From NCBI GenBank assembly GCA_964016885.1, contig OZ024743.1, positions 332,072,001-332,136,000 on the forward strand: a stretch of DNA of 64,000 nt, in the 5' to 3' direction. Each line of letters opens with the position of its first letter. The stretch's first letter is position 1. A program made the position numbers and the translations under genes. The notes under the pieces are model-generated. The model did no database searches. It worked only from the letters and a program-made list of their open reading frames with translations, and was not told where the DNA came from. This document shows, in pieces, positions 1 to 64,000 of this stretch. The DNA comes from Eledone cirrhosa (taxonomy: Eukaryota).

Positions 1-110
1 GAGGAAGGAACGGGGGGGGGGGGATTTTGAGAAAAAAAACGTGTATTCAGTCAGTCATTTATACATACACACACACACTACCCTTCATAATTCTCCCTCC
101 ACCTCCACCC

Positions 111-163
<53 letters not shown>

Positions 164-762
164 TCTTTTAGTGATACACTTTCAAAGAAGATGATGGGTT
201 TGAGTGTTTTTAACACCATTACCTTTTTCTAATGACAGTACATATGATGTTGAAAATAATCAAGAATTTTGAAGGATTTAGTAATTTAATGTATACATAG
301 CTAATATTGAAATGCATATAGATATACCGCTATTATTATTTAAATAAGTATGTTTATATACATAGATACATGTAAGTATATATATGTATATATATATATA
401 TGTATGTATATGTAAAAGGAAAACAAAAATAACAAATAAATGGCACAGTACATGGAAGAAATATATTAGTTTAACACTTGTAATAAGGATATATGTATAT
501 AAATATCATGAACTAAATATGTGCTTATTTATATGTGTATATGCATAAATATGAGGTCTCTCTCTCTGTCTGTCTGCTGTCTGTCTGAGGATAGTAGACG
601 TGTGTCATGTCGCTCTGTGATTTGGATTTTTACCTGCTAATTTTGTGAGTGGATTTTTTTTGAATTATTTTGTATAATTAACTGTAACCCCTAGTCTGGG
701 ACTCTAGACGTCGGGTAAATATATTTTCACCCCTTTTGGGGTGAAAAATAAATATTTGAGAA

Positions 763-2511
763 ATGTTCATCGATATCGTTGATAACGATATCGTCGAAAA
801 CGATATCGCCATATTGGAAGCGAACGCCACGCCGACCAAAAAAACAAGCGGGAAAGAGGGAACAACAGTTCAAACTGTTGAACAACCCCTCCTCTCCAAT
901 GAAAAAAAGAATTTCAATTCAAATGAAAAAATTAATTTTCAAGAAAAAAATAACACCACAAATAAGGAAACCAACAACATTACAACAACAAACAAAGACA
1001 AAATTTCTTTTGCCCAAACACTCAAGAGAGCCACGGAGTACAAAGCCATTGACATCACGAACGCCAAGGAAAATTTGCTAGAAGCTAGAAAATACGTATC
1101 TTTTGGGGAGGATGGTTCTTTTACGATCAACTCCCCAGAAGAAGTGCGTCAACAGATTTACAAGAATACCGTAAGCTTCAGAACCATAACCAACGAAACG
1201 AGAAAGCCAGCGCAATTGACCGAAAGTCAAATCGAGCTGGTTCTGAAAGAAATTAAAAATGACATACTCTTTATTCAAAGAGGAAAGCTGTATGCCAGCA
1301 TTATGGTCCGAATGAAGGACGAAATGCTGGCTCAGAAATATTCGGTGGCACCTATAGTGTCACCACAATACACCTTCTTCCCCACATATAAAGGAAGAAG
1401 AACACAAAGGATAAGAATGTGGAGCCCTACGCCAGAAATTAACATCTGGTCCGTCCTAACAGGATTTACCGACCTAGATAAGGACATACTAATTTCAGCA
1501 GGGGAGTCCACCAGTGGACTGTTCGGGGGGAAAAGTCTGGAGGTTCTCTTACAGATGACACCTGAGAGAATCTCCGGAATACCCGACCGAGTGCTACTGG
1601 ATGGGCGAACCTACATAAATATCACAGTGGAAGGCAGGAGACCCTCATGTTACCACTGCGCTGGCAGAGGTCACCTGAGGACGGCCTGCCCTCTACTAAC
1701 AACTAAAAAACCACTGCTACAAACACCACAACAACAACAAAAACAACCAGCACCACCATCACAAAAACAACAAAATACACTACCATCTCAACCAGAACAA
1801 CAAAAACCAACAACACCACCACCACAACAACAACAACATCAACAACAGCTCAAGAAAACAACCCAAAACACGGTCCCACCCAGCCCCACCCCACAGAACA
1901 CAAATACAAAAACAGTTCATACACAACCCGGAGATATACCCCTCCCCTCCAATACGGAAGAGGAGCTCATATCGTCGGAAGACGAGGGGGCTCCCTTCCA
2001 AAAAGTGAAAAGAAAAAAACGTACACACACCACAACAACAAAAATAACCCCACCTGACAACACAACACAGACAATAAAACGCAAACTCACTCAACAACAA
2101 CAAGCAAAAACAAACACAACAACACAAAAACTCTACACATACATAAACAAAAACAATGAAAACCTAACTTTAAAAATAGAAACCAACCCTTCGATACAAA
2201 CCGAAGGGCCGAATTTCGTAACGGCAATGGGGCTCCCTAACCTGAAAATGGTGAAAATCCCACTTGACATTTTCAAAACTTTAAAAGACATGTACCCTGA
2301 GGACGTGGGCCCACCCTGCACCAGGCCACTCAACCGCGTCCTCCTGAAAGGTTTTCCCCTCCCCTCCTCAAACACCCACACAACTCCAAAGATCCCAACC
2401 CCTCCACACACTAATACCCCCACACCACCACAAACCACCACCCCACCCATCAACCCCGCCACCAGCCCCATGGAAACTGAGCGACCCGAACCCCGGGACG
2501 CAGAGAGGTAA
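763..2511 (+). CDS. LINE ORF1 (gag-like nucleic-acid-binding protein), 582 aa
   Basis: CCHC zinc knuckle CYHCAGRGHLRTAC followed by a Q/P/T-rich disordered tail with a basic KVKRKKR patch. Ends 23 nt upstream of ORF2. Confidence 0.88.
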   Translation: MFIDIVDNDIVENDIAILEANATPTKKTSGKEGTTVQTVEQPLLSNEKKNFNSNEKINFQEKNNTTNKETNNITTTNKDKISFAQTLKRATEYKAIDITNAKENLLEARKYVSFGEDGSFTINSPEEVRQQIYKNTVSFRTITNETRKPAQLTESQIELVLKEIKNDILFIQRGKLYASIMVRMKDEMLAQKYSVAPIVSPQYTFFPTYKGRRTQRIRMWSPTPEINIWSVLTGFTDLDKDILISAGESTSGLFGGKSLEVLLQMTPERISGIPDRVLLDGRTYINITVEGRRPSCYHCAGRGHLRTACPLLTTKKPLLQTPQQQQKQPAPPSQKQQNTLPSQPEQQKPTTPPPQQQQHQQQLKKTTQNTVPPSPTPQNTNTKTVHTQPGDIPLPSNTEEELISSEDEGAPFQKVKRKKRTHTTTTKITPPDNTTQTIKRKLTQQQQAKTNTTTQKLYTYINKNNENLTLKIETNPSIQTEGPNFVTAMGLPNLKMVKIPLDIFKTLKDMYPEDVGPPCTRPLNRVLLKGFPLPSSNTHTTPKIPTPPHTNTPTPPQTTTPPINPATSPMETERPEPRDAER

Positions 2512-2534
2512 GTGCCTCTTTCTTTGCCACCAAC

Positions 2535-5500
2535 ATGGCTGTCTTAAGAGTAGGTTGTCTAAATGCGCGTGGCCTGGGCTCACCTTGGAAGCAAGCTAAA
2601 CTTCTAAGTGACCTCAGGTCACAATGTGTAAATGTGATGGTTATTTGCGAGGCCCGGATCAGCAGCATGCGACAGCTAACCCCCACCTTTGATGACTTTG
2701 AGATGCACGCATCTCTCTGTCAGCCTGGAGGTGGGGGTGGGGTTGTCGTTCTGCTGCAAAAACATCTGGGTCTCGCTACACAGACGGTACACTTGGACCC
2801 GGAGGGTCGACTCGTGGTTCTGGACCTTGGCAATGGCGAAGGCGAAGCTTTTAGGCTTGTCGCCGTATACGCCCCTTTTGGGGCAATGCGGTCGGACTTC
2901 TTCCATCATCTGGAGACTTTTCTAGGGACTTCCCGCTCCTTGCTTTTAGTGGGGGACTGGAATGGTATCCTAGATGCACGTTGGGACTATGTAGGGGCAT
3001 GTCCCGATAGAGGGGGGTGTAACAGCCTTAAGGGGTTAATCGGCCGATTCGACCTGGCCGATAGATACCGACTAGATTTTCCGACTGTACCAACCTGGAC
3101 CTGGTCAAATAACAGTGGTCAATCTAGATCGTACCTAGATAGGTTCTTAGTTAGAATTAAGGATAGGGACTTTTTAAGTTGTCCAGAAATGCTCATGGTG
3201 GGCTATTCAGACCACAAGTTAGTGACCTGCGTAGTCCACCTTGATAGAACGCATAGGCAGGGGCCCGGTTACTGGAAGCTCAACTTGTCCTTACCGGCAA
3301 GTAGAGCTTACAGGGACCGGATTAGAACCTTAGTTAAGGAGCAGTTGACGGGCGCCATCGTCAACAACAGGTGGTGGGGATCTCTAAAAAGAGAGATTAG
3401 AGTAGTTTCAATAGGAGTTAGTAAGGAGTTAGCCTCAGATAGAAATAGGAAGGAAAGGGAGTTGGTAGTTAATGTTGAAGAGGCAATGAGAAGCGGCAAC
3501 GTGGCCAGAGTGCAAGCGTCGAGAACGGTCTTGAACCAGTTCTTCGATGCGAAACACGAAGGCTGCGTTGTCCGAAGCAAAATACGTGCTCTGGGAAACG
3601 AGGGGACCAAAGCTGTTAGCTGGGCCCGCGTGACAGAAGCGAAAAGTGGGATTAAATCCACTATCCGGTCTTTGCGAGACCAGGATGGACGGCTGATCCT
3701 TGAACCTAAGCAAATGTGCGAGGCCTTTCAAAGGCACTTTGCCCAATTGTTCGGGAGGGGCGGGGAGCCGGTTGGAGATGTGGATTTCGGTCCATACCTC
3801 GACGGCCTGCCGCGTCTTTCGGACAGGGAGGCGAGGTCCTGCGACGGGCCGATCTCAGCTGCTGAAATAGGGGACGTGCTGAGCCTATGCGGCAAACGCA
3901 AATCTCCAGGACTCGATGGTCTGCCCTACGAACTATATATTAATATGCCGGACTTGTTCCCCAATCTCCTCGAGGCGGTCTACTGCAACTGGCAACAGAA
4001 CGGGAGAATTCCCTGTTCTGTGACCAAGGGCGTAGTCTCGCTAGTGAGGAAGGACGAGAACAAGGGGGATGACATTAGTAATTTTAGGCCCATAACTCTG
4101 CTAAATGCAGAGTTAAAGATTTTGGCGAAGGTGTTAGCGAAGAGGTTGGCGCTTGTCGTGGGGAGCCTGGTGGGAGATGCGCAGACATGCGCTATCCCGT
4201 CCAGGTCCATCCACGACAACCTCCACCTCATGCGATACATCACAGAGAGGGTTGGGAACGAACCCGGCTTTGGTGGGGCCCTGATAAATTTAGATCAGTC
4301 TAAAGCGTTCGATAGGGTGAACCATGGTTACCTGGATGCGGTGCTAGCGGCGGCTGGGTTCGGACCCGTTTTCAGGGGCTGGATCACTGCCATGCACAGC
4401 AGCCGCATCTGCTCTAGAATCAAGGTGAACGGCTACCTTTCGGAGCCGTTCGAAATCACCCGCTCCATCCGACAGGGGTGCCCTCTCTCCTCCCTTCTGT
4501 ATGTATTGACTCTCGAGCTATTACTGCGGAAGTTGGAGTTGTTGCAGGGCATCCCTTTGGAACCGGGATTGCGCAAAGCGGTGTCGGCCTACGCCGATGA
4601 CGTAACAGTAATGGTGTCGACCGCCTCGGAAATCGAGGCAATCGGCACATTACTAGAGGAGTACGAAAGGTTGACAGGGGCTAAGCTGAACCGGGACAAG
4701 TCAGTCGCTTTGCAACTCGGCGAGTGGAGGGGCAAAGCGATGTCGTGCGACGGTATCGTCGGACGGTGGACGGAGGGCCCGGTGAAGTTGCTTGGGGTCT
4801 GGTTCGGACCGGACCTCCAGGTGGAGAAAAACTGGGGTGAGGTGACGAATAGGGTGTTTGCACTGACCCAGAAGTGGGCCGAGTGCAAACTATCCCTAAA
4901 AGGTCGGGCGGAGGTGGCGAACGCTTACATAGCGTCCGTCATCTATTACCGCTTGACTGTCGTGCCTTGCCCGGGTGAGATCCTCGCCAAAATGGAGCGC
5001 GCCCTCTTTTATTTCCTTTGGAAGAAGAGGTCTCCTCTAGTGAGGAGATCCATCTGCTGTCAACACCCTTTGAAAGGAGGGCTGGGGATGCCGTGGCTAA
5101 AAATGCGTAAACACGCATTGAGGCTAAGGCACCTCCACGTATTCCTCACCGGTCAACCGGTGTGGGCCCCGTTTGTGAGGCGAGCCTTCCCGAGGCTCGT
5201 CTCGCTCACCGAGCTGCAGTCCTGGGTGAAGCAAAGACCGAGAAAACTGGGCGACTGGCACACCGAGTGTGCCCAGGCGCTCACGGCTCTCTGGCAGGCG
5301 GACCCGGCTATCGACGGAGACTCCACCTCGTCATTCTATAGAGGGCTGGTGGTTAGCGGGTGCGACGACGCCCTCGGAGAAGCCCTAGGCATGGAGGAGG
5401 ACGAACTGGCCAGTCTATTCGGTAGGACTTTCGGCCCGGGACCTATGGACAACTTCCAGAAGTCCTTGGCCTGGCAGTGCTACCGAGGGGCTCTGCCCGT

Positions 5501-5972
5501 TCGGGATAAGCTCTACAGACACGGGCGCCCGGGTAGGGACCCCTCGAAAAAGATCTGTCCCAGATGCGTGCGCGACGAGGAAACCGTCGCGCACGCATTG
5601 GTGCACTGCCCGGGCGTTGCCGATCTGTGGGGCTATGTTGAACAACTGCTGTCACGGGTGGGACCAATTAGGTTGACCACCGAGTCCATTGTAACGATCA
5701 AGCCGCCTCCCCGCTTCAAAAATGAAGGAGAGGCGGTCTTCCTCTGTGTAATAGCCATGGTAAAAGAGGCTATATGGTGGACGCGTCTGAAAGGGCTGAG
5801 GTCGGACACCTTTCTCTCCGGCCAACAACTGGTCCTTTTCTTCCGATACCATTTCGGAAGAAGGATCAGGATGGAGAGAGAGGTGCTCCACTCCAGCCAG
5901 TTTTATGAAAGGTGGGTGAAAGTTGCGAGAATGGCCCGTGTGAATGGGCCTTCTCTCTACCTCAGCCTGTAG
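2535..5972 (+). CDS. LINE ORF2: APE endonuclease + reverse transcriptase + C-terminal CCHC zinc finger (Tx1/L1-like), 1145 aa
   Basis: APE motifs LNARGL, VYAP, GDWN, YLDR, SDH. RT motifs SPGLDGLP, FRPITLLN, LDQSKAFDRV, RQGCPLS, YADD. C-terminal CPRC..ETVAHALVHC. No stops or frameshifts. Confidence 0.96.
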   Translation: MAVLRVGCLNARGLGSPWKQAKLLSDLRSQCVNVMVICEARISSMRQLTPTFDDFEMHASLCQPGGGGGVVVLLQKHLGLATQTVHLDPEGRLVVLDLGNGEGEAFRLVAVYAPFGAMRSDFFHHLETFLGTSRSLLLVGDWNGILDARWDYVGACPDRGGCNSLKGLIGRFDLADRYRLDFPTVPTWTWSNNSGQSRSYLDRFLVRIKDRDFLSCPEMLMVGYSDHKLVTCVVHLDRTHRQGPGYWKLNLSLPASRAYRDRIRTLVKEQLTGAIVNNRWWGSLKREIRVVSIGVSKELASDRNRKERELVVNVEEAMRSGNVARVQASRTVLNQFFDAKHEGCVVRSKIRALGNEGTKAVSWARVTEAKSGIKSTIRSLRDQDGRLILEPKQMCEAFQRHFAQLFGRGGEPVGDVDFGPYLDGLPRLSDREARSCDGPISAAEIGDVLSLCGKRKSPGLDGLPYELYINMPDLFPNLLEAVYCNWQQNGRIPCSVTKGVVSLVRKDENKGDDISNFRPITLLNAELKILAKVLAKRLALVVGSLVGDAQTCAIPSRSIHDNLHLMRYITERVGNEPGFGGALINLDQSKAFDRVNHGYLDAVLAAAGFGPVFRGWITAMHSSRICSRIKVNGYLSEPFEITRSIRQGCPLSSLLYVLTLELLLRKLELLQGIPLEPGLRKAVSAYADDVTVMVSTASEIEAIGTLLEEYERLTGAKLNRDKSVALQLGEWRGKAMSCDGIVGRWTEGPVKLLGVWFGPDLQVEKNWGEVTNRVFALTQKWAECKLSLKGRAEVANAYIASVIYYRLTVVPCPGEILAKMERALFYFLWKKRSPLVRRSICCQHPLKGGLGMPWLKMRKHALRLRHLHVFLTGQPVWAPFVRRAFPRLVSLTELQSWVKQRPRKLGDWHTECAQALTALWQADPAIDGDSTSSFYRGLVVSGCDDALGEALGMEEDELASLFGRTFGPGPMDNFQKSLAWQCYRGALPVRDKLYRHGRPGRDPSKKICPRCVRDEETVAHALVHCPGVADLWGYVEQLLSRVGPIRLTTESIVTIKPPPRFKNEGEAVFLCVIAMVKEAIWWTRLKGLRSDTFLSGQQLVLFFRYHFGRRIRMEREVLHSSQFYERWVKVARMARVNGPSLYLSL

Positions 5973-6215
5973 GTGGAACAGAAAGGAGGGAGCACCCTCT
6001 CTTTGTGCTCCCGTGGAGAAGGGTCGCACACTTTTTTCGGGGGTGTGTGTGACCCCAAAACGATCCCTCCCTATTGAGGATCTTCTTGTTATTATTTTGT
6101 TTGTTATATTTTTCTTACTCGATTTTTATGTAAACTCCCCCCACCCATGTACATGTCCCTTTCTTTTGTGCCCTAGTGGCAAATAAACAGAAGTCTGTCT
6201 GTCTGTCTGTCTGTC

Positions 6216-6248
<33 letters not shown>

Positions 6249-6267
6249 TGGTGTGTGTGTGTGTGTG

Positions 6268-6430
6268 TGATGAATTAGTTTTGCAAGGTTTTTTATATGA
6301 AATCGTGTGTGGAAATAAATATTGTTATACCTGTTATACGAAAAGCGAAAGCCAACCAAACAGTGAGTGTGTTCTGTTATTAATTCTGGCAATATTACAC
6401 AAATATGACCCTCCCCAAGTATAACAATAT
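6268..6430. mobile_element. Short dispersed repeat (family also at 27048-27541 and 51431-51552), here with an internal inversion
   Basis: 6268-6330 matches the 5' part of the family in one orientation. 6343-6428 matches the next part in the opposite orientation. The motif ATTGTTATAC/GTATAACAAT is duplicated at the switch. Confidence 0.75.
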
Positions 6431-6794
6431 ATATATATATTCCAGTAAAAATGTTTGTGCTGCTATGACTACCAATTTCCATATAGTTTCCTGTAAAAAC
6501 ACTTTCATTACCAGAAATCACACAGTGAAAATAACCCCAAGCTTAAATTCCTGTTTTTAAAACATCAAGAAAACTAGTGACTTTCAACAGATGGGAAAAT
6601 TCTCTGCAATTTCAAAAACTTGTTTAATTTTCTTCAAGTATATTTTTGTAGTTAAATATTTCAGAAATATATTTTTAATAATTAGCCTGAATAAGCACAT
6701 AGTTATACAGACACATACATACATGTGCACAATTTGAATATATGAATTCTATATACTTTCTACATACATATTTACAGATACAGATTTTGAAATG

Positions 6795-6832
6795 TTTATA
6801 TATATATATGCTGGTGTGTACACAAATTTATT

Positions 6833-6863
<31 letters not shown>

Positions 6864-7020
6864 GTACACACATACACACACATATATACATACATATATA
6901 TATACACACACACACACACATACATATATATACATACATATATATACACACACACACACATATATATATTATATATATATATATATATACATACACACAT
7001 ACATATACATATATATATAA
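6795..7020. repeat. Compound (TA)n/(CA)n microsatellite
   Basis: Directly visible dinucleotide mosaic. Confidence 0.9.
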
Positions 7021-7154
7021 TAAGGGAAGAAGAAGCTTTTATTTTTTCAACTCCATTTTATTTCCTATTATGCTGCATTTCAGAGGCGATAAATAGCTTA
7101 ATAGCTTCTGGTTCATCACGTCACTCATCAAATAGGTGATTTTATATATATACA

Positions 7155-7987
7155 CTAGCTGATGTACCCAGCTTCGCCCAGGTAATCAGATGATAAGAAA
7201 AGACAGGTAGAAGAGAAAATGACTGTATTGGATGTTTGTCTGGTTTACAGTAGGAGGCGAGACTGTGGTGTCTTATAAAAAAAATAAACAGTAAAAACAA
7301 ATCTTTCAGATACACCAGATTCTTCGTTTTACCATTCGTGCATAGTATATGAAGATTTCTAGGTGTTTCCACTCAGGAACAACCTACATATAACTGTCCA
7401 TGGGTAAAAAGTGATTCTCTTGTATTCAATTCTACAACTTTGAAACTCTGAGCCTGAGCTTTATATACAGTCATAGCAACACTGGCTCTAACAGGGAACT
7501 GAAGTCTTGAGAATTTGATTGGCAGCTTGGTAGAGGAAGGGAGAAGAGGAATCTTGGGAATAAATGCATTTTCTCCTGAATGATTTCCTCCAAGAATAGC
7601 AACCTCTAGGAGATGGTTCATCATTATCCTGGCTTGTAAAGTGTGTGCCATTGCATAGAAGTAGCAGGTCGGGTCCACATTTCTCAAAAGGATGATGGAA
7701 GTTCTAATATTTTATATTATATGTAGATATAGGTAATTGTATATAAATGCGTTGTGTGTGTGCATGTATGTGTATGCATAAACCAGCATCTGAATTGTGT
7801 GTTTCATTCTGTGTGTATCTGATTAAGTATTTACGTGAAGATGTGTATGTGTGTAACTTGCTAAGGTGTAACGTATTATGTTGTTACTCCTGGAGTCTTG
7901 TAAAATTTGATTTGGTTGAGCCGTTTGGAAATGCATACGGAAAAGACAGACAGACAGAAGGACAAAGAATTATATATATATATATAT
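7155..7987 (-). mobile_element. Internally deleted Helitron
   Basis: On the minus strand the 3' end reads ACCTGGGCGAAGCTGGGT (hairpin) then CAGCTAG|T, the canonical Helitron CTAG terminus. A helicase remnant lies inside. The 5' region has a (TCTG)n tract and an AAACGGCTCAACC motif typical of non-autonomous Helitrons. The 5' boundary is approximate. Confidence 0.8.
7300..7700 (-). pseudogene. C-terminal fragment of Helitron RepHel PIF1-like helicase
   Basis: Translation FIPKIPL..LQFPVRASVAMTVYKAQAQS..LFTHGQLYVGCS*V..TKNLVY matches the PIF1 motifs QFPVRLAFAMTINKSQGQ and FSHGQLYVACSRV. Contains an in-frame stop. Confidence 0.85.
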
Positions 7988-8120
7988 GGTGTAGAAAACC
8001 TGCCAGACAGTCCTATACAAGCGAGACACTGTCACCCGATCAATCTTGCCTCAAGTGGTACAATTCCTGTCTAACCCATGCTAGCATGGAAGATAGACGT
8101 TAAACGATGATGATGACGAT
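7988..8120 (+). mobile_element. Short 3'-terminal RTE (or RTE-tailed SINE) fragment
   Basis: GTAGAAAACCTGCCAGACAGTCCTAT...AACCCATGCTAGCATGGAAGATAGACGTTAAAC(GAT)n matches the RTE 3' ends at 18267-18397 and 47685-47822. Flanked by (TA)n. Confidence 0.8.
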
Positions 8121-8130
8121 ATATATATAT

Positions 8131-8207
8131 ATATATTTCTGTGACATTAATAATTACATTATGTGTGATGGCACCATTACGTAATTATTAATCTCACAGA
8201 AATATAT
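8131..8207. repeat. Small imperfect inverted repeat between (TA)n tracts
   Basis: ATATTTCTGTGACATTAATAATTAC ... GTAATTATTAATCTCACAGAAATAT. Confidence 0.7.
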
Positions 8208-9029
8208 ATTATAGCAGATTATGAATAAAATGAATTATGAATAACTCCATCTGGCCTTCACAAATATCATTATTCTATGTATACTCTGTCATGGACTATC
8301 AAATATTGCATTTGGAAGAATACACATGACACTGAGTGCTTGAGTCTAATTGCATCATTATTTACTGATTGGAGTGTTGCATACACAACCCTAGTTAGTC
8401 AACATCTTATAACACAATATAGCAATCCCAAATGAAAATATTAATTTTAACAAGAGTCGATTGCTATAAATACTAGCTTAGAAAAGTTGGTAAAATACCC
8501 TAGTTATGGGGGAGGGGGAGTAGCCAGCATCTGCTGCAGATAAACTCTGTATCCTTTGAACTCCAGCCAAGTGCTCCAACTATTGAGATAAGGAGACACA
8601 AACCACAGATTTCATCACACCTAGGCAATTGTACTGAGTAGAATAGGTTTGGGTGTTAGCAAGCTTTTTATTAATTATTGAGGCACCGAGTGATTTAAAA
8701 TTTTTCAAAGTGTAGGAATCCCAAACACAGAAATTAACTAACAAAATATTGAGGTGCTGGCCGATTTAAAATAGGTAATGGGACCACCCAGATCCCAAAA
8801 TACAGTAACAGTCCCAGTATGTGTAAGGTATGGTGTGGCCATCTGGCCAGACTTTGCTCATATCAGGACCACCCAATAACACGGCTTCTTTATGAGTAAG
8901 CCTTGGCATGGCCAACTGGCTAATTGTGGGATCACCCTACACCCAAACTATAGTTCCGCTGTGAGCAAGGTACGGCACAACCAACCGGGCTGTCCCTCCT
9001 TATAATGGTGCCATCCAGTTCCCCACTAT

Positions 9030-9195
9030 AAATGTGGTTGGTGATAGGAAAGGCATCCAGCTGTAAAAATCTCAGCCAAATTTACAGTTCCGTTTGTACA
9101 GTGCAGTCAACTGGCCGAACTTGTCTCATGATGTGGACAACCCATCTAACCCCTGCAAGTATGGATAGTGGACATTAAACAGTGATGATGATGAT
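9030..9195 (+). mobile_element. Old RTE-type 3' end / SINE tail
   Basis: TGTGGTTGGTGATAGGAAAGGCATCCAGCTGTAAAA...CTAACCCCTGCAAGTATGG..GGACATTAAACAG(TGA)n resembles the RTE 3'UTR. Confidence 0.6.
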
Positions 9196-9329
9196 CTCTG
9201 CATGTCGTAAAGAGTGACTAAAAGAGTTGATATCAGCAATGACATCTGGCAATAAAACATTGTCTTAAAAAGTCCTGTCCAGCACATGCCAGCATGAAGA
9301 TATATCGGTTCAATCAGAAGAAATGAGAT

Positions 9330-9610
9330 GACACATACACGTATATCTATCTATCTATATATAGAGAGATATATACATATACACACGCACATATATATAA
9401 ATATACATACACATATATAAATATACCCACAACATATATAAATATACCCACAACATACATATACATACATATATATACATATTTATATACACACACATAT
9501 ACACACATATATACATACACATACACATATACATACAGATACATATATACATACACACATATACATACATATAAACACACATACATACATGCACGCACAC
9601 CCACATACAT
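9330..9610. repeat. Compound (TA)n/(CA)n microsatellite
   Basis: Visible mosaic. Confidence 0.85.
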
Positions 9611-9904
9611 AATTCTATAGTTTTACACTGCTCTATCAAGATCTTTACTAAACACATTACTCCTAGGATATATCTTCAATTCAATTATAAATTCTAATCG
9701 CAGCACTAAGTTAAAATTGTCATTTAAATGTTGTTTGATTCCATCAGTAATATCATTTGCTCAAACTGATCAGAAACTCACTGACACAGCATGACATCTA
9801 CAGATACAGTGGGAGTTTTGGGGTTTTTTTCCTCGTTCTTTCTGCAATTTTTCCTGAAGAATTATCAATCTGATTTAGCTATTAACTTTTTAACAATTTG
9901 TACG

Positions 9905-10290
9905 AGATGAAACCACATTAGCAAGACATTCTTCAAAACTATAAAATATTACTGCAACTGTATCACATTAAACATTAAAGTCTTTACTCTTATACTGCAA
10001 CAATTTTTCCAAATATATGTCCACTATAAACATTTCAATTAACAAACCACATGAAACCACATTAGCTAGGTATTCTTGAAAAGTACAAAACTACATTATG
10101 ACTGCATCATATTTGAAATTGAAGCTTTTATTCTAATGCTGCAAATTTTCACAATCATCTGTCCACTAATAAAGATACTATAACCATTTGAATTAAACCA
10201 CATAAAATCACATTAACAAGACATTCTTGAAAGACATAGAAAAATTTTTTTTTTTAATCACTATCACTGCATCATATTAGAAATTAAATA
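9905..10290. repeat. Degenerate ~145-150 bp tandem repeat, ~2.5 copies
   Basis: AAACCACATTAGC..ATTCTT.AAA recurs at ~9910, ~10054 and ~10205. TGTCCACTA recurs at ~10018 and ~10160. Confidence 0.65.
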
Positions 10291-11459
10291 AAATTTAAAT
10301 TTCTATGTGAGGTCATTTTGTATGAAATGAGAAGATTAGTTTGCTTGATGTTAGCACTAGAATTAGATAATAAAATATTTTCAAACAGCATATTGTTTGA
10401 TGTGATAAGATATCGAAAGAAGGCAATACATAGGCCTGTCATCATACTTTATTTGGAGAGTTGGGGCAGAATATTCAGGACAAGCACTCTTCAAGCAATA
10501 TATTTCAGGATACTTTTTATAAACTATTTTCTAAATGTGAGGGTGCAACATTGTAAAGTAGAGGGCAGTTCCATGCTGTGCCCACCTGTCACCCAGGCAA
10601 CAAGCCTGGCACTGAAATATTTTAAATACCATTCTTTCTTTGAGCTGTGTGCCTGTACATATGTACATGCTTTTCAGCCAGCATGCATTGACATACAGCG
10701 TTTCTAGAGCATCTTTTTTAAACCTGGCAGAGCCCATCTCCTCCCAGGTCTCAATACAGCAGATTTCTTCTAGAGAAAGATAGAAAGTGAGAAAGGGATA
10801 TAGAGGAAGAATCTACTTCGGTATTAGATTGGTACTTTTTTTTTTAATAGACCTCGAATGGATGAAACGCAAAGTTGACTTTGGCTGGATTTGAAAGAGA
10901 GAGAGCAGAGAGCCAAGAACAAATACCACAAAGCATTTGATTTGGTGTTCTAACGACTCTGGTCTGAGACCACATCTTTCCCATAGTGATCGATATTTTG
11001 GCTTGGTTTCTACAGCTGGATGCCCCCACATCACAGTATGTAAAATCCCATATCAAATAATACAGCAGCTAGTAATGTTCTTGAGCAACAATGTTCCAAC
11101 ATACCCCAACCCTTAACATACAAAACAAAACAAAAACTGCCAGGAAACAATTGTTTTTATGGAAACCATTCTTGAAATTACCACATACTTTACAATATAC
11201 ACACCTACCCCACCCAGACCCACCCCCAGAAACCAGGATAACCTACAGCCTGATGAATCCCTAGACTTGGGAACAGACTTTAACTTAACTTAATTCTGCA
11301 AATTACCACAGTCTTTACAATACACCAAACAGACAAAAGACCACAAAGAAACTATTCAAATTCCACAAAGACCACACAATATCCGTTGGTCTATGGCCAA
11401 AAATCCTTAGTATAAACTCCTGTGACCCTGAAATATCAATAATATGGACTATGGGGGAG

Positions 11460-11840
11460 GGAGTATATATATATACACATACAATATATATTTTCACAAT
11501 TTTCACAAACAATATATACACATAACAAGAAAACTTAAATATATGCATACATAAATATATACACAAATATATACACATACAAATATATTGATAAATACAA
11601 ATATATAGACAAATATATAGACATACAATCTATACACAAATATATAGACATATATACACATAAATAAATATATAGAAATACAATATATACACATAAATAT
11701 ATAGGCACAAATACATACATATACAATATATACTCACATCTACAGACATATATAAAAATATACATATACATAAATAATATTCATATAAATATATATACTT
11801 ACATATAAATATATATAGACATATATAATATATAGACATG
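11460..11840. repeat. Degenerate TA/CA-rich low-complexity tract
   Basis: Visible. Confidence 0.8.
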
Positions 11841-12149
11841 CAATAAAAAAAATACAGCAACAACAAAATTAATAAGAAAGAATAAATATTGTAAAATAGA
11901 CCGGCCGTGTTTTTAATCAAATATGCTTGGATAAAAGTTGTTAATTTGTACATAGAAGAGAGAGGGGAGGGCTACTTCAGTCAATTAGTTGAGAACTAAT
12001 GAATTAGTGGAGCCAACTCAATCCCAGCTTCCTCATATTGGTCAATTCGGGAATTAGGATGTGAAAAGATGCACAGAAATGTTTCCCTCATAATTTAAAA
12101 AAAAAAAAAAAAGCAGAAAAAATACCTATTTTGTTTTATTTATAACATT

Positions 12150-13612
12150 ACCACCACCAGCACAACCACCACAACCACCATTACCCTTTAATCCCCTCCA
12201 CCACAACAACCACCACCACCACCACCACCACCACCACCACCACCACAATTACACATCATCTACCATCATAAATACCATCACTACCACCATACCTACACCA
12301 TATCACCATCATACTACCATACTACCAAATCCCCATCATCACAACCATCGGCAAACCACCGCACTACCACCACCGCCACACAACCACCACCATACAAATA
12401 ACACCATACCACAACAACCACCATCATCCCCACTACAACCACCATCACCACCATCTTACAACTATCATCATCACCACCATATCACACAGCCACCACCTTA
12501 CAACCACCATCATCACCACCATACCACTACAACCACCATCACACAACCACCACCTTACAACCATCATCATCATCACCATACCACTACAACCACCACCTTA
12601 CAACCACCACCATCACCACCATACCACTACAACCACCATCACACAGCCGCCACCTTACAACTATCATCATCACCACCATACCACTACAACCACCATCACA
12701 CAGAAACCATCTTACAAAAATCATCATCACCACCATACCAATACAACCACCATCACACAACCACCATCTTACAACCATCATCATCACCACAATACCCCAC
12801 TACAACCACCATCACACAGCCACCACCTTACAACCATCATCACACAACCACCACCTTACAACCACCATCACACAGCCACCACCTTACAACCATCATCATC
12901 ACTACCATACCACTACAACCATCATCACACAACCACCACCTTACAACCACCATCACACAACCACCACCTTACAACCATCATCATCACCACCATACCACTA
13001 CAACCACCATCACACAGCCACCACCTTACAACCATCATCACACAACCACCACCTTACAACCACCATCACACAACCACCACCTTACAACCATCATCACACA
13101 GCCACCACCTTACAACCATCATCACACAACCACCACCTTACAACCACCATCACACAACCACCACCTTACAACCATCATCATCACTACCATACCACTACAA
13201 CCACCATCACACAACCACCACCTTACAACCATCATCATCACCACCATACCACTACAACCACCATACCACTACAGCCACCATCACACCACCACCACCATAC
13301 CACTACAACCAGCATACCACTACAGCCACCATCACACCACCACCATACCACTACAGTCACCATCAAACCACCACCACCACACCACTATAACCACCATCAC
13401 ACAGCCACCATCTTAAACCATCATCATCACCACCATCCACTACAACCATCATCATCACCACCATCCACTACAACCACCATCACACAACCACCATCTTACA
13501 ACCACCATCATCACCACCATACCACTACAACCACCATCACACAACCACCACCTTACAACCATCATCATCACCACCATACCACTACAACCACCATCACACA
13601 GCCACCACCTTA
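12150..13612. repeat. C/A-rich compound minisatellite built from CCA/CAT triplets (recurring unit ACCACCATCACACAACCACCACCTTACA)
   Basis: The recurring 28-bp unit is interleaved with CATCATCATCACCACCATACCACTACA units. Confidence 0.9.
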
Positions 13613-13839
13613 TTAATAGGATGAGTTGAAATTAATGCATGCAAGATTTCACAGCTTTAGCGTCACTCCTTCATATCCAGCCTATGACACTTTTCAGCTA
13701 ACCCTGGTATCATGGTACCAAAATTAGGGAGTTTTATAATATCCTTGAAGAATCTTTGGCAAAATTTAGTAATATAATATTTAGTAATATAACATTTAGT
13801 AATATAACAAACTTTTTCATTATTAACTCTCGAAAGATG

Positions 13840-14058
13840 GCGGTAAATTCACTGTATTGATAGAGCATCAGACACTCTGCTTCGCGGCATAGAGTTACTG
13901 CTCTTTATGTTTCGAGTTCAAATCCTTCTGAAGTTAGCTTTGCCTTTCATCCTTATGGGATCGATAAGATAAACCACCAGTAATGCACTGGGGTCTATTT
14001 AATCGACTTTCCTCTTCCCCAAATATTGTTGCCCTTGTGCCTAGATCAGAAACCATTG
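13840..14058 (+). mobile_element. tRNA-derived SINE
   Basis: B-box GAGTTCAAATCC, conserved core TTTGCCTTTCATCCTTATGGGATCGATAA, tail CCTTGTGCCTAGATCAGAAACCATT. Many similar copies occur in the window. Confidence 0.8.
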
Positions 14059-14897
14059 TAGATCCAACACTACGGAGATTGAAATATTTTTATAAAATAT
14101 CAACTAATATCTATATATCTATTTACTAATATATTTCTATAAAACAAATTTGTTAATTCAAATATTTGTAGTGTCTTTACTGGTGGACAGATTGTTATAA
14201 AAATTTGTATAAAAATTAAGACAAATTTTTGTGATGCAGTCATAGAACTGTTCTGTATTTTCCAAGAATATCTTTCTAAAGTGGTTTCGTGCTGTATATA
14301 TAGCACATTAACAGTTAATATCTACATATTTACTGATATTTTATGTACAATATTAACCAATAATATCAATATATTTACAGATAAATTTCTATAAAATATC
14401 CACTAATATATCAATATGTTTACTGATATATTTTAAATATCAACATGTTTAAAATATCAGCTAATATCTACATATTTATTGATATTTAGTGTTAAGCTAA
14501 CATCTTTCTAGAATCTACAGGACAGCAATTGGCTCCAACTAGTTCCAATATTATTATACGACATAAAAACATTTTAAAAACATACTGCTTATTCCTCCTA
14601 AACGGATGGAAGCAACCAGCTACTCAAGCAGCTTGTTTCCTTAATTAACTTTAGAAGATAACATCAAAGCTGATCAACAATTTCAAATTGGTTTGTGGTT
14701 AGTTCTTATTTAATAGCTGCTACATGTGATATTTTATCAAGTGGATATACATGTCGGATTTCTCCTAACCGTAGACTACAGCATTGACAAGAACCATACA
14801 TATGAAACTAAACTTTCAATACAGTGCTGGGCTTACTTATAAGCTAAATACGTTATAGCTTAGGGCCACACACCCTCGAGGGCCTTGTTTTTTTTAA

Positions 14898-15081
14898 CCC
14901 TTTTCTCACCAATCCAGCCAAAACCAGCTTTGGTTATATGAAATAAAACCACCCATTTTAAAGGTTTCCAATTCAAATTAAAATCTTCCAAAATAGTTAA
15001 TAATTTTAGTAAATTCCTCAAAATTCTTCATTATTTAATTGAAATAGAGTGTATTTCATTAAAAATGTGGTCATGAAAGGG
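14898..15081. mobile_element. piggyBac-like MITE (184 bp)
   Basis: TTAA|CCCTTTTCTCACCA ... TGGTCATGAAAGGG|TTAA: TTAA TSD with CCC/GGG termini. Related copies lie at 42550-42718 and ~29700-29800. Confidence 0.75.
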
Positions 15082-15140
15082 TTAAATATATTTTTCTTTT
15101 ATCATTAGTTTTTATTATTTAACACTAAATCATCAAAACT

Positions 15141-15172
<32 letters not shown>

Positions 15173-15206
15173 AGTATATATATCTATATATATATAGAGA
15201 GAGAGA

Positions 15207-18200
15207 GAGTGGATAGAGTGAACAACAGAATAATTAAAATAAGACTTGTCCTAAATAGAACTACTGTGACAGTAATATCTGAGTACGCACCCCAATCCGG
15301 ACTGCCCGGCACTATAAAAGACAGATTCTATGAGACACTGATGCTCACTACCTCCCAAATAACCGACAGTGACTATATAATTATTGCTGGCGACCTAAAT
15401 GGTCACGTTGGACAACATTGTGTCGGCTATGACGGAATCCATGGAGGCTATGGGTTTGGTACTAGAAATGAGGAAGGCTCCAGAATCCTGGAATTCTGTG
15501 ACGCTAATAACCTAACTATCTGTAACACTAACTTCAAAAAACGAGACAATCACTTGATCACTTACAGATCAGGGGAACATACCAGCCAGGTAGATTATAT
15601 CCTTACCAGGAGACGTGACAGAGTGTCTGTTGTAAACAGTAAATCCCTCCCCCATGAAGAATACACGTCTCAACATAGACTCATAGTTAGTGACCTCATA
15701 GTCAGGACTAGACGTACTCGACAACAGAGGAGGACTACCCTGAGGAGAAAAATATGGAAATTAAAGGACCCCACAGCCAGTCATGAATTTAAAAGCATAT
15801 TACTTGATGCTTTTGATAGTAAGGAAGAGCAATTAGAGTCGGACAATATAGAGGAACAGTGGGAATTCCTGAAAGCTAACCTGCTGAAGGCGACAGATGA
15901 AACCTGTGGCTGGAGCAGGCCTGTAGGCAGGAGGAGAGTAACTTGGTGGTGGAACAGTAAGGGGGAGAGGTCAATCAAGGCCAAAAAGCAGGCTTGGAAA
16001 GCATGGTGGGATGGGGGAAGTAGAGAAGACTATCAAGTGGTCAGGAGGGAAGCTAGGAGACAAGTGTACTTCGCAAGAAGGGAAGCAGAGGAAAGAAAGT
16101 ACAAGCATGTTCTGCAACGCGAGGACCAAAAACGTGAGGTGTTCAGGATTGCTAGGCAATGTGTCAAGGAAAACAGTGATATTGTCGGGGAGAAGTGTGT
16201 CCTAAATGATGATGGTGTACTTGCCATCACTGACGCTGATAAGAAGGTAGCTTGGAAGTGTCACTACGAAAGACTACTAAATGAGGAGAATAATTGGGAG
16301 AAAGACAGTCTCCCCCACATCGACCCAATAGAGGGACCAACAGTGCAAGTTGAAGGTAGTATAATAAGTAAGGTGATCAAAGACATGAAGATGGGCAAGG
16401 CGGCCGGGCCATCGGAAATAGTTGCCGAAATGCTGAAAGCATCTGGAACGGTGGGACACACTATGGTCACCCGGATAGTAAACCAAGTCATACAGAATGG
16501 GGTCGTTCCGAAGGACTGGCGCAACAGCATCATCATTAACTGCTACAAGGGTAAAGGTGATGCCCTAGATAGGGGAAACTATACAGGCATTAAATTAATC
16601 GACCAGGTTATGAAGGTCACAGAAAAAGTAATAGAGCAACTAATCAGAGAGCGAATTGATCTAGACGAAATGCAGTTCGGGCTTGTGTCAGGTAAAAGTA
16701 CAACAGACGCTCTTTTCATTGTACGACAACTACAGGAGAAGTACCTAGCTAAAAGTAAACCCCTATACTTAGCTTTTGTTGACTTGGAGAAAGCCTTTGA
16801 CAGAGTACCCCGCTGGATTATCTGGTGGGCCCTTAGAAAACTAGGTGTTGATGAATGGCTTGTGAGAGCTATACAAGCCATGTATAAAGAAACAGTCAGC
16901 AAGGTTAGAATTAACAACGAATATAGTGAAGAGTTTAGCGTAAAAGTTGGTGTTCATCAGGGCTCTGTCCTTAGCCCCCTACTATCTATTATTGCCCTTC
17001 AGGCTATAGCAGAGGAGTTCAAGACCGGCTGCCCATGGGAACTCCTATACGCAGATGATCTAACGCTCATAGCTGAATCAATGGCCGAACTAGAGAAGAA
17101 ATTCCAAACATGGAAGCATGGCCTAGAATCAAAAGGCCTTAAAGTTAACTTGTCTAAGACTAAAGTTCTAGTTTGTAGGAAGGAAAATAGGGCACCGGTC
17201 CCATCTGGGAAATGGCCATGCTCAGTGTGTAGGAAAGGAGTAGGTAGAAACTCCATTTTATGTCCCAAATGCAAAGTATGGGTACATAAAAGATGTAGTG
17301 GGATCACAGGTAAGTTAACTAAGAATATAGATTTTATATGTGGCCAGTGCTCTGGTGTAATAAGTAGCAGCAAGTGCCCACAGAATACTAACTCATTCCA
17401 TTGCACAGATGGTTCTATAGAAATAATGGACAGCTTCCGTTACTTGGGTGATAAAATCAGCAGTGGGGGAGGGTGCTCTGAAAGTACACTAGCTAGAGTC
17501 AGAACGGGATGGAAAAAGTTCAGAGAGCTTATACCACTATTGGCCGCTAAAGGGTTCTCTCTAAAAATGAAAGGCAGGCTGTATGATGCCTGCATACGAA
17601 CAGCAATGTTACATGGCAGTGAGACCTGGGCATTGTGTGCAGAGGATATATGCAGACTGGAGAGAAACGAAGCTTGCATGCTCCTCTGGATGTGTAATAG
17701 TAATATACGTGAACGGCAAAGCATAAATGAACTAAGGGAGAAATTAGAAATAAGAGGGATCAGATGTTGTTTACTCGAGAGAAGACTACGTTGGTATGGT
17801 CACGTGATGCGCATGAAAGACGACAGCTGTATAAAAAAGTGCAGGGCAATAAAAATAGACGGTAGCCACGGAGTAGGCAGACCCAGAAAAACCTGGGACG
17901 ACTTGATAAATTCCGACCTCACACACTTACACCTCTCCAAGACAATGTCACTGGACCGAGATCTTTGGCGCTACACAGTAATTGAGAAGACCTGCCTTAC
18001 CTAAGTGCAAAGTAAAACCTACTACAGTCAGTAGGCACCTCTAACAAAATAAACCCCCGTCCCACTACCCAACCCCATCCACACCACCCCTTTCAATGTA
18101 AAGTTATGTTGGTACCACAACATCCAGCCCGAAACAAATGAAGTTGTGTAGGTGTCACGACAAAAAAACACACAGTCCACGCTGTAATGTGGCCGTGTAG

Positions 18201-18397
18201 GTAACACGGTAAAAACCTCCCAGTTCCACACTGTAAATGTGGTTGGTGTTAGGAAGGGCATCCAGCCGTAGAAAACCCGCCAGACAGTCCTATGCGAGCA
18301 AGACAACCACTCTTGCCTCAAGTGGGAAACCTCCCGTCCAAACCCATGCAAGCGTGGAATATGGACGTTAAACGAAGATGATGATGATGATGATGAT
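15207..18397 (+). mobile_element. RTE-clade LINE, 5'-truncated within the APE domain
   Basis: Open 931-aa frame, ~370 bp 3'UTR and (GAT)n tail at 18377-18397. Both ends abut (TA)n. Confidence 0.95.
15209..18004 (+). CDS. RTE ORF (partial APE + RT + PHD finger + C-terminal RWYGHV/GRPRKTW domain); N-terminus missing
   Basis: Motifs YAPQ, GDLNGHVG, QVDYIL, FVDLEKAFDRV, VHQGSVLSP, LLYADD, a C4HC3 finger, FRYLG, RLRWYGHVMR. The frame begins at the truncation point, not at a true start codon. Confidence 0.85.
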   Translation: MDRVNNRIIKIRLVLNRTTVTVISEYAPQSGLPGTIKDRFYETLMLTTSQITDSDYIIIAGDLNGHVGQHCVGYDGIHGGYGFGTRNEEGSRILEFCDANNLTICNTNFKKRDNHLITYRSGEHTSQVDYILTRRRDRVSVVNSKSLPHEEYTSQHRLIVSDLIVRTRRTRQQRRTTLRRKIWKLKDPTASHEFKSILLDAFDSKEEQLESDNIEEQWEFLKANLLKATDETCGWSRPVGRRRVTWWWNSKGERSIKAKKQAWKAWWDGGSREDYQVVRREARRQVYFARREAEERKYKHVLQREDQKREVFRIARQCVKENSDIVGEKCVLNDDGVLAITDADKKVAWKCHYERLLNEENNWEKDSLPHIDPIEGPTVQVEGSIISKVIKDMKMGKAAGPSEIVAEMLKASGTVGHTMVTRIVNQVIQNGVVPKDWRNSIIINCYKGKGDALDRGNYTGIKLIDQVMKVTEKVIEQLIRERIDLDEMQFGLVSGKSTTDALFIVRQLQEKYLAKSKPLYLAFVDLEKAFDRVPRWIIWWALRKLGVDEWLVRAIQAMYKETVSKVRINNEYSEEFSVKVGVHQGSVLSPLLSIIALQAIAEEFKTGCPWELLYADDLTLIAESMAELEKKFQTWKHGLESKGLKVNLSKTKVLVCRKENRAPVPSGKWPCSVCRKGVGRNSILCPKCKVWVHKRCSGITGKLTKNIDFICGQCSGVISSSKCPQNTNSFHCTDGSIEIMDSFRYLGDKISSGGGCSESTLARVRTGWKKFRELIPLLAAKGFSLKMKGRLYDACIRTAMLHGSETWALCAEDICRLERNEACMLLWMCNSNIRERQSINELREKLEIRGIRCCLLERRLRWYGHVMRMKDDSCIKKCRAIKIDGSHGVGRPRKTWDDLINSDLTHLHLSKTMSLDRDLWRYTVIEKTCLT

Positions 18398-18690
18398 ATA
18401 TATATAAACCCAAAAAATGAAACGAAATTTCATTTCTCACTCTTAGTACGGCTGTTACTTAAATATAAGTATGTATACGTACATACATATATGTATACAG
18501 ACGTACAGTAGTATGCATATATATATATATATATACATATATACATACATGCATACATATATATATATGTACGTATGGATTCACCGAACATTTATTATAA
18601 TGCTCGGAGTGTTTGTAAACAAACATCCCGAATTAAGCCGTACAGTGTCTAGCAACCATCGTTGCTCATTTGTTCAACACTGACAAAGGA

Positions 18691-18733
18691 ACGCTGTACT
18701 AGTTTCAAGCTTATTAGCTATCGTCAGCAACGT
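18691..18733 (-). ncRNA. Minimal type I hammerhead ribozyme
   Basis: Minus strand reads ACGUUG-CUGACGA-UAGCUAAUAAGCUU-GAAA-CUAG-UA/CAGCGU. Intact core, 6-bp stem I, AGCU/AGCU stem II, palindromic stem III, GUA cleavage triplet. Confidence 0.8.
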
Positions 18734-19233
18734 ATACCTTCCTGCCAGATGGTTGAACGTCTGAAAGTATATACTTTCCTTATGCATATTAACGGCTGAG
18801 CAGCCTAATTTGCATACCAAGTGAGTTAATCGGCCGGGGTACCGAAAACGATAAACAGAAAAAATGAAACGTATGTACGGCTTAATTCGGGATATTTGTT
18901 TACAAACACGCCGAGCATTATAATAAATGTTTGGTGAATCCATACGTACATATATATATGTGTGCATGTATGTATATATGTATATATATATATATATATA
19001 TATGCATACTACTGTACGTCTGTATACATATATGTATGAACGTATACATACTTATATTTAAGTAACAGCCGTACTAAGAGTGAGAAATGAAATTTCGTTG
19101 CATTTTTTCCGTTTATCGTTTTAGGTACCCCGGCCGATTAACTCACTCGATATGCAAATTAGGCTGCTCAGCCATTAATATGCATAAGGAAAGTAAATAC
19201 TTTCAGACGTTCAACCATCTGGCAGGAAGGTAT

Positions 19234-19276
19234 ACGTTGCTGACGATAGCTAATAAGCTTGAAACTAGTACAGTGT
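19234..19276 (+). ncRNA. Minimal type I hammerhead ribozyme
   Basis: ACGTTG-CTGACGA-TAGCTAATAAGCTT-GAAA-CTAG-TA/CAGTGT. Predicted cleavage after position 19270. Confidence 0.78.
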
Positions 19277-19543
19277 TCTTTTGTCAGTATTGAACAAATG
19301 AGCAACGATGGTTGCTAGACACTGTACGGCTTAATTCAGGATGTTTGTTTACAAACACTCCGAGCATTATAATAAATGTTCGGTGAATCCATACGTACAT
19401 ATATATATATGTGTGCATGTATGTATATATGTATATATATATATATATATATATGCATACTACTGTACGTCTGTATACATATATGTATGTACGTATACAT
19501 TCTACTGTACGTCTGTATACATATATGTATGTACGTATACATA

Positions 19544-19613
<70 letters not shown>

Positions 19614-19631
19614 TTGGTGCTCTGAAATAGC

Positions 19632-19880
19632 TATATATATATGAATGTATATATAGTGTATTTTGCAATACACTGTATGCTTAATTAAAAGCATTTCGAA
19701 GACCTTATGCTATTGTTTTAGAGTAGTGACAGTCTCACTTACTTTAATTTTCAGTTGCTGAAAATTAAAGTAAGGTGAGTCTGTCACTACTCTAAAACAA
19801 TAACATAAGGTCTTCGAAATGCTTTTAATTAAGCATACAGTGTATTGCAAAATACACTATATATACATTCATATATATAT
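19632..19880. repeat. Near-perfect palindrome (~120-bp arms, 3-nt loop at 19755-19757)
   Basis: The arms differ by about two substitutions and one indel. Embedded in (TA)n. Confidence 0.9.
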
Positions 19881-20026
19881 ATATATATATATATAATGTG
19901 ATCTACCTTTCGTGGTAGGATCTATACCATAGTTGGAACTCAATGTGATCCGTGAGCATGTAGTTCAGTGAGATCCAATGATTGGTTCCATGTTTCGTTG
20001 AATCAATCTTTCAGATACAGAGTCTG

Positions 20027-20293
20027 ATATATTACATATTATATTATTTAACAATGATAACAAACGCAAGTTATTTTACATATTCATTGTTTTATGATCG
20101 TTATGGGGGGTTGATCATATTGATATATTGACTGATCTATAGCAGTTAGAGAACTGTATACTACCAGACATAAAATATGGGTTCGATCATACCATATTCT
20201 TTGGAAACCCTCCAAAACGATCGTAAAACAATGAATGAAGTATGTAAAATAACTTGTCTTTGTTATCATTGTTAAATAATATATGTAATATAT
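20027..20293. repeat. Imperfect inverted repeat (~80-bp arms, ~100-bp spacer)
   Basis: TATTATTTAACAATGATAACAA..CAAGTTATTTTACATA..TTCATTGTTTTATGATCGTT pairs with AACGATCGTAAAACAATGAA..TATGTAAAATAACTTG..TTGTTATCATTGTTAAATAATA. Confidence 0.8.
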
Positions 20294-20384
20294 ATATACA
20301 TATTTAAAAAATTAGGCCGGGGGGGGGGGGGGGATTGTGTAACCCTAAGCTATAACTTATTTTGCTTAAGTCCAGTACTCTGTG

Positions 20385-21268
20385 TATAGTTGCTGAGCTA
20401 AAAGCATTTGGCATTGTAGGATATGTGTTAGTCAGGCACATAGTTAATCAAGTAGTACAGGAAGGGTCATACCCAATGACTGGCACAGCAGTATCATTGT
20501 AAATTGCTACAAGGGCAAAGGAGATGCACTAGAAAGAATTAACTGCAGAGGTATCAAGTTGATTGCTGAAAATTGCTGTAAGGTTTATAGCACAACTTAA
20601 TTAGGAACAGAATCAAGTCAGATGGGATGCAGTTTGGATTAATGCTAGGCAGGAGTACTATTGATACCCTCTTTATAGTAAGACAACTGCAGGAAAGGTA
20701 CTTAGCTAAGAATAAGCCACTGTATCTGGCTTTTGTAGATATGGAGAAGGCAGTTCACAGGGTCCCACATTCAGTAATCTGGTGGGCACTTAGACAGCTA
20801 GGTGCAGATAAATGGCTTGTGAGGGTTGTGCAGGCTATGTATAAAGGAGCAACCAACCATGTGAGGGTTGGGAGCGAGTACAGCAATGAATTTGAAGTAC
20901 AGGTGGGTGACCCCCAAGGCTCACTCCTCAGTCCACTCCTGTTTATCACTATTCTTCAGGCCATCACTGAAGAGTTTAAAACTGGCACCCTGATTACATG
21001 CTGATGACTTAAACCTTATAGTTGAATCCAAAGAAGAGTTAGAGACAAAATTTCAAGCATGGAAGAAGAACCTATAGTTGAAAGGCCTAAAACTAAACTT
21101 AGCAAAGACAAAAGTCTTAATAAGTAGGAAAGAAAATAGGAGAGTGATACCATCAGGGAAATGGCCCTTTCAATATGTCAGAAAGGGATGGGCAGAAATT
21201 CTATAAGGTGCACACAGTGTAATCTATGGATGTACAAGAGATGTAGTGGGATTGCAAGCGGATTAATG
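20385..21268 (+). pseudogene. Older, degraded RTE RT fragment
   Basis: MQFG..STIDTLFIVRQLQERYLAKNKPLYLAFVDMEKA..QGSLLSPLLF, with stops and frameshifts. Confidence 0.88.
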
Positions 21269-21469
21269 TAATGGTTAAAGTGTTTATATTTATCTAAAAA
21301 CATCAATTTAATGTAAGAACTTTTGTTTTGCTCCAAACACTACAATAATAATAAATTATTTGTAAATCACAGGCAGTGTCTTTAATTAGAAATATGGTAA
21401 CATAATAGTTAATGTTGTCAACAGAGATTGAACTCCCAATTTGAAACTATATGCCTGACTATACATCAG

Positions 21470-21900
21470 TAGATTGAACACTACATCTAGCCATACATCA
21501 GTACATCGAGCACTACATCTAGCCATACATCTGTACATCTGGAACCACATCAAGCCCTATATCTGTACATACATCTACCACTATATCTAACAGTACATCT
21601 GTACATCTGGCACTAAATCTAGCACTATATCTGTACATCTAGCGCTATATAACTACATCTGTACATCTGGCACTATATCACTACATCTGTACAGCTAGCA
21701 CATCTAGCCCTACATCTGTACATATCTGGCATTACATCTGTACATAGCTATCACTACATCTAGTCGCACATCTGTATATCTAGCCCTGCATCTGTACATC
21801 TAGCCTTACATCTGTATATATCTAGCCCAACATTTCTATATATTTGGTATTACATATGTATATATCTGGCATTACATCTAGCACAACAACTCTACATCTA
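21470..21900. repeat. Degenerate minisatellite of TACATCT(G/A)-type units
   Basis: Repeated CTGTACATCT / CTACATCTAG motifs. Confidence 0.75.
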
Positions 21901-22069
21901 ATACTAAACATTTTATCAATCAATCAATCAATACAATAAGTATAATGATGTAAAAAAAAAAAATTTAAACTCTTCTGTGTGACTTGTTCTGTCAACAGAG
22001 TGGAATATTGAGAGACATCTCTGGATAAGGGTAAATAATTTCTGTTTGAAAGTCATGTTTAACATTTCA

Positions 22070-22230
22070 CTAGACACATACATATAGATGTACATGTACA
22101 CACACACACACACATATGTATGTATACATGTATATATGTGAGTGTGTGTACGTATATATATATATATGTGCGTGTGTGTGTATATATGTGTGTGTATGTA
22201 TGTGTATATATATATATGTATGTATGTGTG

Positions 22231-22295
<65 letters not shown>

Positions 22296-22298
22296 ATG

Positions 22299-22333
<35 letters not shown>

Positions 22334-22480
22334 ATGTATATACATATATATATATATATGTACACACACACAGTAATTTGCATTCCATCCATCCATGAAT
22401 ACAAATGTTTGGTGTTGTATAATACAAACACACACACAAACATACATACAAATGCACAAACACATACATACAAGTACACA
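22070..22480. repeat. Compound (TA)n/(TG)n/(CA)n microsatellite
   Basis: Visible. Confidence 0.9.
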
Positions 22481-22934
22481 CGCTGTGAACACTGCTGCTT
22501 TGGTGTTGCTTCTCTGAATCTGTTCTATATTGAGAGAGAGAGAGAGTGTAAATCAAAGGAGATCTTTCCAATATCCCCTTCAGCAATAATATCTACCAAA
22601 TCATATTCAGTCGTTCATCGTTAAAACATTCTAAACCAGTCAATTAAAATATCTTAATTGAATTCTCTGCAACAAATACGATATCTCTTAAGGTTATTAT
22701 TGTTGTTTTTCATTATATTTCTACTGTGTTTACCAATAAAGATGAAGATTTTAAATCTACCAAAACATTTATCAAAAAGACAAGCTATTTGTTTCCTTCA
22801 GTTTGAGTGTATGTGTTGAATTAGGATGGGGTGACTTCAGTTGGATTAGAAACAGATTCCCTGGAGCTTCATTCACATCTCTCTGTGTGTTTGTTTACTG
22901 ATACATACAAAAGATTTTTCATAACATTAAATAT

Positions 22935-23170
22935 TATCATCCTTATCATCATTATCATCATCATTTTTACGACCTATTTTCTCACTCTTGTAGGTTGTAC
23001 GAGTCCTTCTTAGCATGGTATCTCTCCACTCATCACAATCCTTCGTCATCTACTCTATCAGTCTCAGCTGTCACCACCTCTACCCAGGTCTTTCTTGGTC
23101 TACCTCTGCTGCAGCTTCCTTCTACTGACATTTCCTGGCACTTTTTCACTCAACCACCATTGTCCATCAC
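22935..23170 (-). mobile_element. 3' fragment of a second RTE family (short 3'UTR)
   Basis: Minus strand encodes ..KKCQEMSVEGSCSRGRPRKTWVEVV.., followed by a (GAT)n tail. Confidence 0.7.
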
Positions 23171-23194
23171 ATTATTATTACTTCATTCAGTTAG

Positions 23195-23915
23195 AGCAGT
23201 CGATTGGCAGTATTGGTAGCACATCGGACATGCTTTGTGTATATAGTTACAGCTCTTTACATTCTAAATTCAAATCCCACCAAGGTTGGCTTTACCTTTC
23301 AGCTGTATGGGATCGATAAAATAAAGTACCAGTAATACAGTGGGGTTGATTTAATCGACTTTCCCCTCCCCAAAAATTGCTGGTGTTGTGCCAGAATCAG
23401 AAACCATTATTATTGTTATTATTATTATTTCATTTGGGGTGGTGGTGTGGCAGAGTTGCTAGAGGGTCAGCCAAATACTTACTATTTGTTCCATCCTTCT
23501 GAGGTTGATAAAGTACCAGTCAAGAACTGGGGTTAATACAGTACCAGTCAAGAACTGGAGTTGATACAGTACCAGTCATGAACTGAGATTGATACAGTAC
23601 CAGTCATGAACTGGGGTTGATACAATACTAGTCATGAACTGGGGTTGATACAGTACCAGTCATGAACTGGGGTTGATACAGTACATTAAGCCAGCCTGCA
23701 AAACTTGATGCCTTGTGTCTATGTTAGAAAAAATGGCAGTGTAGTGGCAGAATTATTAAAGCAATGGACCAAATGACTTGTGTTAATAGTTTCAACTCTT
23801 TACATTATGCTGAGCTCAACTTTGCCTTTCATCCAGCGAGGATCGATAAAATAAAGTACCAATCAAATACTGAGATCAGTTTAATTGACTAATTTCTCTG
23901 GCCTTGTGCCTAGTG
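23195..23915 (+). mobile_element. Three tandem tRNA-SINE copies; the middle one has an internal 28-bp tandem expansion (23506-23685)
   Basis: A-box-like TGGCAG heads at ~23205, ~23447 and ~23745, shared GATAAAATAAAGTACCAG core, (ATT)n tails. GTACCAGTCA recurs every 28 bp from 23513. Confidence 0.75.
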
Positions 23916-24434
23916 GCAAGAAATTCTCAGGAAAGATGGACAGCAGAAGTTCTTCAGAGAAGAACACCTGCAACTCGAGCAATTGTTTTTGCCCTTAACT
24001 TCTTATACACCTGGGTGCCCTTCTGTTGACATTTAGCCATTCATATATCGGAGACTTGCTATAAACCATATGGAAATTTTGTTGACAAGATCTAGTTGGA
24101 ACTTATTTGTATTGCTTCTACTTTCAAACTTATATTTAAATGCTTTCTTGAGTTTGGGAAAATAACGTTTGTAGTCATGGCAATGGTGAGACATCAACAG
24201 TTTTACTAGTCGCCAACACTACGACCATAACTCACTCAGATTTACTTCCCTTAATGTGCATTAAAATAAAACCACAATACTCTCAAATGGTATGGAGGTA
24301 AATTTTTGTTTCTCCTCAACCAGATCCAGTCTGAACTCCTTTCCGCTACCTCTGATACTACGTGGAAAGCTTTGGTCCTGTTCTTCTCAGAAACTGAAAG
24401 TTGTTTCATGAAAATGCCTCTGTTAGATAAAAAT

Positions 24435-24605
24435 CTGGATTAGTAGAACTGTTAAAATAACTGCATCTGCTTGTTGAGCTATTTATTGTGGCTCTATAGA
24501 TTCTGAGTTCAAATCCCACCCAGGTCTACTTTGCCTTTCATCCTTTTGGGAGTTGATAAAATGAAGTAGCAGTAAATTACTGAAGGTCAGTACAATCAAC
24601 TGTGA
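24435..24605 (+). mobile_element. tRNA-SINE (degenerate)
   Basis: GAGTTCAAATCCC B-box and TTTGCCTTTCATCCTTTTGGGAGTTGATAAAATGAAGTA core. Confidence 0.65.
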
Positions 24606-24692
24606 ACTTGAGACTTTGAGCCTCTGTTACAAATTAATAAATAACAGAAGATCTTTCAGCTGCAATTTCGGTTCCACCCACAGCTTATACGA

Positions 24693-25082
24693 ACATCACC
24701 ACCTTTACCACAACCATCACCATTATCATCATTACCACCATCACCACCATTCTCATTGCCATTACCTCCACCATCACCATCATCATCATCATCATCATCC
24801 CCATTACCACAACCACCACCATTATCATCATTACCACCATCACTATCACCAGTCATCCTCATCACCACCACCATCATCATCATCACAATTACCATAAACC
24901 ACCACCATTATCATCATAACCACCACCACCATTACTACCACTATCCTCATCATCATCACCACCACCATCATAACCATTACCACAATCACTGCCATTATTA
25001 TCATTACAACCATCAACATCACCATTACCACAACCACCACCGCCATCACCACCATCACCCACTATCATCACCATCATCACCA
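24693..25082. repeat. (CAT/CAC)n trinucleotide mosaic
   Basis: Visible. A second tract lies at 25350-25449. Confidence 0.9.
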
Positions 25083-25406
25083 ATAGCCACATACCTTCAC
25101 TAATGAGGCTAACCTCTAAACTAAACAGATTCAATCAAATCTTCACCTGTGTTCAATCATCCATGACACATTTTGAAACCAATCAAAAGCTTTTCTTTTA
25201 AATTATTCTTCAAAATTAGCAAAGAAAATGTATCCAACCATATTCTAGCAGTTCATACAGCTGATCCTTTGTCCATTTTGTGAAATGAACCAATATTTAA
25301 GTGGTTCTATCGATTCCACTACCTATTACTACCAACTAGGCTACATTCTCATCACCTTCATCATCACCATCACCATCACCATCACCATCACCATCACCAT
25401 CACCAT

Positions 25407-25449
<43 letters not shown>

Positions 25450-25539
25450 GTTTTAACATCCACTTTTCCTGCTAACTATATTATATCATTATTGTTATTG
25501 ATTTCTTTTAAATGCATATTTTTTTAGTCTGTTATAAAC

Positions 25540-25640
25540 TCTTTTTTTACACAAAATCCCCCACACTGTACCATCATGTGCTGTCATGTACCATTTTTAT
25601 TGTTTCCCTTAATGTGAGCCCTGTGGGGCTAATAAAGAAA
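25540..25640 (+). mobile_element. Probable 3' tip of a Tx1-type LINE
   Basis: ..AAATCCCC..CATGTA..TTGTTTCCCTT..GTGAGCCCTGTGGGGCTAATAAAGAA resembles the 3' ends at 6130-6192 and 49860-49922. Confidence 0.45.
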
Positions 25641-25664
25641 CCATTATTATTTTTATTATTATTA

Positions 25665-26570
25665 AAAGGTCAACTTTGCCTTTCAACCTTCCAAGGTCAA
25701 TGAAATAAAGTACCAGTCACACACTGAGGTCAATTTAGTTGACTTTCTCCTCTTACAAATTGTTGGCCACATGACTAAATCAGAAGTTATTGTGGATTGG
25801 CAGAATCGGTAGAACGTCGGACACACATGCTTCGTGGCAGAGAGTTACGGCCCTTTACATTCTGAGTTTAAATCCCGCCGAGGTTAGCTTTGCCTTTCAT
25901 CCTTACAGGGTCGATAAAATAAAGTACCAGTAATGTACTGGAGTCGATTTAATTGACTTTCTCCCACCCCAAAAATTGCTAGCCTTGTGCCTAAATCAGA
26001 AACCATTATTCAGTGGATTGGCAGTATCGGTAGAGGGTCGGACGCCATGCTTTGACGCATAGAGTTACGGCCCTTGCCATTCTGAGTTCAAATCCCGCCG
26101 AGGTTAACTTTGCCTTTCATCCTTATGGGGTCGATAAAATAAAGTACCAGTAATACACTGGGTAATTGCTGGCCTTGTGCCAAAAGTAGAAACAATTATT
26201 ATTATTATTATTATTAAACACCATGCTTTGCAGCATATAGTTATGACCCTTTATGTTCTAAGTTCAAATCATGCCAAATTTAGCTTTGCTTTTCATCCTT
26301 GTGGAGTCAATAAAATAAAGTACCAGTAATGTACTGGAGTCGATTTAATCGATTTTCCTCTCTCCCCAAATCACTGGCCCTGTGCCGAAAGTAGAAATCA
26401 TTATTATTATTATTAAATCTATTATTATTATAATCCCATCTAGGTTAGCTTTGCCTTTCATCCTTCTGGGGTTGATAAAATAAAGTACGAGTAATGTACT
26501 GGGGTTGATTTAATCAACTTACCCTTCTCCAAAATTGCTGGCGTTGTGCCTAAATCAGAAACCATTATTT
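25665..26570 (+). mobile_element. Head-to-tail cluster of ~5 tRNA-SINE copies
   Basis: Heads GTGGATTGGCAG(A/T)ATCGGTAGA at ~25792 and ~26013. B-box GAGTTCAAATCCCGCCG. The core TTTGCCTTTCA..GATAAAATAAAGTAC recurs five times. Each copy follows the (ATT)n tail of the previous one. Confidence 0.85.
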
Positions 26571-27047
26571 GTAACCCACAATTTTCAAGCCATATTCATC
26601 AAGCCATCTCATCTTCCTCTAATCAAAATTTATATTGATCAAATTATTCTACTTCCCTATTTATTTAATTAGATTTTTATTTTTATTTTATTTTTTTCAT
26701 TTCTAATATTTTATTGCAGAGAATCTGGCCCATAGGACGATGGTAACATCGTTATATTTCTTTAACGATCTTCACCTCACCACCACCATCACCTACCCAT
26801 CATTCCATCTATCCACACATCTGAAGAAAAAAAAAATGATATTAAAGGACACTTCTCCCCCTCCATCCCCCCACCTCCGGTAAAATTAGGCTAATTAGCG
26901 TATAAGTAGGTTAGCTGTTACAATTTATTCAATGTCTTTTATTGGTTGATATAAACAAAACAAGAAGAAGCAAACCTTTTGAGGTGAGGAGGCAGAGTTG
27001 AATGTCATTATTGATTTGACAATAAATATATATGTATGTATAGAAAT

Positions 27048-27541
27048 TGTTATATTTGGGGAGGGTCATATTTGCGTAATATTGCCAGAATTAATAACAG
27101 AACACACTCACTGTTTGGTTGGTTTTCGCTTCTCGCTGTCTTTTATATATATATATCTGCGATCTAACTTACTCGGTCCTCAATGTTGCCATTGACTGAC
27201 CGGCGGTCAAAAATAATACAGATACAATATAGACAAACACATATATATATAGTTTACACATACATATATAGTGTAAACTATATATATATGTGTTTGTCTA
27301 TATTGTATCTGTATTATTTTTGACCGCCGGTCAGTCAATGGCAACATTGAGGACCGAGTAAGTTAGATCGCAGATATATATATATAAAAGACAGCGAGAA
27401 GCGAAAACCAACCAAACAGTGAGTGTGTTCTGTTATTAATTCTGGCAATATTACGCAAATATGACCCTCCCCAAATATAACAATATCTGTTTCGACACAC
27501 GATTTCATATAAAAAACCTCGCAAAACTAATTCATCGCCGC
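27048..27541. mobile_element. Fold-back insertion: 214-bp palindrome arms plus a 57-bp single-copy extension, flanked by a 13-bp TSD
   Basis: Arms 27046-27259 and 27271-27484, no mismatch seen, 11-nt loop. TATGTATAGAAAT at 27035-27047 and 27542-27554. The outer part belongs to the family at 6268 and 51431. Confidence 0.9.
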
Positions 27542-27550
27542 TATGTATAG

Positions 27551-27591
<41 letters not shown>

Positions 27592-28361
27592 TGGAGAGAG
27601 AGAGAAATAGAAATATATATATAGAGAGAGAGAGAGAGAAATAAACTAAAAATAAATGAACTAAAAATAATTACACTAAAAATAAATGCAAATCAAATGT
27701 AATTAAAGGGAGGGGGTTGTTTTATTGGTTGTTTTGTTTTTGACACAATTTGGTAGAATTTGATACTATAACAGACCCCTGCCCCATTGATTTCTTCTCC
27801 CTACCCAACTACCTAAAAGATATCAATAAGGTATAGTTATGTGTGTGTGTGTATTTGTGTGAGTGTATTTATTTGTGTATTTGTGTGTGTGTATTTGTGT
27901 GAGTGTATGTATGTGTGTCCTCTTGACAATGTCCTTGACCCATTGACTTCTTCTTACCCCACTACCCATAATATATCAATAATATAGTGTGCATGTGTCC
28001 CCTTGATAATGTCCTTGACCAAATTCTGTGCCACATTTGTTATGAAACTAAAACAAAGTCAGATGATTATGTAGTTACAGCTAACAGCCCATGGTAGAGA
28101 GACTGGCATAGCTGACACATGTTAATGGCTGTAGTAAAAAAATTGTTGTTTCCAATCACAACATTGGCTACTGATATGGTCCTTTAGCAAAAAAGATTTT
28201 TTTTAAAATGGGCTCTAGTCTATTTTTTCTCAGTACCAAGTGAGTAAATGTCACCAACGATGGATAAAAATCCAGAAAGAGCTTCACACCGCAGCCGAGA
28301 TAGTTAAGACAGAATCACATATTTATAAATAGATTCATAGCGAGACTCAAGTATGTTTATT

Positions 28362-28475
28362 ATCAAATCCCATCAAGGTTAACTTTGCCTTTCATCCTTA
28401 CAGGGTTGATAAAATAAAGTACCAGTAATGTACTGGGTATTTGCTGGCTTTGTGCCGAAAGTAGAAACAATTATA
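28362..28475 (+). mobile_element. 5'-truncated tRNA-SINE
   Basis: Core and tail match the 26011-26215 copy. Confidence 0.7.
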
Positions 28476-28884
28476 TATAAATATATTGTATGAAAATAAG
28501 CAAATAAGGACCATCAAAATCCGAATGTAGATTCACCTAGAACAAATGCAAAGTGATCACTGAATGTCCCTATATATAAATAATACATTGCGAAAGCAAA
28601 GTCAACACACTCAGGGTATAAGACCATCGAATGCCAAACATGCAACTAATACACTTATATGCTATCATATACACACATATGCACACATATGCTCATAGAC
28701 ACACCGTGTATACTCTTGTAAAATTCTAATTTTTTAGAATATTTCTTTAAGTTAAATTTCTGGTGTTGACTATTACATGGATACTATTTTCAAAGTTCTG
28801 AAATTCACACCACAATCCAAAATACTGTATCAATAAGCAGAAATGTAAATGGACTCTAAATAGAAAGTATAGCAATTAATTACC

Positions 28885-29077
28885 AATAAGACCAATAGAA
28901 GGAAGATGCAGTAGAGGAAGACCACGAAAAACATGAGCAGAGGTGGTGAGAGCAGACCTCAGATCGCTGAAGCTCACGGAGGAGATGATGAAGGATCGTG
29001 ACAAGTGGAGAGATGCTGTGCTGAATAGGACCTGTCCTACCTTTGCAAGCAGGGAAAAATGATGATGATGATGATGA
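28885..29077 (+). mobile_element. 3' fragment of short-UTR RTE family
   Basis: IEGRCSRGRPRKT*AEVVRADLRSLKLTEEMMKDRDKWRDAV, then a (GAT)n tail. Confidence 0.75.
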
Positions 29078-30344
29078 CCCTGTACTCTCAGGTCTCAAAT
29101 AGTTGTGAAAATTGCCCTGCCTCCTTCTTTTGTCTGAAAAGAGTAGCTGGTGGCTATGGTGGGTGAGGTTAAAAGGAATGAAAACAAACACATTCCTCTT
29201 CAGCTAACCCTTCATCGACTTTGGGAAGTTCTACTTGTAAAAGAAGGTGAAGGCGGAGATGGAAAATCTGCCCCATTATGTATCTTAAAAGATGGATGAA
29301 TGTAGCAAGAGAGAATAGAGGGAAGAGGGCATTTGACGCTTGCACTCATGGTGATCAGAGTGATCTTGGATCTGTGGGGGCTTAATTACCTCTTGGATGG
29401 TATTCCCCCATTTGGTGTTATTATTATCATTGCTAAAGAGGACTGGACTGAAAGAATTGTTAGAACATTGGACAAATTAGTTTATAGCATTTAGTTATAA
29501 ATCTCTACATTTTGAGTTCAATTCTCACCATGGTTAGATTTGTCTCATCATTTCGTGATCAATAAAATAAAGTACAGTATCTTTACTAATCAACAGATCA
29601 CTATACAAATTTGCAATATTAATAGGATGTAGTCATAATGTTGTTTGTCATACAAATGTGATATGCAGTACAAGGCATTAAAAGTTAAGCTAGTGTATAA
29701 AATTATGATGGAAGATTTTTTGATAAATATAGACTTTAAAACAGTTTAGTATCATAGAACCATGGGTGGTTGCAGGTGGTTTGGTATGAAAAGGTTTAAA
29801 CATATATACAAAGTAAAGGTGTGGGGGAAGTTCTTCGAGACATACCCATTGCTCCATTCTCTTTACTCTCCCTACATCACCCTGCTCCCCATTCTTGGCA
29901 ATGGGTAGCAAAGGAATGGAGTGTTACACAGAACAATAACCATTCTCTAACATCCATTATACTTATGGAAATAACGCAGAATAGAAATTACAAACACATC
30001 ACGCTTATATCTGTTTTTGGCTTCCTTAGTGTCCTATAAGCACTTTTTTCTCCCCTTTTTATAGTTTCCTCATATATCTCTTGTAGGACTGAAATGGCCA
30101 ACTGAATTCCATTGTAGCTTATCAAAGTATCATGACAGTAAATGTATCCAATCTAATTAGATTTGATTCCTCTACACAACTCTCTGGAATCTACACCATT
30201 CTGTTATATATTCACTGTTGCTCTGAGCTAATTTCAGCCCCCAGAAACTTTTGATCTCTTACTAAGCTAACAGATTATCTAAATATTATAGATCTTGTAA
30301 TATTTGCAAAACAACTGTTAACATTCAATACTACTCCTACTACT

Positions 30345-30900
30345 AATAATAATAATGATGATTTCTGATTTAGGGACAAGGCCATCAATTTGGGAGGAAA
30401 GGTAAAATCGATTAAATCAACCCCAGTGCATTACTGGTACTTTATTTTATCGACCCCCGTAAGGATGAAAGGCAAAGCTAACATCAGCGGAATTTAAAGT
30501 CAGAACATAAAGGGCTATAAATATGCCATGAAGCATGTTGTACAACACTCTACCAATAATAATAATAATTGTTTCTACTTTTTGGCACAAGGCCAGATAA
30601 TACCCAGTACATTACTGGTACTTTATTTTATCGACCCCGTAAGGATGAAAGGCAAAGCTAACGTCGGCGGGATTTGAACTCAGACCGTAAAGGGACGTAA
30701 CTATGGTGGAAAACATGGCGTCCGACTCTCTACCGATACTGCCAATTCACCGATTAATAATAATAATGGTTTCTGATTTAGGAACAAGTCCAACAATTTA
30801 GGGAGGGTAAAAGCAAAGTTGAGATTTGAAATCAAAACTTAAAGAACCTTAACTAAATACCATAAAGAATTTTGTCCTGCTTTATAATGATTCTGGATTG
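30345..30900 (-). mobile_element. Three tandem tRNA-SINE copies on the minus strand
   Basis: Reverse-complement core TACTGGTACTTTATTTTATCGACCCC..GGATGAAAGGCAAAG occurs twice; GGATTTGAACTC B-box; (AAT)n tails. Confidence 0.8.
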
Positions 30901-31142
30901 GCAGTAGAATTGGAAGAGTGCCGAACATGTTTGTAGCATATATTTATGGCCCTTTGCGATCTAAGTTCAAATCCTGTAGATGTTAGCTTTGCCTTTCATC
31001 CTTACAAGGTCGATAGAATAAAGTACCAGTAATGTACTAGGTCGATTTAATCGACTTTCCCTTCCCAAAAATTGATGGCCTTGTGTTTATATAAGAAACC
31101 ATTATTATCATCATTACTATTATTATTATTACTATTATTATC
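30893..31142 (+). mobile_element. tRNA-SINE, head-to-head with the preceding cluster
   Basis: TGGATTGGCAG head, AAGTTCAAATCC B-box, core, (ATT)n tail. Confidence 0.8.
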
Positions 31143-31629
31143 AACAGAATCCCTCTATACTTGCAATAAATACAATACTCAGAATCTTACAATAAATCAG
31201 GAAAAGATATCATATTAAATAACAGTTTGAAGTAGGAGAGGTAGCTGTTCCAACATTAACTTACCCTCAAATCAGTGGATATTGCAATAAAAGACATAAC
31301 TAATGGAGAGCCATTTCCAAATCTCTGAACAATAGGAATGGTAACAGTTTTACAAGAATGACACATATTGTAAGTCTAAATATAAAAGAGACATGAATTT
31401 GGTGCATGACAAAGCAACATATCTCCAAATCAGAGAGAAGAACACTGCTTTAAAAGAAACAAATGTATAATATATATCATTTAACATCCATTCTCTGTAC
31501 TAGCAAGGGTATATATATATGTGTGTATATGTATATATAATGTAAGGAACAAGGGATCTTTCGATTCATATTGCATTGAATGTAAACTGAATTTTTATAT
31601 GATGCGTTTTGAAAGGAATAATTTCTTTT

Positions 31630-32080
31630 ACTATATACATATACATATATATATATATATAATCATCACCATAATATATATATATACATATACACACATA
31701 TATATATATGTACATATACATATATATAGACACATACATATATACACATATAGACACATACATATATACACATATAGACACATACATATATACACATATA
31801 GACACACACATATATACACATATAGACACACACATATATGTACATATACATATATATACATATAGACACATACATATATATGTACATATACATATATATA
31901 CATATAGACACACATATATATGTACATATAGACACATACATATATATATATATAAATATATATGTACATATACATATATATACATATAGACACATACATA
32001 CATATATATATATATTTATATATATATATATGTACATATAAATATATATACACATATGTATACATACATATACACATATA
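31630..32080. repeat. TA/CA mosaic with an internal 24-bp period
   Basis: CATATAGACACATACATATATACA repeated. Confidence 0.85.
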
Positions 32081-32399
32081 TTGATGAGGGTGGGATGAAC
32101 TGTGATGGTAACTGATGAGGAGTGATGAGGGGTTGAAGAGGGTGTAATCAACTATGATGATCAGTGATCAGGACTGGTGAAGGGTTAAGGGTGTGATAAA
32201 AGGTGAAGAAGGCTGATGAGCGGTGATGATCTAGCATAGAGCAACTTCATTACTGAAAGGTTAAAAAAAGGTGCAAGAAAATAAAAATAAAAATAAGTGA
32301 AAAATAAAATAAAAATATATTGCTATAGGTTTACATATAAATATGTGTATATGTATATAAGTGAATATATGAGTAGCTGAGGTTATACATGTGTGTATG

Positions 32400-32794
32400 A
32401 TATACATATAATATATATATTTATATATATGCATATAATATATATATTTATATATATGCATATAATATATATATATATATATATGCATATAATATATATA
32501 TATATATGCATATAATATATATACATATATGCATATAATATATATATATATGCATATAATATATATATATATATATATATGCATATAATATATATATGCA
32601 TATTATATATATATATTATATGCATATATATATTATATGCATATAATATATATATATATGCATATAATATATATATATATGCATATAATATATATATATA
32701 TGCATATAATATATATATATATGCATATAATATATATATATATATATATGCATATAATATATATATGCATATAATATATATATATATATACATA

Positions 32795-32830
<36 letters not shown>

Positions 32831-32865
32831 GCATATAATATATACATATATATATATACACACAC
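32400..32865. repeat. (TA)n-GCATATAA minisatellite
   Basis: TATATGCATATAA units separated by variable (TA)n. Confidence 0.9.
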
Positions 32866-33003
32866 ATAACTACTGCTGCTATACAGTAGCATGAAATATT
32901 AAAACATTCCCATTCCTTACACAGGATTTATATACATAACGCTAAATTACCTCTAAATGTGTGCTATAATTCAGTGTGAAAGTATATTTATATATGGTAT
33001 GTA

Positions 33004-33043
<40 letters not shown>

Positions 33044-33081
33044 CATACACATTCATATATATAAAATAAATATGTGTGTGT

Positions 33082-33162
33082 GAGACAGATATTAAATTAC
33101 AGCATATACAGCATATATATATATATATATATATATATATGCTGTTATTTAATATCCGTCTC
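33082..33162. repeat. Small inverted repeat centred on (TA)n
   Basis: GAGACAGATATTAAATTACAGCATAT ... ATATGCTGTTATTTAATATCCGTCTC. Confidence 0.75.
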
Positions 33163-33180
33163 TCATATATATATATATAT

Positions 33181-36100
33181 CATCATCATCATCATCGTTT
33201 AACGTCCATCTTCCACGCTTGCATGGGTTTGGACAGGAGTTTTCCCACTTGAGGCAAGAGTGGTTGTCTTGCTCGCATAGGACTGTCTGGCGGGTTTTCT
33301 ACGGCTGGATGCCCTTCCTAACACAAACCACGTTTACAGTGTGGATCTGGGAGCTTTTTACCGTGTTACCTACACGGCCACATTACAGCGTAACTGTGTT
33401 TTTTTGTCGTGACACCTACACGACCTCATTTATTTCGGACTGGATGTTGTGGTACCAACATAACTTTACATTGAAAGGGGTGGTGTGGATGGGGTGGGGG
33501 TAGTGGGACGGTGTGTATTTTTGTTAGAGGTGCCTACTGACTGTAGTAGGTTTCACTTTGTACTTAGGTAAGGCGGGTCTTCTGTATTACTGTGTAGCGC
33601 CAAAGATCTCGGTCCAGTGACATTGTCTTGGAGAGGTGTAAGTGTGAGAGGTCGGAATTTATCAAGTCATCCCAGATTTTTCTGTGTCTGCCTACTCCGT
33701 GGCTACCGTCTATTTTTATTGCCCTGCACTTTTTTATGCAGCTGTCGTCTTTCATGCGCATCACGTGACCATACCAACGTAGTCTTCTCTCGAGTAAACA
33801 ACATCTGATCCCTCTTATTTCTAATTTTTCCCTTAGTTCGTTTATGCTTTGCCGTTCACGTATATTACTATTACACATCCAGCGGAGCATGCCAGCTTCG
33901 TTCCTCTCCAGTCTGCATATATCCTCTTCACACAATGCCCAGTTCTCACTGCCATGTAACATTGCTGTTCGTATGCAGGCATCATACAGCCTGCCTTTCA
34001 TTTTTAGAGAAAACTCTTTAGCGGCTAATAGTGGTATAAGCTCTCTGAACTTTTTCCATCCAGTTCTGACTTTAGCTACTGTACTTTCAGAGCACCCTCC
34101 ACCACTGCTGATTTTGTCACCCAAGTAACGGAAGGTGTCCACTATTTCTATAGAACCATCTGTGCAATGGAATGAGCTAGTATTCTGTGGGCACTTGCTG
34201 CTACTTATTGCACCAGAGCACCAGCCACATATAAAATCTATATTCTTAGTTAGCTTACCTGTGATCCCACTACATCTTTTATGCACCCATACTTTGCATT
34301 TGGGACATAAAATGGAGTTTCTACCTACTCCTTTCCTACACACTGAGCATGGCCATTTCCCAGATGGGACCGGTGCCCTATTTTCCTTCCTACAGTCTAG
34401 AACTTTAGTCTTAGACAGGTTAATTTTAAGGCCTTTTGCTTCTAAGCCATGCTTCCATGTTTGGAATTTCTTCTCTAGTTCGGCCATTGATTCAGATATG
34501 AGCGTCAGATCATCTGCGTATAGGAGTTCCCATGGGCAGCCGGTCTTGAACTCCTCTGTTATAGCCTGAAGGGCAATAATAAATAGTAGGGGCTAAGGAC
34601 AGAGCCCTGATGAACACCAACTTTTACGCTAAACTCTTCACTATATTCGTTGTTAATTCTAACCTTGCTGACTGTTTCTTTATACATGGCTTGTATAGCT
34701 CTCACAAGCCATTCATCAACACCTAGTTTTCTAAGAGCCCACCAGATAATGGAACGGGGGACTCTGTCAAAGGCTTTCTCCAAGTCGACAAAAGCTAAGT
34801 ATAGGGGTTTACTTTTAGCTAGGTACTTCTCCTGTAGTTGTCGTACAATGAAAAGAACATCTGTGGTACTTTTACCTGACACAAACCCGAACTGCATTTC
34901 GTCTAGATCAATTCGCTCTCTGATCAGTTGCGCTATTACTTTTTCTGTGACCTTCATGACCTGGTCAATTAATTTAATGCCTCTATAGTTACCCCTATCT
35001 AGGGCATCTCCTTTACCCTTGTAGCAGTTAATGATGATGCTGCTATGCCAGTCCTTCAGAACAACCTCATTCTGTATGACTTGGTTTACTATCCAGGTGA
35101 CCATGGTGTGTCCCACCATTCCAGATGCTTTCAGCATTTCAGCAACTATTTCCGAAGGCCCAGCCGTCTTGCCCATCTTCATATCTTTGATTGCCTTACT
35201 TATTATACTACCTTCGACTAACACTGCTGGTCCCTCTATTGGATCGATGTGGGGGAGACTGTCTTTCTCCCATTTATTCTCCTAATTTAGTAGCCTTTTG
35301 TAGTGACACTTCCAAGCTACCTTCTTATCAGCGTCAGTGATGGCAAGTACACCATCATCATTAAGGACACACTTCTCCCCGACAATATCACGGTTTTCCT
35401 TGACACATTGCCTAGCAATCCTGAACACCTCACGTTTTTGGTCCTCGCGTTGTAGAACATGCTTGAACTTTCTTTCCTCTGCTTCCCTTCTTGCAAAGTA
35501 CATTTGTCTCCTAGCTTCCCTCCTGGCCACTTCTCTACTTCCCCCATCCCGCCATACTTTCCAAGCCTGCTTTTTGGCCTTAATTGACTCCTCCACCTTA
35601 CTGTTCCACCACCACGTTACTCTCCTGCCTATAGGCCTGCTCCAGCCACAGACTTCATCTGCCGCCATCAGCAGGTTTGCTTTCAGGAATTCCCACTGTT
35701 CCTCTATATTGTACGACTCTAATTGCTCTTCCTTACTGTCGAAAGCATCAAGTAATATGCTTTTAAATTTATTACTGGCTGTGGGGTCCTTTAGCTTCCA
35801 TATTTTTATCCTGAGGATAGTCCTCTTCTGTTGTCGAGTACGTCTCGTCCTGACTATTAGGTCGCTAATTATGAGTCTATGTTGAGAGGTGCATTTTTCA
35901 TGGGGGAGGGATTTAGTGTTTACAACAGACACTCTATCACGTCTTCTGGTAAGGATATAATCTATCTGACTGGCGTGTTCACCTGATCTATAGGTGATCA
36001 AGTGATTGTCTCGTTTTTTGAAGTTAGTGTTACAGATAGTTAGGTTATTTGCATCACAGAATTCCAGGATTCTGGAGCTTTCCACATTTCTAGTACCAAA

Positions 36101-36583
36101 CCCATAGCCTCCATGGATTCTGTCATAGCCGTCACAATGTTGTCCAACGTGACCATTTAGGTCGCCAGCAATAATTATGTAGTCATTGTCGGTTATTTGG
36201 GAGGTAGTGAGCATCAGTGTCTCATAGAATCTGTCTTTTATAGCGCCAGGCAGTCCGGATTGGGGTGCGTACGCAGATATTACTGTCACATTAGTTCTAT
36301 TTAGAAGAAGTCTTATTTTAATTATTCTGTCATTCACTCTATTTACGTCTATTATCTTATCCACCCATTTTTCTGCTAACATGATTCCTACCCCACCCAG
36401 CCCATTGTCATTTCCCACCCAGAAAAGCTTATAGCATCGTTTTTTTACCCACAATGAATCTAGCAGACCCGCCTGGTCTCTTGGATACAGCAAACATCAA
36501 CCTCCTTACGTTCAAGCATTTCTACAACCTCATTAGAGCAGCGTTTTACGGTGCCTACATTCATGGTACCAACTCTGAAGTTT
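33181..36583 (-). mobile_element. Near full-length RTE LINE, inactivated by stops and frameshifts
   Basis: Minus strand begins FRVGTMNVGT..EVVEMLERKEVDVCCIQETR (APE N-terminus), then ORF pieces 35282-36493, 34559-35224 and 33564-34487, the 3'UTR and a (GAT)n tail at 33181-33196. (TA)n on both sides. Confidence 0.95.
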
Positions 36584-36588
36584 TATAT

Positions 36589-36628
<40 letters not shown>

Positions 36629-36899
36629 GACAGTGAACATGCAAGTGCATATGATCAAAGTCTTAAAGAATTTATAATCATTAGGCATTATTAACCATAT
36701 CAGGATATAATATCTATTTGTGTAGGCGTGTTTATATATAGATAGATAGATAGAGGGAAATATGTAAAATCCTGACCGCAGCGCCAAGCGGATTTATGTA
36801 CAGATATGTTTATATATATATTTATATATGCATGAATATAAACACATATCCATAATAAAATTATACATTTGTGTGTGTATGTGTGTAATCGTCTTAACC

Positions 36900-37395
36900 A
36901 ACAAGGCCCATTTTCTCCCTACATAAAATTGAGTGCTGTGCACCTTTTTAAACAGCTGTCATGCTTCATATGCATCACTATACTAAGGCAAACTCCTCTC
37001 CTGCACACTGTATCTGATCCCTCTTGTGTCCGGTTTCATTAATGCTTTGCCGTTCATGTATATTACTATTTCACATTCATTGAAGCATGGAAGCTTCCTT
37101 TCTTTCCAGCTTTGGCAGGCCCTCTGCACACAGTGCCTAGGTCTCACTACCATGTAACATTGCCGTTCGTATACATGCATCATACAATCTACTCTTCATT
37201 TTGAGGGAAAAATCTTTTGTAGCTAGCAGTGGTAGTAGTTCTCTAAACTTCTTCCATCCCATTCTCACTCTGGCTACTATACTTTCAGATCACCCACCTC
37301 CACTGCTAATTTGGTCACCCAGGTAGCAAAAGCTGTCTATTACTTCTGGGGAACCTTCAAAGAATTTGAGAGCATTTGTTTCCTGTGGTGTTTCT
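36900..37395 (-). pseudogene. Older degraded RTE C-terminal fragment
   Basis: Homologous to the FRYLGD..GGG.SES..ARVR.GWKKFREL..YDACIRTAMLHGSET..RGIR region. Confidence 0.8.
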
Positions 37396-37692
37396 GTCAG
37401 AGTATAATCACATTGAGCTTAGATATTCTCACTCACAATTTCTTTTCTATATATATGTGTGTGTGGGTTTATGTACATGCATATACAGGATGTCCCAAAA
37501 ATGTATACACACCTCAACAGCCTTCTAATAAATATTGCCTGTACAGGTAATCAAAGTGTGTATACATTTTTGGGGGGACACACCCTCTATGTATTTCATA
37601 CAACAATATGGTCTTTTCCTATATATATATATAATTGTATTAATATATATATATTAGAAAAGGAAAGTAAGGATTCTATACAAAACAGTGGA

Positions 37693-38435
37693 TATAGAGA
37701 AAAGGTGAAGTTGGAAATAGCACAGGAAATATATTTAAGAGTCTGTTTTTCTTTTTTGATTCGTCAAAGTGACATTATTGAAAAGATAAAGTACAAAGCG
37801 AAACCTATAGTCAGTAGGCACCTCTTAACAAAAATACACCCCCGTCCCATTACCCCCACCCCATCCACACCACCCCTTTCGATGTAAAGTTATGTTGGTA
37901 CCACAACATCCAGTCCAAAATAAATGAGGTCATGTAGGTGTCACAATAAAAAAACACACAGTCCACGCTATAATGTGGCCGTGTAGGTAACACGGTAAAA
38001 ACCTCCCAGTCCACACTGTAAACGTGGTTGGTGTTAGGAAGGGCATCCAGCCATAGAAAACCCGCCAGACAGTCCTATACGAGCAAGACAACCAATCTTG
38101 CCTCAAGTGGGAAAATTCCCTTCCAAACTCTTGCTAGCGTGGAAGATGGACGTTAAACGATGATGATGATGATGATGATAACATTATTAAAAAAATGAGA
38201 GGAACAATTCTTTTTTAAAAAAATTTTTTTATAATGTATATAAAATGTATGAAGAATTACCGGTTTCGATGTGTTATTAAAATCCATCTTATTAAATGTT
38301 GATTTTAAAAAGTATTGTCCCTCTCATTTTTTAAAAAATGTTATCTTTTCAATAATGTCACTTTGACGAATCAAAAAAGAAAAACAGACCCTTAAATATA
38401 TTTCCCGTGCTATTTCCAAATTCACCTTTTCTATA
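37693..38435. repeat. Inverted repeat (~135-bp arms) at the 5' end of the Penelope-like element; left arm split by an RTE 3' fragment
   Basis: 37695-37790 joined to 38181-38220 is the reverse complement of 38304-38433. Confidence 0.85.
37791..38180 (+). mobile_element. RTE 3'UTR-only insertion
   Basis: Matches 18005-18397, with a (GAT)n tail and GATAA at both junctions. Confidence 0.9.
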
Positions 38436-38473
38436 TATATATATATATATAGAAAATTTAACCAACATACACC

Positions 38474-40570
38474 ATGGACCTTTATGAATTGGATTATTCA
38501 ATCAAAAATATACCTACTCCTTCCAACACAACTTATACCAAAATGCTTATAGATAAAATCGAACAAGTCGTTAAAAGAATGAGATGGAAGGCAATGGTTT
38601 ACGATGGACTATTCAGTGCTGATACTAATGATTGTTTTGACATAAAATCCCGTAAATATCCACCTAGAATTAAAGACATGGCTAACTTCGAATTAGACCT
38701 TGTTAATTTAATTAGTGATATCAAATTTCGTAACTACAATAATAATTTTCAAACTAAACTGTCTAACGATATTTCTAATTTTAAAAATTCTACAAACACC
38801 TTTGTTCTTTCTGATAAAACTAAAAATCTCTTTGAAGTTAATAGTATTTTGTATAACCAACTTTTAACTAATAGTATCACCAACAAATATCAATTAACTA
38901 ATAATAATACCTACAATACTATTAATAAAGAAGATAAAGAACTAGCTAGTTCTTTAAAAATAGACAACCGGATTGAAAGCCTAGCTAAGCGTAAAGCATA
39001 TATTACCCTTAAAGACCATAAATTAGACTCTACTAGTCGACCTAGTTGTAGACTGATTAACCCGGCTAAATCCGAAGTTCGCCTTGCAAGTAAAAAAATC
39101 TTAAGAAAAATAATTCTCCAAATTAGAACTAAGACTGACCTATCACAGTGGCTAAATACTTCCTCTGTTATTTCTTGGTTTAATAATATACAAGGTAAAA
39201 ATAAGTGTAGATTTACCGAATTTGATATTGTTGATTTTTACCCCTCTATTACCGTTTCCTTATTAACTAATGCCTTAGAGTTTGCAAGACCCTTCATTAA
39301 TATTTCTAAATTAGAAGAAGACATTATCTTTCATGCTAGAAAAACTTTACTCTTTACTAATGAAAATATTTGGGTTAAAAAGTCAAACCCTGAAAACTCT
39401 TTTGATGTTGCAATGGGTTCATATGATAGTGTGGATGTGTGTGACTTAGTAGGCTTATTCCTTCTCCACAACCTCAAAAAGAAATTTCCTTCCCATAATA
39501 TCGGTTTATACCGTGATGACGGATTGGCAGTTTCTCATACCACCAACGGCCATAACCTTGATAAATTCCGTAAAGATTTAATCAATACTTTTGCTAATCT
39601 TAACCTTAAAATTACTATAGATACAAACCTTACCAATGCTAACTTTCTTGACATTAATCTTGATCTACTTACCGCCTCTTTTAAACCTTATCATAAACCT
39701 AATGAAAATCTTAGGTATATACACAAAGAGTCTTGCCATCCCCCTATAGTTTTTAAAAATCTTATTCCCAACATTAGCCGTAGGATTTCTACCTTATCTT
39801 CGTCTATAGACATTTTTAATAAAGCCGCCCCTTATTATAATAAAGCCCTTAAAAACAGCAGTTTTACAGAACAAATTTATTATATACCTACTCCCCCCCC
39901 CCCCTAAAACTAACCACAATAATAGGAAAAGGAAAATTATTTGGTTTACACCCTCCTTCTCTCTGTCAAAACTAATGTAGGAAGGAAATTCCTTGAACTC
40001 TTAGATAAACATTTTCCTCCTAATCATAGATATTATAAGATATTTTGCCCATCAATGAAGTCCAAGATCACTAATTCAAATCATACGAGAACAAATCCAG
40101 GATGCAGTTGCAGGAAGCCGGATGAATGCCCATTGCAGGGCAAATGTAACACCAAATCTGTTGTTTACGAGGCTAAAGTGACACCTTTAATCAACAACGA
40201 GCCAGCCAGGAGTGAGCGATATGTTGGCATGACCCAGGACAGGTTTAAAACCAGGTTTTATGCACATGTCGCTTCTTTTAAGCACTCCGATAAACGAACA
40301 ACAACAGCCCTCGCAAGTAAGGTGTGGGAATTCAAGAATAAAAACATCCCGTACTCTATCGATTGGTCTATTTTAGACCATTCGAGGGAGTACCAAAGGG
40401 GCACAAAGAATTGTTCTTTGTGTACCACAGAAAAATATAGGATTTTGCTAAGCTTGAAAGCCACTTCTGCTTGCCTGAACTCAAAGACCGAGATCTTCAG
40501 ATGTTGTCCTCATCTGAAATCACATCTGATCTGTAACTGGATTGACATTCCTATAACTCAACCACCTTGA
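38474..40570 (+). pseudogene. Penelope-like retroelement ORF (RT + C-terminal GIY-YIG endonuclease), resembling the Hydra clade; two compensating frameshifts and a small deletion
   Basis: N-terminal YSIKNIP..RMRWKA; SDKTKN; RT motifs FDIVDFYPSI, VAMGSYD, LYRDDGL, NFLDINL; linker CSCRKPDECPLQGKC; endonuclease VVYEAKV..YVGMT..FKTRFYAH..CSLC..EK..LNSKTE..CCPH. The bridging peptide RKRKIIWFTP is in another frame at 39921-39960, between a C12 run and a CT repeat. Confidence 0.9.
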
Positions 40571-40779
40571 ACTCCTTTCCTGCTCTTTACTTCCACTACG
40601 GTTTTTTTACCTGCTGAATCCACATTCTGTACTCTTGTATTCTCTTTCTCCCTTATCTTCCCTTATATTTAAACCTTTCCCTATGTCATTTATTTCCCCC
40701 CTCTTTTCCCCCCTATTTTTTGCCTTACCCTTCACATACCAAACATTTTTTTTATTTTTAGATATTAATTTTTTTTTTT

Positions 40780-41228
40780 GTGTTGCGTATATGTATGTGT
40801 GTATCTATGTATATGTATGTATATATATATATATATATGTATATATATGTGTGTATGTATATGTGTGTGTATATGGATATGTGTATGTATATATGTGTGT
40901 GTATGTATGGTTATATCTATCTGTATGTAATTGTATATGTATATATAATCATATATATTATATATTTCTGTTGTATTTGTGCGCGTGTGTGTATATATTT
41001 ATATGTAAGTATGTATTTGTGTATATATGTGTGTATATATATATATATATGTATGTATATATGTGTATGTATGTATGTATATATAGATTTAATGTGTGTG
41101 TATGGGCGTGTGTATATTTGTGCGTGTATATGTATTTTTTATATAATGGTTTTGTGTGTATATATATAATAGCCTCAGAAAAGGCTTGAGCTCTGTCGTG
41201 GGGTCAGACTTTTTTCCTATGTGTGTGT

Positions 41229-41285
<57 letters not shown>

Positions 41286-41324
41286 ATGTGTAATTGTATG
41301 TGTGTGTGTATTTCTGTGGTTGTG

Positions 41325-41374
<50 letters not shown>

Positions 41375-41923
41375 CATATATATGTGTATATGTGTGTGTA
41401 TATGTATATATGTATAAGGGTGTATGTATATGCATCATTACATATAGTGATTTAATGATTATTTTCATTGATCTTTTACTCCAGGAACTTGTTGAGTGCT
41501 CTAAATCTGCTATAAGCATTTTTTTCTTTATTATTTGTCGTATTCCCAACTTTTTATTTTCATTTTTATTTTTATATATACAATATTTTTTATATATATA
41601 CAATATTTAATTTTTATATATATAATAATTATGTTCTTTCTCATATATATATATATATATATTGAGTTATATATGTATATGTGTGTGTGTATGTACGTAT
41701 GCATACGTATGTGTATGTATATATGTGTGTGTAGTTATATATGTGTATGTGAGTATGTATGTGTGTGTATATATATATATATATAGAGTTAAATAAGGTT
41801 CATATGAATTATCTAAGAATGAGTTTTACACACATATATATGTGTGTGTGTTTGTATTTGTATGTACGTGTTTGTGATATGTATGTATATGTATTTGTAT
41901 TTTTGTATGGTTATGTATGTGTG

Positions 41924-41999
<76 letters not shown>

Positions 42000-42122
42000 T
42001 ATATGTGTGTGTGTGTGTGTATGTATTTGTGTATGCGTATGTATGTGTTTATGTATTTGTATATGTATATTTATGTGTGAGAGTGTGTATGTATTTATTT
42101 TTACATATGTATGTGTACGTGT
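40780..42122. repeat. Long TA/TG mosaic microsatellite region downstream of the Penelope-like ORF
   Basis: Visible, interrupted by short unique stretches. Confidence 0.85.
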
Positions 42123-42549
42123 ATCAACCAGAAATTGGCCAAGCATGGTGAATACAGTTACATCCCTGACATAACCAAACACCAAACAGAAAGTAATGGA
42201 GGTCGACCAGGGAGAGGTTCCTCCAACATGAGTGAAAAGGAATTGAATTGAATAGAAGATAACTAATATTTCTAGCCAACAGGGAGAATTTAATAGCAGG
42301 GCATATAAAGGGAGAAAGTTAGATCTAATCAAAAGTTTAGATATAAAGTAAACTGGAGAGACACTTGAGGATACAGTGTTGGTGATCATGTGACAATGTG
42401 ACAACCTATCTAGTGTTGATGTCATGATATAATGCATCCAGTACACTCTATAAAGAGCTAATAGTTGCACCATGAAAAAATACACCCAATACACTCTGTA
42501 AAGTAGTAGTAGTTGAGCCATGAAAAAATACACCCAGAATTTCAAGTGA

Positions 42550-42718
42550 TTTATTAAAATTAATAATTATTTCATTACTAAGATAGTAACTTAATGTAAG
42601 GTTATTATATAAAATTATGTTGGAAGATTTTAATTTAAATGGGAAACCTTTAAATTGGGTTGTTTTATTTCATAGAACCAGAGCTGGGTTTTGGCTGGGT
42701 TGGTAGCTAAATGGTTAA
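42550..42718 (-). mobile_element. piggyBac-like MITE, same family as 14898-15081
   Basis: Reverse complement TTAACCATTT..CCAGCCAAAACCCAGCTCTGGTTCTATGAAATAAAAC..AAAGGTTTCC..AAATTAAAATCTTCCAA aligns to 14894-14990. Confidence 0.7.
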
Positions 42719-42971
42719 AGAAGGCCATCCAACATATAACCAAAATGATGTTGCTACAACTCATCTGTGGCAGACACTGACAACCTATCCAACCCAAGCC
42801 AGCATGGAAATTTAATCTATATTATGATAAGAGCAGTGTCTGTCTGTCCGTACATCACAATCAATTTATATAGAGGAGGGGGGATCCAAGTGAGGGATAT
42901 GTACCAAACTCATGACCTCATGACTGTGAATCAAACTCTCTAACCACTAAGCCACATATACACATAAATAC

Positions 42972-43409
42972 AATTATAATAATAATAATAATAATGAAAT
43001 ATTGTGTACAGTGCTCAGGTGCACTACAACTCATCAAAAAGTGTATGTATAGTACATAGTGTAATGTACAAACGTCAGGAAAATGAACAGTGCAAGAGTC
43101 ATGATATACACATGTGTGCATGTGTATGGAAGGGGTACATCAGGTGTAGTTTTGGCTAATTTCGGGAAGCATGAGGGTTTTAAAGGATGCAGTGACTCGG
43201 CAGCTAACAACTGACGCATGCAATTTGTTCCATGCTTCAGCAACTCTGAGCGTGAAAAAATGTTTACGAAAGTCATGGGAGCTGTGCTGTTTTCTGATTT
43301 TGTAGGCATGTCCACGTGTGTTAGACACATGGAGATCAAAAAGGTGCTCAGGGTTGTTATTGGCGAGATGGTTAATAACTTTGTGGGTGTTTACCAAGTC
43401 CATTGCCAG
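42972..43409 (-). mobile_element. CR1-type LINE 3' fragment
   Basis: Minus-strand translation DL...HKVIN..LF..NTRGHAYKI..RKHFFTLRVAEAWNKL..VV..SFK is the typical CR1 ORF2 C-terminus. 3'UTR ends in (ATT)n. Confidence 0.8.
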
Positions 43410-43968
43410 ATGTGAGGTAAAACCTTTACTGTGAAAATACAATAGTATATATAGAGTAATGTAAATATTATGTGAGATATTATGTGAGGTAAAGCCTTTA
43501 CTGTGAAAATACAATAGTATATATAGAGTAATGTAAATATTATGTGAGATATTATGTGAGGTAAAGCCTTTACTGTGAAAATACAATAGTATATATAAAG
43601 TAATGTAAATGTTATGTGAGATATTATGTGAGGTAAAGCCTTTACTGTGAAAATACAATAGTATATATAAAGTAATGTAAATGTTATGTGAGATATTATG
43701 TGAGGTAAAGACTTTATTGTGAAAATACAATAGTAAATATAGAGTAATGTAAATGTTATGTGAGATATTATGTGAGGTAAAGCCTTTACTGTGAAAATAC
43801 AATAGTATATATAGAGTAATGTAAATATTATGTGAGATATTATGTGAAGTAAAGCCTTCACTGTGAAAATACAATAGTATATATAGAGTAATGTAAATGT
43901 TATGCAAGATATGTGAGGTAAAGACTTTACTGTGAAAATACAATAGTATATATAGAGTAATGTAAATG
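43410..43968. repeat. 72-bp minisatellite, ~7.8 copies
   Basis: ATGTGAGGTAAAGCCTTTACTGTGAAAATACAATAG... begins at 43410, 43482, 43554, 43626, 43698, 43770, 43842 and ~43911. Confidence 0.95.
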
Positions 43969-44326
43969 CTAAAGGGTTAAAGTGTTCATAGTTAGCTAAA
44001 GAAGCTACCACCATTATTTCATAAGAACTTTTAAGTTATGTTCCAAACAGTTTTTAAAAATTAGGAAGTTTATTTTACTAAATCCCCCAAAATTATTTGA
44101 AAATCACATGCATTAGAAATATGGTAATGAAATGGATATGATGATGTATATATATATATATATATAGGAGGTGAGTTTTATTGTAGTACAATAAAGCAAT
44201 GCAGATATCGGATAAGAAGCACTCTACAATTTGTAGGACTGGAGTATACATAATATATAAGAACAAACAGTTGATTTAAAACTGCACTATCCACAAGTGT
44301 TTTTTAACCTTCATATCATGTCTTCC

Positions 44327-44397
44327 TATTTTATCTGATGAAAACACAAATATTATTGCATGATGATATTTGTTTTTGAAATGCGCATAATAAAATA
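44327..44397 (+). ncRNA. Type I hammerhead ribozyme with palindromic stem III
   Basis: TATTTTAT-CTGATGA-[AAACACAAATATTAT/ATGATATTTGTTTTT stem II]-GAAA-TGCGCA-TA/ATAAAATA. Perfect 8-bp stem I. Lies in a ~265-bp segment bounded by (TA)n. Confidence 0.8.
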
Positions 44398-44427
44398 CAT
44401 GGAACTCTTTTAACCATCTTTTGTTCT

Positions 44428-44488
<61 letters not shown>

Positions 44489-44605
44489 AGAATATTTTCG
44501 AAACAGCGAGCGGGTTTGAAATTATTAGAAATGTAAGCTATCGCCGTATTTTGACTAAAGAAATTAAAGAAATTATTTAGCCTGATATATATATATATAT
44601 ATATA

Positions 44606-45096
44606 CAAAATGACACGAAATGAAAGGAGCCGTGTGGCCACTAGAAACAAGGCTTAGGAAGGTGGTCAGGACAGAACAAGAGGAGAAAGGAAGAAAGGAG
44701 GCTCACCTCGTCAGCTGCACACATATATATATATACAATTAGAAATGCAAGCCATCGCCGCACTTCAACTAAAGAAACTATTCAGCCCGACAGTGGGGCC
44801 AAGAACCCTCGGAGAAACATAAAAAGATGAGTATTGACGTACTCCCATGTACGTCAATACTCAACCTTTTCCACCTCTCCAAGGGCTCCCAACCCCACTA
44901 TCAGGCCAAATAACTTCTCCAACTTCCTCAGCCAAAACACAGCAACAGCTCACATTTCCAACAATATATATATATATATATACACAGCTGACAAAGCGAA
45001 TCTCCCCACCTCCCCTCTCCTCCTGTTCCGTCCAAACCACCTTCCCAAACCCTGCCTCCAGCAACCACACAGCTCCCCTCACCTCGCATCACTTCA
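44606..45096. repeat. Long imperfect palindrome (centre 44843-44848) with strand-biased transition mismatches
   Basis: Perfect inner stem 44828-44842 / 44849-44863. The outer arms align but differ almost only by A/G and C/T in one direction. A third partial copy lies at 44521-44587. Confidence 0.92.
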
Positions 45097-45139
45097 CACA
45101 TATATATATATATATGTATACATATATTTATCTATATAA

Positions 45140-47822
45140 TAGACCTCATAGTCAGGAATAGACATACTCAACGACAGAGGAGGCCTACCTTGAGGAGAAG
45201 AATATGGAAGTTGAAGGACCCCATAGCCAGTGACAAATTGAAAAGCTTATTACTTGATGCCTTTGACAATAAGGAAGAGCAATTAGAGATGTGCGATATA
45301 GAGGAACAGTGGCAATTCTTGAAAGTGAACCTGCTGAGAGCAACGGATGAAATCTGTGGCTGGAGCAGACCTATTGGCAGGAGGAGAGTAACTTGGTGGT
45401 GGAACAAAAAGCAGGCTTGGAAAGTATGGCAGGATGGGGGAAGTAGAGAGCACTATCAAGTGACCAGGACAGAAGCTAGGAGACAAGTGTACCTTGCAAA
45501 AAGGGTAGCAGAGGATAGAAAGTTCAAGCATGTTCTACAACATGAGGACCAAAAACGTGAGGTGTTCAGGATTGCTAGACAATGTGTCAAGGAAAACCGT
45601 GATATTGTCGGGGAGAAGTGTGTCCGTAATGATAACGGTGTACTTGCCCTCACTGATACTGATAAGAAGATAGCCTGGAAGTGTCACTACAAGAGACTAT
45701 TAAATGAGGAGAATAAATGGGAAAAAGATAGTCTGCCCCAAATCGATCCAATTGAGGGACCAGCGGTGCAAGTTAATGGTAGTATAATAAGTAAGGCAAT
45801 CAAAGATATGAAGACAGGAAAGGCAGCTTGGCCTTCGGAGATAGTTGCTGAGATGTTGAAGGCATCTGGTATGGTGGGACACACTATGGTCATCCGTATA
45901 GTTAACCAAGTAATACAGAATGCGGTCATACCAAAAGACTTGCGTAGCAGCATCATCATTAACTGATACAAGGGTAAAGGGGATGCTCTAGATAGGGAAA
46001 ACTATAGAGGCATTAAGTTAGTTGACCAGGTCATGAAGGTTACAGAAAGAGTTATAGCGCAACTAATCAGAGAGCGAATTGATCTGGATGAAATGCAGTT
46101 TGGGTTTGTGTCAGGTAAAAGTACCACAGACGCTCTTTTCTTTGTACGACAACTACAAGAGAAGTACCTAGCTAAAAGTAAACCCCTCTACTTAGCTTTT
46201 GTAGACCTGGCGAAAGCCTTTGACAGAGTCCCATGCTCCATTATCTGCAGGGCTCTTAGAAAACTAGGTGTAGATAAATGGCTTGTGAGAGCTATACAAA
46301 CTATATATAATGAAACAGTTAGTAAGGTTAGAATTAACAATGAATATAGTGAAGAATTTAGCGTAAAAGTTGGTGTTCATCAGGGCTCTGTCCTTAGCCC
46401 CTACTATTTATTATTGCCCTTCAGGCTATAACAGAGGAGTTCAAGACCGGCTGCCCATGGGAACTCCTATACGCAGATGATCTGACGCTCATATCTGAAT
46501 CAATGGCCGAACTAGAGAAGAAATTCCAAACATGGAAGCATGGCCTAGAAGCAAAAGGCCTTAAAATTAACCTGTCTAAGACTAAAGTCCTAGTTTGTAG
46601 AAAGGAAAATAGGGCACAGGTGCCCTCAGGGAAATGGTCATGCTCAGTGTGTAGGAAAGGAGTAGGCAGAAATTTCATTTTATGTCCCAAATGCAAAGTA
46701 TGGGTGCATAAAAGATGTAGTGGGATCACAGGTAAACTATCTAAGAACGTAGACTTTATATGTAGCCAATGCTCAGGTGAAATAAGTAGCAAGTGTCCAC
46801 AGGATACTAGCTCTTTCTATTGCCCAGATGGTTCTATAGAAATAGTGGACACCTTCCGTTACCTGGGTGACAAAATCAGCAGTGGTGGAGGGTGTTCTGA
46901 AAGTACAGTAGCCAGAGTCAGTATGGAAAAAGTTCAGAGAGCTTATACCGCTGTTGGCCACGTTTCTCTCTAAAAATGAAAGGCAGATTGTATGATGCCT
47001 GTATACAACAGCAATGCTACATGGCAGTGAGACATGGGCATTACGTGCAGAGGACCTGCGCAGACTGGAAAGGAACAAAGCATGCATGCTCCGTTGGATA
47101 TGTAATAGTAATATACGTGAACGGCAAAGCATAAATGAACTAAGTGAGAAATTAGGAATAAGAGGGATCAGATGGTGTTTACTTGTGAGAAGACTACGTT
47201 GGTACGGTTACATGATGCGCATGAAAGACACCAGCTGCATAAAAAAGTGCAGGGCGATCAAAATTGATGGTAGTTACGGAGTAGGGAGACCCAGAAAAAC
47301 CTGGGACGATCTGATAAATTCCGACCTACACACTTACACCTCTCCAAGACAATGTCACTGGACCGAGATCTTTGGCGCTACGCAGTAATACAGAAGACCC
47401 GCCTTACCTTGTACAAAGTGAAACCTACAGTCAGTAGGCACCTCTTAACCAAATATACACCCCAATCCACTGCCCCTACCCTATCCTCCCACTCCCACCA
47501 ACCTCTCTCTGTAAAGTTGGTACCACAACATCCAGCCCAAATAAATGAGATAATGAGATCGAGATTGTGTAGGTGTCACAACAAAAAAACACAGTCCACG
47601 CTGTAATGTGGCCGTGTAGGTAACACGATAAAAAGTTCCCAGTTCCACACTGTAAATGTGGTTGGTGTTAGGAAGAGCATCCAGCCGTAGAAAACCTGCC
47701 AGATAGTCCTATATGAGCGAGACACAGTTACTCGACCTACCTTGCCCTAACTGGGACAACTCACGTCTAACCCATGCTAGCGTGGAAGATGGACGTTAAA
47801 CGATGATGATGATGATGATGAT
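45140..47822 (+). mobile_element. 5'-truncated RTE LINE, inactivated
   Basis: ORF pieces 45190-45966, 46033-46431, 46503-46973 and 47014-47388; 3'UTR; (GAT)n tail followed by (TA)n. Confidence 0.95.
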
Positions 47823-47836
47823 ATATATAATATATA

Positions 47837-47867
<31 letters not shown>

Positions 47868-47874
47868 CATATAT

Positions 47875-49050
47875 GCACAGAATCCAAAGAAAGAATCCTT
47901 TAGACACAGAAGCAAGAGGTCCAACACTGGTCTAGCTGAGTCTGGAGGCTCAAGGATGAGGACCGGAACTTCAAACTGAGGTGGAAAATTCTCCGTATTG
48001 TGTATATATATATGCATGTGTGTATATATGCAAGTGTGTATATATGCAAGTGTGTATGTACATGTATAATTTCTATGTGTGAGAGAGAGTGTGTGCGTAG
48101 ACAGGGAGAAGGAGGGTGATTTGATCGAGGAACAATAAGGTAGATGAGACAATTAAGGCTAAGAGACAGACATGGAAGAATGGAGGAAACAGAGTATACT
48201 ACATAGAGGCCAGGAGGGAAGCTAGACGACAAGTATATTTGGCAAAGAGAGAATAAAAAATACAAGCATGTTTTGCAACGTGAGGACCAGAAACAGGAGG
48301 TGTTCAGGATTGCGAGGCAGTGTGTCAGAAAGAATTGTGATGTCATTCGAGAGAAGTGTATCCAGAATGATAAAGGTGAGCTTGCCCTCACAAGTGCTGA
48401 GAAGAAAGCTGCGTGGAAGAGCCATTATGAAAGATTACTAAATGAGGAGAATGCATGGGAGAAAGAGACCCTACCCCAAGTGGACCCTACAGAGGGCCCA
48501 GCTGTACAAGTTAGCAGCAGTGTAGTAAGGCAATTAAGGATATGAAGACTGGGAAAGCAGTCAGTCCATCAGGAATAGTTGCTGAGATACTGACGGCATC
48601 TGGGTCGGTAGGTCACACCATAACCACCCATATTGTTAACCAAGTAACACTAGATGGTGTCATACCAAATGAGTGGCACAGCAGCAACACTAACAATTGC
48701 TACAAGGGTAAAGGAGATGCACTAGATAGATGAAACTATAGAGGTTATACCAAGTCATGAAAGTAACGTAAAGAGTTATAGCACAGTTGATTAGGGACCG
48801 GGTAAAACTAGATGAGATGCAGTTTGGGTTGGTGCCAGGCAAAAGCACCACTGATGCCCTCTTCCTTGTGAGACAGTTACGAGAAAAGTACCTAGCTAAA
48901 AGTAAGCCTCTCTACCTGGCATTTGTTGATCTGGAGAAGGCTTTTGACAGAGTGCCCTGTGCTATAATCTGGTGGGCTCTTAGAAAACTTGGAGTAGATG
49001 AATGGCTTGTGAAGGTTGTCAATCCATGTATAGGGGAGCAGTCAGCAAAG
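47875..49050 (+). pseudogene. Older RTE internal fragment, interrupted by a microsatellite
   Basis: QREDQKQEVFRIARQC, MKTGKAVSPSGIVAE, MQFG..KSTTDALF..FVDLEKAFDRV, with stops and frameshifts. Confidence 0.88.
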
Positions 49051-49104
49051 TTAGTTATACTAATACACTTGTTTTACAGTTGAATAAATGTACACAAATA
49101 AAAT

Positions 49105-49135
<31 letters not shown>

Positions 49136-49144
49136 AACTCATAA

Positions 49145-49228
49145 GCACCTGAAGAAAGGTCCCTAATTTGATGCCTCTTGTATTCTGGAAGTATGGTCAA
49201 ATTTAGGCCTTGAAATCTTGGGTAGTGC
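49145..49228 (+). ncRNA. Candidate type I hammerhead ribozyme
   Basis: GCAC-CTGAAGA-[AAGG..CCTAATTTGA / TCAAATTTAGGCCTT]-GAAA-TCTTGGG-TA/GTGC. The core is intact; stem III is weak. Lies between microsatellites. Confidence 0.6.
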
Positions 49229-49257
49229 CTCTGTACCATGTATGAACACACACACAC

Positions 49258-49328
<71 letters not shown>

Positions 49329-49488
49329 CATACACACACACATACATAAATTGATACAACCTATTTCTCACACTAATTCTCTCTCTCTGGCCACCATAAC
49401 ATACCTTGATCGTCCTAACTAAACTTACTTGCTGTTATCTCTCTACATCTCTATCTATCTCTATCTATCTATCTATCTCTATCTATCT

Positions 49489-49923
49489 TATATGGTGGAC
49501 GAGGTTGAGAGGACTGAGGACAGATACCTTTCTCTCCGGACAACAATTGATTCCCTTCTTTAAGTATCACTTTAGAAGGAGAATCAGGGTGGAGAGAGAG
49601 AGGCACTGCACCCCAGTAAATTTACTGAAAGGTGGGTGAATGAAGCCAAAATGGCCCGAGTGATTGGGCCTTCTCTGTTTATAAGCCTGTAGGTTGAAGA
49701 AGAGAGCAAAAGGAAGAAAGGAGCACTTGCACAACACGCTCCTGGAGTTGAGGGTTGTTCTATCGACGGGTATTAAACAACCCATTTGTGGCGCCTTCCC
49801 CCTATTGGGGATTTTGATTGTTGTAATTGTTTGTTTTTATATTTTTTACACAACTATGTAAAATCCCCGGCATGTCTTTGTATTGTCCCCTTTTCTTGTG
49901 TGCCCTTGTGGCTAATAAAGAAA
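49489..49923 (+). mobile_element. 5'-truncated relative of the Tx1-type LINE, inserted in (TCTA)n
   Basis: IWWTRLRGLRTDTFLSGQQL..FFKYHFRRRIRVERE matches the ORF2 C-terminus at 5772-5972. 3'UTR ends GTGCCCTTGTGGCTAATAAAGAA. TCTA repeats on both flanks. Confidence 0.9.
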
Positions 49924-50049
49924 TATATCTATATCTATCTATCTATATCTATCTATCTCTCTAGTTAGCTAGCTTTCCCCTGAATTTTTTTTACAGTCCA
50001 AATAAGTGAAGGGCCGGAGTGATGGAGTGGGAGAAGGAGACGGACTGGG

Positions 50050-50640
50050 ATAGGAAAGAGATGGTAGGAAGGAGGGTGTGGAAAAAGATAATGTATGAAG
50101 AAGAAAAAAAGGAAAAAGAAAAAAGAAAAAGAGCGTCAAGAACAGGGAGAAGAGAGAGAAGAGCGAGAAGAGCGAGAAGAACAAGAGGAGGAGGATAGAT
50201 CAATGGGAAAGACAATCTCTAAGATTAAAGAATGATTTACTACAACCAATGTAAAGTAGTTGAAGCATGAAGTGTTAGGAGGCAAGATTTGATGTAGTTA
50301 CCATGGAAACTAAGAAAACTGCTTCCCAGAATACATCTTGCTTAAAGATGAGTGTCCATGGATAATGTTTACAGGGGGGAGTTTAGAAGGGGGTAGTAGG
50401 ATAAGGATGAAAGAGAGGGTTATTGAGATAGGGGTGTCTGAGTAGATAAAGGAAGAAGATCTGGAGGGAGGGGGAGGGGAGAGAGGGGAGAGAAGGGAGA
50501 GAGAGGAGAGAGAGGAGAGAAGGGAGAGAGAGGAGAGGAGGGAGAGAGAGGAGAGGAGGGAGAGAGAGAGGAAAGGAGAGAGAGGAAAGGAGAGAGAGGA
50601 AAGGAGAGAGAGGAGAGAGAGGAGAGAAGAATGAAGAGAA
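50050..50640. repeat. Purine (GA)-rich low-complexity tracts
   Basis: Visible. A similar tract lies at 53740-53912. Confidence 0.8.
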
Positions 50641-51430
50641 ACATGCACTAGTTCTAGAAACGTGTGTGCGTGTGCGTGTGTGTGTAGACATGTATTGTAT
50701 TTATGTGTGTAAGAGTATACCTGTAATTACTTTTATGCATGTATGTGTGTGTACATGTAAAGATGTATATAGACATGCTAATAGTCTATTTCACATGTGG
50801 TAGCTAAGATATCAAATTTATACCAGATGTTCCCTGCAATATATAAGGGTGGTGCCCCAGCATGGCCTCAGCCGGATGGCTGAAACAGGTAAAAGAGAAT
50901 ATAATAAAAAGGACGGGGTGTTAGATCTTCATTACATTTACTGAGGTGTGACGTGCATTTCGTGATTGATCATCTCAAGACTCAATGACAGAATCACATA
51001 ACAGAATCACCATAACAGAAGTTTGACGAGTTTCTGATACCATAGTCGAGCCCAATCAATACAGATCGAGCCTTGAGCTGATCAATTGGCCTTTTTTATT
51101 TACATTGGTAAACTCTGCTTATTACAACACCAATATACCTACTGGAAATTATGCATAGAGTGCTCACTTTAGTGAACCTATAGAACTAAGCCATGCTAGC
51201 GTGGAAGAACGGACGTAAAACAGTGATGATGAAGATGATGATCATGATGATACCATATTCCGATGATTTGTTCAGAGACGCACACTGTAAGGCCGAGTGA
51301 CGCAATTTCGAGTGATTAGCGGCCTTTAGACTCACCTGATGAATGAAACAATTGTTAATACTGTAAATAAAACCCTTTTTGTACAGCCAACCATGTTATT
51401 CTTCACTCTTTCACTATATATATATATATA

Positions 51431-51552
51431 TAGTTTTGCGAGGTTTTTTATATGAAATCGTGTGTCGAAACAAATATTGTTATACTTGGGGAGGGTCATA
51501 TATGTGTAATATTGCCAGAATTAAAAACAGAACACACTCACTGTTTGGTTGG
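51431..51552 (+). mobile_element. Co-linear copy of the 6268/27048 short repeat family, within (TA)n
   Basis: TAGTTTTGCGAGGTTTTTTATATGAAATCGTGTGTCGAAAC..TTGGGGAGGGTCATAT..CACTGTTTGGTTGG. Confidence 0.85.
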
Positions 51553-51936
51553 TGTTATATATATATATATAAATATATATACATGATGATGATGATGATA
51601 TACATACAAGTATGTGTTTGTGTATTGAACAATGAAAACAAAACAAAAGTCAAAGATAGGTAGATAATTAATTCATTGTTGTACAATCATTTCAGAGGGT
51701 TGATTGATTGTGGAAGATTGATATAGTCTAGCATGGAAGTGGTTACGTCACTGCCTGTTATTGGCCCCTTTTGTCTAGATATATATATGGCAATTCAATA
51801 TAACACTTTGTTCACATATAAGATCTAGCAGTGATTCGGTATGTAAGATAATTTTTCTATTTGTCCCATATTCTTATGATGAACTCGCCTCCTGATGACA
51901 AAACTTCAATTCTTTCAGTATTAGTTATTCCAATAT

Positions 51937-52041
51937 CACCGCCACCACCACCACCGCCACCACCATGCCGCCACCACCACCACCGCCACCACCACCGCCG
52001 CCGCCGCCGCCACCACCACCACCGCCGCCGCCACCACCGCC
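51937..52041. repeat. (CCA/CCG)n trinucleotide tract replacing the RTE tail
   Basis: Visible; abuts the RTE 3'UTR. Confidence 0.85.
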
Positions 52042-53268
52042 GAGCAAGAGTGGTTGTCTTACTCGTATAGGACTGTCTGGCGGGTTTTCTACGGCTGGAT
52101 GCCCTTCCTAACATCAACCACATTTACAGTGTGGGTCTGGGAGGTTTTTACCGTGTTACCTACACGGCCACATTACAGCGTGGACTGTGTGTTTTTTTGT
52201 CGTGACACCTACACGACCTCATTTGTTTCGGGCTGGATGTTGTGGTACCAACATAACTTTACATTGAAAGGGGTGGTGTGGATGGGTGGGGGTAGTGGGA
52301 TGGGGGTGTATTTTGTTAGAGGTGCCTACTGACTGTAGTAGGCTTTACTTTGTATTTAGGTAAGGCGGGTCTTCTGTATTACTGTGTAGCGCCAAAGATC
52401 TCGGTCCAGTGACATTGTCTTGGAGAGGTGTGTGAGTGTGTGAGATCGGAATTTATCAAGTCATCCCAGGTTTTTCTGGGTCTGCCTACTCCGTGGCTAC
52501 CGTCTATTTTTATTGCCCTGCACTTTTTTATACAGCTGTCGTCTTTCATGCGCATCGTAGTCTTCTCTCGAGTAAACAACATCTGATCCCTCTTATTCCT
52601 AATTTCTCCCTTAGTTCGTTTATGCTTTGCCGTTCACGTATATTACTATTACACATCCAACGGAGCATGCATGCTTCGTTCCTCTCCAGTCTGCGTATAT
52701 CCTCTGCACACAATGCCCAGGTCTCACTGCCATGTAACATTGCTGTTCGTATGCAGGCATCATACAACCTGCCTTTCATTTTTAGGGAGAACCCTTTAGC
52801 GGCTAATAGTGGTATAAGCTCTCTGAACTTTTTCCATCCAGTTCTGACTCTAGCTACTGTACTTTCAGAGCACCCTCCCCCACTGTTGATTTTGTCACCC
52901 AGGTAACGGAAGCTGTCCACTATTTCTATAGAACCATCTGTGCAATGGAATGAGCTAGTATTCTGTGGGCATTTCCTGCTACTTCTTGCACCAGAGCACC
53001 GACCACATATAAAATCTATGTTCTTAGTTAGCTTACCTGTGATCCCACTACATCTTTTATGCACCCATACTTTGCATTTGGGACATAAAATGGAGTTTCT
53101 ACCTACTCCTTTCCTACACACTGAGCATGACCATTTCCCGGATGGGACCGGCGCCCTATTTTCCTTCCTACAAACTAGAACTTTAGTCTTAGCCAGGTTA
53201 ATTTTAAGGCCTTTTGCTTCTAGGCCATGCTTCCATGATTGGAATTTCTTCTCTAGTTTGGCCATTGA
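52042..53268 (-). mobile_element. 5'-truncated RTE LINE lacking its terminal ~100 bp and tail
   Basis: ORF 52546-53265 (PHD finger, FRYLG, RRLR) and a 3'UTR matching 18005-18315. Confidence 0.93.
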
Positions 53269-53996
53269 TATATATATATTTTTATATATATATATTTTCC
53301 TTTATATCAAGTATTCTAATCTTATATATATATATATATATATATATGCATATCCTAATACAAGGGTCAGACAAGACTTTTGAGGTAGGTTTTCAAAGGC
53401 CCAATGTCAATCCCTACTTTTTTTTAAAAATATGGTACTTATTCCGCAGATACTGCTATGGGCATTCCTGATGATTTCATACGAATGAAACAGTTCTAGT
53501 CTTGTAGAAGTTATTTCTATATTAAATAATGATGTTCACACTCTACTAATATATTGATACCTTATTTACTGTGGCTACCCCCGATTTAACTAGGGATCTA
53601 TATATATACACACACTCATGTGTTCTACCTAAAGATCAATGCTGCTTGGTTGAAAAACTAGTAGATCAAATTGAACTCTGGAACTGATTGAAAATTGTAC
53701 AAGTTGTTGAAATTAATGATGGAGGTGGAGCTAAGAGCGTAGGGAAGAGAGGGGGGTGAGAATGAGAAAGTGGGAGAGGGAGTGGGAGAGAGAGTGGGCA
53801 GAGGGAGTGGTGAGTGGGAGTGGGGAGAGAATGAGAGAGTGGGAGGAGAGAGAGTGGGAAAGAGAGAGAGAGGGGAGAGGGAGTGGGAGAGAGAGAGAGA
53901 GAGTGAGTGAGTGAAAACTAACAAAGATATTAGATAAATAAAACATCGTTTTTAGATTTGTTACCAATTCTTTTCAATAGTGATTGTTTCATTAAA

Positions 53997-54190
53997 TAAT
54001 GGTGGTCATGGTGGTGGTGGTGGCGGAAGTGGTGATGGGGTTGATGATAATGGTGATGGTGGGGGTAGTGTTGATGGCAGCAACAGTGGCAATGGTGGTG
54101 GTGGCTGTGGTGGCGGAAATGGTGACGGTGACAGCAACTGATGTAACAGTGACAGCAGTGGTTACAGTGTTGATGGTGATGATGGTGATA
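53997..54190. repeat. Degenerate (GGT/GAT)n tract
   Basis: Visible. Confidence 0.75.
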
Positions 54191-54287
54191 ATTTACAGAA
54201 CCATCCCACCATTTTGTCTGCCTTTACTTCTCTTTTGAATTATTTCACCTAAGTTCGGTATCTTGGTATTTAATGTTTTTGGCGAAG

Positions 54288-57200
54288 TCATACAATGTGT
54301 ACCTGGGTATTTTAAACTCTAAGCTAGTGATACAATGTGTACCTAGGTATTTTAAACTCTAGGCTAGTGATGCAATGTGTACCTGGGTAGTTTAAACTCT
54401 TGGCTAGTGATACGATGTGTACCTGGGTATTTAAAACTCTAGGCTAGTGATGCAATGTGTACCTGGGTATTTAAAACTCTAGGCTAGTGATGCAATGTGT
54501 ACCTGGGTAGTTTAAACTCTAGGCTAGTGATACAATGTGTACGTGGGTATTTAAAACTCTAGGCTAGTGATGCAATGTGTACCTGGGTATTTAAAACTCT
54601 AGGCTAGTGATGCAATGTGTACCTGGGTAGTTTAAACTCTAGGCTAGTGATACAATGTGTACCTGGGTATTTAAAACTCTAGGCTAGTGATACAATGTGT
54701 ACCTGGGTATTTAAAACTCTAGGCTAGTGATGCAATGTGTACCTGGGTAGTTTAAACTCTTGGCTAGTGATACAATGTGTACCTGGGTATTTAAAACTGT
54801 AGGCTAGTGATACAATGTGTACCTGGGTATTTAAAACTCTTGGCTAGTGATACAATGTGTACCTGGGTATTTAAAACTCTAGGCTAGAGATACAATGTGT
54901 ACCTGGGTAGTTTAAACTCTTGGCTAGTGATACAATGTGTACCTGGGTATTTACAACTCTAGGCTAGTGATGCAATGTGTACCTGGGTAGTTTAAACTCT
55001 TTGCTAGTGATACAATGTGTACCTGGGTATTTATAACTCTAGGCTAGTGATACAATGTGTACCTGGGTATTTATAACTCTAAGCTAGTGATACAATGTGT
55101 ACCTAGGTATTTTAAACTCTAAGCTAGTGATAAAATGTGTACCTGAGTATTTAAAACTCTAGGTTAGTTATACAATGTGTACCTGGGTATTTATAACTCT
55201 AGGCTAGTGATACAATGTGTACCTGGGTGTTTAAAACTCTAGATTAGTGATACAATGTGTACCTGGGTATTTAAAACTCTAGGCTGGTGATACAATGTGT
55301 ACCTGGGTATTTTAAACTCTAGGCTAGCGATACAATGTGTACCTGGGTGTTTAAAACTCTAGGTTAGTTATACAATGTGTACCTGGGTATTTATAAATCT
55401 AGGCTAGTGATACAATGTGTACCTGGGTGTTTAAAACTCTAGGTTAGTGATACAGTGTGTACCTGGATATTTAAAACTCTAGGCTGGTGATACAATGTGT
55501 ACCTGGGTATTTATAACTCTAGGCTAGTGATACAATGTGTATCTGGGTATTTAAAACTCTAGGCTAGTGATACAATGTGTACCTGGGTATTTATAACTCT
55601 AGGCTAGTGATACAATGTGTACCTGGGTATTTAAAACTCTAGGTTAGTGATACAATGTGTACCTGTGTATTTAAAACTCTAGGCTAGTGATACAATGTGT
55701 ACCTGGGTATTTTAAACTCTACGATAGTGATACAATGTGTACCTGGATATTTAAAACTCTAGGCTAGTGTTACAATGTGTACCTGGGTATTAAAAACTCT
55801 TGGCTAGTGATACAATGTGTACATGGGTATTTAAAACTCTAGGCTAGGGATACAATGTGTACTTGGGTGTTTAAAACTCTAGGCTAGTGATACAATGTGT
55901 ACAAGGGTATTTAAAACTCTAGGCTAGGGATACAATGTGTACCTGGGTATTCAAAATTCTAGGTTAGTGATACAATGTGTACCTGGGTATTTAAAACTCT
56001 TGGCTAGTGATACAATGTGTACCTGGGTATTTAAAACTCTTGGCTAGTGATACAATGTGTACCTGGGTATTTAAAACTCTTGGCTAGTGATACAATGTGT
56101 ACCTGGGTATTTAAAACTCTTGGCTAGTGATACAATGTGTACCTGGATATTTAAAATTCTAGGCTAGTGATACAATGTGTACCTGGGTATTTAAAATTCT
56201 AGGCTAGTGATACAATGTGTACCTGGGTATTTAAAACTCTAGGCTAGTGATACAATGTGTACCTGGATATTTACAATTCTAGGCTGGTGATACAATGTGT
56301 ACCTGGGTATTTAAAATTCTAGGCTAGTGATACAATGTGTACCTGGGTATTTATAACTCTAGGCTAGTGATACCATGTGTACCTGGATATTTAAAATACT
56401 AGGCTAGTGATACAATGTGTACCTGGGTATTTAAAATTCTAGGCTAGTGATACAATGTGTACCTGGGTATTTAAAACTCTTGGCTAGTGATACAATGTGT
56501 ACCTGGATATTTAAAACTAGGTTAGTGATACAATGTGTACCTGGGTATTTATAACTCTAGGCTAGTGATACAATGTGTACCTGGATATTTAAAATACTAG
56601 GCTAGTGATACAATGTGTACCTGTGTATTTAAAACTCTAGGCTAGTGATACAATGTGTACCTGGATATTTAAAACTCTAAGCTAGTGATACAATGTGTAC
56701 CTGGGTATTTAGTGCCCTAAGCTAGCCATACAATGTGTACCTGGGTATTTAAAACTAGGTTAGTGATACAATGTGTATCTGGGTATTTAAAACTCTAGGC
56801 TAGTGATACAATGTGTACCTGGGTATTTAAAACTCTACGCTAGTGATACAATGTGTACCTGGATATTTAAAATTCTAGGCTAGTGATACAATGTGTACCT
56901 GGGTATTTAAAATTCTAGGCTAGTGATACAATGTGTACCTGGGTATTTAAAACTCTAGGCTAGTGATACAATGTGTACCTGGATATTTACAATTCTAGGC
57001 TGGTGATACAATGTGTACCTGGGTATTTAAAATTCTAGGCTAGTGATACAATGTGTACCTGGGTATTTATAACTCTAGGCTAGTGATACAATGTGTACCT
57101 GGATATTTAAAATACTAGGCTAGTGATACAATGTGTACCTGGGTATTTAAAATTCTAGGCTAGTGATACAATGTGTACCTGGGTATTTAAAACTCTTGGC

Positions 57201-60200
57201 TAGTGATACAATGTGTACCTGGATATTTAAAACTAGGTTAGTGATACAATGTGTACCTGGGTATTTATAACTCTAGGCTAGTCATACAATGTGTACCTGG
57301 ATATTTAAAATACTAGGCTAGTGATACAATGTGTACCTGTGTATTTAAAACTCTAGGCTAGTGATACAATGTGTACCTGGATATTTAAAACTCTAAGCTA
57401 GTGATACAATGTGTACCTGGGTATTTAAAACTAGGTTAGTGATACAATGTGTACCTGGGTATTTATAACTCTAGGTTAGTGATACAATGTGTACCTGGGT
57501 ATTCAAAATTCTAGGTTAGTGATACAATGTGTACCTGGGTATTTAAAACTCTTGGCTAGTGATACAATGTGTACCTGGATATTTAAAATTCTAGGCTAGT
57601 GATACAATGTGTACCTGGGTATTTAAAATTATAGGCTAGTGATACAATGTGTACCTGGGTATTTATAACTCTAGGCTAGTGATACAATGTGTACCTGGGT
57701 ATTTATAACTCTAGGCTAGTGATACAATGTGTACCTGGGTATTTAAAACTCTAGGCTAGCGATACAATGTGTACCTGGGTATTTAAAACTCTTGGCTAAT
57801 GATACAATGTGTACCTGGGTATTTAAAACTCTTGGCTAATGATACAATGTGTACCTGGGTATTTAAAACTCTTGGCTAGTGATACAATGTGTACCTGGGT
57901 ATTTAAAACTCCAGGCTAGCGATACAATGTGTACCTGGGTATTTAAAACCCTTGGCTAGTGATACAATGTGTAACTTGGTATTTAAAACTCTAGGCTAGT
58001 GATACAATGTGTACCTGGGTATTTATAACTCTAGGCTAGTGATACAATGTGTACCTGGGTATTTAAAACCCTTGGCTAGTGGTACAATGTGTAACTTGGT
58101 ATTTAAAACTCTTGGCTAATGATACAATGTGTACCTGGGTATTTAAAACCCTTGGCTAGTGATACAATGTGTAACTTAGTATTTAAAACTCTTGGCTAGT
58201 GATACAATGTGTACCTGAGTATTTAAAACTCTAGGTTAGTGATACAATGTGTACCTGAGTATTTAAAACTCTAGGCTAGTGATACAATGTGTATCTGTGT
58301 ATTTATAACTCTAGGCTAGTGATAAAATGTGTACATGGGTTATTTATAACTTTAGGCTAGTGATACAATGTGTACCTGGGTATTTAAAACTCTTGGCTAG
58401 TGATATAATGTGTACCTGGATATTTAAAACTCTTGGCTAGTGATACAATGTGTACCTGGGCATTTAAAACTCTTAGCTAGTGATACAATGTGTACCTGGG
58501 CATTTAGTGCCCTAAGCTAGCCATACAATGTGTACCTGGGTATTTAAAACTCTTGGCTAGTGATACAATGTGTACCTGGATATTTAAAACTAGGTTAGTG
58601 ATACAATGTGTACCTGGGTATTTATAACTCTAGGTGAGTGACACAATGTGTACCTGGGTATTTATAACTCTAGGCTAGTGATACAATGTGTACCTCGATA
58701 TTTAAAATTCTAGGCTAGTGATACAATGTGTACCTGGGTATTTAAAACTCTTGGCTAGCGATAAAATGTGTACATGGGTATTTAAAACTCTAGGCTAGTG
58801 ATACAATGTGTACCTGGATATTTAAAATTCTAGGCTAGCTATACAATGTGTACCTGGGTATTTAGTGCCCTAAGCTAGCGATACAATGTGTACCTGGATA
58901 TTTAAAACTCTAAGCTAGTGATACAATGTGTACCTGGGTATTTAGTGCCCTAAGTTAGCGATACAATGTGTACCTGGGTATTTAAAACACTAGGCTAGTG
59001 ATACAATGTGTACCTGGGTATTTAAAACACTTGGCTAATGATACAATGTGTACCTGGGTATTTAAAACCCTTGGCTAGTGATACAATGTGTAACTTGGTA
59101 TTTAAAACTCAAGGTTAGTGATACTATGTGTACCTGGGTATTTAAAACTCTTGGCTAGTGATACAATGTGTACCTGGGTGGGTATTTAAATCTCTTTGCT
59201 AGTGCTATAATGTGTACCTGAATATTTAAAACTCTAGGCTAGCGATACAATGTGTACCTGGGTATTTAAAACTTTAGGCTAGTGATACAATGTGTACCTC
59301 GGTATTTAAAACTCAAGGTTAGTGATTCAATCTGTACCTAGGTATTTAAAACTCTAGGCTAGTGATACAATGTGTACCTGGGTATTTAAAACTCAAGGTT
59401 AGTGATACAATGTGTACCTGGATATTTAAAACTCTAGGCTAGTGATACAATGTGTACCTGGATATTTAAAACTCTAGGTTAGTGATACAATGTGTACCTG
59501 GTATTTAAAACTCTAGGTTAGTGATACAATGTGTACCTGGGTATTTAAAACTCTAGGCTAGTGTTACAATGTGTACCTGGGTATTTAAAACTCTAGGTTA
59601 GTGATACAATGTGTACCTGGGTATTTAAAACTTTAGGCTAGTGATACAATGTGTACCTGGGTATTCAAAATTCTAGGTTAGTGATACAATGTGTACCTGG
59701 GTATTTAAAACTCTTGGCTAGTGATATAATGTGTACCTGGATATTTAAAACTCTTGGCTAGTGATACAATGTGTACCTGGGCATTTAAAACTCTTAGCTA
59801 GCTATATAATGTGTGCCTGGGTATTTAGTGCCCTACGCTAGCCATACAATGTGTACCTGGGTATTTAAAATTCTAGGCTAGTGATACAATGTGTACCTGG
59901 GTGTTTAAAACTCTAGGCTAGTGATACAATGTGTACCTGGATATTTATAACTCTAGGCTAGTGATACAATGTGTACCTGGGTATTTAAAACTCTAGGCTA
60001 GTGATACAATGTGTACCTGGATATTTAAAATTCTAGGCTAGTGATACAATGTGTACCTGGGTATTTAAAATTCTAGGCTAGTGATACAATGTGTACCTAG
60101 GTATTTAAAACTCTAGGCTAGTGATACAATGTGTACCTGGATATTTAAAATTCTAGGCTGGTGATACAATGTGTACCTGGGTATTTAAAATTCTAGGCTA

Positions 60201-63200
60201 GTGATACAATGTGTACCTGGGTATTTATAACTCTAGGCTAGTGATACAATGTGTACCTGGATATTTAAAATTCTAGGCTAGTGATACAATGTGTACCTGG
60301 GTATTTAAAATTATAGGCTAGTGATACAATGTGTACCTGGGTATTTATAACTCTAGGCTAGTGATACAATGTGTACCTGGGTATTTATAACTCTAGGCTA
60401 GTGATACAATGTGTACCTGGGTATTTAAAACTCTAGGCTAGCGATACAATGTGTACCTGGGTATTTAAAACTCTTGGCTAATGATACAATGTGTCCCTGG
60501 GTATTTAAAACTCTTGGCTAATGATACAATGTGTACCTGGGTATTTAAAACTCTTGGCTAGTGATACAATGTGTACCTGGGTATTTATAACTCTAGGCTA
60601 GCGATACAATGTGTACCTGGGTGTTTAAAACCCTTGGCTAGTGATACAATGTGAAACTTGGTATTTAAAACTCTAGGCTAGTGATACAATGTGTACCTGG
60701 GTATTTATAACTCTAGGCTAGTGATACAATGTGTACCTGGGTATTTAAAACCCTTGGCTAGTGATACAATGTGTAACTTGGTATTTAAAACTCTTGGCTA
60801 ATGATACAATGTGTACCTGGGTATTTAAAACCCTTGGCTAGTGATACAATGTGTAACTTGGTATTTAAAACTCTTGGCTAGTGATACAATGTGTACCTGA
60901 GTATTTAAAACTCTAGGTTAGTGATACAATGTGTACCTGAGTATTTAAAACTCTAGGCTAGTGATACAATGTGTATCTGTGTATTTATAACTCTAGGCTA
61001 GTGATAAAATGTGTACATGGGTTATTTATAACTTTAGGCTAGTGATACAATGTGTACCTGGGTATTCAAAACTCTTGGCTAGTGATATAATGTGTACCTG
61101 GATATTTAAAGCTCTTGGCTAGTGATACAATGTGTACCTGGGCATTTAAAACTCTTAGCTAGCTATATAATGTGTACCTGGGTATTTAGTGCCCTACGCT
61201 AGCCATACAATGTGTACCTGGGTATTTAAAATTCTAGGCTAGTGATACAATGTGTACCTGGGTATTTAAAACTCTAGGCTAGTGATACAATGTGTACCTG
61301 GATATTTAAAATTCTAGGCTAGTGATACAATGTGTACCTGGATATTTAAAACTCTAGGCTGGTGATACAATGTGTACCTGGGTATTTATAACTCTAGGCT
61401 AGTGATACAATGTGTACCTGGGTATTTATAACTCTAGGCTAGTGATACAATGTGTACCTGGGTATTTAAAACTCTAGGCTGGTGATACAATGTGTACCTG
61501 GGTATTTATAACTCTAGGCTAGTGATACAATGTGTACCTGGGTATTTATAACTCTAGGCTAGTAATACAATGTGTACCTGGGTATTTAAAACTCTAGGCT
61601 AGCGATACAATGTGTACCTGGGTATTTAAAACTCTTGGCTAGTGATACAATGTGTACCTGGGTATTTAAAACCCTTGGCTAATGATACAATGTGTAACTT
61701 GGTATTTAAAACTCTAGGCTAGTGATACAATGTGTACCTGGGTATTTAAAACTCTAAGCTAGCTATACAATGTGTACCTGGGTATTTAAAACTCTAGGCT
61801 AGCGATACAATGTGTACCTGGGTATTTAAAACTCTTGGCTAGTGATACAATGTGTACCTGTGTATTTAAAACTCTAGGTTAGTGATACAATGTGTACCTG
61901 GGTATTTGAAACTCTAGGCTAGGGATACAATGTGTACCTGGGTATTTTAAACTCTAAGCTAGTGATACAATGTGTACCTGGATATTTAAAACTCTAGGCT
62001 AGTGATACAATGTGTACCTGGGTATTTATAACTCTAGGCTAGTGATACAATGTGTACCTGGGTATTTAAAACTCTAGGCTAGTGATACAATGTGTACCTG
62101 GATATTTAAAATTCTAGGCTAGTGATACAATGTGTACCTGGGTATTTAAAATTCTAGGCTAGTGATACAATGTGTACCTAGGTATTTAAAACTCTAGGCT
62201 AGTGATACAATGTGTACCTGGATATTTAAAATTCTAGGCTGGTGATACAATGTGTACCTGGGTATTTAAAACCCTTGGCTAATGATACAATGTGTACCTG
62301 GGTATTTAAAACTCTTGGCTAGTGATACAATGTGTACCTGGGTATTTATAACTCTAGGCTAGCGATACAATGTGTACCTGGGTGTTTAAAACCCTTGGCT
62401 AGTGATACAATGTGTAACTTGGTATTTAAAACTCTAGGCTAGTGATACAATGTGTACCTGGGTATTTATAACTCTAGGCTAGTGATACAATGTGTACCTG
62501 GGTATTTAAAACCCTTGGCTAGTGATACAATGTGTAACTTGGTATTTAAAACTCTAGGCTAGTGATACAATGTGTACCTGGGTATTTATAACTCTAGGCT
62601 AGTGATACAATGTGTACCTGGGTATTTAAAACCCTTGGCTAGTGATACAATGTGAAACTTGGTATTTAAAACTCTAGGCTAGTGATACAATGTGTACCTG
62701 GGTATTTATAACTCTAGGCTAGTGATACAATGTGTACCTGGGTATTTAAAACCCTTGGCTAGTGATACAATGTGTAACTTGGTATTTAAAACTCTTGGCT
62801 AATGATACAATGTGTACCTGGGTATTTAAAACCCTTGGCTAGTGATAAAATGTGTAACTTGGTATTTAAAACTCTTGGCTAGTGATACAATGTGTACCTG
62901 AGTATTTAAAACTCTAGGTTAGTGATACAATGTGTACCTGAGTATTTAAAACTCTAGGCTAGTGATACAATGTGTATCTGTGTATTTATAACTCTAGGCT
63001 AGTGATAAAATGTGTACATGGGTTATTTATAACTTTAGGCTAGTGATACAATGTGTACCTGGGTATTTAAAACTCTTGGCTAGTGATATAATGTGTACCT
63101 GGATATTTAAAACTCTTGGCTAGTGATACAATGTGTACCTGGGCATTTAAAACTCTTAGCTAGCTATATAATGTGTACCTGGGTATTTAGTGCCCTACGC

Positions 63201-64000
63201 TAGCCATACAATGTGTACCTGGGTATTTAAAATTCTAGGCTAGTGATACAATGTGTACCTGGGTATTTAAAACTCTAGGCTAGTGATACAATGTGTACCT
63301 GGATATTTAAAATTCTAGGCTAGTGATACAATGTGTACCTGGATATTTAAAACTTTAGGCTAGTGATACAATGTGTACCTCGGTATTTAAAACTCAAGGT
63401 TAGTGATTCAATCTGTACCTAGGTATTTAAAACTCTAGGCTAGTGATACAATGTGTACCTGGGTATTTAAAACTCAAGGTTAGTGATACAATGTGTACCT
63501 GTGTATTTAAAACTCTAGGTTAGTGATACAATGTGTACCTGGGTATTTGAAACTCTAGGCTAGGGATACAATGTGTACCTGGGTATTTTAAACTCTAAGC
63601 TAGTGATACAATGTGTACCTGGATATTTAAAACTCTAGGCTAGTGATAAAATGTGTACCTGGATATTTAAAACTCTAGGTTAGTGATACAATGTGTACCT
63701 GGTATTTAAAACTCTAGGTTAGTGATACAATGTGTACCTGGGTATTTAAAACTCTAGGCTAGTGTTACAATGTGTACCTGGGTATTTAAAACTCTAGGTT
63801 AGTGATACAATGTGTACCTGGGTATTTAAAACTTTAGGCTAGTGATACAATGTGTACCTGGGTATTCAAAATTCTAGGTTAGTGATACAATGTGTACCTG
63901 GGTATTTAAAACTCTTGGCTAGTGATATAATGTGTACCTGGATATTTAAAACTCTTGGCTAGTGATACAATGTGTACCTGGGCATTTAAAACTCTTAGCT
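54288..64000. repeat. 40-bp satellite array (~240 monomers, runs off the window); consensus GATACAATGTGTACCTGGGTATTTAAAACTCTAGGCTAGT
   Basis: Strict 40-bp period with occasional 38-, 39-, 41- and 43-bp variants. No unique spacers. Confidence 0.98.

What the first reader, a model, noticed from the sequence alone, without database searches (positions are those of the whole stretch)
18412..19550. ~450-nt hammerhead-bearing monomer in inverted + tandem, circularly permuted arrangement (retrozyme-like)
Seen: 18412-18871 is one full monomer with terminal redundancy (AAAAAATGAAACG at 18412 and 18859). It is followed by ~1.5 monomers in the opposite orientation starting at a different register (period 449). 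Each orientation has an intact minimal type I hammerhead (18691-18733 minus, 19234-19276 plus) with a palindromic CUAG stem III. There is no ORF, and a (TA)-rich microsatellite is part of the unit. Known: Penelope-like pLTRs and metazoan non-LTR retrozymes carry such minimal hammerheads, which are proposed to cleave as dimers, and retrozymes yield small circular RNAs. Inference: this is a non-autonomous ribozyme retroelement copied from a circular or multimeric RNA by a Penelope-like RT. I cannot tell whether the family has been described.
Basis: partly seen in the sequence, partly recalled or inferred. Interest (0 to 1): 0.8.

Follow-up and report, generated by a model that had tools for sequence, protein, structure and literature searches.

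The report
Hammerhead retrozyme riding Penelope transposons
This is one of tens of thousands of copies of a short non-coding repeat that carries a hammerhead-ribozyme motif and has the same insertion ends as Penelope-type retrotransposons, so it likely spreads by borrowing their enzyme and is likely copied from a circular RNA.

Summary
Real, and a large family. The locus is one insertion with two head-to-head arms (18404-18871 minus, 18874-19550 plus) of a ~450-nt non-coding unit, sitting in a (TA)n tract. Its 33-nt hammerhead core occurs 10,110 times exactly in the genome; a looser 20-mer occurs 28,183 times. The hammerhead is a canonical metazoan type I with an extended stem I and a compensatory pair, not a PLE 'minimal' one. 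The ends are not freely permuted. 5' ends vary, but 3' ends fall at two fixed sites 60 nt apart, which is the Penelope 'tail'. In inverted pairs one arm ends at each site (29 of 30 classifiable events; 8 of 8 in a sister family). Copy counts show no step at the ribozyme cut, so the template was circular or uncleaved. No coding body is attached, and three Penelope-like families examined do not share the unit. Verdict: a new non-LTR retrozyme family, likely mobilised in trans by a (TA)n-targeting Hydra-clade Penelope RT. Cleavage, circular RNA and the partner enzyme are untested.

The parts
18404..18871 (-). Arm 1: 5'-truncated at u45, 1.04 units, 3' end at site A (tail tip, ...TTTAT then (AT)n)
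18404..18463 (-). 60-nt tail (site B to site A), terminal copy; present at this end of the insertion only
18469..18574 (-). TA-rich self-complementary tract M (predicted long hairpin)
18691..18733 (-). Type I hammerhead, predicted cut after GUA at 18697
   Evidence: cut site by the standard hammerhead consensus (recalled)
18872..18873 (.). Head-to-head (5'-5') junction, 2 extra bases
18874..19550 (+). Arm 2: 5'-truncated at u272, about 1.4 units plus a 42-nt duplication, 3' end at site B (CATACTTAT then (AT)n)
19057..19116 (+). Internal copy of the tail; 19057 is site B and 19116 is site A in unit coordinates
   Evidence: loose (AT)n contig ends at 19116 and 19057
19209..19295 (+). Extended hammerhead domain: stem I with internal loop and two further helices
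19234..19276 (+). Hammerhead proper: stem I 6 bp, CUGACGA, U.U plus 3-bp stem II with UAAUAA loop, GAAA, 1-bp stem III with CUAG loop; predicted cut after 19270
19067..19331 (+). Long-range helix 19067-19073 with 19325-19331, linking the tail to the segment 3' of the ribozyme; 2 of 7 pairs change on both sides
19551..19608 (.). (TA)n target tract; on the other side the flank is short (AT)n after the (GAT)n end of a LINE
19609..19871 (.). Separate short head-to-head insertion, 77% like the tail region of sister family F2, also with one A-type and one B-type end

Best explanation
A non-coding ~450-nt unit with a type I hammerhead motif, present in tens of thousands of copies, is likely a non-LTR retrozyme that a (TA)n-targeting Penelope-like (likely Hydra-clade) RT-endonuclease copies in trans, likely from a circular RNA. 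Shown: the copy number, (TA)n targets, two fixed 3' ends 60 nt apart, variable 5' ends, head-to-head arms with one A end and one B end, read-through of the cut site, conserved and covarying RNA helices, and no attached ORF. Inferred steps: (1) tandem loci are transcribed; (2) the hammerheads cut, probably as dimers given the 1-bp palindromic stem III, and a host ligase closes monomers and some multimers into circles; (3) the PLE protein cuts both strands of a (TA)n tract and primes each 3' end at one of two internal start sites, A on one strand and B on the other; (4) each RT runs round the template for a variable distance, giving 0.1 to more than 20 units; (5) the two cDNA ends are joined, giving the head-to-head structure with the tail at one end. 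Confidence in 'non-autonomous and PLE-mobilised' is about 0.85; the figure below includes the circular template.
For: Ends: of 164 arms in 97 loci, 76 end at A, 55 at B, 11 inside M and 22 elsewhere. Of 52 head-to-head rows, 31 are A+B (29 independent), 1 is A+A and 0 are B+B; p 1.4e-8 for 29 of 30 against independent ends. A further 15 of 19 hand-picked loci are A+B and none is A+A. Sister family F2: 8 of 8 pairs with both ends in view are A+B, and one has a 12-15-nt target duplication around both arms. PMC11167929 shows that a PLE RT starts at two internal sites that define the tail and extends both strands. Read-through: 20-mers 5' and 3' of the cut number 28,183 and 29,751, ratio 1.056; 136 5' ends are spread, 9 in the u220-239 bin against a mean of 8.5. 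Structure: stem I pair U-G/A-U/G-U 13/13/12 in 43 units; 97.7% of cells paired; covariation 0.121 against 0.080 shuffled, 0 of 500. F2 keeps the same architecture with different letters in every helix. Circle: young F2 arrays hold up to 27 hammerheads of mostly one haplotype, and a 308-nt variant fills both arms of L206; young F1 arrays are 99.5-100% uniform. Partner: the PLE at window 38462-40570 has the RWK, DKT and CxCX5C motifs that define Hydra; Hydra elements insert into (TA)n (PMC8557442); a related family, E, also shows two ends into (TA)n; three mixed PLE/unit junctions were seen (L139, L142, L054).
Against: No cleavage or circular RNA is shown. The hammerhead has two weak features (U.U at the base of stem II, 1-bp stem III); 8 of 9 predicted Xenopus dimers did not cleave (bioRxiv 2026.07.22.740005) and the anole PLE used unprocessed RNA (PMC11167929). 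Many F1 arrays are not uniform: 9 of 17 arrays with two or more full units average under 97.5% identity within the array; there are ABAB and 4-unit higher-order repeats and subfamily-mixed arrays whose switch is not at the cut site (L094). These need multimeric templates, nested insertion or DNA-level duplication. The number of pairs with two-sided change (6 of 39) is not above the shuffle (54 of 500), and relatedness inflates the score. No PLE family with matching sequence was found, so the partner is unidentified; the mixed junctions may be nested insertions at a shared target. 10 B+other and 6 A+other rows were left out of the A+B test. B ends were called by a regular expression and checked by eye for L031-L108 only.
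Confidence: 0.6

Rival explanations
1. Same element and same PLE enzyme, but the template is an uncleaved linear multimer transcribed from existing arrays. The hammerhead cleaves little or late, and arrays lengthen at the DNA level.
For: Read-through of the cut site fits equally well. Unprocessed RNA was the main substrate for the anole PLE (PMC11167929). Heterogeneous, ABAB and 4-mer higher-order arrays exist, including one of more than 50 units. The ribozyme looks weak as a monomer.
Against: 5' truncation can only shorten arrays, yet young dispersed insertions with intact A/B ends hold up to 27 near-identical units with locus-specific haplotypes in both arms. The ribozyme and its extended stem are kept across subfamilies 17% apart and in F2.
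Confidence: 0.25
2. The unit is the terminal repeat (pLTR) of a rare coding Penelope-like element, and the copies are its 5'-truncated products.
For: Fixed 3' ends, tail, inverted arms and a hammerhead are all pLTR features (PMC8557442, PMC3846280). 24 of 57 Xenopus retrozyme families match known TEs, nearly all PLEs, at their pLTRs (bioRxiv 2026.07.22.740005). In L139 a near-full PLE ORF leads directly into the unit. Only about 160 of thousands of loci were examined, most from one chromosome.
Against: Arms that pass u1 continue into the previous unit; the unit closes on itself. Among 91 free 5' flanks the only shared non-unit sequence reaching the junction is one duplicated event. The unit is absent from 29 of 29 other loci of PLE family C, 30 of 30 of family W and 18 of 18 other loci of family E; C and E have their own, different hammerheads. 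A pLTR-derived ancestor is not excluded.
Confidence: 0.1
3. A satellite or foldback repeat spread by DNA-level processes, with a chance or relic hammerhead.
For: One array of more than 50 units with a 4-unit higher-order repeat shows that DNA-level expansion happens. Rfam support is below threshold.
Against: Dispersed copies at about one locus per 0.5 Mb, fixed 3' with variable 5' ends, the A+B rule, a target duplication and compensatory RNA pairs are not explained.
Confidence: 0.03

Closest known systems
Metazoan non-LTR retrozymes (PMC7229834; coral, mussel, axolotl Rtz331/Rtz353)
   Same: Non-coding 150-450-bp tandem units with one type I hammerhead each, low GC, thousands of copies, highly self-paired predicted circle. 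The 1-bp stem III with palindromic tetraloop matches HHR_Amex1; the U.U at the base of stem II matches HHR_Amex2.
   Different: At or above the top of the size range (420-500 nt); both weak features in one ribozyme; a TA-rich hairpin inside the unit; (TA)n targeting, two fixed 3' ends and head-to-head arms are not described in the parts read. RNA not shown here.
Retrozymes as non-autonomous PLE derivatives (bioRxiv 10.64898/2026.07.22.740005)
   Same: Same thesis: retrozymes depend on PLEs.
   Different: That work argues from co-occurrence and pLTR homology, mainly in vertebrates, and leaves the mechanism open. Here the evidence is the integration signature, and no homologous pLTR was found.
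EN+ Penelope-like elements: tail and two RT start sites (PMC11167929, PMC3846280, PMC8557442)
   Same: Partial tandems, an inverted 5'-truncated arm, a tail at one end only, AT-rich targets, 3' ends internal to the RNA and downstream of the hammerhead.
   Different: No ORF; the tail is 60 nt rather than 30-40; strict A+B pairing is quantified, whereas in vitro no strand difference in start site was seen.
Hydra-clade PLEs (PMC8557442) and non-autonomous Chlamys elements such as MRC1
   Same: Hydra: (TA)n insertion and hammerheads, with abundant members in this genome. MRC1-type: non-autonomous, multicopy head-to-tail.
   Different: Non-autonomous Chlamys elements generally resemble their autonomous family at the 3' end and most Chlamys lack hammerheads; here only a short AT-rich likeness to the 3' end of family C was seen.

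Membership tests
Type I hammerhead ribozyme | Core CUGANGA, GAAA, UH with stems I-III in type I order | tested here: met
   Both window copies; core nearly invariant in 43 units, though many loci were picked by the core.
Type I hammerhead ribozyme | Helices supported by compensatory change | tested here: met
   Stem I pair U-G/A-U/G-U, outside the search pattern; all helices re-lettered in F2. Stems II and III do not vary within F1, so F1 alone says nothing on them.
Type I hammerhead ribozyme | Rfam gathering threshold | tested here: not met
   HH9 15.9 bits against 52.
Type I hammerhead ribozyme | Self-cleavage | not testable with these tools
   Needs in vitro transcription.
PLE min-HHR (PMC4209133) | Helix II 7-8 bp, helix I 4-5 bp, no helix III needed | tested here: not met
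   Helix I 6 bp plus extension, helix II 3 bp plus U.U; fits the 'canonical' description.
Non-LTR retrozyme | Non-coding tandem units of a few hundred bp, a hammerhead in each, many copies | tested here: met
   The window locus itself has one hammerhead per arm, so it would not count as 'active' under the two-consecutive-hammerhead rule of the 2026 preprint.
Non-LTR retrozyme | No LTR, PBS or PPT organisation | tested here: met
   The unit closes on itself with no internal body between repeats. PBS and PPT were not searched separately.
Non-LTR retrozyme | Expressed as linear and circular monomer RNA | not testable with these tools
   No raw RNA reads were available to lay.
PLE-mobilised element | Two fixed 3' ends (tail), 5' truncation, partial tandems, inverted 5' arm | tested here: met
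PLE-mobilised element | Target-site duplication | tested here: inconclusive
   Hidden in (TA)n for F1, and the script misplaced B boundaries; one clear 12-15-nt case among 8 F2 pairs.
Autonomous PLE or its pLTR | RT plus GIY-YIG ORF attached at a recurrent position | tested here: not met
   sample-limited.
Hydra clade (candidate partner, window 38462-40570) | RWK, DKT, CxCX5C linker, C-terminal endonuclease | tested here: met
   Motifs read in the translations; no tree built; no Pfam hit.
Hydra clade (candidate partner, window 38462-40570) | Acts on this RNA | not testable with these tools
   Needs a TPRT assay.

The most novel reading that the evidence does not exclude
A viroid-sized, ribozyme-made RNA circle is replicated into the genome by rolling-circle reverse transcription, in which one Penelope RT dimer must use start site A on one target strand and start site B on the other. 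Two unrelated circles (about 36,000 ribozyme copies together) obey the same rule, giving direct genomic evidence of which enzyme moves animal retrozymes and of how PLE tails and inversions arise.
Probability: 0.4. Interest if true: 0.75.

Novelty: new member of a known kind. Interest (0 to 1): 0.55.

Why it matters
Which enzyme mobilises animal retrozymes is open: PLEs are called 'a strong candidate' (PMC7229834) and the 2026 preprint leaves the mechanism unresolved. This family carries the PLE integration signature on a purely non-coding ribozyme unit, with thousands of events to count. It supplies a 450-nt RNA (310 nt for F2) with two predicted start sites and candidate RTs in the same genome, so the question becomes a direct in vitro test. 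The A+B rule also constrains how PLEs make tails and inverted arms. The class itself is known, so the surprise is moderate.

Tried and rejected
Rfam: the 4-kb scan gave only microsatellite-driven miRNA/sRNA matches, all below gathering scores. Expression: no RNA holder listed; the three runs laid are contigs of one sample of unrecorded kind, possibly the source, so not independent. L023/L139 as the autonomous parent: rejected, 0 of 29 other family-C loci carry the unit. Window PLE family and family E as parents: 0 of 30 and 0 of 18 other loci. Cleaved linear monomer as template: rejected by the absence of a step at the cut and of a 5'-end pile-up; the nearest ends were u221 (one) and u224-231 (several, mostly at inversion junctions). 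Subfamily switches at the cut site, which would mark end-to-end jumping: not seen in L094; not tested systematically. Strict L1-type twin priming and fold-back copying: rejected by reasoning, because the inner end of one arm does not match the outer end of the other and in the window neither arm is contained in the other. Cofolding two hammerheads gave pairing through the palindromes but not a clear double-hammerhead fold; uninformative. The target-duplication script failed for F1. A genome-wide count of tandem pairs was not obtained. Earlier findings: nothing by sequence, words or place. Literature searches found no description of this family; repeat libraries (Repbase, Dfam) and paper supplements were not seen and may hold it. 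'Octopus' and 'cephalopod' as search terms were my guess from genome size and microsatellite load, untested.

Full report
Observation. The sequence shows a minus-sense arm at 18404-18871 and a plus-sense arm at 18874-19550, joined 5' to 5' by two extra bases, 96% identical, period 449. I number the unit from 19052 (u1) to 19392 (u341), followed by a 90-120-nt TA-rich tract M. Each arm holds one hammerhead (18691-18733 minus, 19234-19276 plus), with the predicted cut after u219 = 19270. There is no credible ORF. The left flank is the (GAT)n/(AT)n end of a LINE (RT and endonuclease domains); the right flank is (TA)n.

Family size. The host is a 3.0-Gb genome. The 33-nt core matches exactly 10,110 times, reversed control 0; a 20-mer that allows the loop variant matches 28,183 times. 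At least three subfamilies exist, down to 82% identity with the window copy, with units of 420-500 nt. I fetched the 78 regions covering the first 100 core matches on contig C1 and 19 more picked by a downstream motif without an exact core match; these 97 loci are the counting sample. Further loci were hand-picked for arrays and divergence.

The ribozyme. Stem I has 6 bp, stem II has a U.U then 3 bp and a UAAUAA loop, and stem III is one pair capped by CUAG. Beyond an internal loop, stem I continues through three more helices. This is the canonical metazoan type I form of PMC4209133 (passages), not the PLE min-HHR, and it combines the weak features of the two axolotl retrozyme ribozymes (PMC7229834). 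One stem I pair is U-G, A-U or G-U in 13, 13 and 12 of 43 units. Over 39 named pairs 97.7% of cells pair, covariation 0.121 against 0.080 shuffled (0 of 500), but the count of pairs with two-sided change (6) is reached by 54 of 500 shuffles, and relatedness inflates these measures. A second family, F2 (310 nt, 9,220 core matches), has the same architecture with different letters in each helix. Three natural monomers folded as circles give z of -7 to -11 against 25 shuffles, largely because M is a long hairpin. Rfam gives only HH9 at E 0.14. Cleavage is not shown.

The ends. 3' ends are fixed. Of 164 arms, 76 end at u65 or within about 15 nt of it (site A), 55 at about u5 (site B), 11 inside M and 22 elsewhere, nearly always into (TA)n. 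Inverted arms are head-to-head (52 rows against 2 tail-to-tail). Where both ends are classifiable, 29 of 30 independent events are A+B, one is A+A and none is B+B (p 1.4e-8); 20 rows with an unclassified or in-M end were not in that test. The window obeys the rule. So do 15 of 19 further loci (3 had one unclassified end, 1 was not a pair) and 8 of 8 F2 pairs, whose sites are 26 nt apart. One F2 pair in a non-repetitive target is flanked by a 12-15-nt duplication, which indicates that both arms are one event. This matches the PLE tail, known to lie at one end of an insertion (PMC3846280, PMC8557442, passages) and shown to be the stretch between two internal RT start sites of an enzyme that cuts and extends both strands (PMC11167929, parts 1-3 of 4 read).

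The template. 5' ends are scattered (136 within U; 9 in the bin at the cut, mean 8.5). Genome-wide, 20-mers on either side of the cut differ by 5.6%, about what steady truncation over 31 nt would give; the two motifs were not calibrated for match rate. So the RT reads through the cut, and the template is a circle or an uncleaved multimer. For a circle: young arrays are long and uniform with locus-specific haplotypes in both arms (F2 up to 27 hammerheads, commonest haplotype from 7 of 14 to 6 of 6 units; F1 L144, L184, L186 and L189 99.5-100%), and truncation alone cannot keep arrays long. Against: many F1 arrays are mixed, some ABAB, and one of more than 50 units has a 4-unit repeat; and the anole PLE prefers unprocessed RNA. 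I put circle against linear multimer at about 70:30.

The partner. No coding body is attached. In 91 free 5' flanks the only shared non-unit sequence at the junction is one duplicated event. The genome is rich in Penelope-like elements with Hydra-clade motifs, a clade reported to insert into (TA)n. Three such families were checked and none carries the unit (0 of 29, 0 of 30, 0 of 18 other loci). Families C and E have their own hammerheads and end in (TA)n, E at two sites. Three loci join PLE and unit directly (L139, L142, L054); template switching or nested insertion would both explain them. The partner is therefore inferred at clade level only.

Comparison and novelty. It works like a non-autonomous PLE and meets the sequence-level definition of a non-LTR retrozyme (PMC7229834, parts 2-4 of 6 and passages read; bioRxiv 10.64898/2026.07.22.740005, parts 1-3 of 5 read; PMC8557442, section 11 and passages read); the RNA criterion could not be tested. 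The class and its proposed PLE dependence are in print. In searches I found neither this family nor tail and A+B ends reported for a retrozyme; supplements and repeat libraries were not seen. Verdict: new member of a known kind, with a useful mechanistic signature. Interest 0.55.

Noticed in passing
L060, L184:6634-9002, L087, L198-L207: Sister retrozyme-like family F2: 310-nt unit, 9,220 core matches, very young, arrays up to 27 hammerheads, 26-nt tail, same A+B rule. A better substrate for experiments than F1.
   Followed up: partly
window 19609-19871: The 125-nt inverted repeat next to the finding is an old, truncated two-arm insertion 77% like F2, inserted in the (TA)n at the B end.
   Followed up: partly
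window 38462-40570: Broken Penelope-like element with Hydra-clade motifs; no Pfam hit; at least 150 close relatives in the genome.
   Followed up: partly
L110-L138 (PLE family C), 3' UTR: Hammerhead-like motif with about 100 nt inserted in stem II and a CGAUCG palindrome in stem III; family E has a 35-nt stem II and UGCGCA. These would escape standard descriptors.
   Followed up: no
L160-L162 (G000:C1 about 51.77-51.79 Mb): Array of more than 50 F1 units with a 4-unit (1,713-nt) higher-order repeat: a retrozyme turning into satellite DNA.
   Followed up: partly
L139:3550-7392: Near-full family-C PLE with an inverted 5' arm whose 3' end is replaced by 1.3 F1 units ending at site A; a possible template switch.
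   Followed up: partly
L014, L046, L061, L070, L092, L095; L052, L058, L065, L080, L099; L105: Further recurrent hammerhead-like motifs of other repeat families near the loci.
   Followed up: no
window 54286-63995: Satellite of 243 copies of a 40-nt unit.
   Followed up: no
window 760-5972: LINE-like element with a 583-aa and a 1,163-aa open frame, apparently intact.
   Followed up: no
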